Part shown: positions 1 through 12,821 of the stretch, piece after piece
Layout of the letters: each line of letters starts with the position of its first letter
How positions within the stretch are numbered: the stretch's first letter is position 1
Origin: a virus
Length of the DNA stretch: 12,821 nucleotides
UHGV virus genome: UHGV-0294068
Strand: one strand, 5' to 3'
Notes under the pieces: model-generated
What the model was told of the DNA's origin: nothing
What the model saw: only the letters and a program-made list of their open reading frames with translations
Database searches by the model: none
Position numbers and translations under genes: made by a program

Positions 1-313
1 CCACAACCTTACAATCCTCGCAAGTGGACATGCCCCAGTTGATCAGCATTGAGATGAATGCGGATTTACCAATACCGTGACCAGAAGCGCGTGCCAGCAT
101 AAGCGGCTGATAGCGCGTCTCTGGATTCTGCAGGTGATCACGTATCTCTCGGAACGCATCAGCCTGCCACTGACGTGGGCCGGTGGCATGTGCCAGTTCA
201 GTCCCCTCTTCCCCCCACGGGAACGCATAGAGAGCATAGCCAAGCGGATCGTGAGTGAACCCTGCAATATCCTCGATCAACTGCTCTTCAGGAGATAACG
301 CTGTATCTGTCAC
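1..313 (-). CDS. Phage terminase large subunit, N-terminal part (gene continues past the window start)
   Basis: Minus-strand frame open from GTG at 313-311 (overlapping the terS stop as GTGA) to the window edge. My translation reads VTDTALSPEEQLIEDIAGFTHDPLGYALYAFPWGEEGTELAHATGPRQWQADAFREIRDHLQNPETRYQPLMLARASGHGIGKSAFISMLINWGMSTCEDCKVV, with a P-loop-like GHGIGKS. Absent from the ORF track because it has no in-window stop; track ORFs 43..267(-) and 77..298(+) are out-of-frame shadows. Confidence 0.85.
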   Translation of the reverse strand, partial: MTDTALSPEEQLIEDIAGFTHDPLGYALYAFPWGEEGTELAHATGPRQWQADAFREIRDHLQNPETRYQPLMLARASGHGIGKSAFISMLINWGMSTCEDCKVV

Positions 314-906
314 TGATTACCATCCTGACGTTCTTTGAGTCGCTTCCTGGCTGCCGCTATGCGATCAGCAATTGTCACATTCACATTAACATCCAGGCGT
401 TCTTTGAACGCGTTGACATCAACATGCTTACCAATCAGCTCAAGGTTCTTCACCTTGTCAGGCCATTTAATTTTTTTGAGGATTGTCTCTATCGAATCCT
501 CGTTCATGTTCATGATGGTCGATGACAGATCAAAGCCACTAAGCGTAGTGCGCCAGATTTTCGGCCACTCACGGATTGGTTTAAGGCTCCCATCGTCGTT
601 GAGGATGTCGATCACGTCCATCTGGTCGATCTCCACCAGGCGCATGAGAACGTAATCAGCACTGACGCGCATTCGTTTGTTGCGCTCCTCCATCAACTCG
701 GCAATCCGTTTTTGAATGCGTTCATCGCGCATCATGACACTGGCTTTAACTGCCGCTGTATTTGGGGAGAATCCTGCGTTAATCGCTGCCTGAGTTTGGT
801 TTTCAGGCGTTTTGATGTATGACTGGCAATAAGCCTCCTGCATTGTTGTTAGTGGCTTAAATTGCGTTGATTTGCGTTTATAGGTTTTAGGTTCAGCAGG
901 CATCAT
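310..906 (-). CDS. Phage terminase small subunit
   Basis: ORF 310..984(-) has the look of a small terminase subunit (KPLTTMQEAYCQSYIKTPENQTQAAINAGFSPNTAAVKASVMMRDERIQKRI). Start placed at tandem ATG 906/903 preceded by GGTGG; the track start at 984 is a TTG lying inside a hairpin. Stop overlaps terL start. Confidence 0.8.
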   Translation of the reverse strand: MMPAEPKTYKRKSTQFKPLTTMQEAYCQSYIKTPENQTQAAINAGFSPNTAAVKASVMMRDERIQKRIAELMEERNKRMRVSADYVLMRLVEIDQMDVIDILNDDGSLKPIREWPKIWRTTLSGFDLSSTIMNMNEDSIETILKKIKWPDKVKNLELIGKHVDVNAFKERLDVNVNVTIADRIAAARKRLKERQDGNQ

Positions 907-948
907 AACCACCGTGGTAATAGTTACCGTTGTGGTAATAGTACCATG

Positions 949-975
949 CAAAATAAAGCCGCCATAGTTGGCGGC
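949..975 (-). terminator. Candidate intrinsic terminator about 45 nt upstream of terS
   Basis: Plus-strand GCCGCCA-tagt-TGGCGGC (958-975) preceded by AAAATAAA; on the minus-strand transcript this is a 7-bp GC stem followed by UUUAUUUUG. Confidence 0.45.
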
Positions 976-1024
976 AGTATTCAAAATCCATCAAATTCAT
1001 CATGCATAATCTACTCGTGACATG

Positions 1025-1372
1025 TCACACTATTAATTTCGTTTCATGCCAGCCTTTAGTCACCCAGCATTGTGAGTCACCATTACACGGGCATGAATTA
1101 ACGGGAACTCTCTCGCCGCACTTACCGCAAAGTTTTCTGCTGATCGATTTTATACGCCCGCGCACACGTGCATCATCCTGGCGGATCAGCAGCGCGATGT
1201 ACTCGGCCATTTCATAGGGATCGCGACCAGGGCGCCGGGCGGCGCAGTTCCGCGCCAGCATTTCCTGCTCCTGCTTATCCAGCACCAGTTCAATTTTGCG
1301 CTCACCGGCGGCGGACTGCCGAGCGCGCTGCGCGGCTTTGCGTTCTGCGGGGGATTTAGCCACGAATCGCAC
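1025..1372 (-). CDS. Hypothetical protein, basic N-terminus and C-terminal Cys-rich zinc-ribbon-like motif (CGKCG...CPCNG)
   Basis: ORF 115 aa with GTG start at 1372; sits immediately upstream of the terS control region. Start and function uncertain. Confidence 0.4.
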   Translation of the reverse strand: MRFVAKSPAERKAAQRARQSAAGERKIELVLDKQEQEMLARNCAARRPGRDPYEMAEYIALLIRQDDARVRGRIKSISRKLCGKCGERVPVNSCPCNGDSQCWVTKGWHETKLIV

Positions 1373-1478
1373 TCCACGCCAGATTGATTAATAACTCCCA
1401 GGCAATATAAACCCGGATACCAGCAGCCAGGCCGAAACCAATCACCATGGCATAAAGCAGAGCGTTGCACTTGTTCAT
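1356..1478 (-). CDS. Putative small membrane peptide (40 aa)
   Basis: ATG at 1478-1476 overlaps the TAA stop of the upstream DUF551 gene by one base. Translation MNKCNALLYAMVIGFGLAAGIRVYIAWELLINLAWSAIRG has one hydrophobic helix. Below the ORF-track size cutoff. Confidence 0.3.
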   Translation of the reverse strand: MNKCNALLYAMVIGFGLAAGIRVYIAWELLINLAWSAIRG

Positions 1479-2047
1479 TACTTCACCTCCTGCGGTGGTT
1501 CCGGTAGCGGCATCCAGTGGGTTGCTTGCTCAATACCATTACCCGGCTTAATCGTTGCATCTCCGCGCCGAAAGGTGCTTCCGGTATAGCGTGCGGAGCA
1601 TATTAGCGGTTCAACCAGAGAGCTATCGAAATTCACCGAAATAAGCACGTTCTGGCCCTTTTCAGGCATTCGCTCACTACAGCTTATCCAACCATCCGGA
1701 GTTACCGGAGTTGGTCCATCGAATTCGGGCATGTCAGGACCTTTTCTGATAGCTTTAGCCAGCTCCAGCGGGTCATCGTAAAGCCAGTCGCCAGTTTGTG
1801 GGTGATTTGCTTCTGCAAGCTGCGCAGCCCATTCAAGACCATCTTTTTGACCTTGGAGATAATCAAGCGGCAACTCTTCATGATTACTTGCAGGTTCTGC
1901 ACTATCAGCTTCGCGCCGCTTCTGTAGCTCTGCTGCCATCGCTCTCACGACTTCAACTGGTGCCCTTGCAGCAAACTCTATGTTGGTGATCAGCTCATTA
2001 AGATATTGCTCGCTGGGATACTGTTTCTTATCGGTTATAGTGGTCAT
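1478..2047 (-). CDS. DUF551-like phage protein
   Basis: 189 aa; C-terminal THWMPLPEPP motif typical of DUF551; ATG overlaps the upstream stop (ATGA); AAGGAA RBS. Confidence 0.65.
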   Translation of the reverse strand: MTTITDKKQYPSEQYLNELITNIEFAARAPVEVVRAMAAELQKRREADSAEPASNHEELPLDYLQGQKDGLEWAAQLAEANHPQTGDWLYDDPLELAKAIRKGPDMPEFDGPTPVTPDGWISCSERMPEKGQNVLISVNFDSSLVEPLICSARYTGSTFRRGDATIKPGNGIEQATHWMPLPEPPQEVK

Positions 2048-2559
2048 GCTGCGTTTCCTTCTTTCTTATTAACAATTACACCGTCATATATTTCATTAAG
2101 GTGTCCTCTTAGCTCCATGCGCCTTAATGCAGATAACATGTAATCGCATTCAACCTGCTTATTCCCAGTAAATGGCTTATCGTCAGGATTACCCCAACAG
2201 CAATTACCCCTGGGCCATCCATGTACTTTCCGTACTCTTCCGTTAACAACGTGAAGTAATCCCCAGCCGGGAGGTAAATCCTCAACTGAAATAATTTCCG
2301 GCTCACTAATAAAGAATCGCCAGTCGCCCATGCCAAGTGAGGGATTTTTACGGAAACGCTTTTTTCTATCTGCCAACAAGTCAGCACGAGAACACTTCGC
2401 CTCTATCAGGCATGATGCTGAATTTCTGAATCCCATAGCATCTGGCTGTTCTCCGGTACTGGTTACAGCAACAAAGCGGTCATGAAAGCAAACCTTGAAC
2501 CCGTTGCGCTTAAGGAACTTGTACGCAATCTGACAGAGTTCGTGGTGTGTTAACGCCAT
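2044..2559 (-). CDS. Putative PD-(D/E)XK-fold nuclease (MmcB-like)
   Basis: Start taken at ATG 2559 (MALTHHELCQ...) after a GGAAAGGAAAG RBS; D...EAK arrangement (PDAMGF...CLIEAKCS) fits a PD-(D/E)XK active site. Family name is from memory only. Confidence 0.5.
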   Translation of the reverse strand: MALTHHELCQIAYKFLKRNGFKVCFHDRFVAVTSTGEQPDAMGFRNSASCLIEAKCSRADLLADRKKRFRKNPSLGMGDWRFFISEPEIISVEDLPPGWGLLHVVNGRVRKVHGWPRGNCCWGNPDDKPFTGNKQVECDYMLSALRRMELRGHLNEIYDGVIVNKKEGNAA

Positions 2560-2595
2560 ATCACTTTCCTTTCCCATGTTGTCATGTGTTAGTCC

Positions 2596-2859
2596 TTATC
2601 CTGCTGTGCTTTCAACTGATGAGGGGAATAAAATCTTTTCATCAAATCCGGCATTCATATCATGGACAGCAACACACCAATCCATCGACGAACGATTATC
2701 AAGAGCCTCCATGATTTCATCCATGCGGCGCAGGTCATACAGGTAAATGCTTTTATCGCCAATGGTGTAAAAACCAATTTTTTTCGGTGATGGGCAGCGA
2801 TCAAGAACGTTCTGTAATTCGCTCAACCATGCCTGTTCCTTTTTTGTCAAAGTTGCCAT
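2596..2859 (-). CDS. Hypothetical protein (87 aa)
   Basis: ATG at 2859 preceded by AAGGAGAG; packed tightly between neighbouring minus-strand genes. Confidence 0.5.
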   Translation of the reverse strand: MATLTKKEQAWLSELQNVLDRCPSPKKIGFYTIGDKSIYLYDLRRMDEIMEALDNRSSMDWCVAVHDMNAGFDEKILFPSSVESTAG

Positions 2860-2860
2860 A

Positions 2861-3379
2861 TCACTCTCCTTTGATGCGAATGCCAGCGACGCGGGAATCA
2901 TTCCATCGCTTTACTTCTTCACGAATTACGTCAATGCATTCTTTCGAATCCATTAGGTAATCTTCATCAAAAAGACGTTCCTGTTCGTTTTCTATCGCAA
3001 CAATGATTGCTTCAACTAACTTTTGTGCCTGAGAACCACTTTCTAACTCTGCTATGCGCTTACTTCCATCCGCGATTACTCCCTCGTAATACTCACGCTG
3101 CTCGTTGAGTTTTAATTTTGCTGCCTCCAGTTCGTCCAGTAGTGCAATCACATCAGGGTCACTGTCATCAACTACTGTTACGCGTGATTTTTCATAATGC
3201 TCGTCGGCAAGTGTGCGACCAATTTTGAAATCTCCATCACCACCATAACCGGAGCAGGCATAAGTGACATGTGCTCCAGATATACGCTGTATTGACATTT
3301 CCTCGCCACAAACAGAGCATTCAGGTACTGGCTTAGGTGAATAACGTTCCCGTAGCGCCTGATAATCAATCTCGCTCAC
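2861..3379 (-). CDS. Hypothetical protein with N-terminal zinc-ribbon (CSVCG...YAC) and acidic central region (ELEAAKLKLNEQREYYE), possibly Ea22-like
   Basis: GTG start at 3379 six nt after a strong AAGGAGG RBS; 172 aa. Confidence 0.55.
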   Translation of the reverse strand: MSEIDYQALRERYSPKPVPECSVCGEEMSIQRISGAHVTYACSGYGGDGDFKIGRTLADEHYEKSRVTVVDDSDPDVIALLDELEAAKLKLNEQREYYEGVIADGSKRIAELESGSQAQKLVEAIIVAIENEQERLFDEDYLMDSKECIDVIREEVKRWNDSRVAGIRIKGE

Positions 3380-3860
3380 TGGTTGCCTCCTTCATAAAAA
3401 TAATCCAGTGGGTCTTGTCACCCTTTCCTGTTCGTTGACCGATAACAGGCTTTCTGTCGGTCAGTGCCAATATCTGGCGAACAGGTATTTGCGTTTCATT
3501 CCATTTAAAAATCAGAACGCCGTATGGCCACAACACACGAAAGGCTTCTTTGAATCCCTGCCGTAAATCATCACGCCAGGTATCTTTATTCAGCCGTCCA
3601 TATTTCTTTCCCATCCGAGCGTTATCACCAACACGCTCAAGATGCGGAGGGTCGAATACAACCATCGAAAAGGATGCGTCTGCAAATGGTAGTGCACGAA
3701 AATCAGCTATCAGGTCAGGACTGATAATCAGGCGTCGTCCATCACACAATGTGTGCTCTTCCTTTCTGATATCGCTAAATATCGCCCGGTCGTCATTCTT
3801 ATCGAACCAGAACATGCGACTGCCACAGCACATGTCGAGGATTGCTGCATGTCCAGTCAC
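3366..3860 (-). CDS. Small SAM-dependent DNA methyltransferase (orphan)
   Basis: Motif I-like DMCCGSRMF followed about 60 aa later by motif IV-like VVFDPPH. Start taken at GTG 3860 (AGGAGG 6 nt upstream, GTGA overlap with upstream stop); track start ATG 3893 is the alternative. No specificity domain evident. Confidence 0.65.
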   Translation of the reverse strand: MTGHAAILDMCCGSRMFWFDKNDDRAIFSDIRKEEHTLCDGRRLIISPDLIADFRALPFADASFSMVVFDPPHLERVGDNARMGKKYGRLNKDTWRDDLRQGFKEAFRVLWPYGVLIFKWNETQIPVRQILALTDRKPVIGQRTGKGDKTHWIIFMKEATSERD

Positions 3861-4384
3861 TGCTTGCCTCCTTTGCGAATCTGTTCCGCCCATTCTTCAA
3901 GGGATTTCTCCGCATATTCACCAGACAGGCCATCAATCGGATGCGCTTCATTAACCAACTCTTCTTTCGCTGACAAAATCATGCGTGTAACGTCGAAAAC
4001 TTCATGCAAAGACTTATTGATAAATCCGTGATTGAACGCAGCAGCAAGACGGCTGGCGGTATAGTTAATCCCCTCGTTGCGTGCTTCCGCACGAATTTCA
4101 GCCAGAAAAGCATCGGTAGCTGGGGTTTCTGGCATACAGTCAGCAGCGTCGAAATACTCTTCACTTTTGTCATCCCAAATCCAGCAATCATCTTTGATGA
4201 ACTTGTTCAGCCCTGCATTCTCCGCTGCCAGCGCATTAGCACGCACCAGTTGCACTTCCAGTTGCGTTGCCAAATCGCTGATCAGCTTTGCCACACTACG
4301 CATATCAACGGCACCACATTCTGCTTTCAGTTCCGAAGCCATCTCATGCCCGGCGGCAACTAACCCTTTGATATTACTTTCCAT
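3857..4384 (-). CDS. Hypothetical phage protein (175 aa)
   Basis: ATG 4384 with GAGGG RBS; acidic, helical-looking; no motif I recognise. Confidence 0.5.
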   Translation of the reverse strand: MESNIKGLVAAGHEMASELKAECGAVDMRSVAKLISDLATQLEVQLVRANALAAENAGLNKFIKDDCWIWDDKSEEYFDAADCMPETPATDAFLAEIRAEARNEGINYTASRLAAAFNHGFINKSLHEVFDVTRMILSAKEELVNEAHPIDGLSGEYAEKSLEEWAEQIRKGGKQ

Positions 4385-4430
4385 CTTTACCCTCGCTTAT
4401 CCACATAACTTATTGATTACATTGATAACT

Positions 4431-4463
4431 AAAAAGATCGTCGATTCATGCCGATCTATTTTT
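4431..4463 (-). terminator. Candidate intrinsic terminator at the 3' end of the HNH gene
   Basis: Plus-strand AAAAAGATCG-tcgattcatgc-CGATCTATTTTT; minus-strand RNA forms a stem followed by CUUUUU. Large loop, so weak call. Confidence 0.3.
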
Positions 4464-5054
4464 CATCAGTGATTCATAAAACTTTTGCCACTTATGCCGA
4501 CCGAAATTAGCCTTCGAGTTACAGCTCGAACAAAGGCAAATAAGGTTCTCCTGACGACAGTCTTGCTTGTCGTAATTGATGTGATGAGTTGTTAGCCTTT
4601 TGTCTGTTCCATCACAACCTGGGTTCTGACAAGTAAAACCATCTCGCTCAATAACCCTCTTGCTCGTTTCTCGGAAATCCCACGGATACGGCAATCTCGA
4701 TAATCCACCAGACCAGTTTGGATTTCCTTCCCCCTTCATCAGAGAAGAACGCATTATGTTGGAACACTGTTTCGAGCAGCATTTATGACGCTTCTCATGA
4801 CTCAAGAAAACGGAGAACGAAGATCCGCATACGCAGCATATTTTTAATACTCGCTTTAGTTCCCGATTTACCGTCTTGCCTCGCTGTGAAATTCCTACAC
4901 ACTGAAGTGAGCAGAACCTTGAAGATGAGTTGGCTCGCTTAACCTGATATTGCCTGCCACATACGGAGCAAACCTTTTCGATTTTCCCACCCTTCCAATT
5001 CGGGTTTTTATCACCGGATACAATCAATCCCGCAGCATTGGGCTTCTCGCTCAT
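4446..5054 (-). CDS. HNH endonuclease with duplicated zinc-binding modules
   Basis: HHINYDKQDCRQENLICLCSSCNSKAN HNH motif at the C-terminus; two NPNWKGG/NPNWSGG plus Cys-pair modules; ATG overlaps upstream stop (ATGA). Confidence 0.75.
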   Translation of the reverse strand: MSEKPNAAGLIVSGDKNPNWKGGKIEKVCSVCGRQYQVKRANSSSRFCSLQCVGISQRGKTVNRELKRVLKICCVCGSSFSVFLSHEKRHKCCSKQCSNIMRSSLMKGEGNPNWSGGLSRLPYPWDFRETSKRVIERDGFTCQNPGCDGTDKRLTTHHINYDKQDCRQENLICLCSSCNSKANFGRHKWQKFYESLMKNRSA

Positions 5055-5404
5055 AGTTCCTCAACCTCCCATCCACCACCGAGCTTTTTAGGTTTTGGAT
5101 AAGCAACCTGAAAGACAAACGGATAGCTGTCTGCCGCAACCTTCATCTTGACTCTCGCATCGTCAGTAAAGACTGACTTACTTCCCTTAACGTCCACCAT
5201 CACCAACTGCCCGTCAGCCAACATCACGGCAAAATCTACAGTCAGGAAGCAGTTGTCAGCTAACCGCAGCTTGATACCCTCGAATCGATACCAGGCGATT
5301 TCCCCTGCACGTTTACGCAGCTCAAGGTGCTGGCAATACGCAGATTCTGTTTTGTTCATCTGGCCTGTTTTGAGTCGACCAAGAGCCTGTATCTGTTTTC
5401 TCAT
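5051..5404 (-). CDS. DUF1064-family phage protein
   Basis: 117 aa; AGEI...DF...DG...VDVKG...YP pattern matches DUF1064 as I remember it; AGGGG RBS before ATG 5404. Confidence 0.6.
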   Translation of the reverse strand: MRKQIQALGRLKTGQMNKTESAYCQHLELRKRAGEIAWYRFEGIKLRLADNCFLTVDFAVMLADGQLVMVDVKGSKSVFTDDARVKMKVAADSYPFVFQVAYPKPKKLGGGWEVEEL

Positions 5405-5407
5405 GAT

Positions 5408-5422
5408 TTACCCCTGAGGTAA
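5408..5422. promoter_or_regulatory. Operator-like palindrome TTACC-cctga-GGTAA overlapping the RBS of the first nin-block gene
   Basis: One of eight copies of the TTACC-N5-GGTAA motif in the window. Confidence 0.55.
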
Positions 5423-5463
5423 TTAAAAACCACATAAGACACGAAATCAATAGATCTTAGAAC

Positions 5464-5491
5464 ATTTTATTACCTAACAGGTAATTATCAA
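5464..5491 (-). promoter_or_regulatory. Candidate sigma70 promoter for the nin-like operon with an operator filling the spacer
   Basis: Minus strand TTGATA (5491-5486), 16-nt spacer, TAAAAT (5469-5464); the 17-bp palindrome ATTACCTAACAGGTAAT (5469-5485) occupies the spacer. Confidence 0.5.
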
Positions 5492-5521
5492 GACGTAAAA
5501 AAATGCGCTATCGCGCTGGTA

Positions 5522-6322
5522 TTACTTGATAAATCCTGCCGCCTTTCCCCGCCTGTATTCCTCCATCAGCCACTGCGCCGGTGTTATTCCCCCCAGGGTA
5601 GCGGCGTTAGGCATACACCCGAAACTTCGCCCTGGTGGATGGTAAACGCCTCTCCCTGTGTCCGGAGGCGTACTCATGGGTTCTGGCTTTGCCTGTATGC
5701 TGATCACCGGATCGGGTATCTGCTGTCCGGAAGCCACCTTTTTCGCCCAATCATCAAGCAGCCTGCGCGCGTGTTTCTCAACCTCAATCTCGCTAAGCTG
5801 GCGCTGATACATTGCACGGCGGGTATCACATACGACCCAGTACATAACCGGATGCCGCCACGGGAATCTTTCGGGACCACCAGGATATAAACTTTTTTCC
5901 TTGCTGTACCGGTGAAACTCCGCCATCACATCGTCAATGGTGACGCCAAGAACCATCTTGCTGTCTTTACACCACTTGATAAATTGCCCTGGCGACGGCC
6001 AGAACGGAGATTCACTGGCGCGGGCGTGGCGCATACCAGCAGAAACCTGTTCACGGGTTCGGATCCCCCCTTCGGCAAACGCAGCAATCCACTGCTGTTT
6101 TGCAGCAACTTCCTGCTCTGGCGTCTTCAGGTTGGTTACCACTGCCGCCGGAAACAGTTGTTTCAACTGTTTGAAAAGGGCATCAACAAGCCTCTCTGCT
6201 GACATGTTCACTACGTTGTCATTGTTGGTGTACTGATGCTCATAACCTGACATGCGAGAAAGGGCTTCTCCGTCACGGTTTTGTATCGCGGTAAAAACGT
6301 TGTTCACAAGAAATCCTCCCAT
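5522..6322 (-). CDS. Replication protein P-like helicase loader
   Basis: MRHARASESPFWPSPGQFIKWCKD aligns with lambda P as I recall it (MRVARRQNRPFLPSPGQFVAWCRE); sits directly downstream of, and overlapping, the O-like gene. Confidence 0.8.
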   Translation of the reverse strand: MGGFLVNNVFTAIQNRDGEALSRMSGYEHQYTNNDNVVNMSAERLVDALFKQLKQLFPAAVVTNLKTPEQEVAAKQQWIAAFAEGGIRTREQVSAGMRHARASESPFWPSPGQFIKWCKDSKMVLGVTIDDVMAEFHRYSKEKSLYPGGPERFPWRHPVMYWVVCDTRRAMYQRQLSEIEVEKHARRLLDDWAKKVASGQQIPDPVISIQAKPEPMSTPPDTGRGVYHPPGRSFGCMPNAATLGGITPAQWLMEEYRRGKAAGFIK

Positions 6323-7095
6323 GCTTCAGGGCTGTTCCAGTGCGGAACGTTGTTATCAGGTAATGTTGATTGCTTCTGTCTGCTAATCTGCAGCCGCCTT
6401 GCCAGCTTCTGCTCCCACTGTGCCTGATGGTATGCCCTACCCTCAGCCATCCAGTAAATTCTGAACTCTGCAAGTTCCTGTGCCGTTGGCAGACTGTCCA
6501 GGTAGATCCCCTGCAATGAGCTTTTCCGAAGAAAGTCATCTGATGGCTGCCATTGTTCATGCATGACAAATTTGCCTAATTGCCCTGGCCCACCAGGAGG
6601 AACAAAGTTATTCATCACGGCGTTGTTTGCGCCGGGGTCATGATGCACAGAATCCCCGTTTTTTGTCCTGCTCTCCCTCTCTTGGTTAAATGACTGGTTA
6701 TATGACTGGTTCTGGATCCCGTTTTTGGGATCATTCAACATCCCGTTTTTGGGTATATTCCCGTTTTCGGGAACATTACCGTTTTCGGGTTCATTACCCC
6801 CTTCCCGGTTGCCTTTAATGTTCCCGTTTTTGGTTATATTAAGAGAGAAAACCCGCACTCTTTTCGTCGCTCCCTTTCTCTCTCCGGTATCTGAAATAAG
6901 CCCCATTTTCATGAGCGATATAAGCCCGGCCTGCACGGTTTTTTTATTCAGGCAAGTGTCTTTAACGAGGCGTTCTATGCTGGGGTAGCAGAGGTTATAT
7001 TCATCGGCTCTGTCAGCCATCGAGAGCAGTATGAGCTTTAATGACGAGCTACCTGGATCTGTCTCCCAGGCCCAATCTGTTGCATGTCTGCTCAT
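6304..7095 (-). CDS. Replication initiator, lambda O-like, with origin iterons inside the coding sequence
   Basis: N-terminal winged-helix-like region, central N/G-rich low-complexity linker encoded by DNA iterons, C-terminal domain next to P; GGAG RBS before ATG 7095. Confidence 0.75.
   Translation of the reverse strand: MSRHATDWAWETDPGSSSLKLILLSMADRADEYNLCYPSIERLVKDTCLNKKTVQAGLISLMKMGLISDTGERKGATKRVRVFSLNITKNGNIKGNREGGNEPENGNVPENGNIPKNGMLNDPKNGIQNQSYNQSFNQERESRTKNGDSVHHDPGANNAVMNNFVPPGGPGQLGKFVMHEQWQPSDDFLRKSSLQGIYLDSLPTAQELAEFRIYWMAEGRAYHQAQWEQKLARRLQISRQKQSTLPDNNVPHWNSPEAWEDFL
6717..6833. repeat. Replication-origin iterons
   Basis: TCCCGTTTTTGGG / TCCCGTTTTCGGG / TACCGTTTTCGGG copies starting at 6717, 6741, 6759, 6777, a degenerate copy near 6795, and 6822; mostly 18-bp spacing; all inside the O-like ORF. 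Confidence 0.75.
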
Positions 7096-7110
7096 GATTA
7101 ATCTCCGCTA

Positions 7111-7380
7111 TCAGCTTGAATGTTGTGGGGAGGAATTAATCATGATCTGCTTAATCTCTGCCCTGATACGACGGTTTGATTCCATGGTGCACTCAACACA
7201 GTGTCCGTTGTAAACCCAGCGTTCACTGTCATGTCCGTGCTTACATGGTTTTCCGGTGTAGTAGCGTTTAAGTCCGCGCTTTGCGGCATCAATACGTGTA
7301 ATGATTTCCATGGTAAGCCCTGTTATTAGTATTGGGATTACGGTCATTTTGTGCTGACACAAAAAAAAGATCAACCACAT
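7111..7380 (-). CDS. Hypothetical small protein with zinc-ribbon-like motif (CKHGH...CVEC), in the cII position
   Basis: ORF between the Cro-like gene and O. Start ambiguous: ATG 7380, 7347 or 7311; none has a strong RBS. Confidence 0.4.
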   Translation of the reverse strand: MWLIFFLCQHKMTVIPILITGLTMEIITRIDAAKRGLKRYYTGKPCKHGHDSERWVYNGHCVECTMESNRRIRAEIKQIMINSSPQHSS

Positions 7381-7391
7381 TTGGTTATTTA

Positions 7392-7406
7392 TTACCTTTG
7401 AGGTAC
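7392..7406. promoter_or_regulatory. Operator-like palindrome TTACC-tttga-GGTAc
   Basis: Lies between the Cro-like gene and the next gene, just downstream of a hairpin. Confidence 0.45.
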
Positions 7407-7410
7407 GAAT

Positions 7411-12821: not shown

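Follow-up and report, generated by a model that had tools for sequence, protein, structure and literature searches.

The window (the whole analysed stretch of 12,821 nt from UHGV virus genome UHGV-0294068) corresponds to the early region of an E. coli prophage of the epsilon15/phiV10-like kind (Uetakevirus), with 93–99% DNA identity to EC.W1-9, TL-2011b, and phiV10. Prophages of the epsilon15/phiV10 type are frequent in E. coli, Salmonella, and Klebsiella. At the junction of the early-right operon with the terminase genes, the following features were found:

1025–1363 (112 aa) or 1025–1372 (115 aa), minus strand: gene for a predicted ribbon-helix-helix (RHH) plus zinc-ribbon protein, the last of the early-right operon
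1017–1028, dyad: perfect 12-bp palindrome GTGACATGTCAC, overlapping the TGA stop (1027–1025) of that gene; presumed cognate site of the protein
981–1007, minus strand: remnant ORF of 8 codons (MHDEFDGF, then stop), a deletion scar of a 62-aa ORF; holds the −10-like CATGAT
950–975, minus strand: predicted intrinsic terminator, hairpin GCCGCCAACTATGGCGGC (975–958) followed by TTTATTTT (957–950)
938–946, minus strand: extended −10-like motif TGGTACTAT (TGnTAYTAT) directly after the terminator; candidate late promoter
911–945, minus strand: terS leader with repeats GGTACTATTACC (945–934) and GGTAACTATTACC (928–916), conserved in all variants
310–903, minus strand: terS, 197 aa, Terminase_2 (Pfam PF03592, E = 1.5e-29; PHROG 51), opening the late operon
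about 312 to the window edge: terL, after terS

Results

The open reading frame, the palindrome at its stop, the terminator, and terS, as set out in a preliminary description of this DNA, are all real and all lie on the minus strand; terS is 99% identical to that of TL-2011b and phiV10 relatives. The same description had noted neither a lysis cassette nor Q between the replication genes and terS, and indeed no ORF tested in this interval matched a holin, endolysin, spanin, or Q family in Pfam or PHROG. However, the absence of lysis genes is not the anomaly it was taken for. In the Uetakevirus layout the early-right operon leads directly into terS, and in relatives the lysis cassette is distal in the late region, by int/att: TL-2011b and phiV10 keep holin, endolysin, and Rz at its far end, adjoining the integrase (39734–41140 and 25203–26609, respectively), and a guaA-integrated prophage has the same gene order. 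Because this group keeps the cassette at the distal end of the late operon, its absence from the window is ordinary; the window stops short of the distal end of its own prophage, the lysis position being read from these relatives.

Two starts are available for the last early gene: the GTG at 1363 (112 aa), which is used in most database homologues and by PGAP, and the GTG at 1372, which gives 115 aa. The GTG start of the gene overlaps the stop of an upstream 40-aa ORF. The protein models as an N-terminal basic, arginine-rich helix and an RHH domain, with a strand-helix-helix core forming a dimer, followed by a C-terminal zinc ribbon with conserved cysteines. Its cysteines are C82, C85, C94, C96, and C102 (115-aa numbering), and among 55 homologues (24–76% identity) three cysteine columns are invariant and a fourth cysteine is always present at a position that shifts, which bears out the Cys4-type motif first noticed in this ORF. 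The protein belongs to PHROG 536, which is labelled “transcriptional regulator”; we found no characterised member of this family, nor published binding, transcript, or genetic data for any of its members. Pfam returned no family for the 115-aa protein at E ≤0.1, and searches of BFVD and Foldseek-PDB gave nothing informative.

Membership in the Q family of antiterminators, a candidate identity in the preliminary description, did not survive comparison by profile and structure. No Pfam Q family was matched by this protein or by any other ORF of the window, phmmer and profile searches against PDB sequences returned no Q, and fold searches were negative, with none of the solved Q structures among the fold matches listed. 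The protein also departs from familiar RHH regulators (Arc, Mnt, MetJ, CopG, and TA antitoxins), as it carries a fused C-terminal cysteine zinc ribbon, has no Pfam membership, and is associated with sites that are intragenic or at 3′ ends, not in promoters. The ribbon resembles the DksA/TraR-type C4 proteins (TraR, YbiI, and lambda Orf73) in its long helix, CxxCG-xx-(L/I)P zinc knuckle, and short C-terminal helix, and the top three PDB profile matches were YbiI and TraR, albeit at a borderline hmmsearch E of 0.023–0.04; hhalign against TraR gave 42% probability. DksA/TraR was not among the best 25 of 41 Pfam families for the 55 members and was not seen by Foldseek. Instead of the CxxC-x17-CxxC zinc finger of DksA/TraR, the family has CxxC-x16-C, with the fourth cysteine in the intervening loop and no second CxxC; relative to DksA/TraR that cysteine is missing or displaced, the acidic helix tip is lacking, and the long helix is RHH helix B. 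A zinc-ribbon signal of this kind would suggest contact with RNA polymerase, but it is only borderline. Mu Com and P2 Ogr are likewise small phage zinc-binding regulators, yet the protein has no Pfam match to either; Ogr coexists with a homologue in a Yersinia P2-like phage, while Com differs in lacking an RHH domain and in having RNA as its target.

As first described, the stop codon of the gene (TGA, 1027–1025) lies inside a perfect 12-bp palindrome (1017–1028). The significance of this element lies in its specific sequence, its conservation, and its recurrence in relatives, not in 12-bp symmetry: the window holds one perfect 12-bp palindrome versus 3.7 ± 1.9 in dinucleotide shuffles of it, and exact GTGACNNGTCAC is expected by chance 0.009 times per window. 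The consensus GTGAC-NN-GTCAC is found at or within a few bases of the 3′ end of the gene in homologues down to ∼35% identity, and members of the family almost always have the same palindrome at their own stop codon. It overlaps the stop or lies at most 2 nt away in ZF40 (homologue 68% identical), phiKO2 (39%), two further N15-like phages, Vibrio phage PE002B, a Yersinia P2-like phage (44%), and IMG/VR contigs L087–L089, and exact GTGACNNGTCAC is present at the 3′ end of the gene in ZF40, phiKO2, the two N15-like phages, the Yersinia P2-like phage, Vibrio phages, and Mu-like contigs. About 19 of 20 further contigs (L090–L109, of which at least L105–L109 look Mu-like) have the palindrome inside an extended 3′ end of the gene, where it is translated as VTGH. 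In Uetakevirus-type loci the palindrome is invariant and both flanks are divergent, and in every lineage the spacer of the site is 2 bp (a 12-bp site). The chance of the site falling within ±60 nt of the gene end is ∼1e-4 per lineage. The lineages compared show that gene and site are linked and pass on as one cassette, in which the site occupies the stop codon of the gene. The half-sites are similar to the TGTGA/TCACA of a CRP site, but on reading the sequence their spacing is 4 bp rather than 6.

The site recurs elsewhere in the same genomes. TL-2011b has two exact copies, phiV10 has two plus a one-mismatch copy (GTGACATGTTAC) at the end of the gene, and K253 and ZF40 have three each, against ∼0.04 exact copies expected by chance per genome; the guaA-integrated prophage has two and its sequenced host flank none. 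These copies are located within transcription units, not at promoters. Some lie 10–19 nt before start codons (terS and gene 0032 in K253, gp46 in phiKO2, gp24 in TL-2011b), and others are inside early genes (ZF40 and L144), which makes a classical upstream activator site unlikely. A general pac or cos role was also rejected, as the sites are not near terminase genes in P2-like, N15-like, and Mu-like phages. In phiV10, hairpins directly abut the sites both behind gp21 and beside the gp03/terL terminator. Of the TGTGACATGTCACG sites in IMG/VR loci, 23 of 82 lie within 30 nt of a terminator-like hairpin (versus 3.3% of random positions); several different hairpin sequences are involved, but the counts are phylogenetically non-independent, and in the IMG/VR scan, which used a 14-mer, random matches in unrelated viruses dilute the signal. 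These genomes show both that the site recurs and that it is associated with terminators. The palindrome precedes the terminator in 15 of the 23 cases and lies downstream of the T-run in eight, which include a site after terL, read in the late direction. No terminator is adjacent to the extra ZF40 sites; these sites and the eight downstream palindromes count against a function in transcriptional read-through.

The hairpin ahead of terS has the predicted form of an intrinsic terminator, with a 7-bp stem (6 GC pairs) and a 4-nt loop; its folding energy is −13.8 kcal/mol (z = −4.0), and none of 200 shuffles was as good. Its T-run ends 46 nt before the ATG at 903, in agreement with the distance of about 45 nt originally given. 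Relatives in E. coli, Salmonella, and Klebsiella retain the terminator irrespective of the sequence inserted upstream, a single A-U pair having become G-U; the variant that carries a umuD moron lacks it. Downstream of it, TGGTACTAT is kept in 19 of 19 distinct leader variants, those without the terminator included; this motif comes from reading of the sequence, the −35-dependent promoter scan not having reported it. The terS leader repeats contain an inverted repeat, TTACC-N5-GGTAA, and a long hairpin pairing with the Shine-Dalgarno GGTGG is predicted. The RNA fold of 1045–895 has −42.9 kcal/mol (z = −3.6), and Rfam gave only a sub-threshold rseX match (E = 0.24).

The preliminary description had tentatively read this junction as a compact late switch in the manner of lambda Q, in which a late promoter in 976–1024 would yield a short terminated RNA and the 115-aa protein would modify polymerase for read-through. 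There is a likeness to lambdoid Q systems (lambda Q, Q82, and Q21, with qut): a small protein at the end of the early-right operon, a cis site immediately downstream, and a terminator before the late genes. With its −35-like left half, GTGACA, the palindrome formed part of a match reported by a promoter scan, GTGACA-18-CATGAT (1028–999). Moreover, in K253-type Vibrio phages the homologue is in the Q position and is followed by a promoter-like site, a leader with almost no variation, and a strong terminator, after which comes the holin gene. However, comparison of 37 distinct intergenic variants (including 121-nt and 307-nt forms) led us to reject the promoter as a conserved element: the 42-nt segment that would hold it is a deletion scar, the −10 CATGAT is formed by the deletion junction and is missing from the other variants, and the 307-nt variant reads CCAAAA at this point, within the ORF. 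The 62-aa ORF is intact in ∼40% of relatives, and others carry morons with LexA boxes and LexA-controlled promoters in its place. The match itself is one of seven found in the scan when 16.8 were expected, and because matches are not above chance it carries no weight. In addition, the protein has no similarity to Q families in sequence or fold, its site is a perfect dyad at a stop codon that recurs far from promoters, and homologues coexist with Q-like proteins. A switch of the lambda Q kind is very unlikely. What stands of the earlier proposal is a conserved regulator-like gene, a site at its stop codon, and a real terminator at the junction of the early-right operon with terS, with no Q; the form of a promoter followed by a proximal terminator does not, and a switch acting at the terminator is plausible.

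Discussion

We favour the interpretation, to which we assign a probability of roughly 40%, that a DNA-binding regulator and its cognate site act at the early/late boundary on RNA polymerase in the course of transcription, with read-through as the probable outcome. The protein would be a dimeric, sequence-specific nucleic-acid-binding regulator with GTGAC-NN-GTCAC as its cognate site, and the cassette of gene and site would form the final element of the early-right operon in epsilon15/phiV10-type prophages. Once accumulated, the protein would bind the palindrome, most likely as double-stranded DNA, and the bound protein would act on RNA polymerase passing through the site, so that transcription carries on past the terminator (975–950) into terS and also past further palindrome-flanked terminators interrupting the late region. 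This would constitute a site-dependent, antitermination-like switch in the position of Q; it would work without the promoter proposed in 976–1024, and its protein is no homologue of Q. That the protein binds the site, that its target is DNA rather than RNA, and that its effect is positive (read-through) is in each case what we infer. Support comes from the linkage of gene and site, the recurrence of the site inside transcription units and beside terminators, the weak RNA hairpin, the lack of a Q in the window, and the Q-like location of the homologue in K253-type phages; the coexistence of homologues with Q-like, Ogr, and Mor/C-like regulators weighs against it.

We know of no RHH protein that is an antiterminator, and most characterised RHH proteins are repressors. 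The same elements may also be explained by a conventional RHH repressor that serves as a roadblock or insulator, stopping polymerase at the boundaries of units, reinforcing terminators, and shutting early operons late in infection, while late genes are transcribed from a promoter of their own, such as TGGTACTAT (946–938). Sites that abut terminators on either side fit this explanation, as does the conserved extended −10-like motif downstream of the terminator, which, if it is an independent late promoter, would make read-through unnecessary; the sites of ZF40 and L144, inside the gene in cII position and an early-left gene, are those expected of negative feedback on early transcription. However, one of the K253 sites comes after the lysis genes and 19 nt ahead of terS, and a roadblock there would cut off terS and all structural genes, which is why we favour a positive role. 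The phiV10 site after gp21 stands between the structural genes and the tail-fibre and lysis genes, and a gene cannot be autoregulated from a site at its own 3′ end. We consider a roadblock unlikely.

Action on RNA, which we regard as distinctly unlikely, would have the protein bind the hairpin of the transcribed palindrome in its own and other mRNAs and control translation of the next cistron, 3′-end stability, or the folding of terminators, on the model of Mu Com or N-boxB. The Com target falls within the 3′ portion of com itself, ahead of the gene under Com control. The palindrome is always co-transcribed with its gene, with a start codon 1–19 nt downstream of the site in many lineages. The arginine-rich N-terminal helix, the greater frequency of the palindrome-then-terminator order (15 versus 8), and the phiV10 mismatch, which is compatible with a G-U pair, are consistent with such a function. 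On the other hand, the hairpin has 4–5 bp and a loop of 2–4 nt, and its folding energy of −2.9 kcal/mol (z = −0.1) is no better than that of shuffles. RHH is a fold that binds double-stranded DNA, the invariant C5 and G8 are those expected of a symmetric DNA half-site, and in the eight cases with the site downstream of the T-run it is outside the terminated RNA.

The half-sites GTGAC and GTCAC are shared with matS, the 13-bp GTGAC-N3-GTCAC (PMC6538776). With two or three sites per genome, two of which flank terS–terL in Uetakeviruses, the protein could be a DNA organiser like MatP of the E. coli Ter macrodomain, bridging or marking a few matS-like sites for replication, condensation, packaging, or interference with host SMC, and having no direct role in transcription. 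The site is not a true matS, as its spacer is 2 bp rather than 3, and the phage-encoded protein, with one to three sites per genome, gave no significant hhalign match to the MatP profile and lacks the four-helix bundle and coiled coil that accompany the RHH domain in MatP. This reading also leaves the stop-codon position and the sites before start codons without explanation, and we judge it very unlikely.

Homologues with the site at the gene end are found in podo-, N15-like, P2-like, Mu-like, and lambdoid phages. Some coexist with Q-like proteins (phiKO2 and ZF40), a Mor/C-like activator (Mu-like), or Ogr, which means that, as a rule, late switching does not depend on this family alone. It is conceivable, though doubtful, that this RHH–zinc-ribbon family is an unrecognised class of site-loaded elongation or antitermination factor, unrelated to Q, N, and RfaH, that recognises a 12-bp DNA dyad, found both where its own gene ends and beside terminators, and times the early-to-late transition in Uetakevirus, N15-like, P2-like, Mu-like, and lambdoid phages.

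We found no published account of how late genes are switched on in epsilon15/phiV10-type phages, and no paper with the palindrome sequence or on late regulation in the Uetakevirus genus; the ZX5 paper is limited to repressor, antirepressor, and integrase. The present analysis provides a concrete candidate protein and an exact, mutable cis site for such a switch. At minimum, it supports the annotation of PHROG 536 as “transcriptional regulator”, otherwise unexplained, and sets right the idea that lysis genes are unusually absent here. That the site is found at the stop codon is a rule common to phage types with almost nothing else in common, which points to a portable regulatory cassette. If the protein does act on elongating RNA polymerase by means of an RHH domain, it would be a new kind of factor among the few antitermination mechanisms.

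Results

The genes relevant to the finding all lie on the minus strand of the window, in the following order.

cro-like gene, then a tR1-like terminator, then replication genes with DnaT-like and lambda-P domains
nin-type accessory block: DUF1064, HNH, Ead/Ea22, methyltransferase and DUF551
40-aa membrane ORF, the regulator ORF, terS and the start of terL

Positions 300-2100 are 93-99% identical to Escherichia phages EC.W1-9, TL-2011b, phiV10 and related records of the Uetakeviruses (epsilon15/phiV10-like phages), whose genome layout the window shares, and an E. coli chromosome carries a nearly identical prophage adjoining guaA. As the preliminary description had it, neither a lysis cassette nor Q lies between the replication genes and terS, with zero ORF matches to holin, endolysin, spanin or Q families. 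The absence of lysis genes, which it had taken for an anomaly, is ordinary: TL-2011b and phiV10 keep holin, endolysin and Rz (39734-41140 and 25203-26609, respectively) past the tail-fibre and O-antigen-modification genes, adjoining the integrase. Such a distal cassette is what epsilon15-like podoviruses normally have and is already known biology, so the lysis genes of the integrated prophage would lie at the opposite end from the window. Strong terminator-like hairpins directly follow the cro-like gene (7421-7440, minus; the tR1-like position) and follow the repressor gene (8452-8471, plus), so early antitermination is probably needed by these phages too; no N-like factor is annotated in them.

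The segment around the regulator gene contains the following features, every element of the preliminary description among them.

1372..1025, minus: regulator ORF, 115 aa
1028..1017: palindrome GTGACATGTCAC, perfect over 12 bp, holding the ORF's TGA stop (1027..1025)
1007..981, minus: eight-codon remnant MHDEFDGF*
975..958, minus: terminator hairpin GCCGCCAACTATGGCGGC, followed by TTTATTTT (957..950)
946..938, minus: TGnTAYTAT, extended -10-like
911-945, minus: terS leader with inverted repeat TTACC-N5-GGTAA

Databases and PGAP favour a GTG at 1363 as the ORF start, giving 112 aa. The protein matches PHROG 536 ("transcriptional regulator") at E = 1e-53, and neither Pfam nor NCBIfam has a matching model; its close homologues number 728, with 147 cluster representatives at 50% identity. 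Fifty-five aligned members (24-76% identity) share an N-terminal helix rich in arginine, in which R8 and R13 are invariant; an alternating hydrophobic segment and two helices come next, and the Cys motif noticed earlier recurs as C79-x2-C82-x16-C99 with a fourth Cys within the intervening loop. AlphaFold predicts, with high confidence (pLDDT 89.6), helices at 5-18, 30-42, 52-74 and 100-108, the last following a zinc knuckle. Among the memberships tested, only the ribbon-helix-helix (RHH) fold class and the Uetakevirus layout were established; those for Q, DksA/TraR, MatP, Ogr and Com failed or gave equivocal results. A profile search of PDB sequences placed YbiI and TraR (DksA/TraR zinc fingers) on top at E = 0.02-0.04, hhalign against TraR gave 42% probability, and Foldseek did not confirm the resemblance, which we treat as a lead only.

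About 3.7 perfect 12-bp palindromes are expected in a sequence of the window's size and one was seen, so the palindrome as such is unremarkable; as an RNA hairpin it is marginal (-2.9 kcal/mol) and no better than shuffles. Its linkage to the gene was followed in 80 related IMG/VR loci plus TL-2011b. Across the 37 distinct intergenic sequences of the terS-adjacent loci the palindrome is invariant and both its flanks, the gene's last codons and the sequence beyond, vary; Salmonella and Klebsiella relatives conserve it equally. The same placement, with a central dinucleotide that differs by lineage (AT, TG, CG, AC, GG or CC), recurs in other phages.

Position of the GTGAC-NN-GTCAC dyad relative to the homologue's stop codon
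2 nt past the stop: ZF40; contig L088
Overlapping the stop: phiKO2; N15-like phages YDC107_1 and MStein-2023a; a Yersinia P2-like phage; Vibrio phage PE002B; contigs L087 and L089
Within a short C-terminal extension, read as VTGH: about 19 of the 20 contigs L090-L109 (L105-L109 look Mu-like)

The exceptions are contig L110 and the K253-type Vibrio phages, whose site lies about 230 nt downstream. Exact copies number two in TL-2011b, three each in K253 and ZF40, and two in phiV10, which has a one-mismatch copy at the gene's end, against about 0.04 per genome expected by chance; the guaA prophage has two and its sequenced host flank zero. From this co-inheritance we conclude that the palindrome is the putative cognate site of the protein.

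The extra copies lie outside promoter regions. One phiV10 copy abuts the terminator after gp21, the last structural gene, and another abuts a bidirectional terminator that separates terL from a reverse-strand moron. In the IMG/VR scan, 23 of 82 TGTGACATGTCACG sites, cases that are not phylogenetically independent, were at most 30 nt from a terminator-like hairpin, a proximity seen for 3.3% of random positions. These hairpins include several unrelated sequences; the palindrome comes before the hairpin in 15 cases and after the T-run in 8. Two K253 sites each lie 19 nt before a start codon (terS and another gene). ZF40 and a low-GC lambdoid contig both have a site inside the cII-position gene, and a further ZF40 site is within an early-left gene; no terminator was found near ZF40's two extra sites.

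Several further copies were noted. The palindromes at 7622 in ZF40 (gp12) and 1498 in contig L144, two lambdoid phages otherwise distant, occupy a homologous position near the 3' end of the cII-position gene and encode (C/R)DMS(Q/H). A one-mismatch copy, GTGACATGGCAC, conserved in a small ORF after the portal gene (TL-2011b 16873, phiV10 29482, contig L111 5306), could be either a weak site or an accident of the coding sequence. The bases left of a third TL-2011b copy (32250-32293; AAACGAAACTATC) resemble the regulator gene's last codons in Klebsiella relatives (GAAACGAAACTACCGCTG), which suggests recombination or duplication of the gene end.

The hairpin described before terS makes a credible intrinsic terminator, at -13.8 kcal/mol and z = -4.0, that ends 46 nt before the terS ATG (903). 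The 42 nt separating it from the palindrome are the remnant of a 62-aa ORF, intact in a 307-nt intergenic variant (about 40% of relatives), and at this spot Klebsiella relatives have small morons under LexA-box promoters instead. This gap (981-1007, minus) is an insertion hot spot for small inserts, holding a deletion remnant, the 62-aa ORF, or a LexA-box-controlled 85-aa or UmuD-like ORF (window, L009, L012 and others; L064, L068, L081, L113, L114). TGnTAYTAT and the inverted repeat, downstream of the terminator, are both kept in every Uetakevirus-type variant and persist even where the terminator is missing, and the leader is predicted to form a long hairpin over the terS Shine-Dalgarno sequence. 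The TGnTAYTAT region could be an independent late promoter, and the conserved leader either a late promoter with operator or an element controlling translation. In the PGAP annotation and the phiV10 record, terS starts at an upstream TTG (224 aa; window 310-984, minus; phiV10 24216-24890), which would fall within the terminator region; the start at 903 (197 aa), as for TL-2011b, better fits the conserved leader.

Discussion

Homologues share a genome with a Q-like protein in phiKO2 and ZF40, with Ogr in the Yersinia P2-like phage and with a Mor/C-like activator in Mu-like phages, so the family is not a universal late activator; in all these phages the gene lies toward the end of an early operon. 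Among Uetakeviruses and K253-type phages its position is that of Q, and a search for Q in the window and in the three K253 ORFs immediately preceding the homologue gave no match. Because the sites lie within transcription units, often beside terminators, they suggest action on elongating polymerase: the protein, at its predicted site, would act there, and its effect would be positive, promoting read-through, a role to which we give a probability of roughly 0.4. That the protein instead forms a roadblock or insulator seems unlikely: if it did nothing but block polymerase, K253 would lose expression of terS and its structural genes, and phiV10 that of its tail-fibre and lysis genes. The positive role is favoured on this ground. 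Regulation at the RNA level is more doubtful again, given the marginal stability of the palindrome's hairpin.

The compact late switch first proposed stands in part. A conserved gene-palindrome cassette and a terminator before terS are present; the Q family and the lysis anomaly have to be given up, as does the late promoter between palindrome and terminator, where the segment is a deletion remnant with other content in relatives. With the -10 of the predicted promoter (GTGACA-18-CATGAT) arising at the deletion junction, the promoter-proximal model is improbable. K253 has the order gene, palindrome, promoter-like site, nearly invariant leader and strong terminator just before the holin gene. 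Its homologue-holin gap (33227-33514; also in PhiPS02) contains TTGAAA-17-TATGTT as the promoter-like site, some 100 nt of leader that two phages differing elsewhere have kept almost unchanged, and a terminator with a 12-bp stem that ends at the holin ATG, a layout similar to lambda pR'-tR'. AlpA-type proteins can be antiterminators in other systems, so an AlpA-family ORF in the early-left region (10988-11236, plus; PF05930, E = 3e-5) and the ORF at 11346-11645 (plus), assigned by position only to the relatives' PerC-family transcriptional regulator, are alternative candidates for late control.

By function the closest analogue of the cassette is Q-qut, and by structure the protein is closest to RHH regulators. 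The target of the RHH protein MatP, matS, has identical half-sites but a 3-bp rather than a 2-bp spacer (PMC6538776), and a MatP-like organiser is the least probable of the readings considered. As far as we found, the literature describes neither the gene-palindrome cassette nor its link to terminators, and both are directly testable.

Follow-up and report, generated by a model that had tools for sequence, protein, structure and literature searches.

The window analysed here, the whole 12,821-nt stretch of the virus genome UHGV-0294068, belongs to an epsilon15-like temperate phage of E. coli (genus Uetakevirus). Its first 3 kb are 94-99% identical to the E. coli phages EC.W1-9, TL-2011b and phiV10, which are podoviruses of the same genus, and to their relatives. 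On the minus strand, a gp49-like gene is followed by an intrinsic terminator, the small terminase gene terS and the start of the large terminase gene terL, and the repeats considered here lie in the intergenic region directly upstream of terS. The coordinates of all features are collected in Table 1.

TerS also matches the small terminase of the pac/headful Bacillus phage SF6 (3zqp, E=5.6e-7), and profile and sequence searches with TerL returned no Pfam or PDB sequence match. The terS start at 903 is the one annotated in EC.W1-9 and TL-2011b. The terminator between the gp49-like gene and terS was found by a terminator scan as well as by an inverted-repeat search. It is kept in most relatives, and its equivalent is the rho-independent terminator annotated at the end of the epsilon15 record.

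An eight-codon mini-ORF lies between the palindrome and the terminator, and it may be either what is left of an 85-aa moron gene or a leader that is translated. The full-length inserted gene found in two relatives (L017 and L004) encodes C-termini ending in DEFKLE and DEFKLI, respectively, which resemble the end of the mini-ORF. A scan of the window with Rfam gave no family at threshold. The small RNA RseX (RF01401), considered for positions 951-1036, was rejected because its score of 28.6 bits (E=0.06-0.09) falls below the gathering score of 50, and it is the terminator hairpin that carries this match.

Table 1. Positions of genes, regulatory elements and dyads in the window, and of the palindrome copies in four complete Uetakevirus genomes
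Feature	Position	Strand	Description
terS (small terminase)	310..903	-	197 aa, ATG at 903; PF03592 Terminase_2, E=1.5e-29; phrog_51
Putative operator O2 (proximal to terS)	906..920		TTACC-ACGGT-GGTTA on the minus strand; 9/10 half-site bases, one mismatch
Shine-Dalgarno sequence GGTGG	909..913	-	5 nt before the terS ATG; kept as GGTGG in relatives
Putative operator O1 (distal to terS)	924..938		perfect dyad TTACC-ACAAC-GGTAA on the minus strand; 10/10 half-site bases
Predicted extended -10 TGgTACTAT	938..946	-	TG at 946-945, hexamer TACTAT at 943-938
Intrinsic terminator	950..975	-	stem-loop GCCGCCAACTATGGCGGC at 975-958, then TTTATTTT (T tract) at 957-950
Mini-ORF	981..1007	-	MHDEFDGF, then stop
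Palindrome GTGACATGTCAC	1017..1028		overlaps last codon and TGA stop (1027-1025) of the gp49-like gene
gp49-like gene	1025..1363	-	112 aa, probable GTG start at 1363; phrog_536 'transcriptional regulator', E=1e-53
Putative operator pair	5408-5422, 5470-5484		both perfect, 62 bp apart; upstream of minus-strand ORF 5404-5051
Single operator-like dyad	7392..7406		one mismatch; upstream of minus-strand ORF 7380-7111
OR-like putative operators	7729-7743, 7777-7791		one mismatch and perfect, respectively; between rep and a divergent cro-like ORF
rep (prophage repressor)	7847..8431	+	194 aa; full-length match to SPC32H Rep, PDB 5d50, E=4e-42; HTH_3 domain
OL-like putative operators	8489-8503, 8551-8565		both perfect; downstream of rep; the second abuts a TTGACA-N17-AATTAT promoter
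Palindrome copies, epsilon15	2142, 19517, 39612		
Palindrome copies, Tyrion	2702, 20377, 41755		
Palindrome copies, PAT1	3438, 23124, 26302		26302 with one mismatch
Palindrome copies, phiV10	2262, 19493, 39101		39101 with one mismatch

Paired dyads upstream of terS

The original prediction had drawn attention to a direct repeat and a palindrome near the start of terS, and both exist as described. The 11-bp sequence GTGGTAATAGT is found at 914-924 and 932-942, 18 bp from start to start, and these copies are indeed close to terS, 11-39 bp upstream of the ATG at 903 on the minus strand. By itself, an 11-bp direct repeat is mildly unusual: 0.1 exact copies within 30 bp are expected per window, and at least one was present in 7% of first-order Markov simulations. 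The repeat arises from two neighbouring 15-bp dyads, O1 and O2, and consists of GGTAA and a flank that both happen to have in common. The presence of GGTAA as an operator half-site within the repeats had already been pointed out, correctly, and it explains the repeat, a conclusion that had not been drawn at the time.

Read on the minus strand, the region runs TG-g-TACTAT-TACC-ACAAC-GGTAA-cta-TTACC-ACGGT-GGTTA-tg-ATG, from the predicted -10 element to the start codon of terS. O2 overlaps the Shine-Dalgarno sequence and ends 3 bp short of the ATG, with its right half doubling as the Shine-Dalgarno GGTGG. The centres of O1 and O2 are 18 bp apart (19-20 bp in some relatives), a spacing at which the dyads do not share one face of the helix.

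The same dyad is strongly enriched in the window and clusters around the repressor gene rep. Allowing at most one mismatch, TTACC-N5-GGTAA occurs nine times, against 0.17 expected, and none of 200 shuffled sequences reached nine copies. When all perfect inverted repeats of the form 5-N5-5 were scanned without choosing a half-site beforehand, TTACC was the sole recurrent half-site, accounting for 6 of the 21 repeats in the window, and the same unbiased scan gave 9-11 copies each in epsilon15, Tyrion and PAT1. Related genomes contain 14-19 dyads with at most one mismatch, mostly in the immunity region. Besides O1 and O2, four of the seven other dyads in the window flank rep, and the remaining ones precede minus-strand ORFs. 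The pair at 5408 and 5470 has orthologous pairs in epsilon15, Tyrion, PAT1 and phiV10.

Over its full length, the product of rep is homologous to Rep, the repressor of the Salmonella phage SPC32H (PDB 5d50/5d4z), with which it shares about half of its residues. The SPC32H repressor Rep, its operator and the antirepressor Ant are said to have been described by Kim et al. 2016. Since the dyad surrounds rep and recurs before other operons, the dyads upstream of terS are predicted, with good confidence, to be operators of Rep. A relative of different immunity, with another repressor and other sites before the same terS, was sought as a source of covariation, and none was found among the relatives, in which Rep variants of 42-100% identity all occur with the same dyad.

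Conservation of the sites in related phages

In the GenBank record of the Salmonella phage epsilon15 (AY150271.2), a protein_bind feature with the note 'repressor; lysogeny' is placed at 12..27, directly upstream of terS (47..643). O1 is the orthologue of this site, which likewise lies between the gp49 terminator and terS. Six further repressor sites are annotated in the record, some in the immunity region and others preceding genes such as those for the portal and the tailspike, and the consensus of the annotated sites is ATTACC-N5-GGTAAT. This annotation may be a prediction itself. Only the distal site is annotated before terS in epsilon15, whereas a weaker second site 18 bp downstream is present and unannotated. 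Such a site, paired with the equivalent of O1, is located at 30-44 in epsilon15, 85-99 in Tyrion, 23214-23228 in PAT1 and 105-119 in phiV10. In contrast to epsilon15, the two sites of the window share an exact 11-bp flank, hence the direct repeat. The exact repeat is limited to a subgroup from E. coli and Klebsiella, while epsilon15 and most relatives keep the dyads only.

Prophages encoding a TerS that is 66-89% identical to that of the window were found in Pseudocitrobacter, Citrobacter, Erwinia, Klebsiella, Scandinavium, Superficieibacter, Pseudescherichia, Buttiauxella and Samsonia, and paired sites upstream of terS occur in prophages of at least nine enterobacterial genera. The upstream regions were compared in an alignment of 23 unique sequences, including sequences from IMG/VR, in which the epsilon15 copy is blank as it is cut by the start of the record. 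In this alignment, the half-sites of O1 and the preceding TGnTA(C/G/T)TAT are at least 90% conserved, and the N5 spacer varies. O2 usually reads TTACY-N5-GGTAA in the relatives, is less conserved than O1 and is degenerate in one subgroup (L017, L039 and L050). The conservation of O2 is confounded by the coincidence of its right half with the Shine-Dalgarno sequence. Four relatives (L003, L005, L021 and L025) lack the terminator and have the end of a different gene 25-30 bp upstream, and TGnTAnTAT and the operator are kept in them.

Predicted control of the terminase operon

Since the motif is enriched, conserved and clustered around rep, and since Rep is homologous to that of SPC32H, we put the probability at roughly 80% that each copy of GTGGTAATAGT forms the right half of one of two neighbouring operators for the CI-like repressor Rep, with a 15-17-bp dyad (A)TTACC-N5-GGTAA(T), through which the promoter of terS-terL is repressed. 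In the proposed mechanism, the terminator at 950-975 would end the early-right operon just before the terS promoter. Since transcription of the early-right operon would stop there, terS-terL would need a promoter of its own, and TGgTACTAT (946-938) is the candidate to drive these genes. The last T of this extended -10 element is the first base of O1, and for this reason transcription would start inside O1; a consensus-level prediction places the start near 931. The PL-like promoter (8551) and the promoter at 5470 keep this register, the last T of the -10 hexamer being the first T of TTACC in both. The terS element has no recognisable -35, and a generic sigma-70 scan made no call at this -35-less element. 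An extended -10 promoter of this kind might require an activator.

With Rep occupying O1 and O2 in a lysogen, RNA polymerase would be shut out and the terminase operon would stay off. Once Rep is inactivated, in SPC32H by the antirepressor, the terS promoter would fire. SPC32H shares the upstream region of terS with the window, and its Rep is reported to be a tetramer on palindromic DNA, each pair of DNA-binding domains being drawn from different dimers (summarised in PMC9638917). Such an arrangement fits paired operators, and by analogy a Rep tetramer could suit two adjacent dyads. Rep would thus bind both sites of the window, and one tetramer could span O1 and O2.

Repressor sites dispersed over a genome that silence late or structural genes directly are also found in P1, as C1 operators, and in mycobacteriophage L5, as 'stoperators' of gp71. 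In lambda, CI is not known to act outside OL and OR. The window resembles P1 and L5 in that one repressor has many spread sites, including sites before late genes, and it differs from lambda in this respect. The stoperators of L5 are asymmetric and act on elongation, whereas the sites in the window are symmetric and lie on predicted promoters, and no sequence relationship between the two is known.

The operator pair is an ordinary member of a system that has already been annotated in epsilon15 and SPC32H, and it is thus already known. What it contributes is mainly to annotation, because the repeats before terS in epsilon15-like phages would be labelled as immunity operators and not as packaging signals. 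Under the operator reading, a single repressor would control the packaging, structural, tailspike and lysis operons directly at their promoters, a layout that is unlike that of lambda and is recorded for epsilon15. With the repressor directly on these promoters, the late programme would be held off without a Q-type cascade.

The palindrome and the gp49-like gene

The palindrome GTGACATGTCAC is a perfect 12-bp palindrome, as had been claimed, and lies 114-125 bp upstream of the terS ATG. It is unique within the window and is not part of the operator switch. About 3.4 perfect 12-bp palindromes are expected per 12.8-kb window, and at least one was present in 97% of simulations. Therefore, the palindrome is not significant alone and is significant only through its conservation and its recurrence in relatives. 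A given 12-mer is expected 0.002 times in 40 kb. Nevertheless, each of four complete Uetakevirus genomes, treated as circles, contains the palindrome at three syntenic places (Table 1). The first is the stop of gp49, 22-40 nt before the terminator that precedes terS. The second follows terL closely, with a bidirectional terminator hairpin 3-4 nt away, and the third lies where the long structural operon ends, its terminator coming 1-2 nt later. Apart from the single mismatches given in Table 1, these copies are perfectly conserved, and each stands at the end of an operon with an intrinsic terminator 1-40 nt downstream.

The palindrome also occurs in unrelated phages outside this genus, together with genes of the gp49 family. 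The Pectobacterium myovirus ZF40 carries three perfect copies, one of them 2 nt after the TAA stop of gp22, which belongs to the gp49 family. In the lambda-like siphovirus Chlobot, one copy follows the TAA stop of a gp49-family gene by 6 nt, at a distance of 26 kb from terS. The Pantoea myovirus AH07 has GTGACCTGTCAC over the stop codon of its gp49-family gene and one perfect copy elsewhere. Gene and site therefore occur together in epsilon15-like podoviruses, in the myoviruses ZF40 and AH07 and in a lambda-like siphovirus. Variation of the palindrome is confined to its two central bases (AT, AG or CT), which is the pattern expected for the site of a symmetric protein dimer.

In IMG/VR, 46 of 120 loci among the listed matches to the palindrome 14-mer encode a gp49 homologue within the few kilobases retrieved. 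Among these are diverged homologues (38-59% identity) whose genes are separated from the palindrome by kilobases. When the half-sites were swapped to make a control 14-mer of equal composition, IMG/VR gave 76 matches, compared to at least 120 for the real 14-mer, and many singleton matches to the 14-mer are therefore background. Contexts in which the 14-mer is adjacent to a hairpin are mostly the three syntenic Uetakevirus positions.

The gp49-like protein has a basic N-terminus, a helical core and a C-terminal cysteine cluster (CGKCG...CPC...C). Its family comprises 726 homologues, typically of 112 aa, in which the cysteines are invariant. Searches of Pfam, NCBIfam and the PDB, including phmmer and profile searches, gave no match. 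An AlphaFold2 model was of low confidence (pLDDT 65), with helices at 5-18, 30-43 and 52-76 and a disordered cysteine-rich tail, and a Foldseek search with this model returned nothing significant. The strand-helix-helix pattern would allow the guess of a ribbon-helix-helix fold.

The most economical reading of this association is that the palindrome may be the DNA site of the adjacent gp49-family protein, which we put forward tentatively. A more specific version is similarly tentative: GTGACATGTCAC might be the cognate site of the gp49/phrog_536 protein with its Cys4-5 cluster, with gene and site forming a travelling unit that serves as a termination, insulation or read-through device. In Uetakeviruses, the fixed place beside terminators is a hint that termination or read-through may be controlled here. 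If this is true, the copy at 1017-1028 would gate transcription of the early operon towards terS. A full-text literature search for the palindrome sequence, in whose scope the primary epsilon15 paper did not fall, found nothing, and the palindrome family and its linkage to phrog_536 appear to be undescribed. The potential for discovery at this locus is limited to this palindrome family and its link to the gp49-like gene, as a candidate pair of DNA-binding protein and site in temperate enterobacterial phages.

Sites of known DNA-binding proteins were considered as identities of the palindrome. The consensus sequences are GTGAC-N3-GTCAC (GTGAC-RNY-GTCAC) for matS, TGTGA-N6-TCACA for CRP, CTGT-N8-ACAG for LexA and GTGAGTACTCAC for SlmA. 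All four were rejected as candidates, as the palindrome reads GTGAC-AT-GTCAC, its flanks are G/T...A/G and not C...G, and its centre is CATG and not GTAC. The half-sites GTGAC and GTCAC are common to the palindrome and to matS, the MatP site of E. coli, but the palindrome has two central bases and matS has three. Moreover, the phage gene linked to the palindrome has no detectable similarity to MatP, and the likeness is a resemblance only.

A highly improbable alternative is that the palindrome is either a mere consequence of the codons with which the gp49-like gene ends, its stop included, or the -35 element of a promoter (GTGACA-N18-CATGAT). It does overlap the last codon and the TGA of this gene, and a promoter scan lists GTGACA/CATGAT at 1028-999 with 9/12 matches. 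However, the palindrome follows the TAA stop in ZF40 and Chlobot instead of overlapping it, and in L009 it follows a different gene. The second and third Uetakevirus copies are intergenic and so close to a terminator hairpin (1-4 nt) that there is no space for a -10 element. As for the promoter-like match, one was observed and 0.9 are expected in shuffled sequence.

Alternative readings as packaging signals or coding sequence

The repeats and the palindrome had been interpreted as binding sites of TerS or as a cos nicking site, and this interpretation is not supported, since the same dyad clusters around the repressor gene and before other operons. According to the first form of this reading, the repeats would be recognised by TerS as a pac site resembling pacL/pacR of SPP1, the palindrome would be the cut site of the terminase, or both. 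In its favour, SPP1-type phages keep pac in the same position, at the 5' end of terS, TerS shares a Pfam family with G1P of SPP1 and SF6, and terS-terL is bracketed by two copies of the palindrome in several Uetakevirus contigs. Nevertheless, it is highly improbable. The repeat is fully explained by the dyad consensus, which also precedes unrelated operons, and its exact 11-bp form is restricted to the E. coli/Klebsiella subgroup. Of the three palindromes in each genome, one lies where the structural operon ends, about 19 kb away, and the palindrome goes with gp49-family genes in ZF40, AH07 and Chlobot, the latter being lambda-like and having a different terminase. There may be a pac site somewhere near terS, but nothing singles out these repeats.

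A cos site generating cohesive ends at the palindrome or the repeats is even less credible. The original prediction cited the general resemblance to the repeat and dyad structure of such sites, and several GenBank records of relatives begin inside this intergenic region. However, the starts of these records differ (window-equivalent positions 1024, 1004, 985, 978 and 949) and track gene boundaries, and they are therefore conventions and not mapped ends. TerS belongs to Terminase_2 and matches the pac phage SF6, and TerL is likened to PacB of P1 in the phiV10 record and to gp2 of Sf6 in the epsilon15 record. With both subunits of the pac/headful type, a cohesive-end site is not expected, and the palindrome adjoins gp49-family genes that are up to 26 kb from the terminase genes. 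For these reasons, a cos site here is unlikely. The DNA of epsilon15 was reportedly found to be circularly permuted by McConnell et al. 1992, and Kropinski et al. 2007 are said to have used the wording 'nonredundant genome' for this phage. A literature search on the DNA ends of Uetakeviruses found no paper. The window has short repeats at the 5' end of terS in common with SPP1 pac (pacL, pacC, pacR) and lambda cos (cosN, cosB). It differs from both in that its motif is not unique to the packaging region, its direct repeat is not conserved and its terminase is not of the cos type.

A coding origin of the direct repeat, with TerS N-terminally extended from a TTG at 984 and containing a tandem peptide repeat (TITTT / VTITT), can be dismissed as scarcely conceivable: the frame is open from 984 and the long ORF is annotated in phiV10 (phiV10p01, 41..715) and PAT1 (terS, 23156..23827), but the extension would span a complete intrinsic terminator, the Shine-Dalgarno sequence sits before the ATG at 903, the distance from the -10 element to this ATG is 40, 41 or 42 nt among relatives owing to 1- and 2-nt indels, so that the region is non-coding, a different gene ends shortly upstream in the four relatives named above, and the short form of terS is annotated in epsilon15, TL-2011b, EC.W1-9 and Tyrion. 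As annotated, the long terS ORFs of phiV10 and PAT1 cross a terminator and two putative operators.

The palindrome and the stretch upstream of terS

All complete Uetakevirus genomes examined carry the perfect palindrome GTGACATGTCAC at three syntenic sites each, against a chance expectation of about 0.002 copies per genome, and every copy in these genomes has an operon-end intrinsic terminator 1-40 nt away. The palindrome is also found at the 3' end of gp49-family (phrog_536) genes in unrelated myoviruses, namely ZF40 and AH07, and in the lambda-like phage Chlobot, where variation is confined to the two central bases and the placement relative to the gp49-family stop codon varies, being before, on or after it. 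This placement in unrelated phages suggests a pair of gp49-family protein and DNA site that is mobile as one unit.

In relatives, insertions are concentrated between the palindrome and the terS terminator, a hot spot in which at least seven different inserts were seen. Several of these begin with a sigma-70 promoter and an overlapping near-consensus LexA box (TACTGT-N8-ACAGTA), followed by a small gene; judged by these motifs, the small genes are predicted SOS-controlled morons. In the window, this stretch holds a mini-ORF of eight codons (M-x-D-E-F-D-G-F-stop), which ends 5 nt before the terminator stem. Of nine long variants, eight retain the mini-ORF, and most of its changes there are synonymous. 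It may be what is left of an 85-aa gene (...DEFKLE*) present in two relatives, L017 and L004, or may be translated as a leader. An identity with the Hfq-binding sRNA RseX was rejected for the match extending from the palindrome to the terminator, since its Rfam score of 28.6 bits, mostly due to the terminator hairpin, is below the gathering score of 50.

In phiV10 and PAT1, terS is annotated from an upstream start of the long ORF, and translation from there would cross the intrinsic terminator and both operators. The annotated start probably lies some 26-27 codons upstream of the true one.

Operator spacing and a putative origin

Besides the pairs spaced by 17-18 bp, the operator dyads (TTACC-N5-GGTAA) recur as pairs with a centre-to-centre distance of exactly 62 bp, a spacing kept across genera that may be caused by looping through a tetrameric Rep repressor. 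Within the replication-initiator-like gene, five copies of a unit of about 18-24 bp with the palindromic core TCCCGTTTTCGGGA are spaced 18-45 bp apart. This array resembles a replication origin of the iteron type, like the one inside lambda O.

Coordinates of the features in the window and in related phages
Feature	Sequence	Position	Strand
GTGACATGTCAC	window	1017-1028	
	epsilon15 (L016)	2142, 19517, 39612	
	Tyrion (L018)	2702, 20377, 41755	
	PAT1 (L019)	3438, 23124, 26302	
	phiV10 (L140)	2262, 19493, 39101	
Palindrome copies	ZF40 (L141)	5125, 7622, 14944	
	Chlobot (L142)	17494	
	AH07 (L143)	3419, 15023	
Inserts after the palindrome	L017	2675-2740	
	L022, L021/L039/L050/L111, L131/L137	directly 3' of palindrome	
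Mini-ORF	window	981-1007	minus
RseX-like match	window	951-1036	minus
terS as annotated	phiV10 (L140)	41-715	
	PAT1 (L019)	23156-23827	
62-bp operator pairs	window	5408-5422 / 5470-5484; 8489-8503 / 8551-8565	
	epsilon15 (L016)	35907 / 35969	
	Tyrion (L018)	37265 / 37327	
	phiV10 (L140)	35070 / 35132; 31953 / 32015	
TCCCGTTTTCGGGA repeats	window	6713-6841	
Initiator-like ORF	window	6304-7095	minus

Follow-up and report, generated by a model that had tools for sequence, protein, structure and literature searches.

A 40-codon prophage gene with the codon-level conservation of a coding sequence and a predicted membrane-spanning product

Gene-calling tracks often overlook membrane proteins of very small size, and among those that phages encode are some that potently modulate enzymes of the host membrane. 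Among bacterial proteins, AcrZ, MgtS, MgrB, KdpF, and CydX comprise 30-50 residues with one membrane helix, and each binds a larger membrane protein. The type I toxins Hok, TisB, Ldr, and Ibs are small hydrophobic peptides with a single helix, and prophages carry some of them. Iap is a hydrophobic peptide encoded by a phage. Produced by the temperate Pseudomonas phage D3, this very small protein inhibits the O-antigen alpha-polymerase of the host, an inner-membrane enzyme (PMC4815439; PMC12373910). Small accessory proteins of 40-90 aa that alter the O-antigen, named Gnarl1-3, have also been described from enterobacterial phages (PMC12373910).

The DNA analyzed here (the window; 12,821 nucleotides of virus genome UHGV-0294068) is a Uetakevirus-like (epsilon15/phiV10) prophage. 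Within it, an initial annotation had drawn attention to a 40-aa ORF at 1356..1478, described as encoding a single hydrophobic helix and as translationally coupled to a preceding DUF551 gene. Both the position and the peptide were confirmed, and the strand, which had been left unstated, is minus. The features of the locus, in the order of transcription, are:

1478..2047, minus strand: DUF551 gene, encoding a 189-aa protein with the domain at its end (Pfam PF04448, E=2.4e-22)
1491-1484, minus strand: Shine-Dalgarno site AGGAGGTG of the 40-aa ORF, with the GGAGG core ending 7 nt 5' of the ATG
1476..1480, minus strand: TAATG junction, a 1-base overlap between the DUF551 gene stop and the 40-aa ORF start
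1478..1356, minus strand: 40-aa ORF, MNKCNALLYAMVIGFGLAAGIRVYIAWELLINLAWSAIRG, running from ATG (1478-1476) to TAA (1358-1356)
1398..1460, minus strand: codons 7-27, the predicted membrane span LLYAMVIGFGLAAGIRVYIAW, with the invariant G14-F15-G16...A19-G20
1372..1375, minus strand: GGAG inside codons W35-S36, 8 nt 5' of the downstream GTG
1356..1363, minus strand: GTGGCTAA, the 8-nt overlap between the end of the 40-aa ORF and the GTG (1363-1361) of the downstream 112-aa gene
1025..1363, minus strand: 112-aa gene of phrog_536, orthologue of phiV10 gp55 and epsilon15 gp49, a 'transcriptional regulator' by label only
958..975, minus strand: intrinsic-terminator-like hairpin GCCGCCAACTATGGCGGC followed by TTTATTTT (z=-2.97 for the 91-nt stretch), which ends the early unit
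310..984, minus strand: small terminase subunit gene (Pfam Terminase_2, E=2.2e-29)

The 40-aa gene is already known, being catalogued as a hypothetical protein. It corresponds to phrog_5525 and WP_001030561.1, the same gene in the same position in E. coli prophages, from which it differs only by the L29 allele found here. The match to the phrog_5525 HMM extends over residues 1-40 and profile positions 1-40 of 40 (E=1.4e-28), and the PHROG label is unknown function. In E. coli genomes the orthologue is annotated by RefSeq/PGAP (WP_001030561.1), and in phages EC.W1-9 and phiv142-3 (Orf32) by GenBank; hence, while the ORF does fall below the size threshold of the track that accompanied the initial annotation, it had been recorded elsewhere. 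In complete E. coli genomes, 160/5426 (~3%) carry at least 80% of the 123 nt. The window allele encodes Leu29 (TTA, 1392..1394) where more than 90% of relatives have Ser29 (TCA); this allele is nonetheless common, as at least 1000 contigs encode the exact window peptide, for which the NCBI entry reads 'MULTISPECIES: hypothetical protein [Enterobacteriaceae]'. A search of the literature returned no paper that mentions any accession number of the family, and the papers on phiv142-3 and ZX5 concern other genes. Pfam and PADLOC gave no match for the peptide, NCBIfam gave one at chance level (MPN385, E=0.034, 14.8 bits against a cut-off of 120), and a profile search of PDB sequences returned only matches with E>=0.22. 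An exhaustive profile search of 1.84 billion representatives recovered approximately 17 true relatives, all of them uncharacterized and 39-69 aa in length; its top match, a repetitive protein of 2840 aa, was discarded as spurious. Neither a new kind of element nor a function is thus added to this catalogued, uncharacterized family. The value of the analysis is that the gene is confirmed to be real, that its conserved residues and cassette-like behavior are defined, and that it provides a short and cheap candidate for expression and target-finding screens.

Of the systems described above, AcrZ, MgtS, MgrB, KdpF, and CydX are similar to the 40-aa peptide in size and architecture, but those proteins are chromosomal, have their own promoters and regulation, and are not homologous to it; no family match was found. 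Iap, compared by description only, offers the clearest precedent for the mode of action suggested below, for which single-helix regulators such as AcrZ and MgtS are further precedents. Iap, however, is expressed in lysogens, as part of a seroconversion module that includes a phage polymerase, whereas the 40-aa gene is part of a lytic early operon with no wzy or acetylase neighbor. No phage O-antigen polymerase or modifying enzyme was found among the ORFs of nine representative loci, in the annotated records examined, or among the window ORFs scanned against PHROGs. The Gnarl proteins are also tiny products of phage accessory regions, and Gnarl1 is exactly 40 aa long as well; identity with Gnarl1 (MTEQDQRLKQFDEKLAELEKTIKQVQEQRREYINRKGLNK) was rejected, as that protein is charged and soluble and shares no sequence similarity with the peptide, and none of four motif strings of the peptide family was present in the supplements of PMC12373910 that were searched. 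Type I toxins are encoded at stand-alone loci with an antisense RNA antitoxin, while the 40-aa ORF is coupled within an operon; the window contains no Rfam match, and the strand opposite the ORF has no promoter-like site nearby. With respect to holins and pinholins, the gene is not located in a lysis cassette, being flanked by the DUF551 and phrog_536 genes, followed by the small terminase gene. Its C-terminus (...AWSAIRG) has a single charge, and in the window a single ATG directly follows the TAA; some relatives read GTGATG at the start, and the extra residue adds no charge. A lipoprotein or o-spanin (Rz1-like) would need a signal peptide with a lipobox cysteine, which was not found, the sole cysteine of the window peptide (Cys4) preceding the hydrophobic segment and being replaced in relatives (C, I, S, or V). 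No family among the PADLOC defense and counter-defense models was hit at E<=0.1 by the peptide or by four neighbors. Membership among the type I toxins, holins, spanins, Iap-type proteins, and PADLOC families therefore fails in each case on at least one of the defining features tested.

A length of 40 codons is not by itself significant. Among the 97 ORFs of 30-60 aa in the window, 11 encode a hydrophobic stretch of 19 residues; the ORF at 1478..1356 is the only one of these 11 with a Shine-Dalgarno site. It exactly occupies the gap between two genes. The TAA of the DUF551 gene (1480-1478) shares one base with its ATG, and this TAATG, together with the strong Shine-Dalgarno site, bears out the coupling proposed earlier as far as sequence features can. 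In relatives the junction reads TAATG or TGATG, and a GGAG-type site is kept 6-9 nt 5' of the start, including in loci with an unrelated upstream gene. Compared to shuffled sequence, the start region shows no excess of structure (z=+1.04). At the other end, the GGAG in codons 35-36 is the probable ribosome-binding site of the 112-aa gene; the same position holds GGAG, GGGG, or AAGGAG in most relatives, the site being weak in one group (L069-L074), and an xTG-GCT/CCT-AA junction is common to all relatives that retain the downstream gene. A terminator-like hairpin inside the ORF (1417..1397) was considered and set aside as weak; its tail, AGTTATTAAT, spans codon 29, and because this codon is TTA here and TCA in relatives, the hairpin was not treated as a conserved feature.

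Conservation of the frame and codon-level selection, which the initial annotation had proposed for examination among related prophages, were assessed with 72 full-length copies gathered from IMG/VR contigs, GTDB genomes, phage records, and E. coli genomes. All 72 are intact, with neither a frameshift nor an internal stop. They vary in length only in a diverged subgroup, where the C-terminus is extended by 5 codons, and the one exception at the start is a copy (L064) with ATA in place of ATG and a GTG one codon upstream. Pairwise dN/dS, computed in all six frames over 27 distinct nucleotide sequences, was 0.17 in the ORF frame. Of the other five frames, four gave values of 1.0-2.8, and the remaining one, which is antisense and has its wobble positions in common with the ORF, gave 0.31 but is interrupted by stop codons in 27/27 sequences. 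The other frames carry stops in many or all relatives. Third codon positions are variable in 33/36 cases, compared to 12/36 for second positions. A tree-based count, made by parsimony on a neighbor-joining tree, yielded 131 synonymous and 110 non-synonymous changes, corresponding to an omega of ~0.27 (p=9e-24 vs neutrality), with ~0.20 in the membrane segment (codons 7-27). The codons for K3, L7, G14, G16, A19, and G20 change 5-7 times each, only synonymously. The SJ46 subfamily shows a weak Shine-Dalgarno site and an excess of non-synonymous over synonymous changes in every pair compared, on too few substitutions to bear on selection. A 94-aa ORF in another frame (1186..1470, minus strand), spanning the 40-aa gene and the start of the regulator, was rejected as an artefact with an omega of ~1 and stops in 24/27 relatives. 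Judged by these patterns of substitution, the 40-codon frame is a genuine, conserved, protein-coding prophage gene. Lack of a conserved reading frame in related prophages had been named as evidence that would count against the ORF; this objection does not apply, because both the frame and its ribosome-binding site are conserved.

With the family alignment, AlphaFold2 predicted one helix over residues 3-39 (pLDDT 92.7), and the Kyte-Doolittle mean over 19 residues reaches 1.85, above the threshold for a membrane span; both agree with the single hydrophobic helix read from the sequence at the outset. The Wimley-White octanol dG of residues 7-27 is -6.7 kcal/mol, and residues 26-40 are amphipathic. 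The peptide is accordingly predicted to be a single-pass inner-membrane micro-protein, spanning the membrane with residues 7-27 and ending in an amphipathic tail. Its charge is +1 on the N side and about +1 on the C side, a balance that leaves the topology ambiguous. Invariant or near-invariant positions are K3, L7, Y/F9, G14, F15, G16, A19, G20, W27, and W35, and a polar residue (R, H, or Q) always occupies position 22. Conservation showed no significant fit to helical periodicity (permutation p=0.64), and a claim that the conserved residues form a single helix face was dropped on this result.

Reading along the minus strand, the window presents a PR-like promoter (7746..7718), a cro-like gene, a tR1-like hairpin (7440..7421), O-like and P-like replication genes, genes for a RusA-like resolvase and an HNH protein, an accessory block (methyltransferase, Ead/Ea22-like, DUF551), the 40-aa gene, the 112-aa phrog_536 gene, a good intrinsic-terminator hairpin (975..958), and the small terminase gene. 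The 40-aa gene is the second-to-last gene of this early-right (PR-type) transcription unit. Its earlier assignment to a late-proximal operon holds for its position near the late genes, but not for the unit to which it belongs, and the regulator and terminator hairpin separate it from the terminase. No promoter-like site lies directly upstream of the 40-aa gene, the nearest on the minus strand being those at 5491..5464 and 7746..7718; such sites were recognized by consensus alone, and their number falls below the chance expectation. From its location in the early-right unit without a promoter-like site of its own, we infer that the gene is expressed in the lytic phase.

Several further features of this unit were noted. 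The promoter-like site at 5491..5464 (minus strand) matches the consensus at 10 of 12 positions, lies in a 117-nt gap between the P-like and resolvase genes, and could drive the accessory block separately. The hairpin with a T-run just 3' of the cro-like gene (7440..7421, minus strand) is strong and tR1-like, and implies antitermination or read-through. An HNH endonuclease gene occupies 4446..5054 within the early-right operon, and each early arm carries a separate DNA methyltransferase gene (3366..3893, minus strand; 11626..12288, plus strand). The hairpin at 958..975 separates the last early gene from the small terminase gene, and late-gene expression must therefore pass or bypass a terminator. 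The small terminase gene is 594 nt long in EC.W1-9 and TL-2011b and 675 nt as called by PGAP (TTG start at 984); the longer version would contain this hairpin, and the 594-nt version, with its ATG near 903, is probably the correct one.

The 112-aa protein encoded just before the terminator belongs to no Pfam or NCBIfam family and is called 'hypothetical' in every source. Its AlphaFold2 model has a pLDDT of 63 and gave no significant fold match, the best Foldseek E-value being 1.4. It contains an invariant cluster of cysteines (C79, C82, C91, C93, and C99), and by our own reading residues 22-65 may follow a strand-helix-helix pattern. The position of phrog_536 ahead of the terminator and terminase gene suggests that it may be a late-gene regulator. 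The program ORF list begins this gene at GTG 1372; conservation supports GTG 1363, as in RefSeq, and the start is ATG in several relatives. With 245-659 E. coli genomes carrying it and 786 clusters at 90% identity, the phrog_536 gene is far more widespread than the 40-aa peptide, for which there were 41 protein matches.

Other phages have different genes in the slot immediately 5' of phrog_536: an ASCH-domain gene in phiV10 (L079, 332..613) and a DUF2591 gene in TL-2011b (L002, 3357..3698). Both overlap the start of phrog_536 by the same 8 nt as the 40-aa gene, and comparison of these sequences shows the 40-aa gene as one of several alternative cassettes in the slot before the last early gene. 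The gene has also been found away from this arrangement. In lambdoid nin-type regions it lies beside a truncated stub of the regulator (L005, L054, and L061), and in four other loci (L049-L052) beside a 49-aa chimera that takes its first 12 residues from the regulator. Two further loci have other downstream genes and encode intact peptides with 68% (L065) and 65% (L067) identity to that of the window. A distant subfamily, with 53% identity over 36 residues, stands alone in SJ46-type P1-like phage-plasmids (225 plasmid records). Given its occurrence in lambdoid prophages and, on its own, in P1-like phage-plasmids, the 40-aa gene behaves as a portable accessory gene. Partial copies exist as well: the chimeras L075 (3001..3066) and L076 (2137..2202) retain only codons 19-40, truncated chimeras P0036-P0041 keep the 3' half of the ORF, E. 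coli remnants H100-H105 retain approximately codons 20-40, and remnant H106 retains instead the 5' part, approximately codons 1-21. The breakpoints of L075, L076, and H100-H106 point to a recurrent recombination joint near codons 19-21.

A separate observation concerns the E. albertii plasmid pEA32_2 (L081), a P1-like element. The DUF551 protein encoded there at 517..1062 differs at one position from that of the window (1478..2047) over its first ~52 residues, and a distant homologue of the 40-aa gene lies 365 nt 3' of its DUF551 gene. Accessory blocks thus appear, from such shared segments, to be exchanged between integrated prophages and phage-plasmids.

Taken jointly, the observed and predicted parts of this description, namely a genuine coding gene with start/stop overlaps on both sides, placed at the end of the early-right operon, behaving as a portable cassette, and specifying a predicted membrane helix, can be held with good confidence. 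In view of the strong constraint on the gene, including the invariant glycines of the span, its presence in ~3% of complete E. coli genomes and 225 phage-plasmid records, and its movement between phage types, the peptide very probably does something. What it does, including the host-directed effector role raised in the initial annotation, is proposed here tentatively. The peptide would be made during lytic development, and not in the lysogen, and would work in the membrane through side-by-side packing of its helix by way of the invariant G14-F-G16-x-x-A19-G20 and the polar residue at position 22. Its partner would most likely be a host inner-membrane protein, the activity of which would be changed by the peptide, a role as modulator that comes from inference only; G14 and G16 lie on different faces of the helix, an arrangement that fits self-assembly at least equally well. 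A more specific version, and a doubtful one, is that the peptide is a portable effector exchanged among three unrelated temperate backbones (Uetakevirus-like, lambdoid, and P1-like phage-plasmid), and that by docking through its glycine-rich helix it would switch off one conserved enterobacterial inner-membrane machine in lytic growth, for example an envelope-synthesis, division, or membrane-bound defense protein.

Self-assembly leads to an alternative that is improbable, a membrane-perturbing peptide of the Hok/TisB toxin type or a holin, with glycine-packed helices that would depolarize or permeabilize the inner membrane and so serve host shut-off or the timing of lysis. The short hydrophobic helix, its conserved polar residue within the span, and its invariant glycines on two faces (G14 versus G16/G20) would suit such an activity, as would synthesis apparently confined to the lytic program, where toxicity is tolerable. 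The location of the gene between the DUF551 gene and the putative regulator, and not in a lysis cassette, argues otherwise, as do the lack of a charged C-terminal tail, of a dual start in the window copy (TAATG), of any antisense RNA or separate promoter among the features found, and of toxin-family similarity in Pfam, NCBIfam, or PADLOC.

A partner encoded by the phage itself would also be improbable. The peptide would then tether or modulate the DUF551 protein or the putative regulator, with translational coupling setting the stoichiometry. Consistent with this, the 8-nt overlap with the start of the regulator is present in most loci. Of 79 loci, 53 have a DUF551-domain gene adjacent to the 40-aa gene, and a further 7 have one within 1 kb (P1-like plasmids included). 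Many of those 53 are near-identical copies, however, and hence not independent, and the other 19 of the 79 have no DUF551 gene within 3 kb upstream. Several loci lack the regulator or have only a stub of it, and an obligatory linkage to either neighbor was rejected on the basis of the loci without each. Moreover, both proposed partners are far commoner than the peptide, with 855 E. coli records for DUF551 genes and 659 for the regulator versus 195 for the peptide.

It is very unlikely that the frame acts mainly in cis, its translation bringing ribosomes to the weak GTG of the regulator while the peptide itself has little function. The start of the regulator does lie within the last codons of the ORF, preceded by its GGAG in codons 35-36, and the truncated chimeras (L075, L076, and P0036-P0041) retain exactly the 3' half. 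Purifying selection nevertheless covers the entire amino acid sequence and peaks in the membrane segment, well away from the junction, and intact copies exist without the regulator, as does the stand-alone gene. Since the ASCH and DUF2591 cassettes make the same 8-nt overlap, coupling belongs to the slot and not to the peptide. A chance ORF in a non-coding spacer, an origin that the commonness of small hydrophobic ORFs (11/97) might suggest, is already effectively refuted by the codon-level analysis, given the conserved frame, start, and ribosome-binding site, an omega well below 1, and the stops that all other frames contain in relatives.

A second small membrane ORF was observed in the window at 11233..11349 on the plus strand. 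It encodes 38 aa, MSALLRHWIKWSGWYLFLASVSAWLYLLALIFREGWIK, and matches phrog_17484, labeled 'membrane protein' (E=2.5e-26). This ORF shares 4 nt with each of its neighbors, the excisionase-like gene that precedes it (10988..11236) and the phrog_868 'transcriptional activator' gene that follows (11346..11645), and its layout, with a small membrane ORF directly 5' of a putative regulator, mirrors that of the 40-aa gene.

Follow-up and report, generated by a model that had tools for sequence, protein, structure and literature searches.

A stretch of 12,821 nt of phage DNA (referred to here, at its full length, as the window) carries a 2.3-kb segment with five small minus-strand genes, labelled A to E (Table 1), and raises the question whether these neighbours act together, for instance as a defence or counter-defence system, or are separate passengers of the same locus. 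An initial annotation, made from the sequence alone, had described them as a cluster of moron-like cargo in the nin block. The element is an Escherichia coli prophage with a gene order as in the phiV10 and TL-2011b prophages, and the block is located between replication genes (DnaT-like/O, P, DUF1064) and a late regulator plus terminase. The flanks are common to relatives with differing cargo (EC.W1-9, TL-2011b, and two E. coli prophages), and the HNH endonuclease gene is missing at the equivalent position in related prophages (L002, L003).

Table 1. Features of the five-gene block and its surroundings, in the direction of minus-strand transcription.
Feature	Position	Strand	Description
Promoter-like site	5464..5491	-	TTGATA, 16-nt spacer, TAAAAT; 5' of DUF1064; consensus match only
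HNH endonuclease (upstream flank)	4446..5054	-	202 aa with 16 Cys; phrog_1271 E 3.7e-23, weak Pfam HNH matches
Gene E	3857..4384	-	EaE-family protein; ATG start, 175 aa, acidic, pI 4.7; phrog_614 E 3e-61
Junction repeat J1, copy 1	3857..3873	-	AAGGAGGCAAGCAGTGA; Shine-Dalgarno, D GTG start, E stop
Gene D	3366..3860	-	Predicted minimal class I SAM-dependent amino-methyltransferase; GTG start, 164 aa, basic, pI 8.8
Junction repeat J1, copy 2	3376..3392	-	AAGGAGGCAACCAGTGA; Shine-Dalgarno, C GTG start
Gene C	2861..3379	-	Ead/Ea22-like protein; GTG start, 172 aa, acidic, pI 4.6
Junction repeat J2, copy 1	2855..2872	-	AAAGGAGAGTGATATGGC; Shine-Dalgarno, C stop, B ATG start
Gene B	2596..2859	-	Conserved phage protein; ATG start, 87 aa, acidic, pI 4.8; phrog_1714 E 2e-50, full length
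Junction repeat J2, copy 2	2555..2572	-	AAAGGAAAGTGATATGGC; Shine-Dalgarno, A ATG start
Gene A	2044..2559	-	PD-(D/E)XK nuclease-fold protein, MmcB-like type; ATG start, 171 aa, basic, pI 9.0
DUF551 protein (downstream flank)	1478..2047	-	PF04448 E 2.4e-22; 189 aa

The five-gene block itself is confirmed. ORFs are present where the initial annotation had placed them, gene callers returned the identical 175/164/172/87/171/189-aa series on human-gut metagenome contigs bearing an identical D, and each of the five ORFs matches a PHROG family (E between 7e-29 and 7e-121). In an E. coli relative, PGAP annotated a methyltransferase gene of 495 bp, the same length as D. None of the long plus-strand antisense ORFs had a PHROG match, and an Rfam scan of the window matched no family. 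The products are split by charge, A and D being basic (pI about 9) and B, C, and E acidic (pI about 4.6-4.8).

The genes are tightly packed. The start of D overlaps the stop of E as GTGA, with an AAGGAGG Shine-Dalgarno sequence ending 7 nt 5' of the D start; C overlaps D by 14 nt and has an identical Shine-Dalgarno sequence; B starts 1 nt past the stop of C (TGAtATG), and the DUF551 gene shares an ATGA overlap with the stop of A. Altogether, four of the five junctions from the block through DUF551 overlap or abut, and within the block overlaps of 4 and 14 nt and gaps of 1 and 36 nt were found. The proposal that the genes are translationally coupled holds for most junctions; the B/A junction, with its 36-nt gap, is not strictly coupled.

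A consensus scan detected no minus-strand promoter-like site inside 2044-4384 and no convincing terminator in the block, the single weak terminator-like match being inside a gene. The only promoter-like match able to drive the transcription unit that contains the block is the site 5' of DUF1064, whose spacer is occupied by a TTACC-N5-GGTAA dyad; this operator-like element recurs in the cI-cro region. Since neither an internal promoter nor a terminator was found, these overlapping or nearly abutting genes do not, strictly speaking, qualify as morons, contrary to the earlier description. The block is likely transcribed within one polycistronic unit, and, as far as consensus matches indicate, its products would be made in lytic growth and not in the lysogen.

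Two families of short direct repeats occupy the gene junctions. The copies of J1 are 481 nt apart and bracket the methyltransferase cassette D; exact matches to AAGGAGGCAANCAGTGA occur twice in the window (0.01 expected), and in 163 related loci the J1 motif precedes at least five unrelated gene families. The copies of J2 (direct repeat family D1, 94% identity, 300-nt spacing) bracket cassette B, and in related loci J2 precedes B, A, DUF551, and at least three further unrelated ORFs. The distribution of the genes is mosaic. None of 5426 complete E. coli genomes held at least 80% of window positions 1400-5500 in one place, and parts of this region are present in 3469 of them. D is present in 3 of 80 viral loci with an A homolog; in turn, the 80 loci with a close D homolog contain A in 2, E in 7, C in 4, and B in 1. 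The exact five-gene order does recur on several metagenome contigs, which may represent one common prophage lineage. The word cluster, as used at first, implied a linkage that is not seen: the genes assort independently across loci.

The segment is best described as five separately exchangeable accessory cassettes in a prophage hypervariable slot, a reading that we hold to be fairly probable. The cassettes would be swapped between phages by recombination at the short conserved junctions, each made up of Shine-Dalgarno sequence, stop, and start, and each cassette would probably act alone and not as part of a joint machine. As a set of independently swapped accessory cassettes without a joint defence system, the block is therefore an ordinary variable region. 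The initial annotation had found no family that could be assigned with certainty, a view that proves too pessimistic: families can now be given for A, C, D, and E, four of the five genes.

D shows the SAM-binding motif I as ILDMCCGS and the catalytic motif IV, of the pattern (D/N/S)PP(Y/F/W/H), as DPPH. Phages of 8 genera all have residues D9, G13, D30, D53, and D70-P-P-H73; of these, D9, G13, and D70-P-P-H73, the signature of amino-methyltransferases, are constant in 13 sequences from these phages and enterobacteria. Identity among eight aligned phage members of the family is 43-62%, and phage enzymes from several bacterial phyla match D at 50-60%. The closest named likeness is to small phage methyltransferases such as gp50 of Listeria phage A118, which is 52-53% identical to D over about 96% of its length; these proteins have the same motif order (I, then IV as DPPH), about 155-170 aa, and no recognition domain. 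D lacks the additional C-terminal extension of about 85 aa seen in some enterobacterial members. No target-recognition domain was found in D, where a Rossmann-type core fills the 164 aa and the alignment contains no variable domain; the AlphaFold model is poor (pLDDT 55). Family members are encoded in the early or replication-associated genome part of phages of four bacterial phyla, Proteobacteria (including Helicobacter), Firmicutes, Actinobacteria, and Bacteroidetes.

Profile searches gave strong matches to phrog_954, named DNA methyltransferase (E 2.7e-87), and to the PADLOC models MTase_II (E 5.8e-72) and oMTase (E 4.5e-49). In the Pfam scan of D no DNA-methylase family reached threshold, N6_N4_Mtase missing D and the generic Methyltransf_11 and Methyltransf_25 remaining below cut-off; among the 13 family members, Methyltransf_11 matches all and N6_N4_Mtase four (best E 2.8e-4). 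The NCBIfam scan of D returned nothing. Depositors annotated D homologs as cytosine or N4-cytosine DNA methyltransferases (A118 and IPP22 records), the one from IPP22 as "N-4 cytosine methyltransferase M.NgoMXV". Judging from this annotation, we take the D-type phage methyltransferases to be linked to the Neisseria enzyme. M.NgoMXV is described as an unusual gamma-class m4C enzyme with homologs (PMC3874165). A search of the literature found no report of a specificity for the 164-aa family.

With these methyltransferase matches, and with no conserved nuclease partner found, the idea of a small orphan methyltransferase is supported. D, as an orphan enzyme devoid of a recognition domain, would methylate replicating phage DNA, most likely to m4C and less likely to m6A, and such methylation would let the progeny escape host restriction. 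It is distinctly unlikely that D modifies something other than DNA, be it a protein, a small molecule, or RNA (compare RsmD, a small DPPF enzyme that methylates rRNA), in which case the anti-restriction reading fails. The generic and sub-threshold Pfam hits, the RefSeq name (just "class I SAM-dependent methyltransferase"), the lack of a recognition domain, and a weak match (E 0.49) in a profile search to 2ift, the structure of the RsmD-like HI0767, are compatible with such a substrate. However, the invariant DPPH is typical for methyltransferases acting on exocyclic amino groups in nucleic-acid bases, the PADLOC models matched so strongly are named "Type II methyltransferase" and "orphan methyltransferase", and the N6_N4_Mtase matches, the records that tie homologs to cytosine methylation and M.NgoMXV, and the early or replication-associated gene position in four phyla all argue for DNA.

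The initial assignment of A as a PD-(D/E)XK-like nuclease agrees with both its fold and its motif. The protein has the core alpha-beta-beta-beta-alpha-beta fold and the catalytic D ... (D/E)-x-K signature, located where strand 2 begins and strand 3 ends, with E37, D40, and E53-x-K55 as putative catalytic residues. The 29 close homologs all retain D40 and E53-x-K55; in a set of 45 diverse relatives D40 never varies, and conservation of E37, E53, and K55 is 90% or higher. A itself had no Pfam match at E<=0.1 and does not reach the threshold of PF06319 (MmcB-like); among the 45 relatives, five match PF06319 weakly (best E 0.0027) and eight match Hjc. A is thus related to the MmcB-like family at the level of fold and signature only. 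The phage family to which it belongs comprises about 2,500 clusters at the 50% identity level, and Pfam has no entry for it. MmcB is an SOS-induced PD-(D/E)XK endonuclease of Caulobacter (Pfam PF06319). In contrast to A, which lacks any PF06319 match, is phage-borne, and is encoded in an early operon, MmcB is the product of a chromosomal SOS gene, and a role in crosslink repair is not implied for A; identity of A to the structure 3dnx (SPO1766) is 23%. A may be a Mg-dependent endonuclease with an MmcB-like fold, which would probably act on damaged or branched DNA.

The presence of a methyltransferase and a PD-(D/E)XK protein within 1.3 kb of one operon, together with the location of D directly upstream of A in three viral loci, could be taken to mean that the two form a phage-borne restriction-modification-like or exclusion pair in which A cuts incoming unmodified DNA and D protects prophage and host. 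This is very improbable: D and A co-occur in just 3/80 and 2/80 loci and do not show the linkage of a type II restriction-modification system, two unrelated genes separate them here, and the pair has no autonomous promoter. Moreover, homologs of A are found in Salmonella, Dickeya, and Vibrio phages of about 150-160 kb, the D family spans Gram-positive phages, and in the eight D-family phage regions that were read no A-type nuclease is annotated, the only endonuclease being an HNH enzyme in phage A2.

E belongs to the EaE family by homology of its eae domain to the founding member, P22 Eae. Its N-terminal region is helical or coiled-coil, the ETPATDAFLAEIRA motif is present, and the C-terminal domain is of the eae type, with IRKGGKQ as its last residues. 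In tblastn comparisons E has 78% identity to the phiV10 "eae-like protein" along its entire length, 43% to the Eae-like protein of epsilon15, and 42% to P22 Eae at residues 82-172; aligned over the full length, identity to P22 Eae is 34%. When aligned over their full length, E, P22 Eae, and HK446 gp27 (Oad2) have in common the ETPATDAFLAE-RA motif, which is invariant, and a tail of Q-RKG. It was reported that Oad2 directly inhibits the P2 OLD tRNase, and its authors relate it to P22 EaE and regard modular loci of this sort as reservoirs of anti-immunity genes (bioRxiv 10.64898/2026.07.10.737580).

E is, on sequence grounds, distantly related to this OLD nuclease inhibitor. Both proteins have 175 aa and share, besides the motif, a coiled-coil segment with LAAENAG and the C-terminal tail Q-RKGG; they differ in a segment of about 45 aa, common to E and P22 Eae, that is absent from Oad2. 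Identity is 27% in a pairwise comparison (E 6e-9) and 36% in the three-way alignment. An Oad2 homolog at 54% identity was inactive against OLD, evidencing a narrow specificity (bioRxiv 10.64898/2026.07.10.737580). Because of this, and of the 27-36% identity, OLD inhibition is not simply transferable to E. As an acidic coiled-coil protein E would probably bind host proteins, and it may block a host immune nuclease as Oad2 does OLD.

C combines an Ead/Ea22 domain at the N terminus with a coiled-coil segment and a C-terminal domain that is variable. Residues 2-87 pass the gathering threshold of Pfam PF13935 (E 4.9e-25, 89.2 bits against a cut-off of 27), and residues 92-114 share 91% identity with lambda Ea22 through a 22-aa stretch in the coiled-coil segment; outside residues 92-114 no similarity to lambda Ea22 was found. 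The C-terminal domain of Ea22, which has been solved by NMR, was not found in C, and a PDB sequence search at E<=10 gave no match. C had been viewed as a zinc-ribbon protein. Its CxxC...H...C patch is found in close variants only (at least 63% identity overall, with a near-identical N-terminal region) and three Ead/Ea22-like relatives at a greater distance have unrelated sequence in its place, so that the Cys/His patch may at most be a variant-specific metal site. As proposed for E, C probably binds host proteins. Temperate P22-like phages encode B, as do Salmonella and Klebsiella phages of 55-62 kb; the 142 database clusters of B are all named hypothetical and none carries a Pfam domain, and a PDB sequence search at E<=10 gave no match. 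This acidic protein of 87 aa would act on its own.

These placements bear on the possibility that the block is a coherent counter-defence island, in which most or all of the five products neutralise host immunity and the genes are held together by selection: D would modify DNA, E, C, and B would bind immune proteins and inhibit them, and A would degrade host or signalling nucleic acids. The activity of Oad2 and its authors' view of such loci fit this proposal, as do the small size and acidity of E, C, and B, the presence of D-family methyltransferases among Ead/Ea22/EaE-like genes in 45/80 loci, and a D homolog near an annotated "acr candidate" in Porphyromonas phages. Nevertheless, an island is rather unlikely. 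The partner genes differ from phage to phage, studies of lambda Ea22 have treated it as a pro-lysogenic factor and not as a defence inhibitor, no close homolog is known to have anti-defence activity, and E, C, B, and A matched no PADLOC model, in a library of defence and not anti-defence proteins.

The suggestion of anti-restriction or defence cargo thus stands in part. Counter-defence is plausible for D (restriction protection) and for E (EaE family, including Oad2); a joint defence system does not agree with independently swapped genes, and overall the initial interpretation is partly supported. It is also conceivable, if improbable, that the slot is a counter-defence exchange point where E, perhaps also B or C, specifically inhibits a host immune nuclease of the OLD/ABC-ATPase-TOPRIM type, D provides broad restriction protection, and the junctions are the recombination handles. 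D would in that case have a relaxed specificity; identity of at least 50% is kept from enterobacterial to Gram-positive and Bacteroidetes phages.

Considered as separately exchangeable cassettes, the block is a well-documented case of a familiar thing, a temperate-phage hypervariable slot in which small early genes are shuffled at gene boundaries, and the view of phage biology is unchanged unless the candidates prove to have unexpected activity. Its practical value is a short list of testable candidates from the families of E, D, and A: the first function in the EaE family, OLD inhibition, has just been reported, the 164-aa methyltransferase family of D is highly conserved across bacterial phyla, and A represents a large phage family of MmcB-like nuclease-fold proteins without a Pfam family.

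Compared with known systems, the block occupies a position equivalent to that of the lambda nin region (NinB/Orf, NinG/Rap, RusA, etc.), 3' of replication gene P and 5' of the late functions, and like it is a row of small, tightly packed, non-essential-looking genes. By content the name nin block does not apply: C and E are homologs of P22/lambda "ea" proteins, and Pfam searches at E<=0.1 detected no Nin family in the five block proteins and five more operon proteins, nor in the flanks. Unlike in lambda, no Q or lysis cassette is found here and the genes lead directly into the regulator and terminase. The block also resembles P22 eae/ead, lambda ea22, and the hypervariable exo-xis-type accessory region of lambdoid phages, where small early-operon genes are likewise tightly packed and mosaic in distribution; C is a PF13935 member with the 22-aa Ea22 stretch and E aligns to P22 Eae over its full length. 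The differences from these regions are that the C-terminal domain of C is unlike that of Ea22, that the P22/lambda ea region lies between int/xis and the recombination genes whereas this block is part of the rightward unit from replication genes to terminase, and that methyltransferase and nuclease-fold genes are interleaved here with the ea-type genes.

Five consecutive minus-strand ORFs (genes E, D, C, B and A) run from position 4384 to 2044, exactly where the initial annotation had placed them. AAGGAGG ends 7 nt upstream of the GTG start of D, and the stop codon of A is overlapped by the DUF551 gene as ATGA. The translational coupling proposed for these genes holds at four of the five junctions, which overlap or abut, and is not strict at the B-to-A junction, which has a 36-nt gap. 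The same series of products (175/164/172/87/171/189 aa) was reproduced by independent gene callers in human-gut metagenome contigs encoding an identical D, and PGAP annotated a 495-bp methyltransferase gene, the length of D, in a related E. coli prophage. All five products match PHROG families (E 7e-29 to 7e-121); antisense ORFs within the block (plus strand, 92-134 aa) had no PHROG match and were rejected as genes. No Rfam family was matched in the window.

Positions of the block genes, the operator-like dyads and other features of the window
Feature	Position	Strand	Description
E	3857-4384	-	ATG start behind GAGGG ribosome-binding site; 175 aa, pI 4.7
D	3366-3860	-	GTG start overlapping the TGA stop of E as GTGA; 164 aa, pI 8.8
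C	2861-3379	-	GTG start behind the same AAGGAGG as D; 14-nt overlap with D; 172 aa, pI 4.6
B	2596-2859	-	Start 1 nt past the stop of C (TGAtATG); 87 aa, pI 4.8
A	2044-2559	-	Start 36 nt past the stop of B, own ribosome-binding site; 171 aa, pI 9.0
Nearest promoter-like site	5464-5491		Upstream of DUF1064; spacer filled by a TTACC-N5-GGTAA dyad
Dyad copies	906-920, 924-938, 5408-5422, 5470-5484, 7392-7406, 7729-7743, 7777-7791, 8489-8503, 8551-8565		
Small terminase ORF	310-984	-	Mechanical call from TTG 984; 224 aa
HNH endonuclease	4446-5054	-	Cys-rich (16 Cys); between DUF1064 and E
phrog_868 'transcriptional activator'	11346-11645	+	Upstream of the ADPPW methyltransferase
ADPPW methyltransferase	11626-12288	+	220 aa; near the integrase end; phrog_359 'DNA methyltransferase', E 5e-120

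The window belongs to a temperate enterobacterial phage. Its minus-strand genes follow the order cro-like, small ORF, DnaT-like/O, P, DUF1064, HNH, E, D, C, B, A, and then DUF551, a 40-aa ORF, a phrog_536 regulator and the small terminase subunit. At the other end lie plus-strand genes for a 194-aa helix-turn-helix repressor at 7847-8431, a YqaJ-type exonuclease and RecT, as well as an integrase fragment that is not on the plus strand. Phages EC.W1-9 and TL-2011b and two E. coli prophages have the same architecture with different cargo. The HNH endonuclease, weakly similar to the HNH domains of ZorE and IscB, looks like the product of a separately inserted homing-type gene; at its position in related prophages the gene is absent or there is a 667-bp unannotated gap (locus L002). 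The 224-aa terminase ORF probably overcalls its gene, the product being annotated as 197 aa in relatives, which corresponds to a start at 903, just downstream of two dyads.

The five genes are not a system, as evidenced by their distribution. Parts of the region 1400-5500 are present in 3,469 of 5,426 complete E. coli genomes, and in none of the 5,426 was 80% of it found in one place. Direct blastp detected D in three of 80 viral loci with an A homologue, plus one fragment (a count of 18 obtained by single-linkage clustering of neighbours was discarded as a chaining artefact), and of 80 loci carrying a close homologue of D, two also had A, seven E, four C and one B. With partners that so rarely co-occur, the block does not behave as the cluster it had been called, and the reading of D and A as a restriction-modification-like pair, very improbable by these counts, was rejected. 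That the five genes constitute a coherent counter-defence island is unlikely. The exact five-gene order is present in public metagenomes, and the commonest neighbours of D are assorted genes of the P22/lambda Ead/Ea22/EaE-like families, on either side, in 45 of the 80 loci.

Cassette borders are marked by two pairs of direct repeats: D is flanked on both sides by AAGGAGGCAANCAGTGA and B by AAAGGARAGTGATATGGC. These repeats comprise the C-terminal codons and stop of the upstream gene, a ribosome-binding site and the next start codon, and across the 163 related loci retrieved each motif stands ahead of five or more unrelated gene families. We read them as short homologies for cassette exchange, a process known for lambdoid phages. 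Overall, we favour, with some reserve, a description of the block as a row of accessory cassettes, each independent of the others and expressed early in the lytic cycle, with roles particular to each gene.

These genes had also been considered moron-like. A scan of the block detected no promoter-like or convincing terminator-like site inside it, so strictly speaking they are not morons. The dyad that fills the spacer of the nearest promoter-like site is a 15-bp element with nine copies in the window versus 0.17 expected, all of them intergenic: two copies each between the cro-like and repressor genes, downstream of the repressor gene, upstream of DUF1064 and upstream of the small terminase gene, and a single one near 7392. 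Related loci (L001-L003, L091, L113, L164, L175-L177) preserve the half-sites and space the pairs by the same 18, 48 and 62 bp, with variable central bases. Judging from this sequence pattern, the dyad looks like an operator common to the immunity region and the downstream operons. If it is the operator of the repressor, the transcription unit containing the block would be shut off in the lysogen, and lytic-cycle functions would thus be a better fit than lysogen-expressed defence.

Gene D has PADLOC matches to MTase_II (E 5.8e-72) and oMTase (E 4.5e-49) and a PHROG match to phrog_954 'DNA methyltransferase'. Motif I (ILDMCCGS) precedes motif IV (DPPH), the length of the protein leaves no space for a recognition domain, and neither motif varies among homologues of 43-62% identity encoded by phages of Listeria, Streptococcus, Lactobacillus, Gordonia, Bacteroides, Porphyromonas, Vibrio and Helicobacter. 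Several points weigh against its placement among DNA methyltransferases: generic Pfam methyltransferase matches of D itself are sub-threshold, N6_N4_Mtase is matched by four of 13 relatives, the RefSeq name is class I SAM-dependent methyltransferase, and the AlphaFold2 model, built on a shallow alignment (at least 71% identity), is unusable (pLDDT 55). That D is something other than a DNA methyltransferase is, on balance, improbable. The enzyme would methylate phage DNA and in this way blunt host restriction. Depositors noted that the homologue A118 gp50 'methylates cytosine residues in DNA' and described that of IPP22 as 'N-4 cytosine methyltransferase M.NgoMXV'. The D family may be linked to M.NgoMXV, a lead taken from annotation. 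A review describes M.NgoMXV and its homologues as unusual gamma-class enzymes that make m4C (PMC3874165). Literature searches returned no match for DPPH as motif IV or for LmoA118I. A resemblance of D to M.EcoGIX was discarded, that enzyme being plasmid-borne and acting on single-stranded DNA.

In phages from four bacterial phyla (regions L165-L172), D-family members of 155-170 aa remain 43-62% identical to D and often stand beside further methyltransferase genes, as in Gordonia phage Bosnia (gp64/gp65), Bacteroides LoVEphage (three) and a Porphyromonas phage in which two such genes adjoin an 'acr candidate'. Many enterobacterial members (P0134, P0226 and P0199, 248-251 aa; P0122, 279 aa) bear a conserved C-terminal extension of ~85 aa (…RIVELESLLL…HHQRRLKHHINRMW…), and in one record the methyltransferase is fused, by read-through at the junction repeat, to an Ead/EaE-like protein. 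The ADPPW methyltransferase of the window is unrelated to D; a similar DPPW enzyme adjoins members of the D family at 5 of 80 viral loci.

The assignment of A as PD-(D/E)XK-like was right, based on its motif, fold and profile evidence. D40 is invariant, and E37, E53 and K55 are at least 90% conserved, across 45 diverse members of a family that counts 2,553 clusters at 50% identity and has no Pfam model; the AlphaFold2 model (pLDDT 82) contains an alpha-beta-beta-beta-alpha-beta nuclease core; and the family profile matches 3dnx (E 0.0013) through a common ...D..G...IECK-SR-DF-AD signature. Foldseek against the PDB returned non-significant matches only, nearly all to endonucleases, and PDB single-sequence searches with all five proteins (A-E) gave chance-level matches only. 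A also matches predicted viral structures that bear the name 'MmcB-like DNA repair protein' (E 3.6e-7 to 5e-5); MmcB itself, a PD-(D/E)XK endonuclease induced by the SOS response, protects Caulobacter against mitomycin C (PMC9578287). Hence the most fitting description of A is a divergent MmcB-like nuclease-fold protein carried by phages, and it would act as a DNA endonuclease on damaged or branched DNA. Its homologues, nearly all annotated as hypothetical or under spurious-looking names, are encoded by temperate phages, those of the Stx type included, and by Salmonella, Dickeya and Vibrio phages with genomes of ~150-160 kb; A itself has a 100% identical counterpart in phage Lys8385Vzw.

Gene C encodes a member of PF13935 Ead/Ea22 (E 4.9e-25) and has a 22-residue coiled-coil stretch in common with lambda Ea22, a tetrameric pro-lysogenic protein of unknown mechanism (PMC10834534); a PDB sequence search found no match between C and the solved Ea22 C-terminal domain. 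The zinc ribbon previously attributed to C reduces to a suggestive Cys/His patch confined to close variants. E aligns with P22 Eae over its full length and is 78% identical to the phiV10 'eae-like protein'. The first 66 of the 367 positions of phrog_250 align with E residues 1-65, and positions 72-240 with C residues 1-172, as one continuous protein; E and C look like the opposite ends of a single, longer Ea22-like protein that is now split by an eae domain and the methyltransferase cassette, which hints at shuffling also below the gene level. Both are probably coiled-coil binders of host proteins. B comes from a small family of enterobacterial and phage proteins for which the databases searched give no annotation.

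More distant from E than P22 Eae is HK446 gp27 (27% identity pairwise, E 6e-9), with which it has in common ETPATDAFLAE-RA and a Q-RKGG tail. This protein, Oad2, is a direct inhibitor of the P2 OLD tRNase, was related to P22 EaE by its authors, and has a 54% identical homologue that is inactive (bioRxiv 10.64898/2026.07.10.737580). E may likewise inhibit an immune nuclease. A counter-defence exchange slot combining an OLD-type inhibitor with a broadly acting minimal methyltransferase is a doubtful reading of the block.

Every block gene belongs to an already catalogued family, the A protein and the gene order are in public data, and this type of variable region is well known. The block lies in a position equivalent to the lambda nin region, with no Q or lysis cassette between it and the terminase side. 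In a Pfam scan neither the five genes nor their flanks matched a Nin family, and the reading of the block as Nin genes was rejected accordingly; in the absence of such homology, the defence or anti-restriction role initially proposed for the block survives in weakened form, gene by gene.

Follow-up and report, generated by a model that had tools for sequence, protein, structure and literature searches.

The analysed stretch of viral DNA (12,821 nucleotides, hereafter the window) most probably carries, at positions 6653-6834, the replication origin of a phiV10/epsilon15-like (Uetakevirus-type) E. coli prophage, which would lie inside the linker-coding part of the prophage's own initiator gene. 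The direct observations behind this reading concern the repeats and where they lie, the domains of the proteins and the comparative statistics. Identity of the region to phiV10-like phages (Uetakevirus) amounts to 94-99%, and 424 of 5426 complete E. coli genomes (~8%) contain the module, as do phiV10-like phages of O157:H7; the gene is annotated in those records only as 'DnaT-like ssDNA-binding domain-containing protein' or 'primosomal protein'. The phiV10 record holds no origin annotation, a description of the origin of this phage group was not found in the searchable literature, and the Eru paper on Stx phages (PMC8044961) mentions neither iterons nor DnaT.

Iterons and the gene that contains them

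A scan of the window for TCCCGTTTTYGGG (at most 2 mismatches) returned five matches, all on the plus strand and starting at 6717, 6741, 6759, 6777 and 6822, as against 0.64 expected by chance, and five or more were reached in none of 200 shuffles. The initial annotation had described five to six 13-bp repeats at mostly 18-bp spacing: the count is borne out by these five good copies together with a weaker sixth (6653-6666; coding strand ACAAAAAACGGGGA) that lies outside the interval then given, and two of the four start-to-start spacings obtained by a repeat finder for the same five copies (24, 18, 18 and 45 bp) have the value claimed. The copies themselves are real, but the units exceed 13 bp and are dyad-symmetric (e.g. 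GATCCCAAAAACGGGATC at 6732-6715 and GTTCCCGAAAACGGGAAT at 6774-6757), taking on the coding strand the form (A/T)TCCC-R-AAAAC-GGGA(A/T), with the dyad centred on the A-tract. Tandem Repeats Finder reported an 18-bp array at 6743-6798 and a distinct 12-bp array at 6683-6711. A terminator-like match at 6726-6745 on the plus strand was discarded, as it consists of the halves of two adjacent iterons, and the single-strand DNA folding of the putative origin was unremarkable (z = -1.96).

All iterons fall inside the minus-strand ORF 6304-7095, where, past the winged-helix domain (aa 1-90), the five good copies and the weak one occupy nt 262-442 of the initiator gene and encode a linker peptide (...TKNGNIKGNREGGNEPENGNVPENGNIPKNGMLNDPKNG..., including P-[EK]-N-G) that matches the one quoted in the initial annotation. 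The winged-helix N-domain spans ~aa 1-90 (nt 7095-6826) and the DnaT-like C-domain aa 172-257 (nt 6582-6325); in Pfam these correspond to HTH_36 (PF13730, aa 18-67, E = 1.6e-10) and to the DnaT C-terminal family (PF17948, aa 176-244, E = 1e-15), the latter domain aligning to residues 85-170 of E. coli DnaT (E = 1.7e-20, PDB DnaT chains). Furthermore, the protein matches PHROG 1032 'replication initiation protein' (E = 2e-102), and AF2 predicts a winged helix for aa 1-100 with confidence (pLDDT 88.7), for which a fold search retrieved generic winged-helix proteins, plasmid RepA/Rep included, at weak scores (E >= 3.5e-3, TM ~0.5); 4pql and 5kbj, too, match only weakly in structure. A protein search with the profile of the N-domain gave mainly truncated sequences, which served to build the alignment behind the AF2 model. 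The Pfam search of the initiator yielded no match to Phage_rep_O at E <= 0.01, only HTH_36 and DnaT, and none to the plasmid Rep families (Rep_3, RepE/pi, TrfA, RepA_N). The BLASTP alignment with phi80 gp15 (E = 3.6) is confined to the repeat-encoded linker, and hhalign comparison of the N-domain with lambda O and phi80 gp15 gave a probability of 7-12%, a weak homology because the profiles are shallow. On these values we do not assign the protein to the O family; a remote kinship with it is suggested only by shared PHROGs (678 and 345) and by an HHpred statement in PMC5509034. The earlier label of the ORF as O-like is appropriate only in a loose sense, to its position and to the remote homology of its N-domain, but not to its domain families.

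The gene order agrees with the earlier comparison to the lambda arrangement of an origin within gene O, as the initiator gene lies downstream of a repressor/cro-like switch and upstream of a gene of the lambda P family. On its upstream side the window has a gene resembling cro, a divergently oriented two-HTH repressor, a candidate pR-like promoter and a terminator; the loader gene follows directly downstream, as in lambda. A single profile, PHROG 15931, matches the DnaT-like domain and P together, a hint that these may be functionally connected. The predicted hairpin over the translation start (Table 1) suggests a possible coupling of initiator translation to the upstream ORF 7111-7380. An antisense ORF (6725-6988, plus strand), recorded as 'membrane protein' in one record, was rejected as artefactual; we attribute it to the T-richness of the strand and to the gene being frameshifted in the record concerned.

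Initiators of this two-domain architecture (HTH_36 + DnaT_C; PHROG 1032; DopC/DopE) with a neighbouring P-family gene have precedent: Brezellec et al. 2017 (PMC5509034) described the HTH_36 + DnaT_C / P-like pair as the domesticated bacterial genes DopC/DopE. No iteron-like sequences were reported for the domesticated chromosomal dopC genes (PMC5509034), whereas the phage and prophage versions considered here do carry iterons.

Table 1. Position and nature of the features of the candidate origin and its surroundings in the window
Feature	Position	Strand	Sequence or description
Lambda-P-family helicase-loader gene	5522..6322	-	PF06992 (E = 1.5e-56), PHROG 109; overlaps the end of the initiator gene
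Initiator gene	6304..7095	-	263 aa; HTH_36 N-domain, repeat-encoding linker, DnaT-like C-domain
Purine/A-rich tract	6653..6675	-	Ends in the sixth, degenerate iteron-like copy ACAAAAAACGGGGA (6653-6666)
Three tandem 12-nt units	6676..6711	-	AACCAGTCATAT, AACCAGTCATTT, AACCAAGAGAGG; candidate DNA-unwinding element
Iteron e with flanks	6715..6732	-	GATCCCAAAAACGGGATC; nearest the 12-mers, where the gene varies least
Iteron d	6741..6753	-	CCCAAAAACGGGA; part of a 24-bp unit, copy number variable in close relatives
Iteron c with dyad flanks	6757..6774	-	GTTCCCGAAAACGGGAAT; inner 16-mer is an annotated phi80 gp15-binding site
Iteron b	6777..6789	-	CCCGAAAACGGTA
Degenerate half-iteron remnant	6801..6810	-	AACCGGGAAG; in the 45-bp gap between a and b, as read directly from the sequence
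Iteron a	6822..6834	-	Coding strand ACCAAAAACGGGA, encodes T-K-N-G; farthest from the 12-mers
RNA hairpin	7092..7145	-	Over the initiator Shine-Dalgarno and AUG; predicted sequestration
pR-like promoter candidate	7718..7746	-	Consensus match only; followed by cro-like gene, small ORF, initiator, P

Repeats as DNA elements or as linker peptide

Repeats that are also translated could be the by-product of a low-complexity Asn/Gly/Pro linker (P-[EK]-N-G) with no function in DNA, and some features of the window and its close relatives agree with such an origin: linkers often evolve via in-frame duplication, copy number is variable here, P-E/K-N-G recurs, and the spacings (18, 24 and 45 bp) are all multiples of 3, for which reason a peptide repeat is possible within the window's clade taken alone. 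Genes at least 88% identical to each other differ by entire 18- or 24-bp iteron units (5-9 copies), the phiV10 gene has one additional 12-bp unit, and the initiator protein ranges from 263 to 311 aa among close relatives. The motif copies are rich in rare codons (CCC for proline in 4 of 4 cases against a background of 10%, GGG for glycine in 5 of 6 against 15%), but we dropped synonymous-codon bias as decisive proof of DNA function, since it is confounded by recent unit duplication; third-position variability within the close clade is not significantly lower in the iteron cores (4/24) than elsewhere (64/240).

The distant relatives (78 loci from one-genome-per-species data, in which at least 4 repeats were taken as a cluster) largely refute the peptide explanation. 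Clustered repeats were found in 68 of the 78 loci, at ~nt 280-500 into the gene with the clusters beginning some 280-300 nt in, and they lay within the ORF in 67 of these 68 and were spread over more than one reading frame in 60, while their spacings (mostly 17, 22 and 24 bp) were divided 117/98/105 modulo 3, showing no preference for multiples of 3. By the same cluster test the target region was positive in 61 of 69 cases, as compared to 1 and 2 of 69 for the flanking control regions. CCC-AAAAY-GG repeats occupy the corresponding site in the genes of the Vibrio H20, Edwardsiella GF-2 and Acinetobacter AP22 phages and of E. coli PPompW (35-55% identity); SPN1S and Tyrion, which share the C-domain only and served as negative controls, are without these repeats. 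The iteron sequence varies by clade (e.g. CCCAACAATGG with AACAGT flanks in Acinetobacter, CCCCCGAA in Desulfovibrionaceae), and the recognition-helix region of the protein changes in parallel. Moreover, Edwardsiella phage GF-2 has an altered peptide (P-K-I-G) but retains the dyad TCCCAAAATTGGGA; the translation of an identical 16-mer is F-P-K-T-G in phi80-type genes but P-E-N-G in the window, and the annotation of the phi80 copies is that of sites bound by the initiator. In GF-2 the HTH_36 N-domain and these iterons are joined to a C-domain of the lambda/phi80 type and to a P gene, a combination which points to an exchange of modules where the origin ends. As judged from these comparisons among sequences, the repeats are shown to be maintained as DNA elements family-wide, and we consider it very improbable that they merely reflect the composition of the linker.

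The 12-mers and the proposed opening of the candidate origin

Past the last iteron the window holds three tandem 12-nt units and a purine/A-rich tract (Table 1). The family version at the same position consists of three 12-13-nt units, (R)GAAYCNNNCANN, followed by AAAAATAAAA; units 2 and 3 of the window read AACCAGTCAT.., as compared to RGAAYC.. in the family. Chains of at least three 12-13-nt units plus an A-rich run after the last iteron were present in 47 of 71 relatives and in 0 of 284 control segments, and the steps between units (12 or 13 nt across the family) place them in mixed reading frames. Within the close clade, the 12-mer stretch (2 of 37 sites variable vs ~17% gene-wide) and the two adjacent iterons vary least in the gene. 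Family-average AT content peaks at 74% some 40-50 nt past the last iteron; in the window itself the GC fraction of the putative unwinding region is 0.40-0.43 (40-nt windows), so that AT-richness is only modest and well short of that of the lambda tract. By its position, and by likeness to the 13-mers of oriC and iteron plasmids (PMC4081077), the 12-mer/A-rich segment is the best candidate for an unwinding element. We consider that the origin probably extends to about 6653, taking in the conserved 12-mers and the sixth copy; the interval 6717-6833 proposed earlier leaves out both of these probable parts.

The sites could instead be true initiator-binding sites with a mainly regulatory task (autoregulation, transcriptional roadblock, handcuffing/copy control or exclusion of related phages), strand opening taking place elsewhere. 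Plasmid iterons are established to have such dual roles (reviewed in PMC4980987), a lambda fragment containing ori inhibits the replication of rep-lambda phages (PMC3349717), and the modest AT-richness of the window would also fit. Against this stand the conserved 12-13-mer and the A-rich element, which adjoin the iterons family-wide, and a layout shared with lambda, phi80 and P22, whose origins are proven; furthermore, the TCCCGTTTTYGGG scan (at most 2 mismatches) detected no second iteron cluster elsewhere within the 12.8-kb window, and DnaA boxes are absent in and near the region, the sole perfect box (4397-4405) being at chance level. A mainly regulatory role appears unlikely to us, and we favour the reading of the region as an origin.

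In gene order and in the placement of the iterons, the candidate origin follows the lambda paradigm, in which iterons and an AT-rich tract lie in the middle of O (PMC7466680): lambda ori comprises four iterons and an AT-rich tract in gene O, where an O-some forms and P-DnaB is recruited. The order of repressor/cro switch, initiator containing ori, and P is common to both, and so are dyad-symmetric iterons of the type TCCC...AAAAC...GGGA with a central A-tract (PMC7466680). In contrast, lambda has a strong 40-bp A/T tract where the window has three 12-mers and a purine-rich tract of moderate AT content, the initiator family and C-domain differ, and the half-sites of the lambda iteron (TCCCTCAAAACGAGGGA) are 3 bp farther apart. 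In phi80, an A-rich tract and a GAGAATTCTGACGAATCC palindrome follow the iterons at the place of the 12-mers. The iteron plasmids (RK2 oriV/TrfA, F/RepE, R6K/pi, staphylococcal RepA) likewise combine a winged-helix initiator with direct repeats about two helical turns apart and with tandem 12-13-mers beside the repeats as the likely unwinding element (PMC4081077, PMC4980987); however, their origins are intergenic, whereas that of the window is intragenic, and their Rep families have no significant sequence relation to the window initiator.

On these grounds we infer that binding, unwinding and helicase loading would occur at the candidate origin as follows. Transcription from the pR-like promoter would yield the initiator and the P-like loader and, as the gene order suggests, would run through the origin. 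Dimers of the N-terminal winged helix may then occupy the five to six dyad iterons (a step suggested by the family-wide conservation at the DNA level and by the identity to a phi80 gp15 site), and the central A-tracts would favour bending into an O-some-like complex. The three 12-nt units and the purine/A-rich tract (6653-6711) would, to judge by their position and conservation, be unwound; because the AT content of the window at the 12-mers is only ~58-60%, we count this step as inferred. Finally, the homologies of the DnaT-like C-domain and of the lambda-P-type protein suggest that together they would bring host DnaB to the opened DNA.

Iteron sharing with phi80 and replication specificity

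The iteron had initially been taken for a sequence different from that of lambda and as defining a distinct replication specificity. The first part is true with respect to lambda, but the iteron is not a new sequence, as it is already used by phi80: the 16-mer TTCCCGAAAACGGGAA at 6758-6773 of the window (minus strand) is identical to an annotated phi80 gp15-binding iteron, and the other copies are 1-3 bases away from it. Four gp15-binding sites are annotated in phi80 (AACCGGAAACGGGAAG, TTCCCGAAAACGGGAA, TTCCCGAAATCAGGAA and TTCCCGAAAACGGTAG), the second of which is identical over 16 bp to iteron c of the window, and the others share TCCCGAAA-C-GG. Among viral contigs the exact 16-mer occurs at 120 loci, 79 of which lie in genes of the phi80 gp15 type (frame 0 in 77) and 16 in genes of the HTH_36 type (always frame 1); one DNA site is thus read as two peptides in two initiator families, which supports a function at the DNA level. 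Cores of the form CCC-AAAAC-GG are common to most relatives of the initiator.

The resemblance to phi80 extends to the arrangement, as its iterons also lie inside the initiator gene (15), in the linker past the DNA-binding domain, with the P-family loader (gene 14, a P homologue) next to it. On the other hand, gp15 is a Phage_rep_O protein with a C-domain of the lambda O type, whereas the window initiator joins HTH_36 to a DnaT-like domain; the motif is in another reading frame, and phi80 has four iterons at 20-21 bp where the window has five to six at 18/24/45 bp. These differences bear on the initial proposal of a distinct specificity, when read as a private one, unlike all characterised lambdoid replicons and without cross-recognition. 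In its favour, the N-domain is of the HTH_36 type while lambda O, phi80 gp15 and P22 gp18 are all Phage_rep_O, the spacings of 18/24 bp depart from those of phi80 and of lambda (20-24 bp), flanks and copy number differ, and the iteron is unlike that of lambda (with 3 bp less between half-sites here) and that of P22, whose origin is annotated inside gene 18 (RAATCGGTAAAAC). The 16-bp identity to a phi80 gp15 site and the CCC-N6-GG(G) core common to most family members in several bacterial orders argue against it, and given these, a new or private specificity does not follow from the sequence alone; we lean slightly against such a specificity. A specificity distinct from that of lambda is plausible, the claim finding no support beyond that, and cross-binding with phi80-type initiators is a possibility.

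More tentatively, a joint reading of the 12-mers and the iterons can be put forward, which we regard as possible rather than likely. It holds that the triple 12-13-mer (RGAAYCNNNCANN followed by an A-run) is a previously undescribed, family-specific element of HTH_36-type origins, which might serve in sequence-specific unwinding, with the initiator recognising it in single-stranded form as TrfA does in RK2, and that one type of dyad site (CCC-N6-GGG about an A-tract) is common to Phage_rep_O (phi80) and HTH_36 initiators, families which are barely linked by sequence. If true, the shared site type would imply an ancient, conserved code of recognition between initiator and iteron, and replicons of the phi80 and phiV10 types may cross-talk or be incompatible in one cell.

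We regard the candidate origin described here as a rather ordinary new member of the classic lambdoid design, with the origin in the initiator gene and an iteron known from phi80, and the established picture of lambdoid replication is unchanged by it; only the family-wide 12-13-mer element and the occurrence of one iteron in two initiator families are mildly surprising. The iteron shared with phi80 calls for caution in deducing replication specificity from iteron sequence alone. The analysis gives a concrete candidate origin annotation (~6653-6834) for a widespread E. coli prophage module, and by the combination of an HTH_36 N-domain, iterons in mixed reading frames and a triple 12-13-mer such origins may be predictable across many Gammaproteobacteria and beyond.

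The start of the initiator gene and the strand opposite its iterons

In the predicted fold, an RNA hairpin (dG = -17.2 kcal/mol, z = -2.67) holds both the Shine-Dalgarno sequence and the AUG of the initiator gene in paired form, and its first arm falls at the 3' end of the ORF upstream (7111-7380). This folding model suggests translational coupling or control over initiator synthesis. The T-rich strand has probably given rise to the antisense ORF that spans the iteron region as an artefact of annotation; in one phage record this ORF is labelled ‘putative membrane protein’, and in the same record the initiator gene is frameshifted.

Additional features of the window

Features of the window and their coordinates
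Feature	Position	Strand	Remarks
RNA hairpin	7092-7145	minus	perfect 11-nt inverted repeat, TCATGATTAAT / ATTAATCATGA
Antisense ORF across iteron region	6725-6988	+	counterpart in comparison locus L004, 677-919
Perfect DnaA box, TTATCCACA	4397-4405	+	gap between ORFs 3857-4384 and 4446-5054
HNH-endonuclease-like ORF	4446-5054	minus	adjoins DUF1064 gene
RecE-like exonuclease (DUF3799/PDDEXK) and RecT	9239-10938	+	two overlapping ORFs

The perfect DnaA box is the sole one in the window, a frequency at chance level. In the close relative phiV10 (Uetakevirus), the RecE-like exonuclease and RecT, two ORFs here, are annotated as one fused CDS, and the position of the HNH-endonuclease-like ORF is occupied by an eae-like gene, on account of which this ORF may be a mobile insertion.

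Variant initiators and origins in other phages

The initiator of Edwardsiella phage GF-2 (L008 1201-2043) is chimeric, as it combines an HTH_36 N-domain, iterons and 13-mers with a C-domain of the lambda/phi80 type. The DNA at its junction (CGTCCGAGAATTCTGACGAATCCTC) differs very little from that of phi80, which points to a recombination joint at the origin's right-hand edge. The ori iterons of P22 (L173 1846-1930; RAATCGGTAAAAC, final copy ACCGAATCAGTCAAAC), compared with L008, L094 and the window (6676-6711), resemble the 12-13-mers of the HTH_36-type family (CAGAATCAGTCATTAG; in the window AACCAGTCAT), a likeness at the level of sequence that could be a coincidence or could denote a second class of initiator site.

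In Salmonella phage SPN1S the initiator (L010 1030-2310) possesses a DnaT-like C-domain together with an N-domain of another kind, and the locus is devoid of iterons of the window's type. As no P gene follows this initiator, its DnaT-like domain may work without P. One profile, PHROG 15931 (482 positions), is matched both by the DnaT-like domain of the window's initiator (at profile positions 200-268) and by the P-like protein (at profile positions 354-451), which hints at the existence of fused DnaT_C-P proteins.
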